Below, piece by piece: positions 1 through 58,112 of a stretch of 58,112 bases of DNA. The stretch spans positions 1 to 58,112 of the forward strand of contig VMGD01000009.1 in assembly GCA_007376405.1 (NCBI GenBank). The letters are read 5' to 3'. Numbering within the stretch: the first letter of the stretch is position 1; each line of letters begins with the position of its first letter. Under the pieces are notes generated by a model, which had not been told where the DNA came from, searched no databases, and saw only the letters and a list, made by a program, of their open reading frames with translations. The position numbers were made by a program, and so were the translations under genes. This stretch comes from Microgenomates group bacterium Gr01-1014_7. GTDB taxonomy: Bacteria > Patescibacteriota > Microgenomatia > Daviesbacterales > UBA10151.

Positions 1-111
1 AGAAAACTCTTCCAGAAAATCAGAGAAGCTGACAGACAGGACGGTTCGCAGCGTAAATAGTACCTTAATTTCAGTACCATTATTCAATTAGGTATGACTA
101 CCAAAGCTGAA

Positions 112-154
112 GGTGCCAACGTAATCCACCCTCCAGGTGGTATAGGTTGACACC
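112..154 (+). repeat. 43-bp nested imperfect palindrome (REP / IS200-end-like), copy 1, just upstream of the Y1 transposase gene
   Basis: ggtgccaac...ccacc-ctcca-ggtgg...gttgacacc. The outer 8-9 bp and inner 5 bp inverted repeats are nested. About 33/43 identical to 883-925, same orientation. Confidence 0.6.
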
Positions 155-182
155 TATTCTCCTTTAATAGTATTCTCAAGTA

Positions 183-866
183 ATGGCTACTTTCAGAAGA
201 GTAATTTTCGCGAATGATGAAATTTACCATGTATTTAATAGAGGAGTTGAAAAAAGGCCAACTTTTACCAATAAAAGAGAACTGGACCGGGCGGTGGAGA
301 CACTGGATTATTATAGATTTGCAGATTTGCCTGGTAAATTATCCAAATTCTTAACCCTTCCCTTAGAGGAGAGAATAAAAATAATCAAAAATATTAAGAC
401 TGATTTTAAAAAATTAGTGGATATAATCAGTTATTGTTTAATGCCGAATCATTTTCATTTTCTGCTTAAGCAAAAGGTTGAACACGGCATTTCCGTTTTT
501 ACGGCTAACTTTACCAATTCCTACACCCGTTACTTTAATTCCCGGCACGAAAGAATCGGGCCGTTATTTGAAGGAATTTTTAAAGCCGTACGCATTGAGT
601 CGGAAGAACAATTTATTCACGTATCCAGGTATATCCATCTAAATCCTGTTACTTCATACATGATTGAGCCGGAACGGCTGGCAACTTACCTTTGGTCATC
701 CTATCCCGAATATATGAATTTATCCCCAAACAATATTGCCGAAAAAGATGCTATTTTAAGTTTAATATCTTCAAAGAATGCAAAAGAAAAATATAAACTT
801 TTTGTTTTAGATCAGGCGGACTATGCGCGCAAGCTCGATCAAATTAAACACCTAATTCTAGAATAA
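183..866 (+). CDS. HUH/Y1 tyrosine transposase, IS200-like / REP-associated (RAYT-type)
   Basis: HUH motif in MPNHFHFLLKQ and catalytic Tyr context SRYIHLNPV, typical of the Y1_Tnp / COG1943 family. 227 aa. Confidence 0.85.
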   Translation: MATFRRVIFANDEIYHVFNRGVEKRPTFTNKRELDRAVETLDYYRFADLPGKLSKFLTLPLEERIKIIKNIKTDFKKLVDIISYCLMPNHFHFLLKQKVEHGISVFTANFTNSYTRYFNSRHERIGPLFEGIFKAVRIESEEQFIHVSRYIHLNPVTSYMIEPERLATYLWSSYPEYMNLSPNNIAEKDAILSLISSKNAKEKYKLFVLDQADYARKLDQIKHLILE

Positions 867-882
867 AATGATTTTGAGAAAG

Positions 883-925
883 GGTGCCAAGCCAGTCCAC
901 CCTCCAGGTGGTTTGAATTGGCACC
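883..925 (+). repeat. 43-bp nested imperfect palindrome, copy 2, just downstream of the Y1 transposase gene
   Basis: ggtgccaa...ccacc-ctcca-ggtgg...ttggcacc. Same architecture and orientation as 112-154. Confidence 0.6.
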
Positions 926-932
926 TGTTCCT

Positions 933-1226
933 CTACTTACTGCCCAGGAATTTTTGGACAAAGTCATTTACGAAATTTGATCCCCTTGAGATGATAAAGC
1001 CTGATAATAGAAAATCCAAAAAAGGATTGCCGCTATCCAGTCCCAATAAGCTGCTGAAAATATTTATTTGATAGGTAAAACACAAAAAAATAGCAGTAGC
1101 CAGAGCTATCAGCGGCAGATACGGACGGACTTCCTTCACGCTTCCAACCAGATATTCAATAATTGACTCATTAAGCGTGGCAAAAGCAAATACTATTGCC
1201 AGTGGAGACAAACTAAAATTTTCCAA
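933..1226 (-). CDS. small multi-TM membrane protein, holin-like (putative)
   Basis: 97 aa with 2-3 hydrophobic segments, immediately downstream of the amidase gene. No family motif recognised. Confidence 0.45.
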   Translation of the reverse strand: MENFSLSPLAIVFAFATLNESIIEYLVGSVKEVRPYLPLIALATAIFLCFTYQINIFSSLLGLDSGNPFLDFLLSGFIISRGSNFVNDFVQKFLGSK

Positions 1227-1235
1227 TTTATACTA

Positions 1236-1252
1236 CCCCGATTAAATCGGGG
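1236..1252. repeat. palindromic hairpin CCCCGAT-TAA-ATCGGGG, member of a dispersed hairpin family
   Basis: Core cccgatttaatcggg recurs at 28204-28224. Lies between the amidase stop and the next start. Confidence 0.4.
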
Positions 1253-1265
1253 CTTCCTTTCCGGG

Positions 1266-2210
1266 CTAGAATATGAATTTGTATAAATTAATCAATGCAC
1301 CGAGTATTGTCAATGAGGTATCTTTTGGAGGTTGCGGCGGCAGGGGAGGGGCAGGTGGAATGGGTACCAGTCTTTCTCTTAAATTATTAATTTCCTGATC
1401 TTTTTCCTGTACAGTTTCCTGCAGGGCAAAAACCTGCTGATTGACTGATGACAGAGATGCTTGGAGATTATTGATCTGATCCTGCAAGGAGGGGACTTCT
1501 TTGCCGGTTCTTACCAGATTTTTATGCTCCTCGGAGGAAACCATGGAACGCATAATATCATCAATACTCATTGAACTATTGGTGTAAGTCTGCAAACCAC
1601 CCATGTCAGGGTCCCGGCCTAAAACTGTTATGTAAAGTCCACTTATCTTTGCACCGCGATCAGATGGCGGTTGAGAAATCCCACCTTTTACAATTTCCGG
1701 ACGCCAGGAGGACCAATTATCACCCGGACAGGTGGTTGATTGACCGGGCAGCTCTTTATGGCCCTTGACCGCATCCCAGGAATTTACATTGGATAAATTG
1801 GGGTAATTATTAATGAAAAAATCACAAAGAGTATGTGCGCAGTCCATCTGTTCACTAGATGGCACTCTTCCTGATGTAAAATTTCCCACCAGGCAAATAC
1901 CAAGTACCTGCTCGTTTAAGTTAGCTACATTAGCCCGTGCTGTTGAGATATCTCCGACATAAAACACCGTGCCATTTTTGGCAATTAAAAAATGATATCC
2001 GATCCCGCCCCAACCATTGCTGTTAATGTGAAAGTTGGCGATTTCATCCGGAGTTTGACTATCAGGACCGGCAGTATGATGTATTGCCAGAAAATTAACC
2101 TGACTTAAGGGTCTGACCCAGCTCCAGTTAAAAGAGTCCCCGGGAATCGTGTCTCTTATATCAACAAATTGATTGCCCAGGGAGGGAATTGAAAGATTAG
2201 TTCTGGCCAT
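1266..2210 (-). CDS. N-acetylmuramoyl-L-alanine amidase (Amidase_2/PGRP type) with C-terminal coiled-coil, Pro-rich and hydrophobic tail
   Basis: Motifs AIHHTAG, GWGGIGYHFLI, GHKELPGQSTTCPG. Start placed at the internal ATG (MARTNLS) because the longer ORF overlaps the plus-strand gene at 2386-2745. Confidence 0.8.
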   Translation of the reverse strand: MARTNLSIPSLGNQFVDIRDTIPGDSFNWSWVRPLSQVNFLAIHHTAGPDSQTPDEIANFHINSNGWGGIGYHFLIAKNGTVFYVGDISTARANVANLNEQVLGICLVGNFTSGRVPSSEQMDCAHTLCDFFINNYPNLSNVNSWDAVKGHKELPGQSTTCPGDNWSSWRPEIVKGGISQPPSDRGAKISGLYITVLGRDPDMGGLQTYTNSSMSIDDIMRSMVSSEEHKNLVRTGKEVPSLQDQINNLQASLSSVNQQVFALQETVQEKDQEINNLRERLVPIPPAPPLPPQPPKDTSLTILGALINLYKFIF

Positions 2211-2385
2211 TTTTGAGGGCAGGATGGAGTTATAGTACAGAACTAGTCTGCCTATGTCAACCCGTTCAAGTTTTGCTTCGCAAAATTTGCGCGGGTCAGC
2301 CACTTGACAGACTGATTTTTTTATTGGACTATTAAAGTATGGCCCCACTTCGTTAAAACTTCGCGGGGTAAAGGAGGTGAGTAAT

Positions 2386-2745
2386 TTGCAAATTATAGTA
2401 GCTTTAGTCATAAACGCTCTGGCACTTCTCCTGACAGCATATGTTGTCCCCGGATTTAAGGTTGACAATTTCACTACAGCACTGCTCGCTGCAGTTGTTT
2501 TGGGAGTAGTTAATACTTTCATCAAACCGGTATTATCTTATGTAACAGCACCATTAACGATTGTTACTCTGGGACTATTTACATTTGTAGTTAATGCAAT
2601 TGTACTTTTTATAGTTTCTTATTTTGTACCGGGGCTGATGATTGGCGGATGGGTTAGCGCAATTTTAGGAGCAATAGTGCTTTCGGTTGTGGCAACAGTT
2701 CTTAATTCATTACTTAAAGATCTGGCGAAATACGGGAAGAAGTGA
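2386..2745 (+). CDS. phage holin family 4 / DUF360 (YvlD-like) membrane protein
   Basis: Four hydrophobic helices with a typical PGFKVDNF...VLGVVNTFIKP pattern. AAGGAGG lies 8 nt before TTG 2386; the alternative start is GTG 2377. Confidence 0.7.
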   Translation: MQIIVALVINALALLLTAYVVPGFKVDNFTTALLAAVVLGVVNTFIKPVLSYVTAPLTIVTLGLFTFVVNAIVLFIVSYFVPGLMIGGWVSAILGAIVLSVVATVLNSLLKDLAKYGKK

Positions 2746-3430
2746 AGGATCTAAGCGTATGAGGTGTAGCCTTTACTGAAAGGCCTAGTTTTTTGACATA
2801 CTTTTCTACAATCCTCTGGATTGAGCGGGGAGTAAGTCTCATTGCTTCGCCGTCATTTTCCACTACAACTCTTCCCTGAAACCTGATAAATAAAGGTTTA
2901 AAGCTGTCCTTCCTTACGCATCTCCTCATATATAGATATTTTTCCAGCCAGCGACCCGAATTGACTCCGTTACGATTAAGCAAAACAAGCTCCGATACCC
3001 GAAGTCCTGTGGAAAATATAGTTTCCAGGATAGCTTTATCTCTTATTCCATTTATTTTTGTAGTATCAGGCGCATCAAGAAGCACCATAAGCTGTGTATC
3101 GTTTAATACTTTCAAAGGAGATGCTTCTTGTTTATCCAGTTTAACTTCTTCCTTGGATAAACTTTTAATATTTTGCTCTTCAAGGTAGCGTAAAAATGTT
3201 CTAAGAGCAATTAAATAACAGTTGCGGGTCTTTCGTTTTAATGGTTTTTTTGAAAGATAAAGTTTATAACTTTTAACAAGTTTTAAATCTACGCTCTCCG
3301 GCTCAATATCACCGGCAAAATCCAAAAATTTCTTTAAGTATTGGTCATAGTTTCGAATAGTCAACAAAGATGCATTGCGCTCAACTTCAAGACATTCAAG
3401 AAAGTCCGTTAGAAGGGAAGAAAGAATCAT
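2714..3430 (-). pseudogene. tyrosine recombinase XerC/XerD-like, degenerate (internal deletion, 3' truncation, no catalytic Tyr)
   Basis: N-terminal SAM-like domain and ILETIFSTGLRVSEL (Arg box) are present. The GKGxKxR segment is missing. The ORF ends at TPHTLRSF before the HxxR..Y region, unlike the intact paralog at 14619-15629. Confidence 0.5.
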
Positions 3431-4152
3431 AGAAAAGCCAAACCCAGAATTCCCAAAACAGTCAAAACCGAACCTATTATTGCTATAGCAAATGTTAACT
3501 CCGGGGTGCCGGGACCTCTGCCTGTTTGATCAACTAAATTATCAATGGTTCTGTAACCAGCTGAAGGAGTAGCTATTCCTGTTTGACCTTGAGGCAAATA
3601 AACAACTGCCGGTCCAGGGGTTGGACTGGCACAGCTACCAGCTCCAATAGTATAGCTGCCGTTTCCAACCGAGGATAAAACATCCGCTACTGTTCCGCGC
3701 TGAACCACATTGGAATCGGTTGTTTTGGCTTTATTATTGGGATCAAAATCAAAAGTAATGGCGGTTGCTCCGGCCGGTGCAGCCTCCAGAACAGTAAAAT
3801 TTATTGTGGCCAAAGTACCCTTGCCGGAAAAAGCAGAGGCAACAGAGGCCAGACCGGATATAGTTACCCGCCCCGTAGTTGAATCTATATTTGAACCCGG
3901 ATAATCGCTATAAATAGTACCGTTTAAAATGGAAGTGGCAGTAAAACGGGTGGGATCGTAAACTAAAATTGCATCTGTCCCGTCTGTGTCGGCGCTTTGA
4001 GCATCAAGAGTTACAGTCAGGGCAAAACCGCAGCCTTTATTAAAGGTACCTGATGTGGGGGAAACCGACAGCGTTGCAGCAAAGGCGGCAGACGGTAATA
4101 TAACCGTTATAATGATTATAATTGTTATAATAGTTATAATTTTTATATTCAT
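3427..4152 (-). CDS. cohesin-like domain surface protein with signal peptide and C-terminal TM anchor
   Basis: Signal MNIKIITIITIIIIITVILPSAAFA. Cohesin-like pattern TLSVSP...FALTVTLDA...ILVYDPTRF...ATINFTVLE...ITFDF. C-terminal hydrophobic tail. ATGA overlap with the next gene. Confidence 0.7.
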   Translation of the reverse strand: MNIKIITIITIIIIITVILPSAAFAATLSVSPTSGTFNKGCGFALTVTLDAQSADTDGTDAILVYDPTRFTATSILNGTIYSDYPGSNIDSTTGRVTISGLASVASAFSGKGTLATINFTVLEAAPAGATAITFDFDPNNKAKTTDSNVVQRGTVADVLSSVGNGSYTIGAGSCASPTPGPAVVYLPQGQTGIATPSAGYRTIDNLVDQTGRGPGTPELTFAIAIIGSVLTVLGILGLAFL

Positions 4153-4814
4153 TTAATTACAATTTCCAGATTTCCAACTTCTTCCAGCAAATCTTTTCCG
4201 CTTTCAGTACCCACAATGTTGGAATCTGCTGTTGAACCGGGAGTAAAATCCAAAGTTATTTTTGCAACTCCTTTTTTTAGGGTCTTAAAATTAACTATAG
4301 CAAAAATATCTTTTCCCGAAAAACCAGATGTTCCGGGAGTGGCAATTCCGGAAATACTCAAAAACCCCGAGGGGTCAACTTTGCTTAGTGGAAACTTTGA
4401 AAAAATTGTGCCCTGATGAATATCTCCGTCAATTGCCGAAAGCATTGCCGGATCAAACTTTGCCACCACATCAACTCCTGCTGTAAACTTTGGGGAATTT
4501 ACCCCAACCGAAACTGCAATTGTATCTCCGACTTTTACCTCTTTTTTATCGCTAGTTAAGAAAATTGCGCCTTTGTTTGATTCCCTGGTAGCAGGCAGAT
4601 TTAAAATTCCACCATCAGGGGAAGCTGTAGAAGAAGGTTTGATAACAGAACGAAGCCCAAAAATAAGTTCTATGACCACAATAATACCTAAAACTATGAA
4701 AATATTTTTCGGGGTTATCCATTTACGTCCCGCAGAAATTGGAGGTTGAGGGAGCTGAGGTGTAGATGTTCCTCCTGTCGGAACAAAAATATTCGGCTGA
4801 GCAGTATTATCCAT
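4149..4814 (-). CDS. N-terminally membrane-anchored cohesin-domain protein
   Basis: TM segment IFIVLGIIVVIELIFGL, then VKVGDTIAVSVGV...VDVVAKFDPAMLSAI...FAIVNFKTLKKGVAKITLDF...DSNIV, a classic cohesin beta-sandwich pattern. Confidence 0.75.
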   Translation of the reverse strand: MDNTAQPNIFVPTGGTSTPQLPQPPISAGRKWITPKNIFIVLGIIVVIELIFGLRSVIKPSSTASPDGGILNLPATRESNKGAIFLTSDKKEVKVGDTIAVSVGVNSPKFTAGVDVVAKFDPAMLSAIDGDIHQGTIFSKFPLSKVDPSGFLSISGIATPGTSGFSGKDIFAIVNFKTLKKGVAKITLDFTPGSTADSNIVGTESGKDLLEEVGNLEIVIK

Positions 4815-4851
4815 ATAAGTTTACAATACTACATTTCTACTGTCTTTGTCA

Positions 4852-7827
4852 TCATGGGCTTGGACTTGGTGACGGTGTCGGGCTTGGACTGGAACTCGGA
4901 GTCGGAGTTGGACCAGCTGACGGAGAGGGAGTTGGTGTAGTAGAGGTACCTGTGGGGGTCGGGCCGCCAGAGGGAGTAGGAGAAGGTGAGGTAGCAGGAC
5001 TGATAATAGTAAGCGACCCTGCCGGGGTGGGGGATACGGTAATAGACAAAGGCCCTGGCTCCGGTTCGGAATCATCGGAATTGTTAAAATAAGGTCTCAT
5101 ACAAGCCCAGTCAAAGGAATTAACCCTACCATCACCGTTAAGGTCAGCCCTTTTTTCTCCTGTTGCAGCTTGCGCCACCACCCATTCCCGAATCATCTGT
5201 CCAAAATCAGCACTGTTAATTTTTCCATCCCCCTGCACCGGGAAAATATCACCAACAGGTAAATCCAGCGAACCTAATCTGGTAGTGCCCCTGTTGGCAA
5301 AAAATTCAACTACCCTCCGCAGAGTACCCGGAGCTTTTATGCCTATACGATAACCTCTACCTTGTTGAAGTCTCGTGCGGAGTCCGGATATTAATCCGTT
5401 TGCACCGATACTGACGGTTTCCTGTACAACACTTCCGCCCTCACGGCCTTCGGCAATAGTTGCAGTTACATTAGATAAGGTTTGTGTCAAAGTTTGCCTG
5501 CAGAAAAAGTTAGCTCCCAGTTGCAGTTGGGATGTTGCAACAGAACAGGTGGTGGACTGCGTTGCGGCACCATCCTGACGGGTTAAAATGATTGGGAAGG
5601 ATTGGCCGGTTGTGGCTGTCTGATTCAGGGTGGCAGTAACTTGACTGTCACTCCAGGAATCAATATTAAGGGCAGTTGAGCCGGTTTTAACAGACCCGTC
5701 CCTTCCTTGGCTCGCTCCAAAGAATCTACCGGTTAATGTAAAGCGCACGCCTCCATCAACACCAAGGTCACATGATATGCCTCCACCAGTAACATCCAAA
5801 GTGGGATCAGGATTAACAATCCTTATGGTAAATGGCCCTATTGGACCGGAATCTGTTGCCTCACCGGCAGGACCGGTACCTAAAAACTTAACCCAAATTT
5901 CATGGTCTATATCAACAGTTCTATTTCTGAAGCTGTAGGGAAGAGTCAGGGGAGATGCTGTATAAGCTACCTCCGTATAAAGACTTGCATCCCCCAACCC
6001 TGCGCTTGATTCGGCAATTCTTACCCTGGTAGTTGTAGCAGCCAAAGGATCAACAGTTAACTCTGCCGAATTATCAACACAACCGCTGCCTGCCGTTCCT
6101 GTTATAACCATACCCCTTGTTTGTCCGGAGAATCTATAGCTTTGGCCGGGCTGAGTGGGTACTCTCGGAGTATAATCCGATACAGGTCTTATAGAACCAT
6201 CAGCATTAACATTTATATCAACCTCTGACCCGTCAGGAGCATGCACGGTAATAAAAACATCATTGGCAATATTATTTGTTCTGTAACCCCAAACTCCGTC
6301 AACATTATGGAAAGCCGCCACGTCTACCCTTTCTCCAATCCTTATCCTTCTGTTTCTAACCCAGTTTGTTTCACCCTGCCCTCTGAGACGAACTTCGGTT
6401 CCCTGATATATACAGGCGGAAAGAGCAGGTCTTCTGGCAACTCTGACTATAAATGGCGCGCAAACTTCGGCATTGCTGCCCGTTGCATCTGTAGCAATTC
6501 TTGATTCTACTGTGTATTCGTTTTCCCTGGCAGTACTTGTATTGGCCAAAATATTCATAGCCCAGCCTGAATCCGGAGCTTGAATTCTACCTGGTCTTTG
6601 GGTAAAGGTAATATTCGGTATTGTTGTACCCGGAGAAGGCGCAGGAGTAATAGGAAGTACAGTGGATGTGGGCTGTAAAACAATGCTTGTTGCCGGAGTT
6701 CTTGTGACATTCAACCGCACGTTTCCACCGCTGTCCCTGACAGGATATACATTCTCACCACCCGGCCCGGTTTCACCAGCTAGCGCGGTTAAACCTTCAG
6801 GAACTGCATTAGTACAAATTAGAGCAACAGGCGATGGAGTAGGGGTTGGGGAAGGACACAAAGTCGTAGTAAAGCTGCGAACAGGTGAATGAATACCTGC
6901 GCCTGTTACAGGAGTACCCACGGGATTCGCCTGACCGTTAAAAACCCTGACAAAGTAAGTTCTGCCCGGCACAGGTCTAAATACTCCTGCTGGTCCTGTT
7001 GTAATCAGATGATTAAAACCTGTTAGATCAGCGGTGTATTGAGTTCTTCCCGCAATAGCCACAAAATCCCTATGGTAAAAGTTTGTGCCCGCAAAATTCG
7101 AATCTTCTGAAATATCAATCCAGAATCTGTCACTAAACGACTGACCCTGCCAGTGTATGATAATTCTTCCCAGCTGATCATTAGTCAAATTAGATGAGAA
7201 ACAACTTGGTAGTAAATCAAGGGTAAATGCAACATCAGTAATAAAGGGCTGACCCGGGGCAAGGGATGGGGTTGGAGAAGGGGATATTCCGGGCAGAGAG
7301 TATTGGCCGCTAACATTGTCGGTTGAGGAAATCAAGCTTGTGCTCGTGGCGGCAATAAATCTGGTATTTGCCCCGTCAATAGTAATCGGGACAGGGCTTG
7401 ACCCTGCAGCTGCCAAAAGTCTGGCTGTAAGAGTACCAACTTCCACTCCTCCTCTTCTTGGTTCACCCGAAGTATTCACCACCACAAATCTTCTATTATC
7501 CGCAGTTATAAAAACCTGTCTGAAATTAGGGGTTGTTGGAGAAAATCTTACTATTTCTATCTTGGTGGCATCAAAATTTAATGAAATATCAGCGCCGGAA
7601 ACATCGGCGTTAGAATTCATCATGATCCTGATAGGAAATTCAACTCCGGCAGCCCTGGTATCTGTTGCAGGAACCAGTCTAAAAGAAGCTACCTCTCCTG
7701 TAGCCCTGGAACGCAAAATCTGCTGCTGGCGGACAAGATACATTGTTGCCGGTATGGCAACAAGCAACGCTATTATACCTGCCAGCATAAGCCACTTTCT
7801 ATTTAAGTTTTTAACTGCGTTAATCAT
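4852..7827 (-). CDS. large secreted/surface protein with N-terminal anchor motif, cohesin-like module, uncharacterised modules, dockerin and PT-rich tail
   Basis: 991 aa. N-terminus ...LLVAIPATMYLVRQQQILRSRA. Dockerin ADLNGDGRVNSFD. C-terminal PTPSPS tail. Confidence 0.85.
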   Translation of the reverse strand: MINAVKNLNRKWLMLAGIIALLVAIPATMYLVRQQQILRSRATGEVASFRLVPATDTRAAGVEFPIRIMMNSNADVSGADISLNFDATKIEIVRFSPTTPNFRQVFITADNRRFVVVNTSGEPRRGGVEVGTLTARLLAAAGSSPVPITIDGANTRFIAATSTSLISSTDNVSGQYSLPGISPSPTPSLAPGQPFITDVAFTLDLLPSCFSSNLTNDQLGRIIIHWQGQSFSDRFWIDISEDSNFAGTNFYHRDFVAIAGRTQYTADLTGFNHLITTGPAGVFRPVPGRTYFVRVFNGQANPVGTPVTGAGIHSPVRSFTTTLCPSPTPTPSPVALICTNAVPEGLTALAGETGPGGENVYPVRDSGGNVRLNVTRTPATSIVLQPTSTVLPITPAPSPGTTIPNITFTQRPGRIQAPDSGWAMNILANTSTARENEYTVESRIATDATGSNAEVCAPFIVRVARRPALSACIYQGTEVRLRGQGETNWVRNRRIRIGERVDVAAFHNVDGVWGYRTNNIANDVFITVHAPDGSEVDINVNADGSIRPVSDYTPRVPTQPGQSYRFSGQTRGMVITGTAGSGCVDNSAELTVDPLAATTTRVRIAESSAGLGDASLYTEVAYTASPLTLPYSFRNRTVDIDHEIWVKFLGTGPAGEATDSGPIGPFTIRIVNPDPTLDVTGGGISCDLGVDGGVRFTLTGRFFGASQGRDGSVKTGSTALNIDSWSDSQVTATLNQTATTGQSFPIILTRQDGAATQSTTCSVATSQLQLGANFFCRQTLTQTLSNVTATIAEGREGGSVVQETVSIGANGLISGLRTRLQQGRGYRIGIKAPGTLRRVVEFFANRGTTRLGSLDLPVGDIFPVQGDGKINSADFGQMIREWVVAQAATGEKRADLNGDGRVNSFDWACMRPYFNNSDDSEPEPGPLSITVSPTPAGSLTIISPATSPSPTPSGGPTPTGTSTTPTPSPSAGPTPTPSSSPSPTPSPSPSP
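5080..5265 (-). other. dockerin type I-like module (two EF-hand-like Ca loops)
   Basis: PVQGDGKINSADFGQMI ... DLNGDGRVNSFDWACM. The second loop fits DxNxDGxVNxxD exactly. Confidence 0.7.
7348..7695 (-). other. cohesin-like module at the N-terminus of the 991-aa protein
   Basis: FRLVPATDT..GVEFPIRIMMNS..VSGADISLNFDATKIEIVRF..VGTLTARLLA..PITIDG pattern. Confidence 0.5.
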
Positions 7828-10448
7828 GGTCTAAAATTCCTGTTCCATATATCAAAATCCGCGTCAAGCACTCCGCCAATACAATCAAAGTTTGCTGTTT
7901 GTGTAGTGAGCGGCCCAAATCTTTCATTTCTCCAGATATTAAAGTCTCTAAGATCTGTATTTCCATCACCATTTGCATCCCCTGTGGGCCTTTGTATACA
8001 GACAGCAACAGATGGAGCGGGGGAAGGGGAAACACTGCATTGAGCTACTGTGAAGCTGGGCGGACGAGGAAATTCTCGTTGTTGGGCAGTATCTATACCA
8101 AAACTGTGTCTTCCATCAGTAAATACTCTGAAATGATAGATGGTATTTGGGGTAAGTTGCAAAGCTTGCCCGCCTTGAATACGGTGGAAATTACTTAGGT
8201 TTACTTCCGGAAAAGTAATAGTGGTTGGGTTGAGAGCAGAATAGAATGCATTATAATAATTATCATCGAAGTTTGGCCTGGTTGAAATATCAACATAGAA
8301 ACCAGGTCCGGTAGTTCCATCGGGACGGTTAACTGTTCCAGGTCTTCCTGAAAATACAATTGAACCTCCAGCCTGGGTGGGGCCGGAAACACATGATTGG
8401 ACTCCTGTATGTCCCAAATCAAATATCTGTAAAACCCCGGGGGGAGGGGGAGGAGAAGGTGGTGTAGGAGAAGGTGATGCGGTACAAACGATTAATCTGT
8501 TTGCAGTAATGGTTGTTGGCATGGAACCAGTTAACACCTGTATTTGCCCTCCTGTTCGTTGTACTATCCTTACATAATAGTCAATATTTGGTGTAATACT
8601 TAACGGATCCCCAGGATTTACTGTACCAACAGAAACAAAACCAGAAAAATTAGTTTGAGCAAGAGATGAACTTACGCTTTTTTCAAAAACCTGGCCGGTA
8701 AAGTTATTACTCGAGCTTATTTGAACAAATAAAGTGGAAGGCAAATTGCCACTGCCTACCCAGTTAATGCTGGCAGCGCTGTATGTAGAAGGGTTATTAA
8801 TACAGCTTGGAGGAGTAATTGAATTTATGGTAATTTGTCCTGCAATAGGGGAAGGGGTTGGAGTAGGGGTAAGGGAAGGGGTTGGAGTAGGGGAAAGTAT
8901 TGGAGAATAATTAATACCTGCAGAAAATGGCAAACCTATAGGTACACCTGTATCAGAATAAAACTGGGCGCAGACCCATCTTGATCCGTAGACGGTTCCT
9001 GCCCTTAAACCAGTCAAATCCCATCTATCAATAGTGAATGTGTTTCCGGATCTTGTTCCCCTGGTTGTATTATTCATGTCAATGATCTCAACATTCGACG
9101 GTCCACCTGCAATAATGTTGTCTAAATTATATCTACAGTCAGCATCTGATACACTGCTGACTGATACCCTAACAAAAGTAGGCAAACTTGGTGCCGAAGT
9201 GGGAGAAGGTGTAGGAGTGGCAGATGGTCTGGGGGTAGGACTTGGAGAGGGGGTGGGAGTGGGAGTAGCCGCACCTGCCACCGTAACATTTGCAGTACAC
9301 TCTGCTATTATTTGAGTGCCGGCAGCGTTTCGATTTTGGAAAGTCAATGTATAATTTCCAGCAGGGGTGGAACTTGTAATAGGTATGATGAATGTATAAC
9401 GGGTCTGATTTGGAATTGGGGTGGTGAGTATTCCCCCTTGAGCATTGATGTACCATGAGCAATTACCTCCCGGGTAGACACAGGCAAGATAATCTCCAGC
9501 AGGCGGAGGACCCAACAAAGCAGTAAAAGTGGCTATTTGACCAGCTGTTAATGTGGTTGATGGTGTAACAACTACTGCACATGTACTGGCAGGAGTCGGA
9601 GTTGCAGGAGGAGCAGTAGGAGTTAAAGTTGTTGCGCTGCATTGGGTAGAACAGGCTGAACAGGAAATACAGGTAACTAACCCGTCAGCACTCGATGTAC
9701 CGGGTTGGCAAAGATGAGCGCTACATACAGGTGCACCCGTCCTCCTGTCACAACTGCATGTTTGTCCAGAGCCAGGAGTTATAAGAGGGAATTGGGGGAT
9801 AGTAGGCTGTGGAGAGCAAAAAGGAAGACAACTTGGTGGAGGTGTTGGTCCACAATAGGGAGGACAACTTGGCGAAGGTGGTGGCCCACAATTAGGATAG
9901 CATGGTGGAAGAGTTGACCCTCCTCCTCCCGGCGGATCTCCTGAATACCATGTCATATAGCTTATGGGTTGCAGAGACCCGCAGATCCAACCCTGATCGC
10001 CAAAACAGGGCTGGTTAAATACATCAATCTGAATAGTCCAACCAGGAGCGGTTGGAGCAATTGCAAACCCGGCAGGATTTGCAGGGTCTATGGGATGCCC
10101 CTGGATATCTTGAGTTATTAAACCACTGTTACAATTAGCAACAGGGGGACCCTGACAGGCAAAAACATAAATAAATCTTCCCGGTCCACCTGCACATGTT
10201 CCTGTAGAAGGATTACAACCACTAGCTAACGTAGCTAACGGACTGGAACCAAAAACGTTGGTGTAGTAGCCTGATAAAAATCTTACAGCTCCAGGGGGAA
10301 GCACATCTGCTTTCGGTTTAAAAATTTGAGTTCGCTGGACCAGGTATAAGGTGGCAGGCAAAGCTATTGCCACAATTGCCAAAATTATCCATTGTATGAA
10401 GCCAGCTTCTTGCTTCGCAATAAAGCCTTTATTGTTAAATTGTTTCAT
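7824..10448 (-). CDS. large secreted Cys/Pro-rich surface protein with N-terminal anchor motif and C-terminal dockerin-like module
   Basis: N-terminus ...IVAIALPATLYLVQRTQIFKPKA. C-terminus GDANGDGNTDLRDFNIW. Start taken at the ATG in caATGAAACAATT, which is shared with the paralogous start at 12657. The ORF could extend to 10466. Confidence 0.8.
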   Translation of the reverse strand: MKQFNNKGFIAKQEAGFIQWIILAIVAIALPATLYLVQRTQIFKPKADVLPPGAVRFLSGYYTNVFGSSPLATLASGCNPSTGTCAGGPGRFIYVFACQGPPVANCNSGLITQDIQGHPIDPANPAGFAIAPTAPGWTIQIDVFNQPCFGDQGWICGSLQPISYMTWYSGDPPGGGGSTLPPCYPNCGPPPSPSCPPYCGPTPPPSCLPFCSPQPTIPQFPLITPGSGQTCSCDRRTGAPVCSAHLCQPGTSSADGLVTCISCSACSTQCSATTLTPTAPPATPTPASTCAVVVTPSTTLTAGQIATFTALLGPPPAGDYLACVYPGGNCSWYINAQGGILTTPIPNQTRYTFIIPITSSTPAGNYTLTFQNRNAAGTQIIAECTANVTVAGAATPTPTPSPSPTPRPSATPTPSPTSAPSLPTFVRVSVSSVSDADCRYNLDNIIAGGPSNVEIIDMNNTTRGTRSGNTFTIDRWDLTGLRAGTVYGSRWVCAQFYSDTGVPIGLPFSAGINYSPILSPTPTPSLTPTPTPSPIAGQITINSITPPSCINNPSTYSAASINWVGSGNLPSTLFVQISSSNNFTGQVFEKSVSSSLAQTNFSGFVSVGTVNPGDPLSITPNIDYYVRIVQRTGGQIQVLTGSMPTTITANRLIVCTASPSPTPPSPPPPPGVLQIFDLGHTGVQSCVSGPTQAGGSIVFSGRPGTVNRPDGTTGPGFYVDISTRPNFDDNYYNAFYSALNPTTITFPEVNLSNFHRIQGGQALQLTPNTIYHFRVFTDGRHSFGIDTAQQREFPRPPSFTVAQCSVSPSPAPSVAVCIQRPTGDANGDGNTDLRDFNIWRNERFGPLTTQTANFDCIGGVLDADFDIWNRNFRP
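7827..7991 (-). other. dockerin-like module (first loop canonical, second degenerate)
   Basis: DANGDGNTDLRD fits DxNxDGxxxxxD; the second repeat is DCIGGVLDADFD. Confidence 0.5.
9795..9902 (-). repeat. three tandem 12-aa Cys/Pro repeats (36-nt units)
   Basis: CYPNCGPPPSPS / CPPYCGPTPPPS / CLPFCSPQPTIP. Confidence 0.7.
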
Positions 10449-10462
10449 TGTTAAATTGTTAA

Positions 10463-10873
10463 TCATGGTCTTGGTGTTGGACTGGGACTTGGTGTCGGGC
10501 TTGGATTAACGGTTGTCGGGGATGGAGTAACTGATGGACCGGTACCGGTAGGAGAAGGTGACACAGCAGAAGTAGGAGCCGGACTGCCGGATGGGGAAGG
10601 GGTGGAAGTAGGTTGAGTACCCGGAACATTAGGGGCAGTAATAACTAAATCCACTCTGGCATTACCGTCGGCATCCAGTTTTAAAATAGTCCTATTATTT
10701 CTGGTGGCCACATTAGGCCCGGAAAAAGTTACTCCTCTGGGCGGTTCTACTGCTTTGGATTTTAAAGTCTGTTCCTTTTTGATAAGCTGAAGGCCCAGAG
10801 GAATACCCGTAATTAAAATTAAAAGGATTAAAACAGTTATTAAATTTTTTTTGTTCTTTAAGAAGTCATTCAT
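10463..10873 (-). CDS. small secreted PT-rich protein with the shared N-terminal anchor motif
   Basis: LITVLILLILITGIPLGLQLIKKEQTLKSKA followed by a PT-rich tail. ATGA overlaps on both sides. Confidence 0.7.
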   Translation of the reverse strand: MNDFLKNKKNLITVLILLILITGIPLGLQLIKKEQTLKSKAVEPPRGVTFSGPNVATRNNRTILKLDADGNARVDLVITAPNVPGTQPTSTPSPSGSPAPTSAVSPSPTGTGPSVTPSPTTVNPSPTPSPSPTPRP

Positions 10874-11124
10874 GGATAAGTTAACCTTAATTTAACATTT
10901 GGTTCAGTGCTTACTGGAGTTCCCGCAGCATTAGTGCCAATATCAACAAAGCCGGTACCTGTACGGAAAAATTCCATCGGAGCAGTTCCCGTTGCCCTGG
11001 GTTTAAAAATTTGGGTTTGACGGGCAAGATACATAGTCAGGGGAATAGCTATCAATAAAATAAGCAATCCGATAATAGTTAAAAGCTGCTTTTTAGATTT
11101 AAATAACAAAGTGATCCGCTCCAT
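10870..11124 (-). CDS. small secreted protein with the shared N-terminal anchor motif
   Basis: MERITLLFKSKKQLLTIIGLLILLIAIPLTMYLARQTQIFKPRA. The longer ORF (to 11169) starts at a TTG and adds an implausible 15-aa extension. Confidence 0.55.
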   Translation of the reverse strand: MERITLLFKSKKQLLTIIGLLILLIAIPLTMYLARQTQIFKPRATGTAPMEFFRTGTGFVDIGTNAAGTPVSTEPNVKLRLTYP

Positions 11125-11211
11125 AGGGACTATATTATAATAATGTATTATAGTAGAGGCTTTTGTCAATCCTTAAGGTGCATGTTAAGGGAAGTCTGAA
11201 TTTTTAATAAA

Positions 11212-11257
11212 AACGGCAATCTCAGTTTTTAAATCAATAAGTATTTTAATTGCCGTT
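11212..11257 (-). terminator. hairpin AACGGCAAT-(28 nt)-ATTGCCGTT followed by a T-run on the minus strand, possible terminator after 11306-12385
   Basis: 9-bp perfect stem. The minus-strand sequence continues TTTATTAAAAA. The large loop makes this tentative. Confidence 0.35.
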
Positions 11258-11305
11258 AGTGTTTGTCATTCTGGCTTGTCCCCGATTACAGGTGCAATAA
11301 GGTTA

Positions 11306-12385
11306 TTAACGAGGAAGAAGACCAAAATCTATTATCCAGTCACTGATAGAGCCGTCGTTCCTGGCAGAAGGAAGAGGATAAGTGATAAAAAAACCATTAT
11401 TTGCCGTAGTTAATTCATATTCTGCAGGTACGGTTAAATCCAGCCTGTAGGAACCCGCAGGAAGATTCTGGAAACTGTATCTTCCATCAGATCCGGTGGT
11501 TGTACTGAAGACTTGCCCGTTGGGATAGTTTGCCTGATTTGTTAATTCAACTGACATGTTTGAAAGAGCTTGTTCGCTTGAACTCCTGCTTCTATTTCTA
11601 TTCAAGTCTTCAAAAACGATCCCGGATACTGTATAAGTTCTTTGTGAGGGCGAACTGGACGGGGTAGGACTGGGGTTTGCTGAAATGGACGGCTCAACAA
11701 TAGATCCTGCCGGAGTGAATTCGCATTGGCCTCTGGTAAGGGTAACATGGTCGAACCATCCTGCCCCTCCTCCCGTATCTGATCTAAGATAGATCTTAAA
11801 CTGCGCGCCCTGTCTTGGCGAAATAATTGAATCGTTAAGATAAATATTTTGTTCATCCCAATTCCAGTCAGTTCCGGGGCCGGTGAAACGAAAGACTTTT
11901 TCTTGTCTGGGAGCTGCAACCGATCTAATTCCCACAGTTAACTGGTCACCATAGGTCCGTATTTTGCGGAACACCCGCAAACAAAGCGTTTCACCTTGAT
12001 TAAACGTATCATTAATAGTTTGGGTTAATTGAAATGCTGCTCCCTGGGGGTTAACAATTTTAGCCGACCCTGCCCGGTATCTTGAACGCAGTTCCGCAGG
12101 AGCTACTGCAACAGTTGTATCCTGCTGACAGGGGTATGCACCTGCAGTTTCAGGACGCACTAAACCAAGTGAGTCTTCACAGGTCCAGCTAACTAACCGT
12201 GCGCTTGGCGAGGCAACTTCAAAACTGCCGTTTCGCAACAAGTTTACAGGAGGAGTTTCTTGAGCTTTGGGTTTAAAAACAGTAGTACTTTGGGAGAGTA
12301 TAAGCAGGACAGGGAGAGCTACCAGCAAAATAATAATAGGTATGGCAGGCAATACAAACCCCATTTGTTTTCTTAAAAAGCTCAT
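11306..12385 (-). CDS. secreted protein with shared N-terminal anchor motif, jelly-roll/CBM-like region and C-terminal SdrD-B/Cna-B-like domain
   Basis: N-terminus ...LLVALPVLLILSQSTTVFKPKA. C-terminus YTVSGIVFEDLN...GSDGRYSFQNLPAGSYRLDL. Confidence 0.8.
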   Translation of the reverse strand: MSFLRKQMGFVLPAIPIIILLVALPVLLILSQSTTVFKPKAQETPPVNLLRNGSFEVASPSARLVSWTCEDSLGLVRPETAGAYPCQQDTTVAVAPAELRSRYRAGSAKIVNPQGAAFQLTQTINDTFNQGETLCLRVFRKIRTYGDQLTVGIRSVAAPRQEKVFRFTGPGTDWNWDEQNIYLNDSIISPRQGAQFKIYLRSDTGGGAGWFDHVTLTRGQCEFTPAGSIVEPSISANPSPTPSSSPSQRTYTVSGIVFEDLNRNRSRSSSEQALSNMSVELTNQANYPNGQVFSTTTGSDGRYSFQNLPAGSYRLDLTVPAEYELTTANNGFFITYPLPSARNDGSISDWIIDFGLLPR

Positions 12386-12408
12386 AATTTATAGTGGTCA
12401 TAAAGCAA

Positions 12409-12657
12409 TTAATTTGTCAAGCCCTCTAAATCCCTTATCCTGATAGTTACATCTAAGAAATCAGTATCATAAACTCTTTGTCCATTAACTTCTCTGGTGG
12501 GCAGGGGTGAGCCCTGAGGATCAGTAACCTCAAAAGCATTATATATTTCATTACTGGCTTTGGATTTTAATATTTTTTCAGTCCTGACCAGATAAATAGT
12601 CAGGGGAATAGCTATCAGCAATATTACCAATAAACTTAAACTAATTAATTGTTTCAT
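12409..12657 (-). CDS. small secreted protein with the shared N-terminal anchor motif
   Basis: MKQLISLSLLVILLIAIPLTIYLVRTEKILKSKA. The upstream 19 codons of the long ORF are made of repeat sequence (LRLRSGQA). Confidence 0.6.
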   Translation of the reverse strand: MKQLISLSLLVILLIAIPLTIYLVRTEKILKSKASNEIYNAFEVTDPQGSPLPTREVNGQRVYDTDFLDVTIRIRDLEGLTN

Positions 12658-12659
12658 TG

Positions 12660-12683
12660 CCTGCCCTGAGCGAAGTCGAAGGG
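12660..12683 (-). repeat. 24-bp GC-rich mini-repeat (cccttcgacttcgctcagggcagg on the minus strand)
   Basis: Matches 39121-39145 and 21700-21724. Absent from the otherwise paralogous site at 10436-10470. Confidence 0.6.
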
Positions 12684-12717
12684 TTAAATTGTTAAATTGT
12701 TTTAAATTATTCATAAT

Positions 12718-14562
12718 TTATCTGCATTCATTTCTTCTGTCAATCTGATCATACGCCCAGCTATAAGATATACATCTGGCAGGACATTCAGTTGCTGTAC
12801 CGCAAGCAGCGCCCCTTCCCAAATTCCTTCCTTGAGCAGGGCTTGGAGTGGGAACAGTACATCTGTAATACCCTCCTGCAATACCATATGTGCAGGTAGC
12901 TGGAGGACGGCAGGGAGTGCCGCCAATACTGCATATTTGATTTAGCTCTATGTAGGCAGGGGAAGTAGTGGGAGTTTGAATACTTCCGGGAGTTGGATAA
13001 GTATAACCAGGACCTCTTGGAGGTGTGGGACCTCCACTTCCTTGCGAGCTAACAGTAATGTAAGTATCAACACTCTGACATAAGGGAGTATTGTTTTGAT
13101 CAAAAGCTGTAAACCTGAATACATAATTTCCAATGGCATCAGCTCCGTAGTTGGGATAAGTTACACTCCATATGCCTGTCCGGGAATTAAAGTTTTGCTG
13201 AAAGTTTGGAATATCCGCGGGAGGATTAATGGGTATTCCTCTAAATAACCCTGACCACTGTGCATTTGTTGCTGATGAAGGAATCTGCGTAACTTCAAAA
13301 GTCCCGGTGCCCCCAACTACGATTATAGCCGGATCACTTAAGGAAGAACCTCTACAGTTTATTCCTCCGGTACAGTTAACTTTAAGTGCACAATATGGAA
13401 GTGAGCCTGTAAGGGGGGAAGGGGATGGAAGAACAGTTCCCAGGAAATTTAGATAGTTAAAATTAAATAAAACCGGCCTGGTTGTCCCGTCCGAAAAACC
13501 TATGGTCATATAAACAGGGAAAAGTTGGGGAGTACCAAATGTACCCGGAAGGTTGATGGGGATTTCCATCGTACTTGAATCAAAAGTGCGTCCATTGACG
13601 GATATGGATGTTATTGTTCTGCGCGGAGGAACTGTCGGAGAAGGTGTCGGAGTTGGCGGTAAAACGGGAGCGGTAATAATTAAAGGCTGCGGGTCAGAAT
13701 CCAAAACTTCCTGTGAACCATTTCTATGCATATACGCTACCAGGTTATATGTACCGGGAGAGGTGGCTGGGGGAATTGCTATGATATATAAATTGGGGAT
13801 TACTTCTGAAGCAAGCAAAGCATTAATTTCTTTGGTACTTTTGAATGTACTTTGAGCAAAAGCTTCTTTAATTATTCCGGTCCTTAAACCTACTGGTTCC
13901 AGTGCAAAAATTTCCCTGTACCTGTCCGGGTCGGAAGGATCCAGCCCATCCTCATGCTCAATCAAAAAAACACTAATAATTCCTCCTGCCGCACTCTGAC
14001 CGGGAGAGCCAATAATCTGTACATCAGTATCTACTGCTCCTCCATAGAAGGAAGGTATCAGGGTTGCATACCAGTCCCTAATAGCCCGGGGAAAATTGGG
14101 ATTGGTATTAAAAATACAGGGCGCAAGCCTTGATTCGCTGTAAGTACACATAAAATCAGCAAATCTGTCACTGGTTGGGAATTGAGTATTAAAACTATTG
14201 AAAAGGCATCTTAAACTTAAATTAATATCTGTTGTCGGCCGGGTGGGTTCACAACCCAATGCATCAGCATAACCTTCTTCCCCCTGTGCTCCGGATTCTT
14301 CTATCCAAAGAGTTAAAACAAAAGCCGGATTCCAGCCATTAGCTATAGACTGGTTAACTATTGTGTCCCAATTTTGCAACTGGGCATTTGGCCATCTTGC
14401 CCGGATCAGGTTTCTTACTGCTTGCGGATTGGCAACCCTTACATCAGTATCCCTAAAGGGGATAGTATAAGTTAATGTCAGAGCATCCGGATTTAGGGAA
14501 TGTGCGTCTTTGGGAATTACAAAAAAGATTATGCTGAAAACAAGTAAAAGTATTAATTTCAT
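12718..14562 (-). CDS. secreted protein, function unknown, Cys-rich C-terminus (first gene of the surface-protein operon)
   Basis: Signal MKLILLLVFSIIFFVIPKDAHS, PT linker, 614 aa. The LWIEESGA segment only faintly resembles a glycosidase catalytic Glu context. Confidence 0.75.
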   Translation of the reverse strand: MKLILLLVFSIIFFVIPKDAHSLNPDALTLTYTIPFRDTDVRVANPQAVRNLIRARWPNAQLQNWDTIVNQSIANGWNPAFVLTLWIEESGAQGEEGYADALGCEPTRPTTDINLSLRCLFNSFNTQFPTSDRFADFMCTYSESRLAPCIFNTNPNFPRAIRDWYATLIPSFYGGAVDTDVQIIGSPGQSAAGGIISVFLIEHEDGLDPSDPDRYREIFALEPVGLRTGIIKEAFAQSTFKSTKEINALLASEVIPNLYIIAIPPATSPGTYNLVAYMHRNGSQEVLDSDPQPLIITAPVLPPTPTPSPTVPPRRTITSISVNGRTFDSSTMEIPINLPGTFGTPQLFPVYMTIGFSDGTTRPVLFNFNYLNFLGTVLPSPSPLTGSLPYCALKVNCTGGINCRGSSLSDPAIIVVGGTGTFEVTQIPSSATNAQWSGLFRGIPINPPADIPNFQQNFNSRTGIWSVTYPNYGADAIGNYVFRFTAFDQNNTPLCQSVDTYITVSSQGSGGPTPPRGPGYTYPTPGSIQTPTTSPAYIELNQICSIGGTPCRPPATCTYGIAGGYYRCTVPTPSPAQGRNLGRGAACGTATECPARCISYSWAYDQIDRRNECR

Positions 14563-14618
14563 ATATACATTTATACAAACATGTTTTAGGTAATCGTGTC
14601 AATCAAGAGGGGATTAAG

Positions 14619-15629
14619 TTATTCTCTTTTTGCTAAAGGGTGATACTTTCGGTGAGTTTCTTGAGCAAATCTATCCGAGGCATTCACATACCTTGTAGTT
14701 GTATTAAGAGATTCATGGCCCAATAAAATTTGAATTGCAGCAGGACTGGCACCCTCTTCAACCAAGTAAGTAGCAAAACCATGCCTAAACGAGTGAGGGG
14801 TAGTAGGAAGATTGATCCTTAAAGCTTCTCTGTATTTTTGAATTATCCCTTCAATATAACGGGCTGTAAGTCGCTGGGGTATACCTTTTCCGGCTGTCTT
14901 ACTTTTAGTTGGTACAAATAGCGCTTGTTCTCGATCCTGTCTCAATTTTAAATAACTCTCCAAGTAAGACTTGGCACGATCGGTTAAATAAACAAATCTT
15001 TGTTTTCTACCTTTACCGGTTATAAAAATCTTACCCTCATCATTTAAATCACGTTTATTTAGATTGACTAATTCGGAAATACGCATCCCCGTAGAAAAAA
15101 GGGTTTCTAAAACTGCTCTATTTCTTGCACCAATCAGCAAGTTTTTTTCCAAACGAGAGGGGCTTTCTATCAAAGCAACTAAATCTTGAAAATCCGCCAC
15201 ATTCGGATGGGGTCTTTCTCTTTTAACCATCTTGAAGAAATCAGGAATAATTGGACAATCATATTCTTGATCGATTAAGAACCTAATGTAGGCTCTCACA
15301 GCTGACAAACATCTGTTAATACTAGTTGCAGTTAATCTGCGTGGCGAATCCTCTTTCAGAAAGGAGGTTTTTCTATCATTTGATGCAAGATAGGCTTTGA
15401 ATTCCAAGACAGAGCGTTTATCTAAATCTTTAATAAATAGGTTTCTCGATTCGAGAAAGTTGTCAAACAACAACAAATCGCTTTTGTAATGGTAAATCGT
15501 CTCAGGAGAATAATTATTGGTTTCCAAAAATAAATAGAAGTCTTCAATTAAATCCAATCTTAAAGCTTTATGATTACCAATACTACTTTTAGGTTCAGAC
15601 ATTTGATTTAAGGGCGTTAAGCCTTTCAA
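14619..15629 (-). CDS. tyrosine recombinase XerC/XerD family (intact)
   Basis: RNRAVLETLFSTGMRISEL, GKGRKQR, HSFRHGFATYL, LLGHESLNTTTRYV (R-K-H-R-H-Y set present). Confidence 0.9.
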   Translation of the reverse strand: MKGLTPLNQMSEPKSSIGNHKALRLDLIEDFYLFLETNNYSPETIYHYKSDLLLFDNFLESRNLFIKDLDKRSVLEFKAYLASNDRKTSFLKEDSPRRLTATSINRCLSAVRAYIRFLIDQEYDCPIIPDFFKMVKRERPHPNVADFQDLVALIESPSRLEKNLLIGARNRAVLETLFSTGMRISELVNLNKRDLNDEGKIFITGKGRKQRFVYLTDRAKSYLESYLKLRQDREQALFVPTKSKTAGKGIPQRLTARYIEGIIQKYREALRINLPTTPHSFRHGFATYLVEEGASPAAIQILLGHESLNTTTRYVNASDRFAQETHRKYHPLAKRE

Positions 15630-16095
15630 AGATTAAATTAAGACCTTGATTTATCGGGTCGATTACAGTCTCAACTCTAGAACGTCCTTTTCCTCCTTTA
15701 AAGTCGCCAGCGGAAGGTCTTAAATAAAAGAATTGATCCCTTTTTATAGAATCTCTTGGAAAAACTAAGAATTTATATAGGGAGAGATCCTCCTCAAGTA
15801 ACACAAAAACATAATAATCCGATATTGATCTCTTTAATGCTCCAAATTGCCAACCTGAAGCATATGCCTTATCTGCGCTTTCTTTAACATAACTATATGT
15901 AGAACGCTTACAGTTTCTGCTATAAACTGCTGTTTTCACTTCTAGAGTAATATTTCCTTCTACGATTATATCTGCCAAGCTATTTATATTGTGATTACCT
16001 AAAATATAACAGTTAAAACCTTTTTTAAGTATTTCGGAATAGAGGAGTGCTTCACCTAATTTTCCCAAAATAGTTCTACCAGAGGAGTTTCTCAT
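15595..16095 (-). CDS. PD-(D/E)XK nuclease-fold protein (PDDEXK_5-like)
   Basis: GKLGEALLYSEILKKGF...ADIIVEGNITLEVKT gives a D..E.K arrangement. Overlaps the Xer gene start. Confidence 0.6.
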   Translation of the reverse strand: MRNSSGRTILGKLGEALLYSEILKKGFNCYILGNHNINSLADIIVEGNITLEVKTAVYSRNCKRSTYSYVKESADKAYASGWQFGALKRSISDYYVFVLLEEDLSLYKFLVFPRDSIKRDQFFYLRPSAGDFKGGKGRSRVETVIDPINQGLNLIFERLNALKSNV

Positions 16096-16924
16096 ATTTT
16101 TATATTTTAATCCTTTTACACCAACCTTTAAATTTTATCATCAGTAGGTAAGTATAATTATCTTACTTGTAATGCTGATTACAAGAATCATATCATGCCT
16201 AAATGGGCTTTGTCAAGCGTTAAAATGAACTCCTTTAGAACTACATATACTATTAAGAATTATTCATGAAGATTTCTTTATTAAAAATTAGGTAAAAATA
16301 ATAAAGGAAAACCCTCTCTATCTTCCTCTCATGCCTGTTTAGGCTGAGGCCCGTAAAGGGCCCTAAAACGGTTTGAAAGGGAAGGGGTGCTACCAAACAT
16401 CATGTAAATAAGCTTGTCACAAAGACCCAAACTATAAAACTTAATGAAAATAATTTGCATGAAAAATATTATGAATTTTTGGGGGCGAATATAGCCTTTT
16501 TAAGTACCAGAAAAATTTGGTAAAAATTTCCAGCTTTTGGAATTAAAATATTTCCTAAAGGTTCAAAAGGTCTCCCCTTGACCAAAATATATATCCATAT
16601 ATTGTGCGACATCAAACATAGAAGGGAATTTAAAAGACTTCCCAAAAAGAGGATAAGAGGAAGAGACTTCATCACTCTTTACCACGAAGTGGCAAGCTTT
16701 GCTTATCTTAACTGTTACTCTTATACCGGACAAGAACACCTCTCTTCTCGGGTGGGCTTCGGGTATTGTCAGTGAGTCCCATAGTTTTCCACATTCGTGC
16801 CTGTTGACTACATCAAACCATATCATACTTTCTTTTCACGAAAATTTGCATTTTTTTCACGCCTCTCCTCTACTTTAGCTTGTTATAACAATATAATTGA
16901 AAATTGTGAATTGAAAATTCAATT

Positions 16925-17737
16925 CTACCCTGTCCATGAAGTAGTCAGAAAGCTAACTATCAGGACCACCGCCCCTATCCCCAGATATTCCCAAACCAGC
17001 CTCCTGCTTCCCCTGCCCCGCAGGAAATTAGTGGTAAGTCCTATAAGGACATACATCGATGAAGAAAGAGCCAAAGACCAGATCGTGGTTGGCATTGGCC
17101 AAAAGGAAAAGGCCAGAGCCAGCTCCCCCATTACAAAACTCAACACCAAACTTTGTACAAAAACCGCTACTCCTACCTGATCTTCCATATTAATGGACCA
17201 AAGGACTTGTAAAATCAATGGGAAGGAAATCAAAAAAACAACCAGACCATTCCACAAAAATAATAAATTAAAAGCATAAACTACATTATATATAAAGAAG
17301 GCTGACAGAAGGGTAAAGAGAAAAGCTGCGGTTGAAGCAGCCCGGTAAAGCGGAATTGTTCTTATGGCTGCCACATTAAAGACGTTTTGAGCCAAAAGCA
17401 AAAGGTAAACAAAAAGTCCAAAGATAACAGCCACGGGCAGCCGGGTTAACCACCTGACCGGCAGTAAAAAATAAAAGCTGGCAACAGCCGCGGTAAAAAA
17501 AACCGGCAGGATCAGCAAAACCACAGCTTTGGTGAAGTTCAAACCTTCCCAAAGGGACCAGAGAGACAAAACATAAGATAAAATTGAAAGGCCCGCTATG
17601 AATTTAAACCTCAGATTAAAATCAACCAGTTGTGTTGATAGTAACCCTATAGTTAGTAGGGTTGAGGTTAAGATTATTTTTTGTCTTTTGTTTAGATTAA
17701 ATGGAGTCACTTTGCTGCTAATTTTAGCACATGGCAA
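16925..17737 (-). CDS. polytopic membrane protein, function unknown
   Basis: 270 aa with about 8 hydrophobic helices. Confidence 0.7.
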   Translation of the reverse strand: MPCAKISSKVTPFNLNKRQKIILTSTLLTIGLLSTQLVDFNLRFKFIAGLSILSYVLSLWSLWEGLNFTKAVVLLILPVFFTAAVASFYFLLPVRWLTRLPVAVIFGLFVYLLLLAQNVFNVAAIRTIPLYRAASTAAFLFTLLSAFFIYNVVYAFNLLFLWNGLVVFLISFPLILQVLWSINMEDQVGVAVFVQSLVLSFVMGELALAFSFWPMPTTIWSLALSSSMYVLIGLTTNFLRGRGSRRLVWEYLGIGAVVLIVSFLTTSWTG

Positions 17738-18240
17738 ATAGCAATGGCTAAGGCGTCGGTGGCGTCATCCAAATGTCCACCTTTCCATTTGAGCTTGAGT
17801 TTACTGCGTCTTCTGCCGTTAACCCCTAAAAATCTTCTGACTCCTTCATGAACCTGATCCTTATCGGCCCGTCCCGACCCGGCCACCATCAGTTTAACTG
17901 AAAGTCCAGCATACTCAGTTATGGAAACTTTGTGCTTGGCAGAAGACATTAAAACTATTCCCCTGGCCTGTCCAACAGCTATAGCAGTTTTTAAGTTTGC
18001 CCCAAAAAACAACATCTCTACAGCAATAGCATCAGGCTGGTATTTTTTTATTAAGTCATCCAAAGCTCGGGACAAAGTCCAAAGTCGCTCTGGCATTGGT
18101 TTCTCTTTATCAGTAAAGATATTTCCATAGCCAATCAGCTCAATATCATAGCGAAATTCCCTACCCAAAATATCATCAGGCACTTTTATTACTCCATATC
18201 CGGTTGTAGCTGTTCCAGGGTCAATCCCTAAAATTATCAT
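17707..18240 (-). CDS. ruvC: crossover junction endodeoxyribonuclease RuvC
   Basis: MIILGIDPGTATTGYGVI, AVEMLFF, DATDALAIAICH. The alternative start is 18258. Confidence 0.9.
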   Translation of the reverse strand: MIILGIDPGTATTGYGVIKVPDDILGREFRYDIELIGYGNIFTDKEKPMPERLWTLSRALDDLIKKYQPDAIAVEMLFFGANLKTAIAVGQARGIVLMSSAKHKVSITEYAGLSVKLMVAGSGRADKDQVHEGVRRFLGVNGRRRSKLKLKWKGGHLDDATDALAIAICHVLKLAAK

Positions 18241-18946
18241 ATACTTTTTGAATATCATCCATCTCCTCTAATTTTTCTATAAACTCTATTACTTTTTGGG
18301 CAACTTCTTTATCATTTATAGGTTGTAAAATAGTTGGTTTCATTACCAAATTCTGGTTCTCTACCCCAAATCCTGCCTGAGTAATTTTATTACCCACTTC
18401 GACAAGTTTACTTCCCTCAGTGTAAACTAAATACCCTTGCATGAGGGGCTCTATATCTTCTGCCCCAAGATCTATTAATTCCAGTTGCTCATCTTCACTG
18501 CTGCCCCCTTTAGACACTACTTTTACCTCTCCTTTTGCCGAAAACATATAGGCCGTACTCCCCGACCCTCCCAAACTCCCTCCTGCTCTTTCAAAAATAT
18601 TCTTAATTTCCTGCAAAGTCCTCAATTTATTATCTGTTACTCCCTCCAGGTAAAAGGCCACTTTACCGGGCCCGAATCCTTCATAAGTAACTTCCTCCAG
18701 AGTTTGTCCGGGAAGCTTACCCAATCCCCTGTCAATGGCCCTCTGGACATTTTCCTTGGGCATGTTAACAGCTCTTGCAGCCTCCATCCCCATCCTTAGC
18801 CTCGGGTTTGAGTCAGGGTCACCTGATCCACCCTGTTTAACAGCTATGGTTATAGCGTTAGCCACCTTGGTAAAAGTTTGGCCCCTTTTTATATCCGCAG
18901 CCCCTTTTTGCCGCTTTATAGTAGACCATTTAGAATGTCCACTCAT
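18221..18946 (-). CDS. YebC/PmpR family DNA-binding transcriptional regulator
   Basis: MSGHSKWSTIKRQKGAADIKRGQTFTK. Confidence 0.9.
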   Translation of the reverse strand: MSGHSKWSTIKRQKGAADIKRGQTFTKVANAITIAVKQGGSGDPDSNPRLRMGMEAARAVNMPKENVQRAIDRGLGKLPGQTLEEVTYEGFGPGKVAFYLEGVTDNKLRTLQEIKNIFERAGGSLGGSGSTAYMFSAKGEVKVVSKGGSSEDEQLELIDLGAEDIEPLMQGYLVYTEGSKLVEVGNKITQAGFGVENQNLVMKPTILQPINDKEVAQKVIEFIEKLEEMDDIQKVYDNFRD

Positions 18947-18972
18947 AAGGATAAATGGTAACACACCTAAAT

Positions 18973-19230
18973 CTATCCGTAAACGCCCTGGCGGTGTTCA
19001 ATTTTAACTATCTCAAGCCTACTCTCTTTGGGATTAAACTTATATACTATTCTATAATCACCTATCCTAAACTTATATTTACCTCCAAGTTCCCCTCCCA
19101 GTTTAGCACCAGCCAAAGGATTGGTTTTTAGTTTATCAAACGCTTCGTCTATTTTATTTTGAATTTTGAGCGGAAATTTAGAAATTGCTTTATCAGCTTT
19201 ATTGGAAAGAAGGAATATTTTAGCGGACAT
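18973..19230 (-). CDS. type II toxin, RelE/ParE family
   Basis: 85 aa, YRIVYKFNPKESRLEIVKIEHRQGVY. Overlaps the antitoxin gene. Confidence 0.8.
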   Translation of the reverse strand: MSAKIFLLSNKADKAISKFPLKIQNKIDEAFDKLKTNPLAGAKLGGELGGKYKFRIGDYRIVYKFNPKESRLEIVKIEHRQGVYG

Positions 19231-19495
19231 TTCTTTTCTTTAGTTTTTCTTTAAATTCTTCCAGAGTTACATATTCTCCTCTTGCAATCTCTGCCTCGGC
19301 TTCTTTTATATCCGCCGTAGAATGCTCTAGGGTGTAGATGGTTTCTTCAAGCAAGTCAAGATAATCCGGAGATACCAAAGTAGCTTTTACCCTGCCATTT
19401 TTAGTTAGATCTACACGGGTATATTCCTCGTCTATCATATCAACGAGTTTGAGTAAATCTTTTCTTGCTTCGGTTACAGGTATTACTTGAGTCAT
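19220..19495 (-). CDS. type II antitoxin, Phd/YefM family
   Basis: MTQVIPVTEARKDLLKLVD...GRVKATLVSPDYLDLLEET. The alternative GTG start is at 19513. Confidence 0.8.
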   Translation of the reverse strand: MTQVIPVTEARKDLLKLVDMIDEEYTRVDLTKNGRVKATLVSPDYLDLLEETIYTLEHSTADIKEAEAEIARGEYVTLEEFKEKLKKRNVR

Positions 19496-19553
19496 GATAA
19501 AAAGAGTGTACACTTAAATGAGCACTTTGTCAATACCAACAATTCCCGAAACA

Positions 19554-19583
19554 TTGACAAGGTTACCCTTTTATCTCTATACT
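19554..19583 (+). promoter_or_regulatory. sigma70-like promoter TTGACA-18-TATACT upstream of the TPR gene
   Basis: TTGACA at 19554-19559 and TATACT at 19578-19583, with the ATG at 19596. Confidence 0.4.
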
Positions 19584-19595
19584 CTTTGGCGAAGA

Positions 19596-20345
19596 ATGGA
19601 CAATCCGCAGTCATCAAATCTCTCAGGACTGGCAATAGACGCGGCGCTTACTTCCCGATGGGATGAGGCTTTAAAACTTAATAGAAAAATCATCAAACTT
19701 GACCCTCAAAATGTGGATGCGCTAAACCGCCAGGCCCGGGTTTATATGGAAATGGGAAGATATAATTTGGCTAAAAAATATTACAGCCAGGTAGCAAAGA
19801 TCGACCCGTACAACCCTATTGCCTTAAAAAACTTAAAGATAATTAAGGCTTTTAAACCCAACGGAAGGAATGAGGAGTACCATGAAAATCATACTGGCGG
19901 GGTTTCCCCTTCTTTCAAGCTGGAAGCTTCCCTTTTTTTGCAGGAGCCGGGAAAAACTAAGGTTGTAGCACTCCTTAAGGTGGCGGAGCCGCAAAAACTT
20001 TCCCAGGCATATTGCGGAATGAAAGTTAACATGGTGGTTAAAAATCACGGAATCACTATAATTGATCCAAACTTAAATTACCTCGGGGTTTTGCCGGATG
20101 ACACCAGCCATCATCTGCTCAAACTAATCCGCGGAGGAAATAAATATGATTTATTTATTAAGTCTATCAGGGTTAACGGCTTAGCCGTTCTCATAAAAGA
20201 AACTCACAGAAGTAAAAGATTTAAAAACCAGCCCTCATTTTTGGAAAGCTCGGGCACAGTTCCAACTACGGAGATGTTTACTCCGCTTGATCGTGATGGC
20301 ACGGATGAAGAACTGGCAGAAGCCGAAGAAGAAGCGGTTGTTTAA
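19596..20345 (+). CDS. TPR-repeat protein
   Basis: DEALKLNRKIIKLDPQNVDALNRQARVYMEMGRYNLAKKYYSQVAKIDPYNPIA. The long ORF starts at 19518 but would include the promoter-like hexamers. Confidence 0.7.
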   Translation: MDNPQSSNLSGLAIDAALTSRWDEALKLNRKIIKLDPQNVDALNRQARVYMEMGRYNLAKKYYSQVAKIDPYNPIALKNLKIIKAFKPNGRNEEYHENHTGGVSPSFKLEASLFLQEPGKTKVVALLKVAEPQKLSQAYCGMKVNMVVKNHGITIIDPNLNYLGVLPDDTSHHLLKLIRGGNKYDLFIKSIRVNGLAVLIKETHRSKRFKNQPSFLESSGTVPTTEMFTPLDRDGTDEELAEAEEEAVV

Positions 20346-20467
20346 TGGCTTCTGCGTTTGGATGTTTTGGATGTCCAAAGAGTTAGTCCTGCCAAAAACA
20401 TAATTGCGATTAGTAACAAGGTATAAGCTACGGCAGTACTGGTAAAAAAGTTTTCAGCGTTTATCAT
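20342..20467 (-). CDS. 41-aa single-TM small protein (below the ORF-track cutoff)
   Basis: MINAENFFTSTAVAYTLLLIAIMFLAGLTLWTSKTSKRRSH. TM helix plus basic tail. Its ATG overlaps the stop region of the upstream small ORF. Confidence 0.3.
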   Translation of the reverse strand: MINAENFFTSTAVAYTLLLIAIMFLAGLTLWTSKTSKRRSH

Positions 20468-20675
20468 AATAATTTTTCCTTTCAGTCAACCAGAAACTTA
20501 ACAATAATCCCACTATACCAAATGGTAGATTTGTAATCAATAGGTTTATATATCGATCAGCAGGAATGCCAAAAAATCCCGGGCTAACCACCAGTATTCC
20601 AAACCATCCGGAAGTTAAATTAACAGATATTGAAGCTAAAACCTCAAAGCTGGTCTTTACGGAAAAATAATGCAC
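20454..20675 (-). CDS. small two-TM membrane protein
   Basis: 73 aa with two hydrophobic segments. Confidence 0.4.
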   Translation of the reverse strand: MHYFSVKTSFEVLASISVNLTSGWFGILVVSPGFFGIPADRYINLLITNLPFGIVGLLLSFWLTERKNYYDKR

Positions 20676-20707
20676 AGAAAAATTATAACACTACCAAACT
20701 CCAAATT

Positions 20708-21367
20708 TCATTTTAAAGGTTTATCACCTTCAACAAATCCTTTGAAAGTACCATCTAAATCAAATCCATTAGCAATTAGTATTAAATACCCTATTGTGCT
20801 TCCCTTAAACACTGATTGAGGAATAATATGGCTTTGAAATTGAGCTCGCACTAGGTTGTCGATGTCACTAGGATTACTCAACCCATATCCTGTTTCCAAA
20901 ACATCAAGTTCTCTGGCAAAAATCCATAATGTAGGAGTATTTTCATCCAAAATTTCTGCAGCTTTCCAAAATCTATCTTTAGCGGTCAACATATCTGAAC
21001 GTGTAATTCCAAATTGGCTAAACGTCCAATCTTTTGCTCGTTCTAATGCCTGAAAAAAGTCCGCTGGATTATCTGGTACAGGCTCTCTCTTTCTATATTT
21101 TTGATAAGCTGCTACCAGTTCAACCATATTCCAGGCTACTAATAAATCTCCACGCCGTAATAGTTTCCCTGTCATATACTCTGGCAACCCATTAGGATAA
21201 TTTATCTCATCAATCGCAGATTGTGATCTTACTACATCAGCGAATCTGTTTCTATAACCAGAACGTGAGGGTAAACCTACATCCCCTCTCATTCTGGCAA
21301 ATACAGCCTCTCTTTCCTGATTATTTAGTCCATAGCTACCTGAATTTTGTCCTACAAACTCGCTCAT
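20708..21367 (-). CDS. hypothetical protein
   Basis: 219-aa ORF with non-repetitive composition. No motif recognised. Confidence 0.65.
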   Translation of the reverse strand: MSEFVGQNSGSYGLNNQEREAVFARMRGDVGLPSRSGYRNRFADVVRSQSAIDEINYPNGLPEYMTGKLLRRGDLLVAWNMVELVAAYQKYRKREPVPDNPADFFQALERAKDWTFSQFGITRSDMLTAKDRFWKAAEILDENTPTLWIFARELDVLETGYGLSNPSDIDNLVRAQFQSHIIPQSVFKGSTIGYLILIANGFDLDGTFKGFVEGDKPLK

Positions 21368-21390
21368 GACGTAAAATTATATCATTTATC

Positions 21391-22089
21391 CTATATTTTA
21401 ATCAAACTCAAGATTTCATCAGGAGTTAAATGGGGGTTTTCATTAGCCACTGCGTAACTTCTGTTTTTATAAAATTCCAAAATTTGAGAATCGGAAAAGA
21501 CTTTTGGTAGTTTGTACAATTTATGGGGAGCTAATTTTTCTAACTCTTCCAGTAACTGTTTTCTCCTTGACTGACTGTCTGATACTACTATTGCCCTAAT
21601 TTGAGGTTTAAAAGCCCTTGAAATTAACACTTGCCACCAGAAATGCTCGGATTCATTAAGCTGCGGAAAATTGACAAATACCCCTTTCCCCTTTACGCGC
21701 TTGTCCCGAGCGTAGTCGAGGGATTCCCCTTTCCCCTCTTTAATCCCTACTTCCCAGGCGGAAATCCGATCCGAACTAACATCCGTATAGTCCTCAAGCT
21801 CAAGGAGATCAAGCATATCATATAGATCTGCAAGTAACTTTGGGCCGAATATAAGCAGTGTTGATTTATTTCCCTTGAAAAGCCTTTCAAAACTTAAAAT
21901 TAAATTGCGCTTTAAAAAATCCTCTGCAAGATTAGTTAAAATTCTGCTGTTGAGAGCCTTCGGATTACGGATTAAAAATAGTGCATACTGAGACTCTGAG
22001 GGAATTTCCTGGTAATCCTTCATGGATCGAAGAGCCAGCAGAAAAGATATAGCTACAATCACAATAAAAAGCACTATCCATAAAATCAT
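21391..22089 (-). CDS. N-terminally anchored hypothetical protein carrying an in-frame mini-repeat insertion
   Basis: TM segment MILWIVLFIVIVAISFLLAL. ATGA-type overlap with the upstream LCP gene. Confidence 0.7.
   Translation of the reverse strand: MILWIVLFIVIVAISFLLALRSMKDYQEIPSESQYALFLIRNPKALNSRILTNLAEDFLKRNLILSFERLFKGNKSTLLIFGPKLLADLYDMLDLLELEDYTDVSSDRISAWEVGIKEGKGESLDYARDKRVKGKGVFVNFPQLNESEHFWWQVLISRAFKPQIRAIVVSDSQSRRKQLLEELEKLAPHKLYKLPKVFSDSQILEFYKNRSYAVANENPHLTPDEILSLIKI
21681..21737 (-). repeat. GC-rich mini-repeat (core 21700-21724) flanked by identical 12-bp direct repeats
   Basis: cccctttcccct at 21681-21692 and again at 21726-21737. The 45-bp period keeps the frame (GKG-ESLDYARDKRVK-GKG). 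Confidence 0.65.
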
Positions 22090-23051
22090 AATGATGACGC
22101 GAAGTCTTCTCCAAGAAAAACATTAATCTGGGCCCTGGATGAAACTTCTTCCGCTAAATTGGGGTCACCAAATATTTGCCAAAGCCGATCCAGCGTTTTT
22201 GATTTTTCACCCGAAATAACTGTTTTTTCCAGTCTTTTTTCCGAATTTGTAGTGATAATAACATCTCCTCCAATATTGCTGATTATTCTGGCTGCCTTTA
22301 CTGCCAGCTGTGGATGATCTGTGGAGTTAAAAACAGCTATAGTTTTGTGCTCAGCTTTAATAACCGGATCAACCATATTGGAGATGGCAGAATCCAGTCT
22401 TTGGCTGTCAACAGTCAGCACTTCTGTTCCATCTGCCAAACCGGTTTTTTCCAAAATTCCCTTGCTTTCCAGGTTAACCTGGTTTAATTTATCAAAACGA
22501 ACCCTGCTCATCCCCATCTTTAGCCGGATCAGTTCAACCGGAGTAAGATCGCTTCTGAGATTTTGCAAAATACTAACCAGAGAAAAAGGGTCTTTTAACT
22601 GCATGATTAAACTATCTGTAGGCATTTTTGAGAATTTCCCGGTAAAATCCAAAATCCCCTCAATTGGTAAACCAAAAAACTGACTAAGGCTTGCTCTTAG
22701 CAGATCATCCCCTCCCAAATCATAAATAGATGAAACCTGCCATTTACCAAATCCGCGGGCAACTTCCAAAAAAGTTGCATCGGGAATATTTATGAAGTTT
22801 ATTTTTTGGTCTTTTGGGTTAAAGGAAACAAGGGAAATCTCCTTAGCGCGGATCAAAAAATTAAGATTAAAATCTCCATTCCAAAGATAACTCTTAGATG
22901 ATGTTACTTTCCAGGGGCTAAACATAGTTTGGGTCAGCTTAACTGCCTGGGATAAAAGCAGCAAGCTTAAAACTATCCCCAGAGTTATCACTGCCAGCCT
23001 GAGTGTTTTCGCTGTTCGTCTTTTTGATTGAGAGAGTTTCCAGCCGCGCAT
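22086..23051 (-). CDS. LytR-CpsA-Psr (LCP) family protein with LytR_C-like C-terminus
   Basis: N-terminal TM segment. ISLVSFNPKDQKINFINIPDATFLEV...KWQVSSIY and the C-terminal IAVFNSTDHPQLAVKAARII. Confidence 0.7.
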   Translation of the reverse strand: MRGWKLSQSKRRTAKTLRLAVITLGIVLSLLLLSQAVKLTQTMFSPWKVTSSKSYLWNGDFNLNFLIRAKEISLVSFNPKDQKINFINIPDATFLEVARGFGKWQVSSIYDLGGDDLLRASLSQFFGLPIEGILDFTGKFSKMPTDSLIMQLKDPFSLVSILQNLRSDLTPVELIRLKMGMSRVRFDKLNQVNLESKGILEKTGLADGTEVLTVDSQRLDSAISNMVDPVIKAEHKTIAVFNSTDHPQLAVKAARIISNIGGDVIITTNSEKRLEKTVISGEKSKTLDRLWQIFGDPNLAEEVSSRAQINVFLGEDFASSL

Positions 23052-23075
23052 ACTATTAGTTTAAACAATTCCCCC

Positions 23076-23105
23076 TTGACCGCGCAAGTATTTTAAAGCT
23101 ACACT
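23076..23105 (+). promoter_or_regulatory. candidate promoter TTGACC-18-TACACT for the small Cys-rich ORF
   Basis: TTGACC at 23076-23081 and TACACT at 23100-23105. The GAGGGGGTGA SD lies 8 nt before the ATG at 23137. Confidence 0.35.
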
Positions 23106-23136
23106 TAAAGTATACGAGAGGGGGTGAGTTTATTTT

Positions 23137-23412
23137 ATGGACGATCAAAATAATCCAGGCGGCGGAACTCCGGCAGATGATCAGGGTGGTGGACAAACCC
23201 CACCTGCAACTGATCAATCGGCAGAAACACCGGTAACACAATCTGAAGAAAAATGTGTTACTTGCGGAAATCAAGCTTCCGGTGGAAATTGTGTTGCCTG
23301 CGGCCAGGGATCAATCAGTTGTACTTGCACACCTTCAGGTGGATCGCAGCCTCAAGGTTCTGGCCCTGCCATGGGTGGAGGTGAGACACCTCAAGGCGCA
23401 CCTGCAATGTAA
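23137..23412 (+). CDS. small Gly/Pro/Cys-rich protein with CxxC...CxxC zinc-ribbon-like core
   Basis: CVTCGNQASGGNCVACGQGSISCTC. Has its own SD and a downstream terminator. Confidence 0.6.
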   Translation: MDDQNNPGGGTPADDQGGGQTPPATDQSAETPVTQSEEKCVTCGNQASGGNCVACGQGSISCTCTPSGGSQPQGSGPAMGGGETPQGAPAM

Positions 23413-23426
23413 GAAGATAAAAGTAT

Positions 23427-23464
23427 CACGGGTGGTAAAGTTTTACTGCCCGTGGTATTTTTTT
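23427..23464 (+). terminator. rho-independent terminator
   Basis: CACGGG..GGTAAA-gt-TTTAC..CCCGTG stem followed by TATTTTTTT. Confidence 0.65.
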
Positions 23465-23483
23465 AGCTACCCATTGAACCGTA

Positions 23484-23747
23484 TTACTTTACTGTCGGAG
23501 GAGGATTTGAAGACATATCAACCTGATATTTAGTCATAAGTGAATCCATTCTAGGTGGAGAAACGCCCAAAATTTCACCTGCTATCATGGGGTCTATAAT
23601 TTCCCCCCTTAGAATATCCATAACGTAAATTGTTTTTGCTTTTGCAGCTATCTCCTCTGGGGTATCTCCAAGAAGATATGTAACCTCCTCCGGCAACTCA
23701 AATTCAACTGCGATTCTGACCCATCCAGCCCGAGCAACTTCTACCAT
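23484..23747 (-). CDS. UPF0175-family HTH antitoxin-like protein
   Basis: IAVEFELPEEVTYLL...EIAAKAKTIYVMDILRGEI..MIAGEILGVSPPRMDSLMTKYQV pattern. Confidence 0.55.
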   Translation of the reverse strand: MVEVARAGWVRIAVEFELPEEVTYLLGDTPEEIAAKAKTIYVMDILRGEIIDPMIAGEILGVSPPRMDSLMTKYQVDMSSNPPPTVK

Positions 23748-23884
23748 AGTTATTGTAGAATACCATAAAAACATTAGTAGTCAAGATATCTATTTTGTTA
23801 AGGTTTTAATCAGAAAATTAACTTTTACCTGCTTTTTCTTTTGGAGCGTTCTGCAAGGGTGGGATATGAAACTATGGCTATAAA

Positions 23885-25603
23885 TTACTCCCATGCCAAA
23901 GTCTTTTTAGACAGTCTTTCCAGTTCAATTCTGCTTCTATCCTTAAAGAAATCCCCATCCTCCATATGGTCCTTTAATTTTTCCACCAGAAAATCTCCTG
24001 CCAAAATCTCCGGAATTATTACAAAGTCCGCACCCTTTTTATATAAAGACTGGGCATCATCCGGCGTTTCCGCCCTGACAATTACCGGAATATTAATGTG
24101 CCTTGACTTTAACTCTTCCAAAAGAAGCAAATTATCATCCAAACTGGCAGAAGTAGAAATCACCATACGGGCATTGTTCAAATTTAGCCCGTCCAAAACT
24201 TCCGGGTCCCCCATATCCCCATAAACCACCGGAATTTTTTCAGCAAGCAATGCCTCAACCTGATGAGGATTAAAATCCAAAACTATTTGAGCTATCTTTT
24301 CTTTCTTTAAAAGTTTAACTATCTCTCCCCCTACCTTTCTTGCGCCAATTACGATCACGTGGCCTTTTACATCGTGAGCTTCCATATTTTGATTAACCCA
24401 ATCCCCTGCAAAATGTTTTGATTTCCTTTCAAAAAATCCCAAAACCGGTCCTAATCTCTTATATAATCTATTGGAGTTTGTAATCATAATTGAGGCCACA
24501 ATCATTGAAAGCACTGCCGATAAAGCAATGGTGGTGAGGGCTGACCGGCTTACAACTCCCAGTTCAAATCCTACTAAAAGTAAAATTAAAGAAAATTCAC
24601 TGATGTGGGTTAAGCTTAAAGAGGTTTGAAACATAGTATGTTTTCTGAATCCGAAAATTCCAAGTATAAGTAGAAAGATTGTGGGTTTAATAAGTAATGT
24701 ATAGCCTGTGAAGATAAACATTAGAGGATAAATTTTGTCAACTTCCGTAAAATCAACCTGTGTCCCTAAATAAACAAAAAACAATGCAACAAAAAACTCC
24801 CGTAGAGGCTTTACCTTTCCCTGAATTTGGAAGTGGAATGGAGAACTCGCTAGCGCCACACCGGCCAGAAATGCGCCAATTACAACCGAAAAACCCAAAA
24901 GGATGGCAAAAGAAATGTATATAAAACACCAAGCCAGTGCGGTGATAAAAAGCAACTCATTTTGTCTGGATACTGCCTTAAACACTCCTGATAAGAGGTA
25001 TTTGCTGGATAATGTGGCAAGCCCGAAAAGTAAAACCGCTTTCAACAAAAGTGCAATAAGAGGAAAAGTTTGCTGAAGACCTAAGCCGAAAACCGAATTT
25101 GAAACAGTCAAAAAAACCAAAAGCAATACTGCCAAAAGATCCTCCAAAAGAAGTATTCCTACAGCCAATTTGCCATAAAGTGCGCCTGCATCCTTCTTAT
25201 CAATCAAAAGCTTCACTACCAAAATTGTTGATGAGAAGGCAAGTCCCACCCCTAAATACCATGACTCAATTGCCCCAAAACCTAAAAGCTGGGCAATGCT
25301 TGAACCTGTAATTGTGGTTATAAAAATTTGCAGTATCCCGGCCAAAAGAATCGGTTTACCCAGGCTTTTAATCTCGCGGAAATCAAGTTCCATCCCAACC
25401 AAAAACAGCACAAAAGCAATCCCTATCTCGGGAAAAAAATGTAAAACTTCCGATGCTCTGGGATCAAAAATGGCAGTTGAGGCAATCAAAAGTCCTCCTA
25501 TAAGATAGGCAACTAAAAGGGGCAGTTTAAGTCTAAAGGTAATAAAACCTAAGATTGAGGATAAACCCAGTATTATGGCAAGTTGTAGAAAAATATTATT
25601 CAT
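23885..25603 (-). CDS. CPA2 cation:proton antiporter (Kef-type) fused to an RCK/TrkA-N domain
   Basis: About 12 TM helices, then GHVIVIGARKVGGEIVKLL...VVYGDMGDPEVL. Confidence 0.85.
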   Translation of the reverse strand: MNNIFLQLAIILGLSSILGFITFRLKLPLLVAYLIGGLLIASTAIFDPRASEVLHFFPEIGIAFVLFLVGMELDFREIKSLGKPILLAGILQIFITTITGSSIAQLLGFGAIESWYLGVGLAFSSTILVVKLLIDKKDAGALYGKLAVGILLLEDLLAVLLLVFLTVSNSVFGLGLQQTFPLIALLLKAVLLFGLATLSSKYLLSGVFKAVSRQNELLFITALAWCFIYISFAILLGFSVVIGAFLAGVALASSPFHFQIQGKVKPLREFFVALFFVYLGTQVDFTEVDKIYPLMFIFTGYTLLIKPTIFLLILGIFGFRKHTMFQTSLSLTHISEFSLILLLVGFELGVVSRSALTTIALSAVLSMIVASIMITNSNRLYKRLGPVLGFFERKSKHFAGDWVNQNMEAHDVKGHVIVIGARKVGGEIVKLLKKEKIAQIVLDFNPHQVEALLAEKIPVVYGDMGDPEVLDGLNLNNARMVISTSASLDDNLLLLEELKSRHINIPVIVRAETPDDAQSLYKKGADFVIIPEILAGDFLVEKLKDHMEDGDFFKDRSRIELERLSKKTLAWE

Positions 25604-25611
25604 AATTTAAG

Positions 25612-26361
25612 TTACTTAAGTAACTTAAGTGATTTATTTAAATCATCAGGCAGCGGACTCTCAACCTCCATCCATTCCCCACTGACCGGATGATAAAATC
25701 CTATTTTTTTAGCATGTAAAAACATTCTCGGACACCACCTTTTATCCAACCGGTACATTTTCCTGCCAACGTAGCGTTCATCCGAAACAATTGGGTGATT
25801 AATATATTTTAAATGTACCCTAATTTGATGTGTCCGTCCAGTTAGAGGTTGGCAGGAAACTAAAGTAAACTGATTGTAGTTCATTCTCTCTAATTTTCTC
25901 ATGTGTATTTTATTGTAGTCTTTAAAAATTAATTGAAAATTGAAAATTGAAAATTGAAAATTGCCCAAAGGGTTATATTCTGTTACTGCTTCTTTTCCAT
26001 CCAGCAGAACCGTAAATTTTTCTCTGTTTCCCGGATTTCTGCCAATGCTCCCTTCCACTTTCCCCCCTTTTTCCACTAAACCATGCACCAGCGCCAAATA
26101 TTCCTTTTTTATTTTTCTTTCTTTAAATTGTGCCTGCAGATTTTCCAAAACTTCTTGAGTTTTAGCCACCAGCAGTATTCCTGAGGTATCCTTATCAAGC
26201 CGGTGAACTATACCTGCTCTATCCAGAGTATTCCCGCGCTCTCTTAACCAATCTTCCAGGGTATTTTCAGACTGAGTCTCCGATTTATCAACCACCAATC
26301 CGGCAGGCTTATCTAAAACCAAGAGATAATCATCCTGAAAGAGAATTTTAATATCATCCAT
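25612..26361 (-). CDS. RluA-family pseudouridine synthase with a repeat-derived insertion
   Basis: HRLDKDTSGILLVAKT and TGRTHQIRVH. The insertion NFQFSIFNFQLIF is encoded by a heptanucleotide array. Confidence 0.85.
   Translation of the reverse strand: MDDIKILFQDDYLLVLDKPAGLVVDKSETQSENTLEDWLRERGNTLDRAGIVHRLDKDTSGILLVAKTQEVLENLQAQFKERKIKKEYLALVHGLVEKGGKVEGSIGRNPGNREKFTVLLDGKEAVTEYNPLGNFQFSIFNFQLIFKDYNKIHMRKLERMNYNQFTLVSCQPLTGRTHQIRVHLKYINHPIVSDERYVGRKMYRLDKRWCPRMFLHAKKIGFYHPVSGEWMEVESPLPDDLNKSLKLLK
25931..25963. repeat. tandem heptanucleotide repeat (aattgaa) x about 4.7 inside the pseudouridine synthase CDS
   Basis: aattgaaaattgaaaattgaaaattgaaaattg. A related palindromic copy lies at 16897-16926. 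Confidence 0.8.
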
Positions 26362-26740
26362 TCGAGGTTTTCTGCAGGTAGCTTTTGATTTCTGTTAAAA
26401 CCTGATCTGGGCTAAGGGCTGATTTTATTAAATAACCTGCTGCCCCCAGTGCAAAAGCCTGTTTGATAATAGCATCCTGGCCCAAATTGGTTAAGACTAC
26501 GATAGTTAAGCCGGCAGCTTTACCAGGAGCTATTTTTAATTCTCTAAGTAACTGCAAACCGTCTTTTTTAGGTAGCATGATATCCAAAAGAGCCAAATTA
26601 TATTCATTCTCCCTAAGCTCCTTTAAAGCCGTCTCTCCATCTACCGAACAGTCAACCAAATACCCTTCCCCTTCCAAAAGCTCCTGATAAAATTCTCTTA
26701 AAAACTGATCATCTTCAATGATTAAAATCCGCTTGTTCAT
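26354..26740 (-). CDS. single-domain response regulator (CheY-like receiver)
   Basis: MNKRILIIEDD...LALLDIMLPKKDG...VVLTNLG...K. Start taken at the internal ATG; the long ORF begins in a TTATAAT repeat. Confidence 0.85.
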   Translation of the reverse strand: MNKRILIIEDDQFLREFYQELLEGEGYLVDCSVDGETALKELRENEYNLALLDIMLPKKDGLQLLRELKIAPGKAAGLTIVVLTNLGQDAIIKQAFALGAAGYLIKSALSPDQVLTEIKSYLQKTSNG

Positions 26741-26746
26741 ATAACA

Positions 26747-26781
26747 GTTATAATTATTATAATCATAATAATGATTATATT
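26747..26781. repeat. TTATAAT-unit AT-rich array
   Basis: gttataattattataatcataataatgattatatt. Related arrays lie at 4100-4150 and 40302-40338. Confidence 0.5.
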
Positions 26782-28127
26782 GCAACCGGCTCAAGTGTCT
26801 TAGCTTCACCTTTTGGCCTGACATGAAATTCTTCAGATTCTTTCAATACCTCTTGTGTTGCAATTGGGAGGGAAAAGGTAAAAGTTGAACCTTTATCTAC
26901 TCCCTCGGACTGCGCCCAAATGCTTCCGTGCATCATCTCCACCAGACTCTTGGAAATATAAAGTCCGAGGCCTGTTCCACCGGATGTAGAAATTGAAACA
27001 TAAGAATTATCAAGTCTCCCGAATTTTTTAAATAACTTGCCCACATCTTCTTTGACAATTCCCAATCCATTATCTCTGACCGAAACCTCAACCATTTTCC
27101 CGTCTGTAAAAAAATCCACAGTGATCATACCTCCGGGATAATCAAATTTCAAAGAATTACCCAGTAAGTTAAGCAAAACCTCATGCACTTTATCAGGATC
27201 GGCAAAAACTTGGGGAATTTTATGTTCCAAAACTAAAAGCGAAAGTCTTTTCTCCATAGCTTTGACTTTAACTTCTTCCATCACATCTTTGACTAAAGCC
27301 ACAATATCAAAGACTTTAGGATTGATTTCAATGTGGCCGGATTCAATCCTGGAAACATTGAGCATATCATTAACCAGATTAATCAACCTCTCCGTGGAAA
27401 TCAGAGTTCTGTATAAATATCTTTCCAATTTTTGTGAGAGCGGAATATCGGATTTATGAAGAGCCATCCAGACGTACGAACGGATAGCAGTCATTGGTGT
27501 CCTTAGTTCATGTGAGGCAACAGACACAAACTCATCCTTCAGCTTATCCAGCTGATGAAGCTTGGCATTCATTTCATAAACTTGCTGTGTAATTTGAGTT
27601 AAAGAACTCTCTGTATCTTGCAAGCGATATCCCAAATCTATTAGCCTCGTTATCATCTGCATGAATTCAATCTCTTCCGGGTTAATTTTATCTGAACTTG
27701 CAGGAGAAGCTAAAACTAAAATGCCTGAGAAGTTATGCGTATTCTGTATCGGTAAAATTAGCAAAGAGCGGATTTCTGAAAATTTTGGAAAAGATAAATC
27801 AACTAATTCTTTTATATCCGATATCAAAAGCGGCCTGCCATACAAAAGTTCCATCTCCCAACTGCTTCCCCGCTCCAAAAGGATTTCCGTATGGATAACT
27901 TCTTTTTCGGATACTATTTTTGTTTGTTTGTCTACAAAAAATCCGCGCTGCAGCTTATGATCCGGATCGACAAAAATAGCAGACAAAAACTCATAACAGT
28001 ATCCTAAAGAGGCCAATTCTTCTAAAACCGTAGGCAAAAATAACTGAAGTAATTTAGTCCCCTCCTCTAAATCTAGCACTGCTTGTTGCAGTTTTAAGAA
28101 AACAGTTATTTTATCCTCTGACAGCAT
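26775..28127 (-). CDS. soluble sensor histidine kinase (GAF-like N-terminus, HisKA, HATPase_c)
   Basis: FVSVASHELRTPMTAIRSY, the N-box LLNLLGNSLKF, and GGTGLGLYISK. Confidence 0.9.
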   Translation of the reverse strand: MLSEDKITVFLKLQQAVLDLEEGTKLLQLFLPTVLEELASLGYCYEFLSAIFVDPDHKLQRGFFVDKQTKIVSEKEVIHTEILLERGSSWEMELLYGRPLLISDIKELVDLSFPKFSEIRSLLILPIQNTHNFSGILVLASPASSDKINPEEIEFMQMITRLIDLGYRLQDTESSLTQITQQVYEMNAKLHQLDKLKDEFVSVASHELRTPMTAIRSYVWMALHKSDIPLSQKLERYLYRTLISTERLINLVNDMLNVSRIESGHIEINPKVFDIVALVKDVMEEVKVKAMEKRLSLLVLEHKIPQVFADPDKVHEVLLNLLGNSLKFDYPGGMITVDFFTDGKMVEVSVRDNGLGIVKEDVGKLFKKFGRLDNSYVSISTSGGTGLGLYISKSLVEMMHGSIWAQSEGVDKGSTFTFSLPIATQEVLKESEEFHVRPKGEAKTLEPVAI

Positions 28128-28145
28128 AAGATTAATACATTATAT

Positions 28146-28224
28146 GTCATTCTGGAGCGAAGCGATAGAATCCTGTTGAGATCCTTCACTGATCGTTCAG
28201 GATGATCCCGATTTAATCGGGATC
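28146..28224. repeat. composite intergenic repeat block: inverted pair of GC-rich mini-repeats plus hairpin GATCCCGAT-TTA-ATCGGGATC
   Basis: gtcattctggagcgaagcgatagaatcc / atccttcactgatcgttcaggatgat. The second half closely matches 39121-39145. Confidence 0.55.
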
Positions 28225-28501
28225 AGTTTTTCAGGATATCGGGAATATCGGAAGCGGGGATTTTATCTGAAAGCGGCTCTATAGCTTCCTTGCATACCTC
28301 AATTGAGGCTTTCCCAAAAAGTTTGGAATATTGATTAACTAAATTCCCTAAAACTTCTTTTTTATTACCGCTTACTTTAATATCGTCGGCAGAGGAAACT
28401 TCCAGGCCGGATACCTTCTTTGCCTGATCCAGCGCAACCGGTCCAATGATTGCCTGTTGTTCCTTAATTATATTGCTGACTGCCTGGGCAACTGGATCCA
28501 A
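28223..28501 (-). CDS. small soluble hypothetical protein
   Basis: 92-aa ORF directly downstream of the membrane protein gene. Confidence 0.55.
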   Translation of the reverse strand: MDPVAQAVSNIIKEQQAIIGPVALDQAKKVSGLEVSSADDIKVSGNKKEVLGNLVNQYSKLFGKASIEVCKEAIEPLSDKIPASDIPDILKN

Positions 28502-28502
28502 T

Positions 28503-29312
28503 TTAAGCCTCCTTCAATTTAGAACAAAATCCTAAGACTCCAAAAGTAAGTAAAAATAAACCTGTAGTCAGTAATAGATCTCCAAATTGCCCATTATAAA
28601 AAGTTCCTACTGTTGTTGTATAGGAAAATACGGCATCTGCAACAGTCATAACGGCTAAACCTGCCAGAATTGAAATAATATCGTATAGATATTTACCCCC
28701 AAGGTACTGAAACGAAAGACCGGATATGATAACAGCAATAGTTAGAGCTAGAAAATCTCCCAGAGGATATGCAATATCAAGAACGATTTTAAGCGGAGTT
28801 TCACCCAGAGGAACCAATACTCCACCTCTAGCAATTACCACGAGAAAATAATAAGAAATACCCAAAAGAATAATCGGGGCCAAAGCAACAAACACTTTGG
28901 CAAAATTATTTCTTAAACCATATTTAGCTCCTGTTGCTTTAGCAAGGTAGACTGTTCCCAATCCGTAGAAGAATATACTGGGTGCAAAACCTAAATCGGC
29001 AAGTGATGGATATGGTGCGGGTTCACCCAGGAAAAAGTTGTAATAAGACCATATTGTTTCTCCAAAACCCCAACAAAAAAGTCCCAAACCTATGAAAAAG
29101 ACTGCTTTCCCAACAGCGCTTCCAAACCCACCCCACATCCTTGATTTTACCATTGCGATAAAGCCACCGATTAGAGGAATTAAACCAAATAAAAATGAGT
29201 ATAGATAATTATAGAAACCTTCCTTGGAACCACTATTAAACAGTAAAACCCAAAAAACAACTAAGAAAACCAAAAAGGCTAAAGATACTTTTTGATAAAC
29301 ATTTATCCTCAT
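28503..29312 (-). CDS. polytopic membrane protein, function unknown
   Basis: 269 aa with about 8 TM helices. Confidence 0.7.
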   Translation of the reverse strand: MRINVYQKVSLAFLVFLVVFWVLLFNSGSKEGFYNYLYSFLFGLIPLIGGFIAMVKSRMWGGFGSAVGKAVFFIGLGLFCWGFGETIWSYYNFFLGEPAPYPSLADLGFAPSIFFYGLGTVYLAKATGAKYGLRNNFAKVFVALAPIILLGISYYFLVVIARGGVLVPLGETPLKIVLDIAYPLGDFLALTIAVIISGLSFQYLGGKYLYDIISILAGLAVMTVADAVFSYTTTVGTFYNGQFGDLLLTTGLFLLTFGVLGFCSKLKEA

Positions 29313-29345
29313 TACATTAAGTGTAAACCTTACGGTTTTAAAATG

Positions 29346-30485
29346 TCAAATAAAATACACATCTGGTTTGGGGAAACCGTTAAAGGGGCTGACTGTGGTA
29401 AGACCATACGCTCCCACATGATGAACAATCAGCTTATCTCCAACTTCTACATCTTGTGGCAGTAAAGCTTCCCTGGTAATCACATCTGGTGAATCACCTG
29501 TTGGACCGGCTAGCGCATATAATGATTCTCCCGCGTCCCCCACAGGTCTCATACTACTTATTGGGTATCTGGTAGAACCTTGATAAGCCATAGTTTCAAA
29601 TAAGCCATTATAAACTCCAAGATCTAAAAATAACCAGGTACTACCTCTTCTTTCCACTCTTGCTATTACACTGGCAACAGCCACTGCAGTATCGGCAACC
29701 ATTCCTCTTCCCGGCTCCAAAATCAATTTTGGCTGATATGGAAGTTTCTCATATTGTTCAAGCGTATATTGGGCAATTTCTTCTAATTCGGGGATATTCT
29801 CGCTGGATGTATATTTGCAAGGATAACCGCCTCCCAGATTTAATACATCTAATTTGATTCCCATTTCCTGCAAATCCTCAAGGACCGAACGCAGTATCCC
29901 TAAGACTTCTGCCCAGGCCTTTGGGTCAGATGCTTGCGAGCCAACATGAAAGCTTATGCCGTAAGGGTGTAAACCCAATTCTTTAGCCCGGATAAGCAAT
30001 GGAATAATGCTTGAAGGATCAGTGCCGAATTTTTCTGAAAATTTAAAGACAGACCCTGAATCGTTGGCAATGGTTCTAACATAAACTTTAGCCCGGGGTG
30101 TAATAGCTGCAATTTTCTCAATTTCAGGGAATGAGTCACAGGCATACCTGTCTACACCGTAATCAAAAAATTCTTTAATATGGGAAGCCGGTTTTATTGA
30201 TGTTCCATAGATGATTTTTGCAGCAGGTACTTTTATTTTTTTTAGCATATCAAGTTCATATTTGGAGGCAACCTCGAAACTACTTCCTATTTCCTGAAGT
30301 GTTTTTAAAACTCCAGGTTCAGAATTTGCTTTCATAGCATAGTGAATTGTGGATCCCGGAAAAAGTTTTTTAAATTTACGGTAGTTACCGGTGATTTTTT
30401 TCTTACTAAATAGAAAGAACGGAGTTTTATATTTGAGTTTTGCTAAAAATTCAGGATTAAATGTATTAGTGATTATTTTAGTCAT
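29346..30485 (-). CDS. type III PLP-dependent decarboxylase (Orn/Lys/DAP/Arg decarboxylase family, ODC-like)
   Basis: HYAMKAN (PLP Lys), HVGSQ, LNLGGGYP, EPGR. Confidence 0.85.
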   Translation of the reverse strand: MTKIITNTFNPEFLAKLKYKTPFFLFSKKKITGNYRKFKKLFPGSTIHYAMKANSEPGVLKTLQEIGSSFEVASKYELDMLKKIKVPAAKIIYGTSIKPASHIKEFFDYGVDRYACDSFPEIEKIAAITPRAKVYVRTIANDSGSVFKFSEKFGTDPSSIIPLLIRAKELGLHPYGISFHVGSQASDPKAWAEVLGILRSVLEDLQEMGIKLDVLNLGGGYPCKYTSSENIPELEEIAQYTLEQYEKLPYQPKLILEPGRGMVADTAVAVASVIARVERRGSTWLFLDLGVYNGLFETMAYQGSTRYPISSMRPVGDAGESLYALAGPTGDSPDVITREALLPQDVEVGDKLIVHHVGAYGLTTVSPFNGFPKPDVYFI

Positions 30486-30491
30486 ATTTTA

Positions 30492-31391
30492 TTAGTTTCG
30501 CATAGAAAGAATTACAATTCCGGCAATGATAATAAAGGTTCCTGCGCGCTGAATCGAAGATACCCTTTCTTTGAGGAAAATGTGAGCAAGTATGATAGTC
30601 GGCAGAGAAAATGCTCCGGAAAGCACGGCAATAATACTGGTAAATGATGTTACGCTAAACCCTAAACTTATTGCTGAATATGCTATGACCTCACCCAAAC
30701 CTATAAGTATCAGAAATTTCCAAAGGTGGGGTTTAACGACTCCAAGATTTACTCGTTGAAGTTTGGATATTATAACTGCTGTAAGAGTCATAAATATATA
30801 CATAAATAATGCATAAGTCAACCAGTCTTTACCACCAACAAATTGATCCCAGGATACTGTCCAGATAGCGGCAAGTATGACTGCCAGTCCTATTTCCTTT
30901 AGTCCGGGTATATGAATTAAATTAAGTCGTCTTGAGCGTAAAGCTTGAGAATCTAGGTTCAACAGCAGAATACCGCCGAATATAACAGCCACAGCTAACA
31001 ATATAGATGCACTTACTTTTTCCCCAAGTAGCGTTATCGACAATAAAGCTGCTAAACCAGAATAAGAAGCAAAAACAGGATTTAATACTGCCAGTTGTCC
31101 CTTGCCAAAGCCTATATATACAAGTAGATAAATGAGCGCCTGCAGTACACCAAAAAAAATTAACAACCCCCATCCTGCCATGTCAGTTGGAATAGACAGT
31201 TGTTGCCCGATCACAACCGACTGGTAGAGTGCTATTAGGGAAAACGCAAGCGTACCAAACAAATGGGCCCAAACCAGACTAACAATACTGCCCACTCTAT
31301 CAATTGTTTTTTTGGCAAAAAAGTCGGCAAAACCCCAACCCAGCATTGCCCCAAGTCCCGTAAATATAGCAATTAGCAATTCCTGTTGCAT
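30492..31391 (-). CDS. EamA/DMT family transporter
   Basis: 10 TM helices with two EamA-like halves. Confidence 0.8.
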   Translation of the reverse strand: MQQELLIAIFTGLGAMLGWGFADFFAKKTIDRVGSIVSLVWAHLFGTLAFSLIALYQSVVIGQQLSIPTDMAGWGLLIFFGVLQALIYLLVYIGFGKGQLAVLNPVFASYSGLAALLSITLLGEKVSASILLAVAVIFGGILLLNLDSQALRSRRLNLIHIPGLKEIGLAVILAAIWTVSWDQFVGGKDWLTYALFMYIFMTLTAVIISKLQRVNLGVVKPHLWKFLILIGLGEVIAYSAISLGFSVTSFTSIIAVLSGAFSLPTIILAHIFLKERVSSIQRAGTFIIIAGIVILSMRN

Positions 31392-31435
31392 TTATCTTGA
31401 ATAATATCATAAATATTTAGAAAAGAGATAATAGT

Positions 31436-31795
31436 CTATTTAGAAACTTTTTTGGAGCAGGAGAGGCAAAGGCTGGCTGTGGGCATGGCCAGGAGTCTGC
31501 CCAGTTCAATCTGTTTACCGCATTTTTCACACTTACCATAAGAGCCGCTTTTAATTTTGGAAAGGGCCACTATGATGGAGGTCTTGGTGTCTTTGAGCTG
31601 TTTTTCCAGAATTACGGTTTTGGTATGAGTATCGGCAATATAGGAGTCAGTCCCTGGCTCACTGGTTTCGGCTAAACTGCCGTCATTTACCGGATCATCC
31701 TCTTCCACTTCTTTTAAGTTTTTCTCCACCTGAGCTTGCTGGCGGAGCAAAACTCTTTTAATACTGTCTACTTTTTTTCCAGGAAAGCCTAACAT
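31436..31795 (-). CDS. DksA/TraR C4-type zinc-finger protein
   Basis: GSYGKCEKCGKQIELGRLLAMPTASLCLSC. Confidence 0.8.
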   Translation of the reverse strand: MLGFPGKKVDSIKRVLLRQQAQVEKNLKEVEEDDPVNDGSLAETSEPGTDSYIADTHTKTVILEKQLKDTKTSIIVALSKIKSGSYGKCEKCGKQIELGRLLAMPTASLCLSCSKKVSK

Positions 31796-32648
31796 TAAAC
31801 CTCCTTAAGATTTTTTTAAGATTTCTTAAATTCCAGACAAGTGCCGTTTTTTGATTATACCAGTATTTTTTAAGTCTTTCCATAGTAACTTCTTTAGGTA
31901 AGTTCTTTAAATCAGAAATTAATTTTCTTTTTGTTACTTTATAGAAAATATAAACTCCGCAAAATAAAAATACAAAAAATAATAAAAATTCATTTTGTGC
32001 TCGCAAGGGGCTGGTTAACAGTTTAACTGCCCCAAAATAAATTAAAGATAAAGATAAAATCTTGCCTCTTTGATGAAAGTGAGTAGCAGAAGACCAGAGT
32101 CTGGAAAGCGCAAATAAAAATAGTAATGCCTCCAGGACTTGCACAGGAAATCTTTTGCCCAAAACTCCAACCATATTAACTGAGAAAAAAAGATTATTAG
32201 GTGCCCCAACTCCACACCCGCCCAGGAAGCATCCCAGATCAGATAAAACAAGAGCACCAACCACTCCAACAGAGGCAATATCCAAAGCTTGTAAAAAATT
32301 ATCCTTTTTTTTGCGGACCAGAAAGTAAAGAGTTAATACTCCCCCGATTATCCCTCCCCAAAAAGAAAATCCGGGGTATTTATAAATAACTAAAATCCCA
32401 AACAGGTGTTGGGAGAAAAATTGAAAATTCTCCAGAACAAAGTATATTCTGGCCCCAATTAACCCTCCAATCAGGGTTAAAAGTGTTAAGTCCAAAACTT
32501 TTTCCTCATCCAAATCCCAGGCCCGGGCCAGCCTCCAAATCAGGAATATTCCCAGCAAAAACCCCAAAGCCAGAAATACTCCAAAAGAGGACACACTTAG
32601 ATTTCCCAAAGAAAAAAGTACCGGAAACATATCCAAATAGGCTACCAC
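31758..32648 (-). CDS. lgt: prolipoprotein diacylglyceryl transferase
   Basis: LSVSSFGVFLALGFLLGI...IGGLIGARIYFVL...FWGGIIGG. The alternative start is 32630. Confidence 0.8.
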   Translation of the reverse strand: MVAYLDMFPVLFSLGNLSVSSFGVFLALGFLLGIFLIWRLARAWDLDEEKVLDLTLLTLIGGLIGARIYFVLENFQFFSQHLFGILVIYKYPGFSFWGGIIGGVLTLYFLVRKKKDNFLQALDIASVGVVGALVLSDLGCFLGGCGVGAPNNLFFSVNMVGVLGKRFPVQVLEALLFLFALSRLWSSATHFHQRGKILSLSLIYFGAVKLLTSPLRAQNEFLLFFVFLFCGVYIFYKVTKRKLISDLKNLPKEVTMERLKKYWYNQKTALVWNLRNLKKILRRFNVRLSWKKSRQY

Positions 32649-32701
32649 ACTCCCCTTCTTGAATCAAATTGACAAAGTCTGGTATACTTAATAGTTACTA
32701 A

Positions 32702-33145
32702 ATGACTGCAACTGCACATGCGCTAGTAGGAGGAGCAATTGCCGCCTCCATCCCCAACCCCGCCATTGGTTTACCTCTTGCAGCCATTTCCCACCCCATT
32801 TTGGACATGATCCCCCACTGGGATTTGGGAGTGGGATGGAGGAAAAAGAATAAAGTCACTCTTTTTACAGAATCAGTACTGGATTTAATAATTGGTATTG
32901 TTTTTGCATATATTTTCTTTGGAAGGCACATTGATCCTATATATTTCCTGGCCTGTATCTTTTTTTCTGAAATCTGGGATTTATTAATGATGCCTTATCT
33001 ACTTTTTGGCTGGAATTTCCCCCCTTTTTCAACAGCCTATAGATGGCAGCATAAAATTCAAAGCAATATTAAACTCCCCTGGGGAATTCTTACTCAGGCA
33101 GTTACAGTTTATGGAGTAGTGCTAGCTTTGAGATTCATTCATTAA
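32702..33145 (+). CDS. membrane-bound metal-dependent hydrolase-like protein (DUF457/YdjM-like)
   Basis: TATAHALVGGAIA...ISHPILDMIPHWD. Confidence 0.5.
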   Translation: MTATAHALVGGAIAASIPNPAIGLPLAAISHPILDMIPHWDLGVGWRKKNKVTLFTESVLDLIIGIVFAYIFFGRHIDPIYFLACIFFSEIWDLLMMPYLLFGWNFPPFSTAYRWQHKIQSNIKLPWGILTQAVTVYGVVLALRFIH

Positions 33146-34021
33146 ACTTTTAAGATATTCTCTAAATTCTCCATTAATTTCCGGGTGCTCCAGCGCTAAA
33201 TCAACCACAGTTTTCATATATTCAAACTTATTTCCGGTATCTCTAAAAATGGCATTTTGAAGCTCCACAGCATGAACAGAAATTCCATCATCTATCATCC
33301 CTTGAAGTCCCAGGGTATAAACTAGCTCCTCTCCCTCTTTTAAATTTGGTATCGCCTTCTCCAGATGCTCATAAATATCAGGCGTATAAAGATAGCCGCT
33401 AACTATTGCCATATCAGAGGGAGATATTTCCCTGCTTCCAGGCTTTTCTATTATTTTTTGCACCTTAATGACATGTCCATTAACCTCTTCTCCCCCTGCA
33501 AAACCATATTTTTTGTAGTCTTCATCATTTCTTGCTTTCATACTGCCTAAGATTGTTGAATCATATTTTTCGTATGCTTCAATCATTTGCTTTGCTCTGG
33601 AAGGAGTAGCATCTACAAAATCATCTCCCCAAAAGACCAAAAATGGGTCATCTCTCATGATGTGTTTAGCATTTAAAATAGGAGTAGCATTGCCATCCGG
33701 GCCTTTTTGACGAATATAAACAAATTCGGCCAAATCCGAAATCTTTCTAACCATTACCAGAGCATCAGTTTTACCCATCTTTTCTAATTTATCTTCAAGT
33801 TCAGCATTATTATCAAAATGATCCTCAATACTTCTTTTATTCCAACCTGTCACTATAACAATTGTTTCAATGCCCGCCGTCACTAACTCTTCAACTACTC
33901 GCTGAATAATTGGTTTGTCCACCAGAGGCATCATTTCCTTGGGCATGGCCTTGGTTTGGGGAAGGAAACGAGTTCCGAAGCCAGCCGCCGGTATTAAAGC
34001 TTTAGTGATCTTTTTGGCCAT
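33122..34021 (-). CDS. galU: UTP--glucose-1-phosphate uridylyltransferase
   Basis: KALIPAAGFGTRFLPQTKAMPKEMMPLVDKPIIQ. Confidence 0.9.
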   Translation of the reverse strand: MAKKITKALIPAAGFGTRFLPQTKAMPKEMMPLVDKPIIQRVVEELVTAGIETIVIVTGWNKRSIEDHFDNNAELEDKLEKMGKTDALVMVRKISDLAEFVYIRQKGPDGNATPILNAKHIMRDDPFLVFWGDDFVDATPSRAKQMIEAYEKYDSTILGSMKARNDEDYKKYGFAGGEEVNGHVIKVQKIIEKPGSREISPSDMAIVSGYLYTPDIYEHLEKAIPNLKEGEELVYTLGLQGMIDDGISVHAVELQNAIFRDTGNKFEYMKTVVDLALEHPEINGEFREYLKSLMNESQS

Positions 34022-34025
34022 TACT

Positions 34026-34589
34026 CTATTCTTTCACTCTTTCCACATATTGTCCAGTTCTGGTATCCACTTTTACCTTTTCCCCCACACCAATAAACAT
34101 GGGGACTTTAACGACCAACCCGTTATCCAGAGTTGCTTCCTTAAACACATTGGAAACAGTATTGCCCCTCTCTCCCGGGCCGGTTTCTGCTATCTCGTAC
34201 ACCAGGCTGTTTGGCAACTCCAAACCCAGTGCTTCCCCCTCGGAAATTATTAAACTGACTTCCAATCCGTCTTTTAAATATTTAATCTGTTCACCCAAAC
34301 TTACCTCCCTTAGGGAAAATTGCTCAAAGGCAGTATCCATAAAATGAAATAAATCGCCATCTCTGTATAAAAACTGAGCTTTTTTCTTTTGCACATCAGC
34401 TTCATCAACTCTTGCTCCGGTGATAAAAGATTTCTCCGTCACTGAACCGGTTTTTAAATTTTTTACTTTTAACTTTATATTTCCAGATCCTCTGCCCATT
34501 TTGACATGATCATAGGAAAGTACCTGCAAAATATTCCCTGCTTCCTTAAAAACAGTTCCATTTCGAAGATCAGTTACATTAAGCGCCAT
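34026..34589 (-). CDS. efp: elongation factor P (Arg at the loop tip)
   Basis: Full-length EF-P pattern. The loop is HVKMGRGSGNIK. Confidence 0.9.
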   Translation of the reverse strand: MALNVTDLRNGTVFKEAGNILQVLSYDHVKMGRGSGNIKLKVKNLKTGSVTEKSFITGARVDEADVQKKKAQFLYRDGDLFHFMDTAFEQFSLREVSLGEQIKYLKDGLEVSLIISEGEALGLELPNSLVYEIAETGPGERGNTVSNVFKEATLDNGLVVKVPMFIGVGEKVKVDTRTGQYVERVKE

Positions 34590-34600
34590 AATCCTAGATT

Positions 34601-37063
34601 TTACTTCTTTTTAAGAAAATTTTCTATCACTTTGCTATCCCTTTTCAGCCATTCTGCATTTGAGTAAATTTGTTCCAGGGCTTGGGCTATGGTTCTTTGG
34701 GCTTCAGGTACAGGATTTTTGCGGACAAAGCTTTCAATATCTTTGGCATCTGAAAGTTTGGTAAAATCCCCAGCTGCCTGGAACACTCTGGTAAAGTAAT
34801 GACCGCCGGCATATCTTTCTTTTAACATTTTCCAGTTTGCTTTAACAAACTCCCACGCAAAGTAACGACCATTCGGATTACCCCACACAGAAGCTATAAT
34901 CCCCAAACTATTTTGAAACCTGACATGTTTGGAAATTGCAAACTCCAAAGTTTTTTTAAGTAATTTTTTTCTTTTAAAAAGCCCCAGAGCTCTGCCAATT
35001 CTATCCTTTTCCTGTTGGTTATCTTCTTTCTTATACATTTTAATCAAAGTATTAAATTCTTCCAAATCACCATTTTCCGCCACCAGATTATAAACTACTC
35101 CGCGCAGATCAGGGTCCAGATTTACTTTTTTAAACAGTTCCTGTGCTTTTTTGATAGTATCCTCATCCCCAAAACTGCCCAGTTTATATAACACCATTCC
35201 CCGCAGCAGCGCATCCGTATGCTTCTCCCCCCCCTTTTTATCCCAGCCCATTTTATTTGCAATCCTGCCATAAATTTCCCTGCCGTACTTTTTAAAATCC
35301 TCATAAAATTCCTCTAAGAAGAGTAAGGAATCCAGCTGGCTAATATGCCCGGTCAGCTCACTCCAGACAGTATAATCTAACTCTTTCATATAACTTAGAG
35401 CAAGTTCCAGAGCCAAAGTAGTTGGTGTTTGGTCTGATTGAGCCAGATCAAATGTATCCCTAATTAATCCCAGCCTATCGGGAGCGGACAAATTATTCAG
35501 CTTTTTAAGATAATCTCTTGGATAATCTACTCTGACAAAACTTGCCTCATTCTGGTTTAATTTCTCTCCTTTGTTGGGAATTGTTACTACCTTTTTGTCC
35601 ATCAAAATGTTGCCTAAAGGGATACTCCAAATCGTTTTGTCTTGAGTTTCTTTTTTAGATATGGGACTTGAGAAAAACCTGCTTTGTGTTAACTGTAACC
35701 TGTTGCCCTCCCCACTTTCAGTGTGGGCCCGCTGTACCCTTACTAATGGGTGACCCGGCTTTGAAGTCCAGTTTTTCATCACCAGTCCTACAGGTTTTCC
35801 AGATACTTCTTCCAATGCCTTCCATAAATCTTCTGTTCGAGCATTCCCATACGCATGTTTTTTAAGATAATGCTGTAAGCCTTTTTGAAAATCTTTTTCC
35901 CCCTGATATTTCCAAAGCATCCGCAAAATGGTGGCCCCTTTTGAATAAGAAACTTTGTCAAAAATCTCGGAAATCTCTGCCGGATGACCAACCGGAACCT
36001 CAATAGGATGAGTGTTTTTTAGGCTGTCCAGGGAAAATACTGTGCCCATCTCGCTTGATACAAATTGGGTCCAGATATCCCACTGGGGAAAAATACTATC
36101 TATGGCCAGATATTCTATAAAACTGGCAAAGCCTTCATTTAGCCAAAGATCGCTCCACCACTCCATGGTTACCAGATTCCCAAACCACTGGTGAGCCAGT
36201 TCATGGGCAATCACCATGGCCACCCATTGTTTATTGCCGGTTGATGAAGAAGCCTCATCAATTAAAAGTGTTGATTCCCTGTAAGTCACAGCTCCCCAAT
36301 TCTCCATTGCCCCTGAGGCAAAATCAGGAATGGCAATCAGATCCAAAACAGGAAGTGGATAATCAATACCAAAGTAATTTTCATAAAACTTTAAGACTTT
36401 TATAGCAACATCCAGCGCGAATTTTGCCTGATCTTTCTTACCCGGTGTAGTAAAAACTCTAACTAAAATATTATTTTTGGTTTTATTCTCTATATATTCA
36501 AATTCCCCTACAATAAAAGCCAGAAGATAAGTGGACATTTTAGGAGTTGGTTCAAACTCCACCACCTTAAGGCCTGTTTCATGTTCCCAGACACTGGACT
36601 CCACAGTATTTGAAATGGCAGTGGTGTGGGCAGGAATCATCAAAGTCACATCAAAAATGGCTTTTTGGGAAGGCTCATCAAAACAGGGAAAGGCACGTCT
36701 GGCATCTGTTGCTTCAAACTGAGTTACCGCCAAATGTCTATCTTCCCCGTATTGACTCCGGTAAAACCCTCTCATCTTATCATTCAAAATACCTTTAAAT
36801 TTAAGTTTTATCTGGTGCTTACCTGCCGGGATTGCTCTATTGTAGGTTAATTTTACTGTTTCCTCCTTCTCGTTATAACTTACTTTTGCCTCATCACTTT
36901 CTATTTCCAGATCAGCCGAGTGCAAAGTAATTTCTTTGCCTGGTTTATCTAAGTTCAAATAAATAGTTTCTTCTCCGCGAAAAGTAAACTTTTCCAAATC
37001 AGGATGAAGCATTATTTTATATCTTTCGGGCCTGACATGGCTGGCAAGTCTAACATTTTTCAT
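34601..37063 (-). CDS. pepN: M1-family aminopeptidase N
   Basis: GAMENWG, HELAHQWFGNLVTMEWWSDLWLNEGFA. Confidence 0.9.
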   Translation of the reverse strand: MKNVRLASHVRPERYKIMLHPDLEKFTFRGEETIYLNLDKPGKEITLHSADLEIESDEAKVSYNEKEETVKLTYNRAIPAGKHQIKLKFKGILNDKMRGFYRSQYGEDRHLAVTQFEATDARRAFPCFDEPSQKAIFDVTLMIPAHTTAISNTVESSVWEHETGLKVVEFEPTPKMSTYLLAFIVGEFEYIENKTKNNILVRVFTTPGKKDQAKFALDVAIKVLKFYENYFGIDYPLPVLDLIAIPDFASGAMENWGAVTYRESTLLIDEASSSTGNKQWVAMVIAHELAHQWFGNLVTMEWWSDLWLNEGFASFIEYLAIDSIFPQWDIWTQFVSSEMGTVFSLDSLKNTHPIEVPVGHPAEISEIFDKVSYSKGATILRMLWKYQGEKDFQKGLQHYLKKHAYGNARTEDLWKALEEVSGKPVGLVMKNWTSKPGHPLVRVQRAHTESGEGNRLQLTQSRFFSSPISKKETQDKTIWSIPLGNILMDKKVVTIPNKGEKLNQNEASFVRVDYPRDYLKKLNNLSAPDRLGLIRDTFDLAQSDQTPTTLALELALSYMKELDYTVWSELTGHISQLDSLLFLEEFYEDFKKYGREIYGRIANKMGWDKKGGEKHTDALLRGMVLYKLGSFGDEDTIKKAQELFKKVNLDPDLRGVVYNLVAENGDLEEFNTLIKMYKKEDNQQEKDRIGRALGLFKRKKLLKKTLEFAISKHVRFQNSLGIIASVWGNPNGRYFAWEFVKANWKMLKERYAGGHYFTRVFQAAGDFTKLSDAKDIESFVRKNPVPEAQRTIAQALEQIYSNAEWLKRDSKVIENFLKKK

Positions 37064-37104
37064 AGGATGAGTTTAACCCAAAATGCTGATATAATTCAAC
37101 TTAC

Positions 37105-37187
37105 GTCCAGGTGGCGGAACGGTTTACGCGATAGTCTCAAAAACTATTGGTCGCAAGGCCATGTGGGTTCGAATCCCACCCTGGACA
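37105..37187 (+). tRNA. tRNA-Leu (anticodon CAA), class II with long variable arm, no encoded CCA
   Basis: Acceptor GTCCAGG/CCTGGAC, anticodon stem-loop ATAGT-CTCAAAA-ACTAT, T-arm GTGGG-TTCGAAT-CCCAC, discriminator A. Confidence 0.9.
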
Positions 37188-37209
37188 CAAGTGTTATACT
37201 AAAGATTAT

Positions 37210-37758
37210 ATGGCTCGTTTTAGGTTAGAAGATGATAGTAAGGAAAAAATTACCCTGCTTATTAGAGAACGTATTCCCTGGTTAATTTTGGGTCTCTGCG
37301 GCGGGATTTTGGCAACCTTTATTGTCTCAAGGTTTGAAAATATTTTGTCCCGTAATATCTCTTTAGCTTTCTTCTTACCAGTAATTGTTTATATGTCTGA
37401 CGCAATCGGGACACAAACAGAAAATGTTTATGTCAGGAATTTGGCCAAATTCAAAGATAATTTCTTTAAATATCTTTTTAAAGAAATGCTGGTTGGAATT
37501 TGTTTTGGTCTCATTTTCGGACTACTGCTTGGGCTTTTTGTCAAAATCTGGCTAGGCTCCGATTATGTGGCTTTGACTGTGGCAACAGCCATGTTTATTG
37601 ACGGCAGTCTTGCTCCTGTTGTCGCGCTTATTGTCCCGGAACTTCTATTCAAAGAACATACTGACCCCGCCCTAGGAGCAGGTCCTTTTACCACCATAAT
37701 TCAAAACCTGATCAGTTTGTCTGTTTATTTAATTGTGGCTGTGCTGATTATTTTCTAA
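37210..37758 (+). CDS. MgtE-like divalent cation transporter, TM domain only
   Basis: FFLPVIVYMSDAIGTQTENV and 5 TM helices. The start is moved to ATG 37210 because the long ORF overlaps the tRNA. Confidence 0.7.
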   Translation: MARFRLEDDSKEKITLLIRERIPWLILGLCGGILATFIVSRFENILSRNISLAFFLPVIVYMSDAIGTQTENVYVRNLAKFKDNFFKYLFKEMLVGICFGLIFGLLLGLFVKIWLGSDYVALTVATAMFIDGSLAPVVALIVPELLFKEHTDPALGAGPFTTIIQNLISLSVYLIVAVLIIF

Positions 37759-39116
37759 GCCGCCGCCGGCAGCTCTTTCTCACTCTTTTCTGTTTGAGTC
37801 TTACGGGTTTTTTCCATTCCGTAGAATTTGGTTCGGTCTGCCCGGAAAACCAGATTTATTTCCCCGGTTGGCCCGTTTCTGTGCTTTTGAATATCCAGCG
37901 TGACCTGTTCCGGTCGCTCCATATCTTCTCTCCAAAGAAACATCACCACATCCGCATCCTGCTCAATGGCCCCGGATTCCCGTAAATCCGCCAGCTGGGG
38001 CCTTCTGGTTCCCCGCTGCTCAACTGCCCGGGACAGTTGGGATATGGCCAGGACCGGAATTTTTAGCTCCCTGGCCAGATTTTTAAGATTCTGGGAAATC
38101 TCGGAAACCTCCTGAACTCTATTTTCCAGATTCCTGCCCCGGATCAGCTGCAAATAATCAACAATCAACAGTTTTAATCCGTGTTCAATTTGCAGCCTTC
38201 TGGCTTTTGTTCTCATCTCGGAAATGGTCGCTCCCGGCGTATCATCAATAAACAATGGTGCTTCGGCCAGCTCCCCCATGGCCAATGACAACCTGTCAAA
38301 ATCCTTTTCATCCAGTCTGCCGGTTTTTAGCTTCCAGGCATCAATATCTGCCTGACCCACCAGAAGCCGGTCCACCAGCTCCTCCTGGCTCATTTCCAAA
38401 GAAAAAATCCCCACCGGCAGCCCAGCATTAACTGCCACAAACTGGGCAATATTTAAAGCCAAAGAGGTTTTCCCCTGACCCGGACGGGAAGCCAAAATCA
38501 ACAAATTTGAATCCTGCATACCAGCCAGTTTATTATCCAAATCCCGAAAACCTGTGGGCACTCCCCGGAGTTTTCCGGAGGATTTTTGCAACTCATCCAA
38601 ACGGTCAAAAGACTCAGTTAGCGCATCTTTGATTGGCAAAAAATCTCTGCTGACATTTTCCTGAGAAATGGCAAATATCCCCTGCTCTGCCTGCTCCAGC
38701 AGCTCATCCACTTCCTGGGCCTCATCATAAGCTCTCTCAATCAGACGGGTTGCTTGAGCAATTAAAGTTCTCCTGATGGCATGCTCTTTGATAATCCGGG
38801 CATATTGTTCAATATGAGCGGAGGTGGGAACCACATTAACCAGAGTAGTTAAATAGGCAGAGCCTCCGACTTTATCATAAAAACCTTTGCGTTTTAGCTC
38901 CTCTGTCACAGTCACCAAGTCAATCGGTTCTCTTTTTTCAAACAGGGCTTGAACAGCTTCATAAATCGGGGCATGCTGCTCGCTTCTGTAAAAATTAGCC
39001 GGATGCAGCAGCTCAGATATCCGGACAATAGAATCTTTGTCAATAAGAAGCGCCCCCAAAAGGGACTGTTCAGCTTCTATATTTTGCGGTGGAAGTTTAG
39101 ATACCGGTTGTGCCAT
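37755..39116 (-). CDS. dnaB: replicative DNA helicase DnaB
   Basis: PPQNIEAEQSLLGALL, Walker A GSRPGQGKTS, RNGPTG. The start is at MAQPV; the upstream codons (PERSRRI) are repeat-derived. Confidence 0.9.
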   Translation of the reverse strand: MAQPVSKLPPQNIEAEQSLLGALLIDKDSIVRISELLHPANFYRSEQHAPIYEAVQALFEKREPIDLVTVTEELKRKGFYDKVGGSAYLTTLVNVVPTSAHIEQYARIIKEHAIRRTLIAQATRLIERAYDEAQEVDELLEQAEQGIFAISQENVSRDFLPIKDALTESFDRLDELQKSSGKLRGVPTGFRDLDNKLAGMQDSNLLILASRPGQGKTSLALNIAQFVAVNAGLPVGIFSLEMSQEELVDRLLVGQADIDAWKLKTGRLDEKDFDRLSLAMGELAEAPLFIDDTPGATISEMRTKARRLQIEHGLKLLIVDYLQLIRGRNLENRVQEVSEISQNLKNLARELKIPVLAISQLSRAVEQRGTRRPQLADLRESGAIEQDADVVMFLWREDMERPEQVTLDIQKHRNGPTGEINLVFRADRTKFYGMEKTRKTQTEKSEKELPAAA

Positions 39117-39120
39117 ATAG

Positions 39121-39160
39121 ATCCTTCGACTTCGCTCAGGATGATTTTGCAAGCAAAATC
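39121..39160 (+). repeat. GC-rich mini-repeat plus hairpin GATTTTGC-AA-GCAAAATC
   Basis: atccttcgacttcgctcaggatgat matches 12660-12683 (reverse complement) and 28181-28206. Overlaps the dnaB SD region and the 3' end of the MBL gene. Confidence 0.6.
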
Positions 39161-39795
39161 AGTTGTGGTTCTTCGGGCAGTTTATCTTTAGTAATAGACA
39201 GTTTCGGGACTGGAGTGATATTTTCCGCTCCCATTTCTTTCAAAAACCCCTCCACTCCTTCCAGTTCAAATTTTAGTCCATCAATTTTGTAATGCATGGG
39301 GATTATAATCTTTGGTTCCAGCTGGGATACAATTCCTGCAGCTGTCTTCCCGTCAATTGTATATACAGATCCCACGGGAATGAGCAAAATATCCACCTCC
39401 CCGATTTGAGTTAATTGCTCCTCAGTCAGTTTGCTTTGTCCCAAATCCCCGAGGTGAACAATATTTAACCGGTCCAGCATAATATTGAAAATAATATTTT
39501 TCCCTCTCTCGGAACCATTGCTGTCATCATGGAAAGAAGAAATGCCTGTTATCACCACCCCTGCAACCTCATATTCCCCAGGGTCTTTGAACACGGCAGG
39601 CTTCTCTCCTTCCGCATTATGCACAACTCCGGTGTTATTATGATCACCATGACCATGAGTTGATAAAACTACATCTGCGCTTAATTCTTTAGGAAGTTTT
39701 AAAGCGGTAAATTCCGGATCGTAAGGGTCAATCACCACTGTAGCAACCTTACCCTTTAATCTAAAAAGTGCCTGCCCGCCCCAATAAATATCCAT
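39136..39795 (-). CDS. MBL-fold metallo-hydrolase
   Basis: LSTHGHGDHNN motif. 219 aa. Confidence 0.8.
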   Translation of the reverse strand: MDIYWGGQALFRLKGKVATVVIDPYDPEFTALKLPKELSADVVLSTHGHGDHNNTGVVHNAEGEKPAVFKDPGEYEVAGVVITGISSFHDDSNGSERGKNIIFNIMLDRLNIVHLGDLGQSKLTEEQLTQIGEVDILLIPVGSVYTIDGKTAAGIVSQLEPKIIIPMHYKIDGLKFELEGVEGFLKEMGAENITPVPKLSITKDKLPEEPQLILLAKSS

Positions 39796-39852
39796 TGGAT
39801 TTGCATAGTAACAAAAAGTTTAAACATAGACAATATGTTAAAATGTTTTTAG

Positions 39853-40287
39853 ATGAAACTGAATAAAAAAATTCCTGCCAAACATTTTTATTTATCCCAA
39901 ATACTGATACTTATAGTTGGGCTGGCACTTTTGGCAGGCCTTTACTATATCCTAAATATTCAGTACCAAAAACCAAATAAGCCTTTTTCAAACGGCCCGG
40001 TTACCACTCCTCCTAAAACTCTAAGACTGGACCTGGATAATCCGGATGATGACTTTTTAAGCTTTCAATCCTCCGTGATTGTTTCCGGACAAACAGGTCC
40101 TTTAAAAGATGTGCTGATTTTTACGGATTCTCAGAATTTGATTATTGAGTCTAAAAAAGACGGCTCATTTTCCACGGTTTTAATCTTAAATGAAGGAGAA
40201 AACAAGGTTACGGCAGTAGTTTTTGACACCACAGGCGATTCCCGCTTAGTAGAGAGAACAGTATATTATTCTAAGGAAAAACTATGA
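39853..40287 (+). CDS. N-terminally anchored protein with Ig-like beta domain
   Basis: TM segment YLSQILILIVGLALLAGLYYIL, then VIVSGQT...GENKVTAVVFD. Confidence 0.65.
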   Translation: MKLNKKIPAKHFYLSQILILIVGLALLAGLYYILNIQYQKPNKPFSNGPVTTPPKTLRLDLDNPDDDFLSFQSSVIVSGQTGPLKDVLIFTDSQNLIIESKKDGSFSTVLILNEGENKVTAVVFDTTGDSRLVERTVYYSKEKL

Positions 40288-40997
40288 AAGAAAGCATAAA
40301 AGTTATAATTTTTATAATGATTATAATGATTATATTACCTCCCGCCTATGCTGCAGATTCCACCCCTTCTGCCGAGGTAAAGACAAAACTTGAGGAATTA
40401 AAAAAAGAAATTGCTTCCAAAGCAGCCAAATTAAAGCAGGAGGTTAATAAAAAACTAAAAGACAAAGCCTATATTGGCAAAATTAAAACCAAATCCCCAA
40501 CAGCCATAACTTTAGCCACCAAAAACAGCCCCAAAATAGTTAATATTAATCAGGACACTATGTTTGAAAGCCAACTGAAAAGCAAAAAATCTCCCAATCT
40601 TAAAGGTTTAATTGAAGAAGATTATCTGGCAGCCCTGGGAGATGTGGATGAAACCGGAGTACTCACTGCCAAAAAAATCATTTTACTACCCCAGCCAAAG
40701 GCTGGTCAGCCTCTGGCTGAAAAAACTTATTTATGGGGTCAAGTGGTGGCTGTTTCGGATAAACTGGTTACTATCAAGGATAGAAGTCTAAAAAGTATTG
40801 CTGTTTCCATCCCAAATTCTGCCAAAGTTAGTACCGGTGGTTTCATTATTCTGACAGGAATAACTGGCAAAAACGATTTTTTTGAAGCCGACTTTGTCCA
40901 TGTTATCCCGCAGGGCGGGATTATCAAACCCAAAAAGGTGGCCAGTCCTTCAGCTCAAGTTTCCAGTCCCTCTGCCAAACCCAAAACTACCCGCTAA
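40284..40997 (+). CDS. secreted protein, function unknown
   Basis: Signal MKESIKVIIFIMIIMIILPPAYA, whose core is encoded by a TTATAAT array. ATGA overlap with the upstream gene. Confidence 0.65.
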   Translation: MKESIKVIIFIMIIMIILPPAYAADSTPSAEVKTKLEELKKEIASKAAKLKQEVNKKLKDKAYIGKIKTKSPTAITLATKNSPKIVNINQDTMFESQLKSKKSPNLKGLIEEDYLAALGDVDETGVLTAKKIILLPQPKAGQPLAEKTYLWGQVVAVSDKLVTIKDRSLKSIAVSIPNSAKVSTGGFIILTGITGKNDFFEADFVHVIPQGGIIKPKKVASPSAQVSSPSAKPKTTR

Positions 40998-41685
40998 ATA
41001 CCTCTATCACTTCTTTTTCTGCTTCTGTTAAATCTTTAACAGTATCCACACCTCTCCAGTAATCAGTGCTTTTAAAAACCAGGAACCTGTCTGAGGGCAA
41101 TTTAGGGAAAGTTTCTATTTCATGATCTCCGACGTTTGGCAAAAGGGGTTCTATTTCTCTGGAAAAAACATATATTCCGGCATTAATCCAGTGAGGCAGA
41201 ATTGGTTTTTCCTTAAATCCCAAAATCTCATCAGCGCCGTTAAATTCCACAATTCCATAAGGGCTGCGCAGTGGCACCACCACAATAGTTGCCATAGCCT
41301 CGCTTTCTTCGTGTTTTTTAATCAAGCCTTCTATATCCAGTTTCCAAAGATTATCTCCGTTTGTAATAAGAACATTTTCCCAATCATTTGGCAGTATTTG
41401 CATTGCTTTTTTAATCCCTCCCCCACGTCCAAGGGGAGTTTCTTCAACAGAAAATAAGGCTCTAATTCCATACTTTTTCCCTGAATCAAGATGTTTTTGC
41501 AAAGCTTCTCTTTTGTAACTTGTGGCAAAAACAACTGTTTCAATACCCGCATTTTTAAGCTGATCCAGCTGGTAAGCCAAAATCGGCCTGCCGCCAACCT
41601 CCACCATTGGCTTGGGCCGGTCATTAGTATATGGTCGCAGCCTCTCCCCTTTCCCGCCTGCCAAAATTATCGCGGATTTAACCAT
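40987..41685 (-). CDS. sugar-phosphate nucleotidyltransferase (NTP_transferase family)
   Basis: AIILAGGKGERLRPYTNDRPKPMVEVGGRPIL. Confidence 0.85.
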   Translation of the reverse strand: MVKSAIILAGGKGERLRPYTNDRPKPMVEVGGRPILAYQLDQLKNAGIETVVFATSYKREALQKHLDSGKKYGIRALFSVEETPLGRGGGIKKAMQILPNDWENVLITNGDNLWKLDIEGLIKKHEESEAMATIVVVPLRSPYGIVEFNGADEILGFKEKPILPHWINAGIYVFSREIEPLLPNVGDHEIETFPKLPSDRFLVFKSTDYWRGVDTVKDLTEAEKEVIEVFSG

Positions 41686-41715
41686 GCAAATAATCTTACC
41701 ACTCTCATAGGGAAT

Positions 41716-41743
41716 TTGACAAATAGAATTTTTATGATATACT
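41716..41743 (+). promoter_or_regulatory. sigma70-like promoter with extended -10 (TTGACA-16-TGaTATACT)
   Basis: TTGACA at 41716-41721, TG at 41735-41736, TATACT at 41738-41743. Confidence 0.6.
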
Positions 41744-41749
41744 AATAAT

Positions 41750-42012
41750 TACAACTAAATATTTAAAGGCGTTTTACTGGAGTCACGATCCAGGAGCCGA
41801 GAGCCAAAATGCTCTACGGAATGATCTAAGCCGTAAAAAGATAGACAGACGATGTTGGAAAACCAAAGTCGCCACTAAGAGTCATGTATCAGAACGGTAC
41901 ACGGAAAACAGGATGGGACCGCGGGAGCGGTCTTTTTATTTTTAAAAAGACACCTCTCGTTCCTTGTTCATTAGCCTTTATGGGTTAGTGATCAGCGAAC
42001 GGGAGGTTTTTT
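41750..42012 (+). promoter_or_regulatory. T-box riboswitch-like leader, predicted tRNA-His specificity
   Basis: AGGAUGGGACCGCG (41910-41923) matches the T-box sequence at 13/14 positions. Antiterminator: AGGA/UCCU, 7-nt bulge UGGGACC, GCGGGAG/CUCUCGU. Competing 10-bp helix 41953-41962/41997-42006 plus U6 sequesters GGGAGG. Hairpin 41777-41795 displays CAC. Confidence 0.7.
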
Positions 42013-42028
42013 GTTGGAAAGGAAAGTT

Positions 42029-42841
42029 ATGAAAACAAACGATAAAAAAACAGAATATGAATTCACAATCCTCCGTCCCGGAGGAAATGATCAAATGCTT
42101 ATACAGGGGCTTGTTCCAAAAAATAAAAAACGCTTGATTAATGATGAAATGATTAAGCGTTTTCCAAATGTGGAGCAGGTTAGTTTCTATGCATTTGATC
42201 GAAAAAATAACTTTGCTACTTTGGAACTTGCCGGAGGTGAATTTTGTGGAAATGCCACCAGATCACTCGCCTACTTACTTTTAAATGGCAACAAAGGAAA
42301 AATAAAAATTAAAGTTTCTGGTACAAAAAGAGTTTTAAATGCTGGAATAAATCAAAAAAATACTGCATTTGCCCAAATGCCAATTTCTAATCTGAAATCT
42401 TTTACAAAACTCAAAAGTAATTTATTCAGAGTAGATCTAGAAGGTATTACCCAATTGGTTTTTGTACAAACTAGACAGATTAATCCTAGTAATCTCAAGC
42501 GTTATGCTCTTAAACTCCTACAACAAGAAAATCTAATTTACTCAGTTCCAGCTGCCGGGGTAATGTTCATTACCGATTGGGGTGAATATATTGAACTTAA
42601 ACCTATTGTCTGGGTTAGAGATATTGAAACACTACTTTACGAGACAGCTTGTGCTAGCGGAACAGCTGCTGTAGGAATTTGGAAAGCAACCCAAAGTAAA
42701 GCAACCTCTACACAAGTTAAAATTTTGCAACCTTCCCTCAAAATTATCACTGCTGAGATTTATAAAGATAGCGATGACTTAGTGGATGTGTATATAGATG
42801 GAGATATAGAAATCCTGGAAAAAGGAAGTGTGGGATTATGA
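42029..42841 (+). CDS. DapF-fold two-cysteine PLP-independent racemase/epimerase-like protein
   Basis: LRPGGNDQMLI, AGGEFCGNATRS (first Cys) and YETACASGTAAVG (second Cys). The alternative TTG start is 42011. Confidence 0.7.
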   Translation: MKTNDKKTEYEFTILRPGGNDQMLIQGLVPKNKKRLINDEMIKRFPNVEQVSFYAFDRKNNFATLELAGGEFCGNATRSLAYLLLNGNKGKIKIKVSGTKRVLNAGINQKNTAFAQMPISNLKSFTKLKSNLFRVDLEGITQLVFVQTRQINPSNLKRYALKLLQQENLIYSVPAAGVMFITDWGEYIELKPIVWVRDIETLLYETACASGTAAVGIWKATQSKATSTQVKILQPSLKIITAEIYKDSDDLVDVYIDGDIEILEKGSVGL

Positions 42842-43653
42842 ATGAGTTAGTTGAATTAACTTTATATAATCTTGAACAACTTGAGCAAACTGGTAGACCT
42901 TTACCAGCTAGAGAAGAACTAAAGAGTAGATTAATCGAACTTGCAGAAAGTAGATCGGTTCCTGTAGTTGTATTTAATTGCTTAAATCCTGATTGGAGAC
43001 CGGGTTCAAAACGGGATTATCCAAAAGCAGCATTCTCTTTTAATCCTGAAACTTCAATCTGCAGATATTATCAAGATTATGTAGCGATCACTTTGCTCGC
43101 ACTTCAAGACCTGGGAACTCCAAATCTAAATATTGTTATACCGGATAGTGAACTACTGGATGAAAGGGTTTTTTCTTTCGCTCAATCCAAAGAAGAAAGA
43201 ATAGATACAAGTCTAAGTGCAAAATCAGCATTATCCTCTGTTCTGACAGAATTAGATAATCCGGAGCAAGCAGTAACTCTTTGGAGTGAATATTGTGCAG
43301 GGCAATCACTCAAAACTCCCTTTGAATATACAACTGAAAACTATCGTAGGATCCAGTCGGATCCTGGACTGCAGAAAAAAGTACAAGATCAAATAAAAGA
43401 TTCCGCAAGATTTTTTGATAAAAAAGGTGTTAATTTTAAAAAAATTGATCCAAGGGTAATTTATGAACGGATTGCCTGGTATGAGGCAATGTATATGGGT
43501 GAAGGTCAGGCTCTTTTGGAATCTGGGGCTATTGTATTAAACTTTGAAGATAGTCGAATTGCCGCCTGGTTTCAACGAGGAGCAGATAGCAAATTACCAA
43601 TATTAACCCCTGTCAATGCTAATGATTTTTACGCCTGGAGAAGAAAAAGTTAA
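42838..43653 (+). CDS. hypothetical protein (271 aa), translationally coupled to the racemase-like gene
   Basis: ATGA overlap. No recognisable motif. Confidence 0.7.
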   Translation: MNELVELTLYNLEQLEQTGRPLPAREELKSRLIELAESRSVPVVVFNCLNPDWRPGSKRDYPKAAFSFNPETSICRYYQDYVAITLLALQDLGTPNLNIVIPDSELLDERVFSFAQSKEERIDTSLSAKSALSSVLTELDNPEQAVTLWSEYCAGQSLKTPFEYTTENYRRIQSDPGLQKKVQDQIKDSARFFDKKGVNFKKIDPRVIYERIAWYEAMYMGEGQALLESGAIVLNFEDSRIAAWFQRGADSKLPILTPVNANDFYAWRRKS

Positions 43654-43670
43654 GGGTTTGGTGATATGAT

Positions 43671-44267
43671 ATGACTATGATTAAAGTACCGCCAATACCA
43701 AAAAAGAGAATAGCAATTTTTATAGATGCTGCTAATTTTGAGATCAGCCTGAAGCAATGTGGTCTGAGGGTAGATTATAAAAAACTTTTAACTGAATTCC
43801 GAACTAAAGGAAAATTAACCATATTAAGATATTACAGTCCTGTCTTTAAGACTAAGGGACAGAATCGCTTTTTCTCCTTTATAAAAAATCAGGGCTTTAA
43901 AATAGTCACTAAAAGTATTAAGGTTATTAGGAAACGCAATAAAAAATCTCAAAACAAAGCTAATTTTGATGTTGAGATAACCTTTGATGCGGCTGTCAAT
44001 ATAGGCAAATATGAAACTATGATACTTTTTTCAGGAGATTCCGATTTTGTTTACTTAGTATCTCAGCTGAAAAAAAGTAGCATTACTACTACAGTAATCT
44101 CGCCTCAGTGGCGGACAGCCAGAGAGCTTAAAAAAGTTGCCGATACATTTATTGATTTACGGGAATGTGATTTTGTCATTAAAAAGCCCCCTTTCGGGGG
44201 CGCTCACAACAGCCTTTCGACTGCAAAAGCAATATACAACAAAAAAGGAGAAAAGTCAAGTGATTAA
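43671..44267 (+). CDS. NYN-domain (LabA-like) protein
   Basis: KRIAIFIDAANFEISL...NFDVEITFDA...MILFSGDSDFVYLV. Confidence 0.75.
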   Translation: MTMIKVPPIPKKRIAIFIDAANFEISLKQCGLRVDYKKLLTEFRTKGKLTILRYYSPVFKTKGQNRFFSFIKNQGFKIVTKSIKVIRKRNKKSQNKANFDVEITFDAAVNIGKYETMILFSGDSDFVYLVSQLKKSSITTTVISPQWRTARELKKVADTFIDLRECDFVIKKPPFGGAHNSLSTAKAIYNKKGEKSSD

Positions 44268-45165
44268 AGCACCGCCAACACCAAAGGGGTTTAGGGATAT
44301 AAAGCCTGAACTTGCCGCAAAAAGACGTGAAACAATAAATAAAATTGCCGGCGTCTTGGAAGAATATGGTTTTATTCCAATTGAAACTCCCACCATTGAG
44401 TTTGCCGAAACACTGGAAGGAAAATATGGAGAAGAAGAAAGGCTGATTTATAAATTCACAGATCGAGGTGGCAGGAATCTTGCTTTGCGTTTTGATTTAA
44501 CAGTTCCTCTTGCCAGATATGTGGCAACTTACAATCCTCCCCTACCTTTCAGGCGTTACCAAGTAGGCCAGGTTTTTAGAGGAGAAAATCCGCAAAAAGG
44601 CAGGTGGAGAGAATTTACTCAATTTGATTTTGACAGTGTTGGATCTAGTAATCCGTCGGAGGATGCAAAAGTTGTAGCTGTTGCCATAAAGTGCATGAGG
44701 AAGCTTGGGTTCTCAAATGCTCAAATGTCTGTTAATGACAGAGCTAATTTTGCAGATTTCCCCTCGGAGATTGTTAGAGCTATAGATAAGCTTAATAAAA
44801 TTGGTGAAGAGGCAGTTTTGCAAGAGCTTGTGAGCAATGGTTTATCCCAGCAGGTAGCCAAGGAGTCTGTTTCTAAAATCAGATCACAAAAACCAACTTC
44901 AAATCTTAAAGATTTGTTTAAGATTCTAAAGGAAGAATATAAATTAGAAGAAGGCAAAGATTTTGCTTTTGATCCTAGCTTAGCAAGAGGTTTGGATTAT
45001 TACACAGGAGCTATTTTTGAACTAAAAGAGGAGAAATATCAAGGTTTATCCATTGGTGGCGGGGGCAGGTATGACAATTTAATTGGAAGTTTTGCCAAAA
45101 AAGATATTCCTGCAGTTGGATTCTCCTTTGGATTGGACAGGATGCTGGAAATCCTCTATCCTTAA
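44260..45165 (+). CDS. hisS: histidyl-tRNA synthetase catalytic core without anticodon-binding domain (HisRS/HisZ-like)
   Basis: LRFDLTVPLARY, FRRYQVGQVFRGENPQKGRWREFTQFDFD (motif 2), GGGGRYDNLIG...GFSFGLDRM (motif 3). GTG start lies 9 nt after AGGAG. The protein ends right after motif 3. Confidence 0.75.
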   Translation: MIKAPPTPKGFRDIKPELAAKRRETINKIAGVLEEYGFIPIETPTIEFAETLEGKYGEEERLIYKFTDRGGRNLALRFDLTVPLARYVATYNPPLPFRRYQVGQVFRGENPQKGRWREFTQFDFDSVGSSNPSEDAKVVAVAIKCMRKLGFSNAQMSVNDRANFADFPSEIVRAIDKLNKIGEEAVLQELVSNGLSQQVAKESVSKIRSQKPTSNLKDLFKILKEEYKLEEGKDFAFDPSLARGLDYYTGAIFELKEEKYQGLSIGGGGRYDNLIGSFAKKDIPAVGFSFGLDRMLEILYP

Positions 45166-45168
45166 AGG

Positions 45169-46107
45169 ATGAGCTCTCAAATAATCACCAAACCACTCCC
45201 TTACATTGCTTTAATACTGGCCCATTTAATTTGGGGTATAAATTTTGTGGTGGCTAAAGTTACTTTGCAGGAATTCCCACCCATGAGTCTGGCACTTTTG
45301 CGTTTTGCTCTTGCTTCCCTTTTTTTGGCCCCATTTTTTTTCGCTCAAACCAAAAAAATTAAAATAGACAAAAAAGATTTACCCGCCCTTATTGCAGTTG
45401 GTGTTTTTATTATCACTTTAAATATTGCCTTTTTCTTTGAAGGCATAAAGCGGACCACAGCCATAGACGCCTCGGTTTTAACCCTGATTATTCCCATTCT
45501 TTCGGTCATCATAGGCTGGTTATATTTCAAGGAAAAAATATACCTGGTTAATCTGGCGGGCGTTGCGGCAGCCTTTTTAGGAGCGCTGATTATCATTGGC
45601 CTGCCTCAATTTTTTACGGGTACATATTCTACCCAAATGCTTTTGGGTAATATTTTAATAATTCTGGCCTCAATTTCCTGGGTAATAGGGGCAGTTATAT
45701 CCAAAAAAGTCCTCACCAAATATCCCTCACTGGTAGTTACTGCCATTGCCTTTATGGTGGGAACTGTGGCCATGCTTGTTCCGGCAGGCCTTGAGTACAT
45801 AAAAAACCCATCCTGGCCCGGCCAAATTACTATTTTGGGTCTAATGGGTCTAACCTATATGACTCTTCTCTCCTCCATCTCCGCTTATTTTCTGTTTGAA
45901 TGGGGCCTTTCCAAAACCACCATCACCGCAGCTGATTTATTCCAGTATATTGAGCCCTTTATTGCAGCTTTCCTGGCAGTAACCATACTGGGTGAGCAAC
46001 TTTCCACTTCCTTTTTAACCGGAGCCTTTTTAATTACCATTGGAGTATTTTTAGGAACCCTGGCCAAAGCCATCCACCGCAGACACCACAAAGCGCACAG
46101 AGTGTAG
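45169..46107 (+). CDS. EamA/DMT family transporter
   Basis: 10 TM helices with an EamA duplication. Confidence 0.8.
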   Translation: MSSQIITKPLPYIALILAHLIWGINFVVAKVTLQEFPPMSLALLRFALASLFLAPFFFAQTKKIKIDKKDLPALIAVGVFIITLNIAFFFEGIKRTTAIDASVLTLIIPILSVIIGWLYFKEKIYLVNLAGVAAAFLGALIIIGLPQFFTGTYSTQMLLGNILIILASISWVIGAVISKKVLTKYPSLVVTAIAFMVGTVAMLVPAGLEYIKNPSWPGQITILGLMGLTYMTLLSSISAYFLFEWGLSKTTITAADLFQYIEPFIAAFLAVTILGEQLSTSFLTGAFLITIGVFLGTLAKAIHRRHHKAHRV

Positions 46108-46142
46108 AAATTCTGTAGCCAATTTGTTATACTACCTGCATT

Positions 46143-46469
46143 ATGAAAGCAGACATCCATCCTAATTGGAATCCTGAGGCTAAAGTGACTTGCGCCTGCG
46201 GGGCCAGCTTTATAACCGGCTCAACGATGAGCGAAATCCGTGTGGAAATTTGTTCTGCCTGTCACCCGTTTTTTACCGGAGCGCAAAAGTTTGTTGATAC
46301 CCTTGGCCAAGTAGACAGATTTGTTAAGAAAGTGGAAGTTTCCAAAGCTAGTCAAGAGGAAAGAAAAAGAATTCTGGAACACAAAAAGGCAAAGCTGGAG
46401 GAGCGCAAAAAGGAAAGACCCTCCCTCAAAGATCTCCTGATGCAGGCCAGAAAACAGGCTGCATCTTAG
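46143..46469 (+). CDS. rpmE: 50S ribosomal protein L31 with Lys-rich C-terminal extension
   Basis: MKADIHPNW...CACG...[13 protein letters not shown]. Confidence 0.9.
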
Positions 46470-47360
46470 ATGGACTATATTCAGCAGCAAATTGATAATA
46501 TTGATCGCCAGATCGAGGAAAATAAACTTCTCCTCTCTGATCCGGATGTAGGCCAAATGGCCCAAGCGGAAATTACCGAACTGGAGAAACAGAAAGAGGA
46601 ACTGCAAACTTCGGCAAACACCTCGAAAGAACCAGGGTCCAATCCAAATATATCCATTCTGGAAATCCGCTCGGCTGCCGGCGGGGATGAAGCCGGCATT
46701 TTTGCCGGAGATCTACTGCGGATGTACACCAAATTTGCTCAAAGCAAGGGCTGGAAAATAGAAGAACTGGACCGCTCCGAAGGAAAACTGGGCCAGATCA
46801 AAGAAATTGTACTCAAAATCACAGGAAAAGATTCTTACTTATGCCTCAAATATGAGTCGGGTGTTCACAGGGTACAAAGAGTACCCGTTACCGAATCCGG
46901 AGGAAGAATTCATACTTCAACCGCAACTGTGGCAGTTTTACCGGAAGTTTCCGAGAAAGAAGTTTCTATAAATCCGGCTGATATAGAGTTTGAAGCCTTT
47001 AGATCGGGTGGAGCCGGGGGCCAAAACGTTAATAAAGTCTCAACAGCAGTCAGATTGAAACACATCCCAACCGGAATTGTAGTCACTGCCCAAACAGAGC
47101 GATCGCAACTTCAAAACAGGGAGAATGCCATGAATCTTTTACGCTCCAAACTGTGGGAAATTCAACAACAAGGCGCAGTCGGTTCAATTGATGCTCAAAG
47201 ATCTGCCCAAGTTGGTAGTGGCGAGCGTTCCGAAAAAATCCGTACCTATAATTTTCCCCAAAACAGGGTTACGGATCATAGAATCAATAAATCCTGGCAT
47301 AATCTGGAGGTAATCTTAGATGGGGACCTTGACCCAATCATCCATGCGCTCCAGGCCTAA
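46470..47360 (+). CDS. prfA: peptide chain release factor 1 (N-terminally shortened)
   Basis: [10 protein letters not shown] (PxT tripeptide), [12 protein letters not shown] (GGQ). Confidence 0.9.
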
Positions 47361-48060
47361 GCAGTATATCCAAGGCTGGGTTGAATTTTACAAGCTGAAA
47401 TTTAAAGTTACTCCGGATGTCCTCATCCCCCGCCCGGAAACAGAATTCTTGGTAGATCAAGTCTTGCAATTTGCCAAAAATCAAGCTTTTACAGCTTTAG
47501 ATATTGGAACAGGTTCAGGAAATATTGCAATCTCTATTGCTAAAAATAACAAAAAGATTAAGGTTTTTGCAACAGAAATATCGGAAAAAGCTTTGGAAGT
47601 AGCAAGAAAAAATGCCAAATTAAATAAAGTTGAAAAGAGAATCTTTTTTATTCAAAGCGATCTGTTATCTAATGTAAAAAATGTGCCTGATGTCATTGTC
47701 ACTAATCTTCCATATATTCCAACAGCAAGGATTAGTTATTTAGATCCGAGCGTGAAGGATTTTGAACCTGTTATTGCTCTGGACGGCGGCCCGGACGGCT
47801 TTGATCTCTACAGAAAACTATTTGCTCAAATAAAAAATAAATTTACGAACGGTGTCAACTCATCCCACCCCAGGGGTGGGATACGCACACACCGTCTTAA
47901 ATTAATAGTCTGCGAGATTGATTATACTCATGGAGAGCTGGCTGCAAATGAGGCTCAAAAATACTTTCCAAATGCTGAAATTGAAGTAAAGCACGATTTA
48001 GCCAAAAAACAAAGGATTTTGGTAATTACTCCGCTGGAGTTTCTTCCAGGGAAGCTGTAA
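47320..48060 (+). CDS. prmC: release-factor glutamine N5-methyltransferase PrmC/HemK (short form) with in-frame palindrome insertion
   Basis: [34 protein letters not shown] lies 9 nt before ATG 47320. Confidence 0.85.
47849..47895 (+). repeat. 47-bp nested palindrome related to the transposase-flanking elements, inside prmC
   Basis: ACGGTGT-caactca-TCCCACCCC-a-GGGGTGGGA-tacgc-ACACCGT. Confidence 0.6.
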
Positions 48061-49105
48061 GTTTCAGAGTTTTTCCGTCTCGCCATATTTCCAAATCTAT
48101 TTTTTTTCCGATTGAACCGCTTTTTATAGCCTCGGGAATTTTGCTTTCCGAATCCACATTTTGCCCGTTTATCTTAGCAATAATATCCCCCTGCCTTACC
48201 CCTGATTTTTCCGCCGGACCATCCTCCACCACTTCCTGAACATAAACCCCTTGCGGTACCTCATTTAAAATAGCCACATCTTTGGTGATAAACCTGTATC
48301 TTATTCCCAAAAACGGCCGGGAAATTGTTCCTTTTTTCTCAAATTCTGAAACCAGGGCTTTAACCGAATTTATGGGAATGGCAAAACCGATATTTTGCGC
48401 TCCCTCAGTGGTGGCCACATTAACCCCGATCACCTGACCGGCAGAATTAAGTAATGGCCCACCGGAATTGCCCGGATTTATAGCCGCATCAGTTTGAATC
48501 AGATCATCAAGACTTTCAAAAAATCCCTCATATGGACTGCCTACCTCAACCTTTCTTCCCAACCCCGAAACAACTCCTGTGGTAACAGTATTGGTAAAGC
48601 GGCCCAGGGCATTGCCTACAGCAATAACTGTCTGTCCAATCTTTATTTTGGATGAATCCCCCAGTTCAAGTGCTTTTAACCCGCCTGTCAGTGGAATATC
48701 CACCTGCACAATTGCCAAATCAAGCGTAGGATCCCGGTAAATTTTCCTGACCTCAAATTTTTGCCCGTCTTTGCCGACAACAGTATATTTCACTTTTCGG
48801 TCAGCAACTACGTGTTTATTAGTCACAATAACCCCCCGCTCCGAAACTAAAAAACCTGTGCCTATAGTCGCATCTTCTCTTTTGGGAATGGCAAACGGAT
48901 CAAAAGGATTGATTACCCGCCGGCTTACACCGATTGCCACCACCGTTGGCGAAGCTTTTTCCACCGCGGAAATCACCGCATTTTCCTCTTTGACAATGGT
49001 TTTTGTTTCTTCGGCAGGTTTATGGCTAGGGGCTTTGGCCTGATAAAGCGCAACCGCAATGATTATTCCTACAGCAATAGTAATTACAGTTGAGCGATTA
49101 TTCAT
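48026..49105 (-). CDS. htrA: HtrA/DegP-family serine protease with PDZ domain
   Basis: TNKHV, D, GNSGGPLLN catalytic context. C-terminal PDZ (GDIIAKINGQ). Confidence 0.9.
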   Translation of the reverse strand: MNNRSTVITIAVGIIIAVALYQAKAPSHKPAEETKTIVKEENAVISAVEKASPTVVAIGVSRRVINPFDPFAIPKREDATIGTGFLVSERGVIVTNKHVVADRKVKYTVVGKDGQKFEVRKIYRDPTLDLAIVQVDIPLTGGLKALELGDSSKIKIGQTVIAVGNALGRFTNTVTTGVVSGLGRKVEVGSPYEGFFESLDDLIQTDAAINPGNSGGPLLNSAGQVIGVNVATTEGAQNIGFAIPINSVKALVSEFEKKGTISRPFLGIRYRFITKDVAILNEVPQGVYVQEVVEDGPAEKSGVRQGDIIAKINGQNVDSESKIPEAIKSGSIGKKIDLEIWRDGKTLKLTASLEETPAE

Positions 49106-50364
49106 TCCAGAAGTTCCAGAGCTTTGTCCAGTTGCGGATCGCTATCTTCTTCTTTTTCTTCGGCCTCTGGCCGAGGCGCTTCTACCTTAATATCCGGATC
49201 AAATCCCTTTGTATCATTAACCCACCTGCCACTGGGAGTCAACCATTTGGCCACTGTTATATGAATGCCTGTGTTATTTGCCAAATCCTGCGCCTCCTGT
49301 ATTGTTCCTTTGCCAAACGATTTTTCTCCAATTAGTTTAGCTCTTTTTCGATCCTGCAATGCTCCTGCCACAATTTCCGAAGCCGAAGCCGAGCCTTTAT
49401 TAATTAAAGCTTCCATAGGGATTTTTGTTAACCGGCCGGCTCTGTTAACTTTAAAGGCCACCCGTTGCCCCGTATTATTCTCCTGTAACACCACATCTCC
49501 CCCTTCTAAAAACTCCGAAGCTGCAAATACTGCCCCTTCCAAATAACCTCCCGGATTATTTCTTAAATCTAAAATCAAAGCTGCGGGATTTTTGGCAACT
49601 ATCTGATCAACAGCCTGCTTCCACTCCTCCTCTGTCCTCTCCCCAAACCGGGACAGTTTTATCACCGCCACATGTTTGCCAGCTTTACTCTGTTTAAATG
49701 AAACCTCTACACTCTTAACAATGATCGTTTCCCGGGTCAAAATAAAATTCCGCGTATCCGAATCCCCTTCTCTAAAAATTGTTAAACCCACCTGAGTTCC
49801 CTTTGGCCCTCTGATTAAATTAACCGCTTCCGGCAGACTCATGCCAAATGTATCCTTTTCATCAATTTTGACAATCATATCTTGGGGCTTAATCCCCGCT
49901 TTTTTGGCAGGAGTTCCATCAAGGGGGGCTATCACCAAGAGCCTTTTCCCTCCGAGTCCATCCGCAGAAGCAGTGGCTTCATTAAATCCAAGCTGAATCC
50001 CCACGCCTTCAAAACTTCCACCAAGTTCCTCTTTGGTTGATTTTTGCTGTTGTGGAGGCAAAAATACAGTGTAAGGATCCCCAATTGCCGAGACCATCCC
50101 GGAAATTGCCCCGTAGAACATCTTTTGCGGATCAAGAGCCTTTTTGTCTATATATGTTCGGGATATTAGATCCCAGGTATCCCAAAAAAGCTTAAAATCT
50201 AAATTGACATTTTTTGGGAGCTCCCTGTTGGTAACGGAAAAGATTGGTTTATAATTTGCCCATTTAACCTCTATATCTCTGTGGCCTAACTGCCATCCCA
50301 GCAAAAAGGTCAGTGTGGCAATAGCAATTAATCGGAGGTTAATTAATTTAAAGAAATCTCTCAT
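49102..50364 (-). CDS. ctpA: S41 carboxyl-terminal processing protease
   Basis: PDZ (GIKPQDMIVKID), LDLRNNPGGYL, GSASASEI. Confidence 0.85.
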   Translation of the reverse strand: MRDFFKLINLRLIAIATLTFLLGWQLGHRDIEVKWANYKPIFSVTNRELPKNVNLDFKLFWDTWDLISRTYIDKKALDPQKMFYGAISGMVSAIGDPYTVFLPPQQQKSTKEELGGSFEGVGIQLGFNEATASADGLGGKRLLVIAPLDGTPAKKAGIKPQDMIVKIDEKDTFGMSLPEAVNLIRGPKGTQVGLTIFREGDSDTRNFILTRETIIVKSVEVSFKQSKAGKHVAVIKLSRFGERTEEEWKQAVDQIVAKNPAALILDLRNNPGGYLEGAVFAASEFLEGGDVVLQENNTGQRVAFKVNRAGRLTKIPMEALINKGSASASEIVAGALQDRKRAKLIGEKSFGKGTIQEAQDLANNTGIHITVAKWLTPSGRWVNDTKGFDPDIKVEAPRPEAEEKEEDSDPQLDKALELLE

Positions 50365-50383
50365 GGAAGGTTTGCGAATTAGT

Positions 50384-51526
50384 CTACACTATAATCTCCA
50401 GATTGGCAACCGGAACCTTAACTTTACGCCTTTTAGTCTCCACCAATGCCATAAATGCTCTAAGACCTGAAGGTATTAAAGTTTCAGTTTTATCCACAGA
50501 TAAAACTTTGCCCTGTTCGGCGGGGAATGAATTGCCAATAATCCTGACTTGCAAACCCTCTTTAATTTCCCAAAGCTCCTGATCCCCTCCGGGAGTTATA
50601 AATTCCTTGTCTTGAATGGGCGGTAGGCTTACCTTTGTCACTTTAACTAAACTGCCGGATTCAAACGACGGCAGATATAAAAGGCCTTTGTTTCCATCAA
50701 TTGAAGCAAACTTTCCATCATGCGCTTTTAGAATTTCATAAATATCCTCTCCAATAGACACTGAGCCAAACCCCTCACAGACTAAGATTGAAACCCCAAT
50801 ATCATTCTCTAATTTTTTGGGAAAAATTAACCTTCCTCCTGCCATCCCTTTGTAATCTTTAACATTGATCCCACCTGTAATGATTCCGCTTATTCCGGAA
50901 GAAATCGAAGAAGTGATGGCATCTTTAAAAACCAGGCTTCCTCCCACCAAAATATGTTCCTCTTCTTTTGGAGATATAAAAGATCTGTCAATAAACTGAT
51001 CTCTTTTAGAGATTACATGCAGAGTTCCATCTCTGACTCTTCCCGAACCAAACATACCATGGACTACACTTGCCTGTGTTCTGATAACAATCTGGCCTTT
51101 TTGTTTATCCACCATCTCAACCACTCCAAAAACTCCCGCAGGCAAGTCCTCTTTTTTGGGCAAAAACTTAAGCCTAAGCTCCCCGGTTTTAGGATTCATA
51201 AAATCCAAAACCCCATCAGAGGGAGAGGTAACAATTTTTTTACCTTCAAAAAAACTGCTTCTATAAGCTAACAGCTCGCCTCTATAGATCCGCTGACTTA
51301 AAGTTCTCCGCATATATTTTTCCACATCTTTTGGAGAAACTTTCAAAAGATCTGCCAAATTTATGGTCCGGAAGCCTGCTGAAACTTGAGCAGTACCCAA
51401 AACTTCCGCAGGTGAAACCTCCTGGCCTACTTTCACATTCAAAACTCCTGCTCCTTTGAGACTTCTCCTGATCCGTATAATCACATCTTTCTCTATTCTT
51501 ATTCTTTTAGGAATAACCAAGCTCAT
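50384..51526 (-). CDS. hypothetical protein (380 aa)
   Basis: Long ORF coupled to the upstream gene by an ATGA-type overlap. No motif recognised. Confidence 0.7.
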   Translation of the reverse strand: MSLVIPKRIRIEKDVIIRIRRSLKGAGVLNVKVGQEVSPAEVLGTAQVSAGFRTINLADLLKVSPKDVEKYMRRTLSQRIYRGELLAYRSSFFEGKKIVTSPSDGVLDFMNPKTGELRLKFLPKKEDLPAGVFGVVEMVDKQKGQIVIRTQASVVHGMFGSGRVRDGTLHVISKRDQFIDRSFISPKEEEHILVGGSLVFKDAITSSISSGISGIITGGINVKDYKGMAGGRLIFPKKLENDIGVSILVCEGFGSVSIGEDIYEILKAHDGKFASIDGNKGLLYLPSFESGSLVKVTKVSLPPIQDKEFITPGGDQELWEIKEGLQVRIIGNSFPAEQGKVLSVDKTETLIPSGLRAFMALVETKRRKVKVPVANLEIIV

Positions 51527-52188
51527 ATTCTCCTCCCGTCAATTAAAAGCCCCAGTCTCCCTCCATAAACCTCCAGGGCAGCTTCTTTTTTACCCAAAAG
51601 TTTGCCGTTTGTGAACTTATATGAAATTTCACATCTTTTCTTTGGGCAGGGCACAACTGTCAAGCTGCCTGCTTGAATTCTTACATTTTTCCCCAAAACA
51701 TTCATATCCAGCGTATCACCGGATCCTCCAAATTGAGGGGTCACAACCGAGCCAACCACCTCATCGGTATCATCTGTTAAAACTACAGTCCAAAGATCTT
51801 CAAAAAGGTCCTGCTTTTTCCTGTTTAAAAGCAGTCCGTCCACAAAAACCCAGGTTAAAACAGGCATGTTCGGAACAAAGCGCTCAAAACGGCAGGGGAT
51901 TAAAATCTTTCTCAGGGCAATGTTTAAAAAGGGATTATCTCCCAAAAGGGGACCTCCTTTTTCGGTTGGTTTTGGCCCGTTAAGACGCAGGGCTTCTCTT
52001 AAGATTGCTAAATCAATTTGCATATCTGTAGGTGTCAGAGGAAGCGATTGAGGATATAAAATTTTATTGGCCAGATAATTTTCCAACTGAATTGGATTGG
52101 GGGCAGGCTTTAACCAGGAGATTAAATTATTTATATCTATTTGATCAAGATTATCAAAGCTGTCAAAAAGTCCGGACAGTTTGGGCAT
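51523..52188 (-). CDS. hypothetical protein (221 aa)
   Basis: ORF between rpsR and the 380-aa unknown. Confidence 0.65.
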   Translation of the reverse strand: MPKLSGLFDSFDNLDQIDINNLISWLKPAPNPIQLENYLANKILYPQSLPLTPTDMQIDLAILREALRLNGPKPTEKGGPLLGDNPFLNIALRKILIPCRFERFVPNMPVLTWVFVDGLLLNRKKQDLFEDLWTVVLTDDTDEVVGSVVTPQFGGSGDTLDMNVLGKNVRIQAGSLTVVPCPKKRCEISYKFTNGKLLGKKEAALEVYGGRLGLLIDGRRI

Positions 52189-52200
52189 AGGTCCAGTTTA

Positions 52201-52512
52201 CTAGACTTTAGGAGTAAAAGGAAGAAGGGCTAAATGGCGGGCATATTTGATATTTTTGGCCACAGCTCTTTGATGTTTGCTGCAAACTCCGCTTCGCTGT
52301 TTGGCCACAATTTTGGCCCGGTCAGTTAAAAATCTTCTCAATGTTGCTATGTCTGTATAAGTTGGGGTAATTTTATGTTTGCAAAATAAACAAAACCTTT
52401 TTGGTCTGGCTTCTCTGGGTACTTCCTCCACCACTGCCTGCGGCTTTTCCTCTTTTAATGTCTCCCTCTTTCCTTTGGAAATAATTTTTCTGGTAATTTT
52501 CTTTGCCGGCAT
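52201..52512 (-). CDS. rpsR: 30S ribosomal protein S18 with basic N-terminal extension
   Basis: CLFCKHK...YTDIATLRRFLTDRAKI...RSGVCSKHQR. Confidence 0.9.
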   Translation of the reverse strand: MPAKKITRKIISKGKRETLKEEKPQAVVEEVPREARPKRFCLFCKHKITPTYTDIATLRRFLTDRAKIVAKQRSGVCSKHQRAVAKNIKYARHLALLPFTPKV

Positions 52513-52538
52513 AACTGGAGGATTATATCTTATCGACC

Positions 52539-53003
52539 CTAAAACGGCAAGTCTTCTTTTACTTCTTCCTTAGGAGGAGTTTGGAGCTCAGCCACTTCAC
52601 CTTTTTCCTTAGCCTTTTCCTTCACCTCCGGCTCCGGAACCGGTGCTACGTACGGCTCCCCGTTGGCTGCTTTGGGGGTCAAAATTATCATGTCTTCAAT
52701 CACAATTTCCGTAGTTTGCCTCGTAGCACCATCCTGTCCTTCCCAACTGCGGGTCTGCAGCCTTCCGGATATAAACACCTTCATACCTTTTTTCAAAAGC
52801 TGGTTGCAAAGTTCTGCCAGTTTATTCCAGGAAACCAATCGATGAAAATCCACCTCTTCTTTTCGCTCACCCTCGGAAACATAAGTGCGGTTAGTAGCCA
52901 AACCAAAAGTGCAAACTGCAGCGCCACTGGGGGTAAACCGAAGTTCCGGGTCTCTGGTTAAATTACCTATCAATTCTACTCTATTCCAGCTTCTACTTGC
53001 CAT
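52539..53003 (-). CDS. ssb: single-stranded DNA-binding protein
   Basis: NRVELIGNLTRDPELRFTPSG, acidic tail ending DLPF. Confidence 0.9.
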   Translation of the reverse strand: MASRSWNRVELIGNLTRDPELRFTPSGAAVCTFGLATNRTYVSEGERKEEVDFHRLVSWNKLAELCNQLLKKGMKVFISGRLQTRSWEGQDGATRQTTEIVIEDMIILTPKAANGEPYVAPVPEPEVKEKAKEKGEVAELQTPPKEEVKEDLPF

Positions 53004-53029
53004 GATTCCTTAACTCTAGACTCTAGAGA

Positions 53030-53308
53030 CTAGACTCTAACCAGCAAATATCTTAGCAGATTTTCTTCTATCTTTAACTGTTTGTCAAGACCCTTTGCAG
53101 CCTTTGGATCGGCACTGATTTGAAAGTGAGCAAAATACCCTTTAGATTGCTTTTTAACAGGGTAAACTAACTCCCGCTCCCCCCATAAATCCTCTTTTGT
53201 AACCTTTCCATCCCCAGTTGCCTTCTTCACCAGCCCGTCCAAAAGACCTTTCCTCTCCTTTTCTTCCAACCCGGGCTTTAAAACTAAAGTCAGTAAATAT
53301 GAATTCAT
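53030..53308 (-). CDS. rpsF: 30S ribosomal protein S6
   Basis: MNSYLLTLVLKP...WGERELVYPVKK...GYFAHF. The start is at the internal ATG. Confidence 0.85.
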   Translation of the reverse strand: MNSYLLTLVLKPGLEEKERKGLLDGLVKKATGDGKVTKEDLWGERELVYPVKKQSKGYFAHFQISADPKAAKGLDKQLKIEENLLRYLLVRV

Positions 53309-53390
53309 AGTGGTAATAGTACCGTAAACATGAGCCAAATTCAAGAGTTTGTAGCAAATACTTGCATATTTAAGTATAATTTATGAGTAA

Positions 53391-54698
53391 ATGGCAACAG
53401 CAGAAAAATCTTTAACTGAATATACCAGAGCTGAACTTTTAATTACAGCTGGCAGAAAAGTAAAAACTTTTGGGAGACCGAGTAGTAATATATTAAGCTG
53501 GCGTAGAGGCCTACCACAAGGCAGCTATAGCGAAGGCCACAATGTATTAACTGATACTCCAGATATTCCCCGAGAAGCTGTACTTATTGGTGATCGGACT
53601 GAATTTTTATTCATGGAGCATTACAAAAGACCCCGCAGATGGGATATTTTGTTTATACCACAGGGCAGAAATCCTCTTGCAGAAATTATGAATCAAACCC
53701 GACCCCTAGAAGGTGGACGTTTTGATCCGCTTAAGGTGGAAGAACTTGGTAAAGGTAAAGCCTATGCGGTCCTTTATAGAACAAGCGCCCAAGAAACAAA
53801 GAAAATTGCTCAAGCGATCCCGGAAAAAGGTAGCAAGATAGTTGATTTAAGCGCCGAGATAATTGACCTGGATAAGATGAATGACGAAGAGATTGATGAA
53901 GATACAGCCTTCATGCTTGAATCCGCACTTTGTGTAGAAGAATATTTATCCGATTACGGTAGTGCGGGTGAAACTGATTTTAGAATATGGGGAGGACTAA
54001 ACAGCGCCTATCACCAGTGGATCGAACAAGAATCACTACACATCATTGGATTGGAGCAAATTCTCTTAAGAACAAATATACGAATGAAGGACGGGACAAT
54101 TAAGAACGGTTTTAGGACATCTCAAGAAATAAGAGAGCTAAGAAGACAAATTAAACAGAGGGAATGGATTGAACCATTTATTACTCCGGATCCGGTATTA
54201 AATGCCTGCGAGTTAACAGTTTATCCCATGGAACAAGAAGAAATTACGGCCGGTATTTATCATGCTGCTGCTGCCCGCTGCATAGAGAAAGCACCTACAG
54301 TCGCTAAACTCCTTAGAATGATTGCGGGAGATGAAAATGATCACTATAACTGGTTTACAGTAGGAGTAGCACAATTTGCCAAATTTGCCAAAGAAGCAAC
54401 TACTCATGCCATTGGTAAGGTAATCAGAAATTTCTATATGCCGGCAGATGAAATACTGGATCCCAAAGCAGAAAGGTTAAAATCTTTCCATAGTACTGTG
54501 GGGGTAAATAGATATTCCCTGGCAAGACACTTATATACAACCACCATGAGACTTGTTAAATCTCCGCTTTTTGATTTTCTGGATCCCTCCGAAGTAAGAA
54601 CTGCTGTTAGCGAGTATGCCGAAATAGATCCCAATGATGATCAAAAGTTTAGAGAACTTATATTAACTCGTCCTGCCAAAAACTTAGCTCTTATTTAA
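53391..54698 (+). CDS. acyl-ACP desaturase-like di-iron carboxylate protein with about 165-aa unknown N-terminal extension
   Basis: VEEYLSDY, WIEQESLH (ExxH), EQEEITAGIYH, AGDENDHYNWF (ExxH). These mirror the TEEALPTY / EENRH / QERAT / DEKRH ligand set. Confidence 0.7.
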   Translation: MATAEKSLTEYTRAELLITAGRKVKTFGRPSSNILSWRRGLPQGSYSEGHNVLTDTPDIPREAVLIGDRTEFLFMEHYKRPRRWDILFIPQGRNPLAEIMNQTRPLEGGRFDPLKVEELGKGKAYAVLYRTSAQETKKIAQAIPEKGSKIVDLSAEIIDLDKMNDEEIDEDTAFMLESALCVEEYLSDYGSAGETDFRIWGGLNSAYHQWIEQESLHIIGLEQILLRTNIRMKDGTIKNGFRTSQEIRELRRQIKQREWIEPFITPDPVLNACELTVYPMEQEEITAGIYHAAAARCIEKAPTVAKLLRMIAGDENDHYNWFTVGVAQFAKFAKEATTHAIGKVIRNFYMPADEILDPKAERLKSFHSTVGVNRYSLARHLYTTTMRLVKSPLFDFLDPSEVRTAVSEYAEIDPNDDQKFRELILTRPAKNLALI

Positions 54699-55675
54699 GC
54701 AGCTTCCGGATAATCATATACTGAAGGCAAATCGGCAAAAAATCTCGTATATCTAGGATCTCCCCTGTTTGGTCTTAAATCCCAAACAGGTTTAAATACT
54801 ACATCAGCTAATGCTATATCTGCTTCGGTAGCTTCATAAGCTTTATGTGCCTGATCTGTTGTAAAAGGCTTACCAATTACCATTTCAAAAGTAAAATTTA
54901 TTGGACGATTACCGCCATCTTCTAAGCTGTCCGGGCCAAAAATTAAATGAGGTCCATCGGTTCTTATAGGTAAAACTATTTGCCCTGGTTTCTTGAAAAA
55001 AGCAGAAACTTCCGGTTTGGGACGCTGAGTTAATCCATCGTGAGGGGGGAAATCAGTTTCAGGAAAAATAGTCATTCTTTTTGTCAAAGAAACTTGTTCT
55101 GCCAAAGTTCTAATTGAACGCCTTGTCAACATGGAAAAACTGCTCTTGCAAGCTTCCAAAAGTTTCCTTTGTTCTTCACTAAACTCACCGGCCAGATCAC
55201 CTGTTATTCCCCTGGTAATTCCCATTGTGTCTTGTGGAGCTACAACCACAACTGCAATTTCATTCGCGGGCAAATAAAGCCCTCTATAACGTTTATATAT
55301 ATCCAGTCCTCCCGGATGAACTTGTAGGTCAGCAAAATTTTTCTTCTCTACCGACTCCAAAGCTTTTCTTCCGCAAGCTATATCAACATAAGTTTGATGG
55401 TTTCTTGTAGTTATCAAAACAGTATTTAACTTATCAGCTTTATCTTCAGCCTCTTCTAAATTCTCCAATCCTATAACTTCTATTTCGCTGGCATACCAGT
55501 TGACAATACCTCTCATTATTCTATCCTGCCTATCACTTGTAGGAATTAACACCTCATCATTATCCAGGATATAGTTAACCACATCAAATCTTTCTCTGGC
55601 AAATTTTAATAATTGTTCTGCTTCACGTTCTAACCCTGTAATCATAGAAGAAAATTTTATCTTTTTTAAGCTCAA
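54695..55675 (-). CDS. LPLAT/PlsC-family acyltransferase-like protein
   Basis: TTRNHQTYVDI (HX4D) and TIFPETDF (FPEGT-like). Convergent with the desaturase-like gene, with a 4-nt overlap. Confidence 0.65.
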   Translation of the reverse strand: MSLKKIKFSSMITGLEREAEQLLKFARERFDVVNYILDNDEVLIPTSDRQDRIMRGIVNWYASEIEVIGLENLEEAEDKADKLNTVLITTRNHQTYVDIACGRKALESVEKKNFADLQVHPGGLDIYKRYRGLYLPANEIAVVVVAPQDTMGITRGITGDLAGEFSEEQRKLLEACKSSFSMLTRRSIRTLAEQVSLTKRMTIFPETDFPPHDGLTQRPKPEVSAFFKKPGQIVLPIRTDGPHLIFGPDSLEDGGNRPINFTFEMVIGKPFTTDQAHKAYEATEADIALADVVFKPVWDLRPNRGDPRYTRFFADLPSVYDYPEAA

Positions 55676-55687
55676 AAGTCAAAAATG

Positions 55688-56620
55688 TCAGCTGCTTACT
55701 AAAAATTCAATTACATCCCCGTCTTTTACTATATAATCTTTTCCTTCTGTCCTGATCCAGCCTTTGGATTTGGCAGCCGCATATGACCCTGCTTCTATTA
55801 ATTTATCATATTCTATAACCTGGGCCCGGATAAAGCCTTTTATAAAATCAGTATGAATTACTCCTGCAGCCATTTGGGCATTGGTACCATTTTTTATAGT
55901 CCAGGCCCTGACCTCTTTTTTACCTGCTGTCAGAAAAGAAATCAACCCCAGCAGTTTATATGCAGCCTTGATTAATTTTTCCAAACCTGTTTCCTCAATT
56001 CCCATTTCTTTCAAGTACTGCATTCTCTCCTCTTCATTCAAATCTACAAATTCCTCTTCAAGTTTTGCCGAAATTACCAACGCGTTTTCTTCCCTTAATT
56101 CTTTATTCTTTATTCTTAATTCTTTTTCATCAACATTGTATACATACAAAACTGGCTTTGTAGATAACTTATCAATTTTGTCTATATCAGCCAAGGCCAG
56201 TTCAGTTTCTACAAGCTCCTTATCTTCCTGGGGACTTACTGAACCGCCTGCCCTAACAACATTTGGATCTTCAAAATCCCTTAAAACATGAATTATGGCA
56301 TCAACTTCCCGGATATGAGATAAAAATTGATTTCCCAAACCCTCCCCCTGGCTAGCTCCTTTAACAAGTCCTGCAATATCCACAAATTCAACAGCTGCAG
56401 GCACAATTGGAGGCAAATTGTCCATTTTCTCTTCATTTTTCACCAGTTCTGCTAATCTTTGCAACCTCTTATCAGACACAGCAACTACTCCAACATTTGG
56501 CTCAACCGTGGCAAAAGGATAATTGGCCGAAAGCGCCACCCTTTTTTTCAAAAGGGCATTAAAAAGTGTACTCTTCCCCACATTGGGAAGCCCCACTATC
56601 CCACATTTTAAAGATGACAT
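55688..56620 (-). CDS. ychF: redox-regulated ATPase YchF (short form)
   Basis: [18 protein letters not shown]-terminal TGS-like [11 protein letters not shown]. About 50 aa shorter than typical. Confidence 0.9.
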
Positions 56621-56633
56621 ATTTAGATGTATT

Positions 56634-57857
56634 TTATGTTGTTTGTGCTACCCAAACGAGAAAAGAGACTGCACTAACTATAAAAGCAGTCATCATAAGC
56701 AGGATAACTCTTTTTTTAGAGAATCTTTTTCGTATAAGCATAAATGGCAGGACTATTAACGACAGAATTGCCGCCCAGAATAATATCCCAAAAAAGTAAG
56801 CGGAAGGCGGTATTACTTTCTTTTCAAGCACGACTGCGAAATAACTCGTACCGGGTGAATTGGCTATCACTGTGCAATTTTTTCCGGATTTCCCACACTT
56901 ATCCCTCTGAATCTCAAGCTCATTCCACTTTTGCTGGTCATTATACCACCGCAGCACTCGTACATGCTCGTAGGCTTCCGGATCGGGTAACTCCGGAAAA
57001 AGCTCAAACATGGCCTCTTTGAAGGGATGCTTTTCTTCTTTTTCAACAGCTGTCCCTACCCTGAAATAAAAGTTTATATCATATTTTTTCTGGTCCGGCT
57101 CCTCCTCCGGCACCTCTTGTTCATCGTATTCAATAGGCCCTCCTTTCTCCTCGTTACGCAGGAGTTGGGGTGTAGTTGCTCCATCGAAAATCGTAATTTC
57201 CCCTTTGGCATATTTTATGGGTTCGGCGGTTGAAAAGATTGCCCTGCCTAGAGGTAATCCGTTAGGCAATTGCGTGTTGACTACCTGGTTTTTTTTCAAA
57301 TTTTCCAAGGATAGCTCAAGTTTAACAACAGTATGTTCTTCCCAATATTCAACAATTTCATTTGGCTCGATTTCGTTTCCTGCGAGATCATGAGCTTGCC
57401 CGAGAGGAATATTTTTGGATTTTAAAAAAAGCTCGTCAAATGGTCTTGCCAGACCTCCCCAAAGCGGAGTGATTTTCCCTGTGAAAGAATCATTCTCCGC
57501 ATTATTCTGGCCGACATCAGTCGTTTCTTGGTTCTGAGGGGCCTCATTAGTTGTCTCTTGCCGGTCAGGGCATTTTTCATAACAGGCAGTTTCCTGCGCC
57601 TTACAGGCATTAAGGCACGCCTCATCTATACGCGTCCCATCATAAACGGCATCTTCATTAATTGGACAACTATCCCTGCAGGGATAAAAACCATTCCAGC
57701 ATTTCAGGAAGCACTGATAGTCTTTGGTTTGATAGTAGGGGCCATAATCGACCGCCTTCACGGGGCTGGAAGTTGCAGTGTGAACGAAGTACGCCCCGAT
57801 AAAAATAGCTGCAATGATAGTAAAAATGCGAATAACGGTATTCATAGAGATTTTCAT
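56634..57857 (-). CDS. secreted Cys-rich protein with C-terminal TM helices, function unknown
   Basis: Signal-anchor at the N-terminus, a CxxxC-rich segment, and two C-terminal TM helices. Confidence 0.7.
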   Translation of the reverse strand: MKISMNTVIRIFTIIAAIFIGAYFVHTATSSPVKAVDYGPYYQTKDYQCFLKCWNGFYPCRDSCPINEDAVYDGTRIDEACLNACKAQETACYEKCPDRQETTNEAPQNQETTDVGQNNAENDSFTGKITPLWGGLARPFDELFLKSKNIPLGQAHDLAGNEIEPNEIVEYWEEHTVVKLELSLENLKKNQVVNTQLPNGLPLGRAIFSTAEPIKYAKGEITIFDGATTPQLLRNEEKGGPIEYDEQEVPEEEPDQKKYDINFYFRVGTAVEKEEKHPFKEAMFELFPELPDPEAYEHVRVLRWYNDQQKWNELEIQRDKCGKSGKNCTVIANSPGTSYFAVVLEKKVIPPSAYFFGILFWAAILSLIVLPFMLIRKRFSKKRVILLMMTAFIVSAVSFLVWVAQTT

Positions 57858-57925
57858 AGCATTATTATCTTAGCATATGCTGACAATAAGACTTTTCTCT
57901 AATCTGAGGTATAATTTAAACATAT

Positions 57926-58112
57926 ATGCTGGAGTTGCTTCAACTTATTGTTATTTCCCTTAAAGTTATTATTCCTGCTTTAATGCTTATTCGAAGAACC
58001 ATGATTTTTCCTCTTTTTGGATTATGGGGAAATTATTTTCTGGATGTTATAGACGGCGATATTCTTTTATCTTTAGGGATGACTGATGCAACTTATCAGC
58101 TAATAGATAAAT
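57926..58112 (+). CDS. 5' partial ORF, membrane protein (runs off the window)
   Basis: MLELLQLIVISLKVIIPALMLIRRTMIFPLFGLWGNYFLDVIDGDILL... remains open to the end of the window. Confidence 0.35.
   Translation, partial: MLELLQLIVISLKVIIPALMLIRRTMIFPLFGLWGNYFLDVIDGDILLSLGMTDATYQLIDK

Follow-up and report, generated by a model that had tools for sequence, protein, structure and literature searches.

A conserved gene pair for a probable histidine racemase and a putative cyclodipeptide synthase-fold protein, linked to hisS and preceded by a predicted tRNA-His T-box, in CPR bacteria

Histidine decarboxylase clusters of lactobacilli reportedly combine a HisRS gene and a T-box in a cluster that handles free histidine. 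T-box leaders with a truncated Stem I are represented by the actinobacterial ileS type (PMC7583486), and the definitions of T-box elements used here were taken from the same source. Histidine racemases of the CntK type feed opine metallophore synthesis (PMC11602996; PMC7438024), and imidazole-binding Glu residues have been proposed for CntK (PMC11602996). CPR bacteria make His-containing cyclodipeptides by means of a canonical cyclodipeptide synthase (CDPS), and in a Parcubacteria CDPS the His side chain is bound by two Tyr residues and one Glu residue (PMC7613923).

The window, i.e., the whole stretch of DNA that was analysed, comprised 58,112 nt of Microgenomates group bacterium Gr01-1014_7 (GCA_007376405.1, contig VMGD01000009.1). 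Four co-directional genes, designated g1 to g4, were located at positions 42029-45165 of the + strand (Table 1). The predicted reading frames, their coordinates and the overlaps at 42838 (TTATGAATG, ATGA; g1/g2) and 44260 (GTGATTAA; g3/g4) were confirmed by reading the sequence. A strong promoter and a leader of approximately 250 nt preceded g1. The promoter matched 11 of 12 consensus positions and was the top-ranking site in the region; a TTGACA/TATACT-like pair was also found 5' of the orthologous leaders in the related loci L001, L003, L005 and L020. The original prediction of a four-gene operon held with respect to gene orientation and overlap, but the transcription unit probably runs past 45165. 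The adjacent eamA gene is probably co-transcribed with g1-g4; rpmE, prfA and prmC come next, and the stretch from g4 through this series of genes showed no convincing intrinsic terminator. A gene of the EamA family lay one to three genes 3' of hisS in L001, L003, L007, L008, L010, L013 and L024.

Table 1. Positions of the locus features within the window.
Feature	Position	Strand	Description
Sigma-70-type promoter	41716..41743	+	TTGACA, 16-nt spacer, TG-extended TATACT
T-box-type leader	41763..42012	+	Predicted to be tRNA-His-specific, truncated Stem I; from structure, covariation and Rfam comparison
Specifier hairpin	41777..41793	+	CUGGA-GUCACGA-UCCAG; 7-nt loop; CAC (His) codon at 41784-41786
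T-box discriminator/antiterminator	41910..41964	+	A1 AGGA/UCCU; bulge UGGGACC (7 nt); A2 GCGGGAG/CUCUCGU
Intrinsic terminator	41953..42012	+	RNAalifold helix, then U6; 5' arm CCUCUCGUUCC
g1	42029..42841	+	270 aa from ATG at 42029; probable HisR/CntK-type two-cysteine racemase, cofactor-independent
g2	42838..43653	+	271 aa; predicted CDPS/class-Ic aaRS-like Rossmann fold
g3	43671..44267	+	198 aa; LabA-like NYN (PIN-like) nuclease-domain protein; PF01936 E 3e-29
g4	44260..45165	+	301 aa from GTG at 44260; HisRS catalytic core
EamA-family transporter gene	45169..46107	+	PF00892 E 4e-46; begins 4 nt past g4

Judged from its sequence, the leader appears to be a non-canonical T-box specific for tRNA-His. 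The Rfam scan gave no match at the gathering score, and in a narrow scan the window leader reached only 16.9 bits against RF00230 (E 0.077), far under the threshold, whereas the orthologous leaders of L005 and L013 scored 46.8 and 42.2 bits (E about 1e-7 to 1e-8). RNAalifold predicted 56 pairs from four leader sequences, 14 of them with compensatory changes. A separate structure count found 93% of cells paired, compared with 33-46% in slid controls, and 9 covarying pairs. The 7-nt specifier loop was invariant across six lineages, while its stem covaried (CUGGA/UCCAG, CUGAA/UUCAG, UUGGA/UCCAA, GGAA/UUCC). Genes for tRNA-His(GTG) lay directly 3' of the same leader type in L001 and L003, and the CAC specifier complements their GUG anticodon. 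An invariant AAGAG (RRRxG) motif preceded the antiterminator, which is able to pair completely in all five aligned leaders and whose A2 helix began with a G.U pair. The UGGG of the bulge can pair with a 3' CCCA end, that is, with discriminator C73, as in tRNA-His. The 5' arm of the terminator is at the same time the 3' arm of the antiterminator, so that the two structures compete, and the upper terminator stem showed compensatory changes in the RNAalifold prediction. The His T-box suggested earlier is thus real but atypical, its CAC loop, UGGGACC bulge and competing helices all being readable.

Gene g1 is a probable histidine racemase. The two-cysteine motifs EFCGNATRS and ETACASGT were present as described, and EFCGN and E-x-x-C-A-[ST]-G were found in 120/120 homologues. 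The proposed resemblance to CntK-like enzymes was borne out: among NCBIfam models, HisR (E 2e-24) and CntK (E 3e-24) matched, both under the equivalog cutoffs, and among PDB entries, HisR of F. nucleatum (9CR1/9CR6, E 8e-17) and CntK of S. aureus (6JIS, E 9e-14). Assignment as DapF was rejected, HisR and CntK being closer. The alignment to these two proteins of DapF-like fold covered the full length and retained both catalytic Cys residues and three Glu residues: one two positions before the first Cys (-2), one three positions before the second (-3), and that of VEQV, the third proposed for CntK. However, g1 reached only approximately 86 bits, compared with cutoffs of 400 and 300, and it therefore represents a separate subfamily. 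Its context also differed from that of HisR and CntK: g1 was always paired with g2, was under putative histidine-responsive control and usually stood beside hisS, whereas neither cntL- or cntM-like genes nor the aminodeoxychorismate neighbours of hisR were present at these loci.

No motif had been recognised in g2, and it indeed matched nothing in Pfam, NCBIfam or PADLOC; the DIT1_PvcA Pfam family was likewise not matched. It can, however, now be placed by its predicted fold. The family that g2 founds is small and unnamed, has no Pfam model and comprised only 65 clusters among 1.84 billion representative proteins. With the AF2 model of g2 (pLDDT 94.6), the top Foldseek matches were CDPSs, TyrRS, PvcA and PIsnA, and an independent AlphaFold model of a distant member gave the same fold assignment, i.e., a CDPS/class-Ic aaRS-like one. 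These matches were weak (E 6e-3 to 0.1, TM-scores 0.40-0.58), and the tRNA-independent isonitrile synthases matched about as well as CDPSs, PvcA (3E59) and PIsnA (9DHM) having equal TM-scores. Compared with AlbC, YvmC, Rv2275 and ParcuCDPS, the g2 model shares the Rossmann-type fold common to class-Ic aaRSs, with strands and helices in identical succession, a grouping of conserved residues at the C-terminal strand ends, a nucleophile-type residue after strand 1 and a helix bearing Tyr and Glu before the penultimate strand; moreover, as with CDPSs, its genes are linked to aaRS and tRNA. In contrast, sequence similarity to CDPSs was undetectable (hhalign probability 0.06%), a beta-hairpin follows strand 1, and the conserved set is a different one: N47, C48, E105, W149, Y215, Y219, E222 and E237 were near-invariant in 92 members. 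Cys replaces the CDPS catalytic Ser if C48 of the near-invariant Asn-Cys dyad is its equivalent, as the order of secondary-structure elements, rather than superposition, suggests. The use of aminoacyl-tRNA is established for CDPSs and putative for g2. Short g2 proteins were acidic overall (median pI 5.1), and in long forms the N-terminal domain was very basic (pI 10-10.7) and gave weak matches to winged helices.

Comparison of related loci demonstrated that the conserved unit is g1 + g2, and not all four genes as originally supposed. Wherever a related locus showed both flanks of g2, the two genes stood side by side, in one order or the other; they were neighbours, usually overlapping, in 16 related lineages, which included g2 identities from 73% down to approximately 33%, both gene orders and both long and short g2. 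Gene hisS lay 3' of the cassette in 14 of the 15 lineages with readable downstream genes, despite NYN, M15 and DUF6282 inserts and two types of hisS. The synteny of g1 and g2 homologues with hisS and His T-boxes thus extends to many other loci, contrary to the refuting outcome named with the original observation. In L005, hisG was found in place of hisS; the g1-g2 order was inverted in L019; and in Roizmanbacteria the cassette was not beside hisS. Upstream control was represented by a His T-box in 7 lineages and by a YerC/YecD TrpR-like gene in 9 loci, never by both at one locus, and both are of the kind that governs amino-acid supply genes. In sister loci, genes of the D-stereospecific peptidase families M15 and PF00144 were coupled to g2; the M15 genes matched both VanX and the model for D-Ala-D-Ala dipeptidases of the E. 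coli type, and the PF00144 proteins were AmpH/D-aminopeptidase-like. No published description of the g1 + g2 + hisS arrangement was found in the literature.

The NYN assignment of g3 stood, but this gene was present only in the window and in L010 (same position, 73% identity) and was absent from all other related loci; it is a sporadic insert. The assignment of g4 as a HisRS core was likewise upheld (PF13393, E 2e-45; TIGR00442, 290.5 bits with a cutoff of 286.75), and its GTG start agreed with the N-termini of orthologues. The TIGR00442 match covered profile positions 2-312 and stopped at 312 of 406; therefore, g4 is devoid of the anticodon-binding domain. The suggestion that g1-g3 act as trans partners of the truncated synthetase was contradicted by those 13 related lineages in which the cassette precedes hisS: ten encoded a full-length HisRS, two showed the gene start only, and L008 alone had a short one. 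Proteins of approximately 300 aa formed more than 120 clusters, named Ca. Daviesbacteria or Microgenomates, with 68-81% identity to g4, and g4 appears to be the ordinary hisS of the lineage. It resembles HisZ, a HisRS paralogue and the regulatory subunit of short HisG, in length, in its HisRS catalytic fold and in its missing domain, and NCBI labels some short HisRS proteins, homologues of g4, 'ATP phosphoribosyltransferase regulatory subunit'. However, g4 failed the hisZ model (184.8 bits, cutoff 271.65) while passing that for hisS, kept motif 2, HisA (LARGLDYYTG), HisB (GGGRYD) and the motif 3 Arg, and occupied the syntenic hisS slot; neither a second hisS nor hisG was found within the window.

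The explanation that we prefer, while holding it tentatively and at somewhat less than even confidence, is that the locus is a cassette for supply or quality control that is induced by histidine limitation and feeds HisRS in a Daviesbacteria-like CPR bacterium. The gene pair would then probably constitute a so far unknown route of histidine supply or proofreading. Uncharged tRNA-His would be recognised by pairing of its GUG anticodon with the CAC loop and of its free CCCA-3' end with the UGGGACC bulge, which would stabilise the antiterminator and allow read-through into g1, g2, the NYN gene, hisS and probably eamA. The functional core would be the g1-g2 pair ahead of the housekeeping HisRS, with the NYN protein as an accessory insert and the short HisRS simply as the synthetase of the lineage. 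The g1 product would interconvert D- and L-histidine and thereby feed D-His, possibly released by the D-stereospecific peptidases of sister loci, to HisRS. The g2 product would be a CDPS-fold enzyme with the Asn-Cys dyad where this fold carries the catalytic nucleophile and with a pocket rich in Tyr/Tyr/Glu, and it may act on a histidyl ester or amide via a covalent Cys intermediate. In the preferred version it would hydrolyse D-His-tRNA(His), a chiral proofreader making a cytoplasmic His racemase safe; in the second, it would open or hydrolyse a histidine conjugate, e.g., a His-diketopiperazine. Since a racemase alone suffices for D-His salvage, the cassette model does not require g2.

It is rather unlikely, although the best of the alternatives, that g2 is instead a divergent CDPS-like transferase which moves histidyl from His-tRNA(His) onto Cys48 for tRNA-dependent biosynthesis of a His diketopiperazine, a histidyl peptide or a cell-wall addition. 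Here g1 would supply or set the D-configuration, accessory peptidase-like proteins would tailor the product, and hisS, sometimes with a tRNA-His gene, would be co-transcribed to replace the drained His-tRNA, the T-box sensing the drain. The top-ranking fold matches with a known non-translational role are all CDPSs using aminoacyl-tRNA, hisS is a close companion of the cassette, joined in two loci by a tRNA-His gene, the basic domain of long g2 fits nucleic-acid binding, His-containing cyclodipeptides are known from CPR bacteria, and peptides with D-residues are substrates of some PF00144 and M15 enzymes in the metabolism of cell walls and peptides. However, a His-tRNA consumer behind a switch opened by uncharged tRNA-His would worsen starvation, the CDPS sequence signature is missing from g2, genome size is very small and the genes at the locus are housekeeping ones (hisS, rpmE, prfA). 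Moreover, we know of no CDPS cluster containing a racemase of the g1 type.

An improbable alternative is that the T-box serves hisS alone and that g1-g2, here with NYN, entered the space between the two in an ancestral member of this CPR group and were passed on from there, their function having no specific connection with histidine charging; g4 might even be HisZ-like, an idea opposed by the scores, motifs and position given above. Most loci came from related CPR genomes with common flanking synteny (dnaB ... hisS-eamA-rpmE-prfA in many of them); therefore, the loci are not independent, and the hisS linkage may be partly inherited and not selected. The G+C content of g1-g3 (34-37%) was also lower than that of neighbouring genes (42-46%). 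Nevertheless, the linkage has outlasted the L019 inversion, three different inserts, and switches between two types of regulator, two types of hisS and long and short g2; in L020 the His T-box stood immediately 5' of g2, the L005 partner is another histidine gene, and the active-site residues of g1 point to histidine. Quite improbable is tRNA-independent chemistry, in which g2 would modify the amino group of D- or L-histidine, in the manner of isonitrile synthases (PvcA/IsnA) or otherwise, and together with g1 would yield a histidine-derived metabolite exported by EamA, e.g., a metal-binding compound, much as CntK serves staphylopine synthesis: the structural matches to PvcA and PIsnA, the role of CntK-type racemases and the usual proximity of an EamA gene favour it, but the missing DIT1_PvcA match and cntL/cntM-like genes argue against it, a tRNA-His sensor and constant hisS linkage are unexpected for a metallophore pathway, and EamA after hisS belongs to a conserved housekeeping string and may be inherited.

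The histidine supply or quality-control cassette proposed here may finally be compared with known leaders and hisS clusters. The leader resembles the truncated-Stem-I T-boxes of the actinobacterial ileS type (PMC7583486) in its short Stem I without the distal tRNA-elbow platform, the Stem II and Stem IIA-like helices that follow, and the order RRRxG, Stem III, AA, A1, UGGN-ACC bulge and A2 starting with G.U, the bulge N matching the tRNA discriminator base. It differs from them in that control is predicted to be terminator-based and transcriptional, whereas the ileS examples discussed for a truncated Stem I act on translation; the specifier occupies a simple terminal loop of 7 nt closed by a 5-bp stem; Stem II is limited to 5 bp, its A-rich loop is invariant and an S-turn is not evident; and an extra terminator-like hairpin is able to sequester the bulge. 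In addition, it is predicted to be specific for tRNA-His, occurs in CPR bacteria and scores far below the Rfam threshold.

As in the lactobacilli decarboxylase clusters, a HisRS gene and a T-box stand here amid genes that may act on free histidine. The partners are a decarboxylase and an antiporter in lactobacilli, and a probable racemase and a predicted CDPS-fold protein at the g1-g2 locus, where hisS, unlike in the lactobacilli clusters, appears to be the housekeeping copy.

The four coupled genes proposed in the original prediction, here called g1 to g4, were confirmed in their coordinates, as were both overlaps, at 42838 and 44260; by direct reading of the sequence, g1 and g2 share ATGA, and g3 and g4 share GTGATTAA. 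The EamA transporter gene starts 4 nt past g4 and is followed by rpmE, prfA and prmC. Because no convincing intrinsic terminator was seen between g4 and these downstream genes, the transcription unit probably reaches beyond the four genes into the eamA side. The idea of a four-gene operon behind a His T-box was borne out for the genes and the leader RNA, but the conserved core was found to be only the g1-g2 pair (the cassette), and the NYN gene g3 was established as an accessory. The G+C content of g1, g2 and g3 (42029-44267) is 34-37%, that of the leader, eamA, rpmE and prfA is 42-46%, and that of the whole window is 40.8%.

Coordinates of the features in the window and of features at related loci (L numbers) from other genomes
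Feature	Coordinates	Strand	Remarks
Promoter	41716-41743	+	near-consensus TTGACA-16-TGnTATACT, ~285 nt 5' of g1
Leader	41763-42012	+	T-box-type RNA upstream of g1
T-box discriminator, 5' side	41910-41927	+	AGGA, UGGGACC, GCGGGAG; pairs with CUCUCGU, UCCU at 41954-41964; helix A1 AGGA/UCCU, 7-nt bulge UGGGACC, helix A2 GCGGGAG/CUCUCGU
Second terminator-like hairpin	41917-41937		GACCGC-GGGA-GCGGUC and U-run
Intrinsic terminator	41953-42012	+	helix and U6; CUCUCGUUCC common to terminator and antiterminator
g1, racemase-like	42029-42841	+	270-aa ORF
g2	42838-43653	+	271-aa ORF
g3, NYN	43671-44267	+	198-aa ORF
g4, HisRS core	44260-45165	+	301 aa; GTG start in agreement with orthologue N-termini
EamA transporter gene	45169-46107	+	
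tRNA-His(GTG) genes	L001:5095-5169; L003:5103-5178		encoded G-1 and C73
Short-form hisG	L005:7020-7713		frameshifted
Gene after hisS	L004:8263-8784		173-aa protein
Short HisRS	L008:5330-6277		
NYN	L010:1632-2234		
Long g2	L011:2395-4626; L016:3841-5364		
Short g1 variants	L018:31-705; L019:847-1500		217-224 aa

The neighbourhood of the cassette was surveyed in the window and in 17 other distinct lineages. In the window and 16 of the 17 others, g1 and g2 were adjacent, mostly with an overlap; this count includes L024, although this locus, like L025, starts inside g2 and the region upstream of g2 is not visible. Distant lineages in which g2 is long (507-743 aa) also showed the pairing. At L019 the order was reversed, with g2 followed by a 217-aa g1 variant and then by hisS. 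Downstream of the cassette, hisS was found in 14 of the 15 lineages with readable downstream genes (the window, L001, L003, L004, L007, L008, L010, L011, L013, L018, L019, L023, L024 and L025). There was no hisS at L016/17 (Ca. Roizmanbacteria); at L005 a short-form hisG occupied the place of hisS and was followed by the contig end, and at L012 and L021/22 the contig ends before downstream genes can be read. The concern that the genes might not be syntenic with hisS elsewhere was not borne out for g1 and g2. A scan of GTDB species-representative genomes returned one contig only, the same as that of L001.

Several loci carried a further gene coupled to g2. This was an M15 VanX-type dipeptidase at L003, a PF00144 AmpH/D-aminopeptidase-like protein at L012 and L016/17, DUF6282 at L011 and L021/22, and NYN in the window and at L010. 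The shorter g1 variant, with the motifs ELCINGT and ETACGSGS, partnered g2 at L018 and L019, being upstream of g2 in one case and downstream in the other. The hisG of L005 is split by its frameshift into ORFs of 48 and 202 aa, which reflects either an assembly error or a pseudogene. In the protein encoded after hisS at L004, the N-terminal domain resembles that of cyanophycin synthase (PF18921; 27.1 bits, which is at the cutoff). The record containing L001 and L006 (GCA_964547465.1, contig CAZJNI010000011.1) is titled 'uncultured Gammaproteobacteria bacterium'; this label is probably wrong because the gene content and synteny match those of CPR loci.

Two kinds of regulator were found upstream of the cassette. 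The His leader was present in the window and at L001, L003, L005, L010, L013 and L020, in the last case directly ahead of g2. A YerC/YecD TrpR-related gene was located just upstream of g1 at L004, L007, L008, L009, L011, L012, L016/17 and L022. The two never occurred together at one surveyed locus, and the YerC/YecD protein (80.5 bits with TIGR02531, cutoff 42.2) stands in the place of the T-box. Possibly it acts as a repressor that responds to histidine; a ligand would then be assigned to this uncharacterised family.

The leader was compared with the Rfam T-box model RF00230, for which the gathering threshold is 93 bits. The window leader scored 16.9 bits (E 0.077) in a narrow scan, below this threshold, and no Rfam T-box was reported in the window at the gathering score or, over 900 nt, at E up to 10. 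For the orthologous leaders, the scores were 46.8 bits (E 3e-7) at L005 and 42.2 bits (E 3e-8) at L013, and the window leader is plainly homologous to them, with a mean column identity of 70%. The T-box of the window was thus detected only through the narrow scan and the orthologous leaders. By the published element definitions (RRRxG-Stem III-AA, UGGN-ACC bulge and G.U base of A2; PMC7583486), the discriminator half of the window leader is canonical in sequence. The RRRxG element is AAGAG, invariant in the aligned leaders, and is followed by a variable Stem III and then by AA. All A1 and A2 pairs could be formed in five of five leaders, and the first A2 pair was G.U in each of them. One segment serves both as the 3' arm of the antiterminator and as the 5' arm of the terminator, so that the two structures are mutually exclusive.

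The bulge of the T-box, together with the 5' arm of A2, is also covered by a second terminator-like hairpin; the matching region of the other leaders has a different register of pairing (GGACC-GCGGGA-GGUCC and U6). Because of this overlap and of the other register in relatives, three structures may compete in the leader, and two stop signals may stand in tandem.

The decoding half of the leader differed from that of a typical T-box, in which a long Stem I carries a specifier internal loop (S-turn, codon and purine) and a distal platform for the tRNA elbow. These elements were absent, and about 75 Stem I positions were dropped from the RF00230 alignments of the L005 and L013 leaders. Stem I was instead a 5-bp hairpin with the invariant 7-nt loop GUCACGA, in which G follows CAC. 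The specifier stem covaried between lineages (CUGGA/UCCAG, CUGAA/UUCAG, UUGGA/UCCAA and GGAA/UUCC). CAC is the complement of the anticodon GUG, and UGGG pairs with the C73-CCA end, both of which fit tRNA-His; the tRNA-His genes of L001 and L003 have the GTG anticodon and a CAGCCAC-C end. RNAalifold on four leader sequences showed compensatory changes at 14 of 56 pairs, and in a second structure, drawn up by ourselves, 93% of cells pair, compared with 33-46% in slid controls, with nine covarying pairs. Considering the canonical discriminator, the match of CAC and UGGG to tRNA-His and the covariation, a His T-box was accepted as the way in which this putative switch works. The original prediction of a His T-box was thus supported by the discriminator, the shared terminator arm and the CAC specifier, though the RF00230 score is sub-threshold; as a family member, the leader is a truncated-Stem-I variant that falls short of the curated score.

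At L001 and L003 the tRNA-His gene lies a few nucleotides past the T-box terminator and about 20 nt ahead of g1. Because this space is too small for a promoter of its own, it is possible that the tRNA-His is made by read-through of the switch that it controls, which would be an autoregulatory loop.

The best-matching families of g1 were the histidine-racemase equivalogs HisR (NF052224, 86.5 bits, E 2e-24) and CntK (NF033599, 85.9 bits, E 3e-24), with scores far under the equivalog cutoffs of 400 and 300 bits, respectively; relatives have a precomputed PF26317 (CntK_N) assignment. That g1 might be a bona fide DapF was checked against TIGR00652, where it reached 19.4 bits against a cutoff of 114.65. 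Among PDB sequences, g1 aligned over its full length with the characterised histidine racemases HisR of F. nucleatum (E 8e-17) and CntK of S. aureus (E 9e-14). Its EFCGN and ETACASG motifs aligned with C67 and C209 of HisR, the catalytic cysteines with which the two central helices begin, and both motifs were intact in all 120 homologues listed. Three glutamates (in E-F-C, E-T-A-C and V-E-Q-V) are also retained; they aligned with HisR E65 and E206 and with the equivalent of CntK E46, which are the proposed imidazole-binding acidic residues (PMC11602996). Judged by these residues and family matches, g1 looks like a histidine racemase, in agreement with its original description as CntK-like.

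The product of g2 had no match in Pfam, NCBIfam, PADLOC or PDB sequence searches, and a Pfam search at E up to 10 over 38 members of its family gave none either. The family is small: it forms 38 clusters when the identity threshold is 90%, and at 50% identity 65 clusters were found among 1.84 billion representatives. An AlphaFold model built from the family alignment had a pLDDT of 94.6. In a Foldseek search of the PDB, this model matched cyclodipeptide synthases (CDPSs), TyrRS and the isonitrile synthases PvcA and PIsnA, weakly but coherently (E 6e-3 to 0.1, TM 0.40-0.53). Another model, made independently for a family member of 539 aa that shares about 40% identity with g2 (pLDDT 89), gave CDPSs and PIsnA as top matches, with target-normalised TM of 0.50-0.58 for the CDPSs. 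Over both models, the CDPS matches had Foldseek probabilities of 0.9-1.0 and target-normalised TM of 0.49-0.58. The predicted fold of g2 is thus the class-Ic aaRS-like Rossmann fold seen in CDPSs. The earlier statement that g2 has no placeable motif still stands for sequence families; its fold can now be placed from the models as CDPS/TyrRS/isonitrile-synthase-like. A literature search on isonitrile synthases yielded no useful information about the fold.

The conserved residues of g2 were identified over 92 members: N47 (88/90), C48 (89/90), E105 (92/92), W149 (89/92), Y215 (89/92), Y219 (91/91), E222 (91/91) and E237 (91/91). In the model, the conserved positions are found where parallel strands end on their C-terminal side, or along the long helix that precedes the penultimate strand: N47-C48 follow strand 1, Y215, Y219 and E222 are on that helix, and N235 and E237 follow the penultimate strand. 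The order of secondary-structure elements is that of the CDPS AlbC, one for one. When the 92-sequence g2 profile was compared by hhalign with AlbC (in a sequence exactly matching 3OQV), Rv2275, YvmC and BtCDPS, the probability was 0.06% and no residues could be mapped by sequence; the profile found no CDPS among PDB sequences. The profile comparison showed no sequence similarity; by element order, N47-C48 may be at the place of the CDPS catalytic Ser, and Y215, Y219 and E222 at that of CDPS Y178 and E182. In a Parcubacteria CDPS, two Tyr and one Glu read the His side chain (PMC7613923), and the invariant Tyr/Tyr/Glu set of g2 is similar.

Long forms make up roughly half of the clusters in the g2 family (P0041, P0046, P0050, P0054, P0062 and about 25 others). 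They have in common a conserved domain of some 240 aa at the N-terminus, which is very basic in most cases (three of the five examined have a pI of about 10 or higher), contains the motif SRPPGGGPVQK and gives weak matches to winged-helix domains. Three long proteins have an additional C-terminal domain of about 245 aa with a strand/helix pattern resembling a second g2-like domain. Neither terminal domain has a Pfam model. That the long forms are g1-g2 fusions was rejected, as the N-terminal domain is unrelated to g1.

The g3 product matched NYN (PF01936) with 102.8 bits against a cutoff of 24.2 and carries the conserved acidic motifs FIDAAN and SGDSDF; it is of the LabA type, as the original prediction had it. 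As a candidate defence system it matched nothing but the generic NYN domain. The NYN proteins of the window and L010 are 73% identical, compared with 51% for the flanking g2 and 49% for HisRS; either a transfer of the NYN gene from one lineage to the other, into the corresponding position, or unusually strong constraint may explain this.

The g4 product exceeded the HisRS cutoff (TIGR00442, 290.5 bits against 286.75) and shares with full-length relatives motifs 1-3 and the histidine-binding motifs HisA/HisB (FRGEN..GRWREF, LARGLDYYTG, GGGRYD and GFSFGLDR), which bears out the class II HisRS catalytic core. It lacks the C-terminal anticodon-binding domain (PF03129): the match stops at position 312 of 406 of TIGR00442, with the next gene 4 nt on. 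This domain is equally absent from the L008 HisRS and from more than 120 homologue clusters. These clusters, with proteins of about 300 aa, share 68-81% identity with g4 and make up a group that is both large and well conserved. The short HisRS was thereby established as normal for the lineage and not special to the operon; the idea that g1-g3 act as trans partners of a truncated synthetase was discarded. Where a source is named, the clusters are from Ca. Daviesbacteria or Microgenomates, under the database names histidine--tRNA ligase (hisS) or HisZ, which also points to a Daviesbacteria-like genome as the source of the window. Identity of g4 was 67% to the L008 short HisRS and 48-53% to the full-length HisRS of loci with a closer g2; therefore, hisS type and cassette have discordant histories. 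HisZ (TIGR00443) was rejected for g4, which scored 184.8 bits against a cutoff of 271.65 and keeps the catalytic motifs, and no hisG was found in the 58-kb window. No published description of a HisRS without the anticodon-binding domain in CPR was found.

Taken as a whole, the comparisons established that the operon is histidine-linked and under a predicted tRNA-His-type switch, with the g1-g2 pair as the conserved core. The cassette would serve to gain usable L-histidine for HisRS under histidine limitation. This role is proposed because both regulator types, T-box and YerC/YecD, are of the kind governing amino-acid supply genes, the accessory hydrolases belong to D-stereospecific peptidase families, and g1 looks like a histidine racemase. 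Salvage of D-His would require no more than a racemase, so that g2 must have a role of its own. The fold of g2, the Cys dyad and the linkage to hisS and tRNA-His suggest that g2 acts on a histidyl ester via a thioester intermediate. The preferred guess is hydrolysis of D-His-tRNA(His); alternatively, g2 might open or hydrolyse histidine conjugates, for example His-diketopiperazines, which CPR organisms make (PMC7613923).

If g2 were instead an enzyme for tRNA-dependent synthesis of a histidine-containing product, its fold and the basic N-terminal domains of the long forms would be in line with this, but the regulation would fit poorly. The PvcA/IsnA structural matches and the precedent of CntK point to an isonitrile-synthase-like or metallophore pathway, yet partner genes are absent and the regulator would be odd for such a pathway. 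That the linkage has persisted through many rearrangements speaks against inherited hitch-hiking as its cause.

There is a small but genuine chance that g2 represents a new class of aminoacyl-tRNA-handling enzyme. A fuller form of this idea is given the same rather low probability: g2 would be a third functional class of class-I-aaRS-fold proteins beside the synthetases and CDPSs, Cys-dependent, specific for histidyl-tRNA(His) and in obligate pair with a His racemase, the unit being tRNA-His-autoregulated via a minimal T-box. It could then be a chiral proofreader hydrolysing D-His-tRNA(His), letting a minimal cell live on racemic histidine, or a tRNA-dependent D/L-histidyl transferase, and in some genomes the autoregulated unit would take in the tRNA-His gene itself.

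CPR bacteria have tiny genomes and are mostly unable to make amino acids, which raises the question of how each one is obtained. Here a regulated, conserved pair stands directly before the histidine-charging enzyme, joining a likely histidine racemase to an uncharacterised family with a predicted fold otherwise used by aminoacyl-tRNA-handling enzymes. Should the pair turn D-histidine or histidine conjugates into usable, correctly charged tRNA-His, the route would be a new one for salvage or quality control; should it consume His-tRNA, it would represent a new class of tRNA-dependent biosynthetic enzymes. The leader would add to the T-box family a minimal design, with the specifier in a hairpin loop, that standard models miss, and the HisRS without an anticodon domain would be a natural minimal synthetase, widely used. 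No published description of the cassette or of the g2 family was found, in keeping with the original remark that no system with this combination was known to have been described. T-box-regulated aaRS operons, T-boxes with a truncated Stem I, the HisR and CntK racemases and the CDPS fold are already known; what is new is the combination, the g2 family and the minimal design in which a hairpin loop carries the specifier.

Follow-up and report, generated by a model that had tools for sequence, protein, structure and literature searches.

Can a bacterium live on a histidyl-tRNA synthetase (HisRS) that has no anticodon-binding domain (ABD)? HisRS serves as the textbook example of recognition through the acceptor stem of the tRNA, where its main identity signal, the G-1:C73 pair, is located, and we know of no characterised housekeeping HisRS that does not retain an ABD. 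The question is raised by an open reading frame in a 58,112-nt stretch of DNA from Microgenomates group bacterium Gr01-1014_7, a groundwater bacterium of the Daviesbacteria (in the following, the window); the stretch lies on contig C13 of a tiny genome (G000) of 1,089,733 bp in 26 contigs, rated 100% complete. The original prediction described the product as a HisRS-like enzyme without an ABD, and offered a minimal HisRS or a paralog as its explanation.

A HisRS catalytic core that ends after motif 3

The gene and its downstream neighbour are the following:

44260..45165, + strand: hisS, catalytic core only, 301 aa, without ABD (Pfam, NCBIfam, alignment, tree, structure model)
45169..46107, + strand: EamA/DMT transporter (Pfam EamA, 3.7e-46)

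The hisS gene starts with GTG at 44260, with a ribosome-binding site (AAAGGAG) 10 nt upstream, and ends with TAA at 45163-45165 on the + strand; its 301-aa product is also present, in identical form, in the public protein collection (P0001). Both LRFDLTVPLARY and GFSFGLDRMLEIL are found in this HisRS-like product, and its C-terminus reads ...EILYP, that is, ...GFSFGLDRMLEILYP, followed by TAA. The catalytic core stops just after motif 3, and the end of the protein falls within the last helix of the catalytic domain. The protein matches profile positions 1-307 of 308 of the Pfam family tRNA-synt_His (PF13393, 1.9e-45) and gives no Pfam match to HGTP_anticodon (PF03129). Despite the absent tail, it scores 290.5 bits with the NCBIfam hisS model TIGR00442 (cut-off 286.75), the match being limited to positions 2-312 of 406, whereas it fails the hisZ model TIGR00443 with 184.8 against a cut-off of 271.65; the other HisZ models in the NCBIfam table are all far under their own cut-offs. 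The core-only architecture of the original prediction is thereby borne out, as the product is 301 aa long and Pfam and NCBIfam coverage ends before the ABD: the frame encodes the class II core of HisRS (motifs 1-3 and the insertion domain) without an ABD. It had also been noted correctly that the EamA transporter follows directly, the ATG at 45169 lying 4 nt past the stop, with a spacer of 3 nt.

The only HisRS homologue of the genome

We searched the whole genome for a second HisRS and for a separate ABD. PF13393 has a single match in the genome, namely the frame at 44260-45165, so the check for a full-length hisS elsewhere was negative, and 27 genomes of the family with the short form likewise have one match each, including the single-contig genome G005. 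PF03129 has three matches, which are a 412-aa ThrRS adjoining infC, GlyRS and ProRS. The stand-alone ABD that the original prediction had suggested looking for was not found in this genome by PF03129, or by tblastn when the C-terminal domains from 28 relatives with a full-length enzyme were used as queries; this tblastn search returned the ABD of ThrRS only (best E = 8e-6), the remaining matches having E values of at least 0.1. In five other short-form genomes, among them G005 (rated 99% complete), PF03129 again has three matches each, all within frames of 409-573 aa. Within the reach of PF03129 and tblastn, we reject an ABD split off into a gene of its own in these six short-form genomes.

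Orthology and distribution in the Daviesbacteria family

The gene order hisS-eamA-rpmE-prfA-prmC is common to short-form and full-length loci, and the block that both forms occupy makes the short gene a positional ortholog of hisS. From the single copy and the orthologous position we infer that the frame at 44260-45165 supplies the His-tRNA of the cell.

HisRS is matched in 39 of 41 close genomes, in nine as a short form (frames of 298-355 aa), in 28 as a full-length form and in two as a fragment at a contig edge. All nine short forms terminate at nearly the same position, with differences of 0-4 residues, and at each of these loci less than about 50 nt separate the gene from eamA. A search of 96 species genomes of the family gave matches in 91. 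The short form is found in 27 of the 96, with 66-100% identity to the query, frames of 295-355 aa and 20 genus codes; 60 genomes have frames of at least 392 aa with at most 55% identity to the query, and four (G043, G046, G066 and G096) have partial or split frames. Core-only HisRS is a trait of a lineage.

The same picture is obtained from a collection of 5.8 billion proteins, where the best 120 clusters have 68-100% identity and lengths of 277-327 aa, with no PF03129 match in any of these 120; their named members are Candidatus Daviesbacteria or Microgenomates. When the proteins are clustered at 50%, a single 308-aa representative stands for the whole short clade, and the matches that follow it are 390-450 aa long. 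As a side observation, near-identical proteins are annotated inconsistently in this collection, both 'HisZ' and 'HisRS' being used as names.

In a quick IQ-TREE analysis of 37 catalytic domains (the fragments L041 and L043 were dropped) the nine short forms group with one full-length sequence, that of G025, in a clade with 100% SH-aLRT support, while the branch uniting the short forms alone has weak support (57). The lengths of the branches are unremarkable. One loss, a single change of state, suffices for the distribution of the short form, with a full-length enzyme as the apparent nearest relative. We suggest that the ABD, corresponding to about 100 codons, was cleanly deleted from an ancestral hisS in one subclade of the family.

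Conservation, structure and predicted dimer

Human HisRS can be aligned with the protein residue by residue over the motif 2 block, LARGLDYYTG, GGGRYD and the strand of motif 3. R107, R115, R243, Y247 and the motif-3 glycines are, with others, invariant among 90 aligned sequences. The alignment also places DRGG at residues 68-71 of the 301-aa protein. In the Thermus complex a DRG/GlyGly pocket touches G-1 from the opposite subunit, according to PMC4357726, and judging from the alignment the DRGG at 68-71 appears to correspond to this pocket. Pairs of short forms give dN/dS values of 0.06-0.12, compared with 0.085-0.12 for full-length pairs; dS is saturated and the values are rough. They point to purifying selection on the short form, with the catalytic motifs kept.

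The AF2 model has a pLDDT of 94.2 and a pTM of 0.91, and its top Foldseek matches are HisRS structures (6nhi and 4phc, TMq 0.84-0.87), a HisZ structure appearing only at rank 17. Prediction with two copies gave a score of 0.85 against 0.00 for the best of three controls, a result that may reflect memory of solved HisRS dimers; of the proteins solved as same-chain pairs 20 of 30 attain that mark, and of those solved as single chains 1 of 23. At least 91% of contacts are common to the dimer runs, with a partner pLDDT of at least 87, and the predicted interface involves motif 1 and residues 64-74, including 66-69 and 72. A motif-1 homodimer is thus predicted, although the pass may only show likeness to the solved HisRS dimers.

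In the cores of the short clade we saw no obvious compensating insertion or gain of charge. Their net charges range from -4 to +3, against a range of -8 to +7 among the cores of full-length enzymes used for comparison. The full-length sister also has the motif-2 changes of the short clade.

The operon and its leader

Upstream of hisS we annotate the following features:

41716..41743, + strand: sigma-70-like promoter, TTGACA-16 nt-TATACT (11 of 12 consensus positions, best site in 41600-46200)
41750..42012, + strand: His-type T-box-like leader (motifs, alternative helices, covariation)
41777-41793, + strand: leader hairpin with the invariant loop GUCACGA, CAC at 41784-41786 (covariation)
41910-41927, + strand: T-box core AGGA-UGGGACC-GCGGGAG, with UGGGACC at 41914-41920 (motif)
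41953-41964, + strand: 3' strand of the antiterminator, CCUCUCGU-UCCU (sequence comparison of leaders)
41953-41962 with 41997-42006, + strand: terminator of 10 bp, followed by a U-run at 42007-42012 (sequence comparison of leaders)
42029..42841, + strand: histidine racemase-like gene (HisR/CntK-like), first of the operon (NCBIfam HisR 86.4 bits, CntK 85.8 bits)
42838..43653, + strand: 271-aa protein without Pfam or NCBIfam family, found in G000 and G056 only (2 of 96 genomes), beside hisS in both
43671..44267, + strand: NYN-domain protein (Pfam NYN, 3e-29), overlapping the GTG start of hisS by 8 nt

The order of the putative operon is accordingly racemase-like gene, 271-aa unknown, NYN, hisS core and eamA. 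The promoter is a consensus match of a kind that is no commoner here than in shuffled sequence. The scores of the racemase-like gene are far under the cut-offs (400 for HisR, 300 for CntK) and it has no Pfam match; we place its start at ATG 42029, which follows a GGAAAGG site, the alternative in the list of open reading frames being TTG 42011. G056, the other genome with a homologue of the 271-aa protein beside hisS, has a full-length HisRS, and a homologue of the NYN protein precedes hisS at one of the 38 loci of relatives compared (L019 of G017).

The original prediction had placed the gene under a His-type T-box. This holds for the operon, since a T-box-like leader is found 2.2 kb upstream of the hisS core, where it heads a four-gene operon; it does not hold for the region directly in front of the gene, where the 600 nt upstream are taken up by the NYN frame and Rfam finds nothing at E ≤ 10. 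The T-box model RF00230 gives no match at its gathering threshold over the window, and none at E ≤ 10 over 41600-42150 or 43300-45400. A search of the genome with the same model found two glyS T-boxes (53.6 and 37.8 bits) and left the leader at 41750-42012 unscored.

Several lines of evidence nevertheless bear on the leader. Its fold has a z-score of -5.2, and the window contains TGGNACCGCG a single time, where 0.09 occurrences would be expected. The UGGG of the leader complements CCCA at the 3' end of tRNA-His, which has C73. The glyS T-boxes of this genome carry UGGA. The leader recurs at 10 of 38 hisS loci of relatives, before both short and full-length genes, and 14 of its 24 predicted pairs show compensatory changes, including all four pairs in the stem of the CAC hairpin (10 sequences). 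The pairings AGGA/UCCU and GCGGGAG/CUCUCGU compete with the terminator; the arrangement is conserved in the eight relatives' leaders in which the terminator strand was found (none was found in L038 and L040), with G:U to G:C swaps in two of the eight. We accept the leader as a putative variant of the His-type T-box that RF00230 misses, with CAC as the candidate specifier. With RF00230 T-boxes it shares a bulge of the UGGN type, antiterminator and terminator helices that exclude each other, and the candidate CAC specifier, but it differs from them in that the specifier would lie at the tip of a short hairpin, in its terminal loop, and not in the internal loop of a long Stem I. Presumably it resembles in this the T-boxes described as having an 'ultrashort Stem I'.

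The cognate tRNA

The tRNA-His gene of the genome, at 35940-36014 of contig C17, encodes both G-1 and the CCA end, and has GUG as its anticodon and C73. Our BLAST query recovered tRNA-His in 12 of 41 genomes, a partial sample that comprises six short-form genomes, five full-length ones and one without a HisRS match. All 12 genes have the encoded G-1, GUG and C73, and we detected no change among these 12 that accompanies the loss of the ABD; odd D and T loops occur with both enzyme forms.

Discussion

The original prediction favoured neither of its two explanations. We favour the minimal HisRS relying on G-1/C73: the gene is the sole HisRS homologue, it occupies the hisS slot, its motifs are intact and the tRNA carries G-1 and C73. 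The idea of a paralog with a non-canonical role finds no support in a sole homologue that is the positional ortholog of hisS.

Canonical class IIa HisRS of the eukaryote/archaeal-like subtype, represented by the Elizabethkingia enzyme (PDB 6NHI) and human HARS (4PHC/4G84), has the catalytic fold, motifs 1-3 and the insertion domain in common with the short protein. It furthermore has the LR(F/Y)DLTVP, LARGLDYYTG and GGGRYD blocks in common with it, along with the predicted motif-1 dimer. The two also share the same genomic slot, but the HGTP ABD and its linker are absent here. The same domain content, a core without ABD, is found in Ncat HisRS, an engineered catalytic fragment of the E. coli enzyme that reportedly goes back to Augustine and Francklyn in 1997. 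This fragment is a laboratory construct that, according to PMC4357726, retains about 0.6% of the aminoacylation efficiency, roughly 170-fold below the full enzyme, whereas the protein described here is natural, conserved and the sole HisRS. CysRS* of Desulfobacterales has likewise lost its ABD in nature and relies on identity elements of the acceptor stem (PMC5389517); it is, however, an extra copy for a special tRNA, while here it is the housekeeping enzyme that is reduced, and tRNA-His is canonical.

Given what is established here on the architecture of the protein, its single copy, its orthology and conservation and the features of its tRNA, we think it probable that the protein is the one working HisRS of the organism, and that it would recognise tRNA-His by its acceptor end without sensing the anticodon. 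We infer that it is catalytically active, that it dimerises and that it suffices without a helper protein. Expression would start from the histidine-specific T-box-like leader heading the racemase-unknown-NYN-hisS-eamA operon. The core with its insertion domain would keep the usual motif-1 homodimer and activate histidine to histidyl-adenylate; tRNA-His would then be chosen via its acceptor end alone, that is, the G-1:C73 pair and the CCA end, with the DRGG pocket for G-1 donated by the other subunit, and the anticodon would go unread.

Published work makes charging by the acceptor end alone appear plausible, though not comfortably so. The anticodon is described as a weak contributor to recognition by HisRS in PMC4357726. 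On the other side stand the poor activity of the E. coli fragment and the alpha-proteobacterial HisRS chimeras without ABD, which are inactive in vivo according to PMC7590224; its authors credit the ABD with roles in dimerisation and in acceptor-stem discrimination. The lineage could cope in any of several ways: either a modest efficiency is enough in slow-growing cells, or there is a subtle adaptation, or an unseen helper takes part.

The last of these would be a non-homologous tRNA-binding protein that assists a real HisRS core in trans, by adding tRNA affinity or by stabilising the dimer. Such a helper would account for a core in which no compensating change is visible, in the face of the engineered enzymes without ABD that are poor or inactive according to PMC4357726 and PMC7590224, and in our genome the hisS core is translationally coupled to an RNA-related NYN-domain gene. 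However, the searches of six short-form genomes gave no stand-alone HGTP_anticodon domain, the NYN neighbour is found at two short-form loci only (G000 and G017), and no more than 2 of 96 genomes have the 271-aa neighbour, one of them together with a full-length HisRS; the NYN protein and the 271-aa protein are therefore rejected as general partners. We regard help in trans as unlikely, and likewise the related proposal that the ABD has been replaced altogether, giving a split synthetase with an unrelated tRNA-binding partner or, in a variant, a core that would partner an orphan HisG-like protein in histidine sensing. That HisG-like gene also leads to the question of whether the protein could be HisZ, the regulatory subunit of the short-form ATP phosphoribosyltransferase, and not a synthetase. 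HisZ (PDB 3OD1, 1Z7M) is a HisRS-like core without a functional ABD role, as is the case here, and the relatives P0003, P0065 and P0073 carry the NCBI name 'ATP phosphoribosyltransferase regulatory subunit'. HisZ, however, occurs alongside a genuine HisRS and a his pathway; this genome has neither a second HisRS nor such a pathway, and the assignment would leave the organism without any HisRS. The HisG-like gene is an orphan beside lysS on contig C14 with 62.5 bits against an NCBIfam cut-off of 75.75, and PF00977, PF00815, PF01502 and PF00475 (HisA/F, HisD, HisI and HisB) are absent from the genome. The earlier statement that no hisG or his genes are nearby consequently stands for the his pathway, which is missing genome-wide, and needs correction with respect to the orphan. 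HisG is moreover not linked to the short form, since four of the nine short-form genomes have it and so do four of the 28 with a full-length enzyme, and because hisG, hisA and hisF lie just upstream of full-length hisS in G015 and G022, the orphan HisG-like genes look like relics of a his operon adjoining hisS. As the gene sits in the hisS slot and passes TIGR00442 but not TIGR00443, and as the HisZ structures are matched by phmmer at 1e-26 and 1e-15 against 1e-53 for HisRS, with Foldseek pointing the same way, we consider HisZ highly improbable.

A frame that ends abruptly inside the last helix of its domain could finally be a truncated pseudogene, or the product of an assembly error or a frameshift. 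Against this, 27 species genomes share the end point, as do the best 120 clusters of the protein collection, dN/dS is about 0.1, and eamA follows closely at all nine short loci compared. Because eamA starts 4 nt after the stop there is no room for a frameshifted ABD, and a frameshift restoring this domain, a refutation that the original prediction had named, is ruled out by the conserved end point. We give an artefact practically no credence.

We return to the protein as a probable HisRS that works from the acceptor end. It is a natural variant of a known enzyme, and in the openly available full-text literature we found no published description of a natural housekeeping HisRS without an ABD. 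If the anticodon is ignored, the enzyme would provide orthogonal or suppressor tRNA pairs with a ready-made scaffold. The His T-box variant that is invisible to Rfam points to a gap in the model for CPR bacteria. Engineered HisRS cores are crippled, yet a whole bacterial lineage apparently lives on a core-only HisRS, which makes this lineage a natural experiment. It opens the questions of what a minimal class IIa synthetase is, what the ABD really contributes in terms of affinity, dimer stability and fidelity, and how far tRNA identity may shrink in tiny genomes.

T-box-like leaders

41750-42012, conserved His-specific T-box-like leader of the hisS operon, to which the Rfam T-box model RF00230 gives no score
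G000:C3:25376-25700 (locus L063), minus strand, tandem pair of T-box matches below the threshold, 53.6 and 37.8 bits

The leader of the hisS operon presents CAC within the loop of a short hairpin, has a UGGG bulge and is predicted from its sequence to form an antiterminator/terminator switch. Since the same leader is carried by the hisS loci of 10 relatives, we suggest that it is a T-box variant of CPR bacteria that is absent from the Rfam model. The tandem matches on contig C3 of the same genome (G000) lie upstream of glyS, and both have a UGGA bulge.

Reduced synthetases and tRNA-His

L002:571-1809 (G000:C9), ThrRS of only 412 aa
L044:1507-1581 (G000:C17:35940-36014), tRNA-His with unusual D- and T-loops

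Beside the short HisRS, the ThrRS is a further reduced synthetase in G000; its match to the thrS profile is restricted to positions 170-564 of 565, so that the TGS and editing domains of the N-terminus are missing. In 6 of the 12 genomes compared (L044, L045-L048 and L052) the D-loop of tRNA-His has no GG dinucleotide, and the T-loop of the same six reads AGCGUUA (AGCAUCA in G038), not UUCRANY. The two changes co-occur, and across these 12 genomes they showed no linkage to the short HisRS.

Histidine genes and the hisS operon

L005:1432-2202 (G000:C14), orphan HisG-like gene adjoining lysS, 256 aa, under the hisG cut-off
42029-42841, histidine racemase-like gene, first in the T-box operon (HisR 86.4 bits, CntK 85.8 bits, both far under the cut-offs)
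42838-43653, gene for a 271-aa protein with no family match
45169-46107, EamA/DMT transporter gene

Besides the orphan HisG-like gene, no other his genes were found in G000. In three relatives (G008, G017 and G020) hisS is preceded, at a distance of 1-2 kb, by a HisG-like gene. G015 and G022 have a his operon, including hisA/hisF, between hisG and hisS, and these two genomes show a single HisRS-like gene beside hisG. The orphan HisG-like genes are probably relics of such an operon.

Of the 96 genomes of the family, only G000 and G056 have the 271-aa protein, which is encoded directly upstream of hisS in both. Downstream of hisS, the EamA/DMT gene is a constant neighbour throughout the class, with short and full-length HisRS alike, and its product is a candidate carrier of histidine or a related metabolite. 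The first gene of the operon encodes a product resembling cofactor-independent histidine racemases, with homologues upstream of hisS in two relatives' loci (L020 and L034), and could serve in a salvage step for D-/L-histidine that is coupled to hisS.
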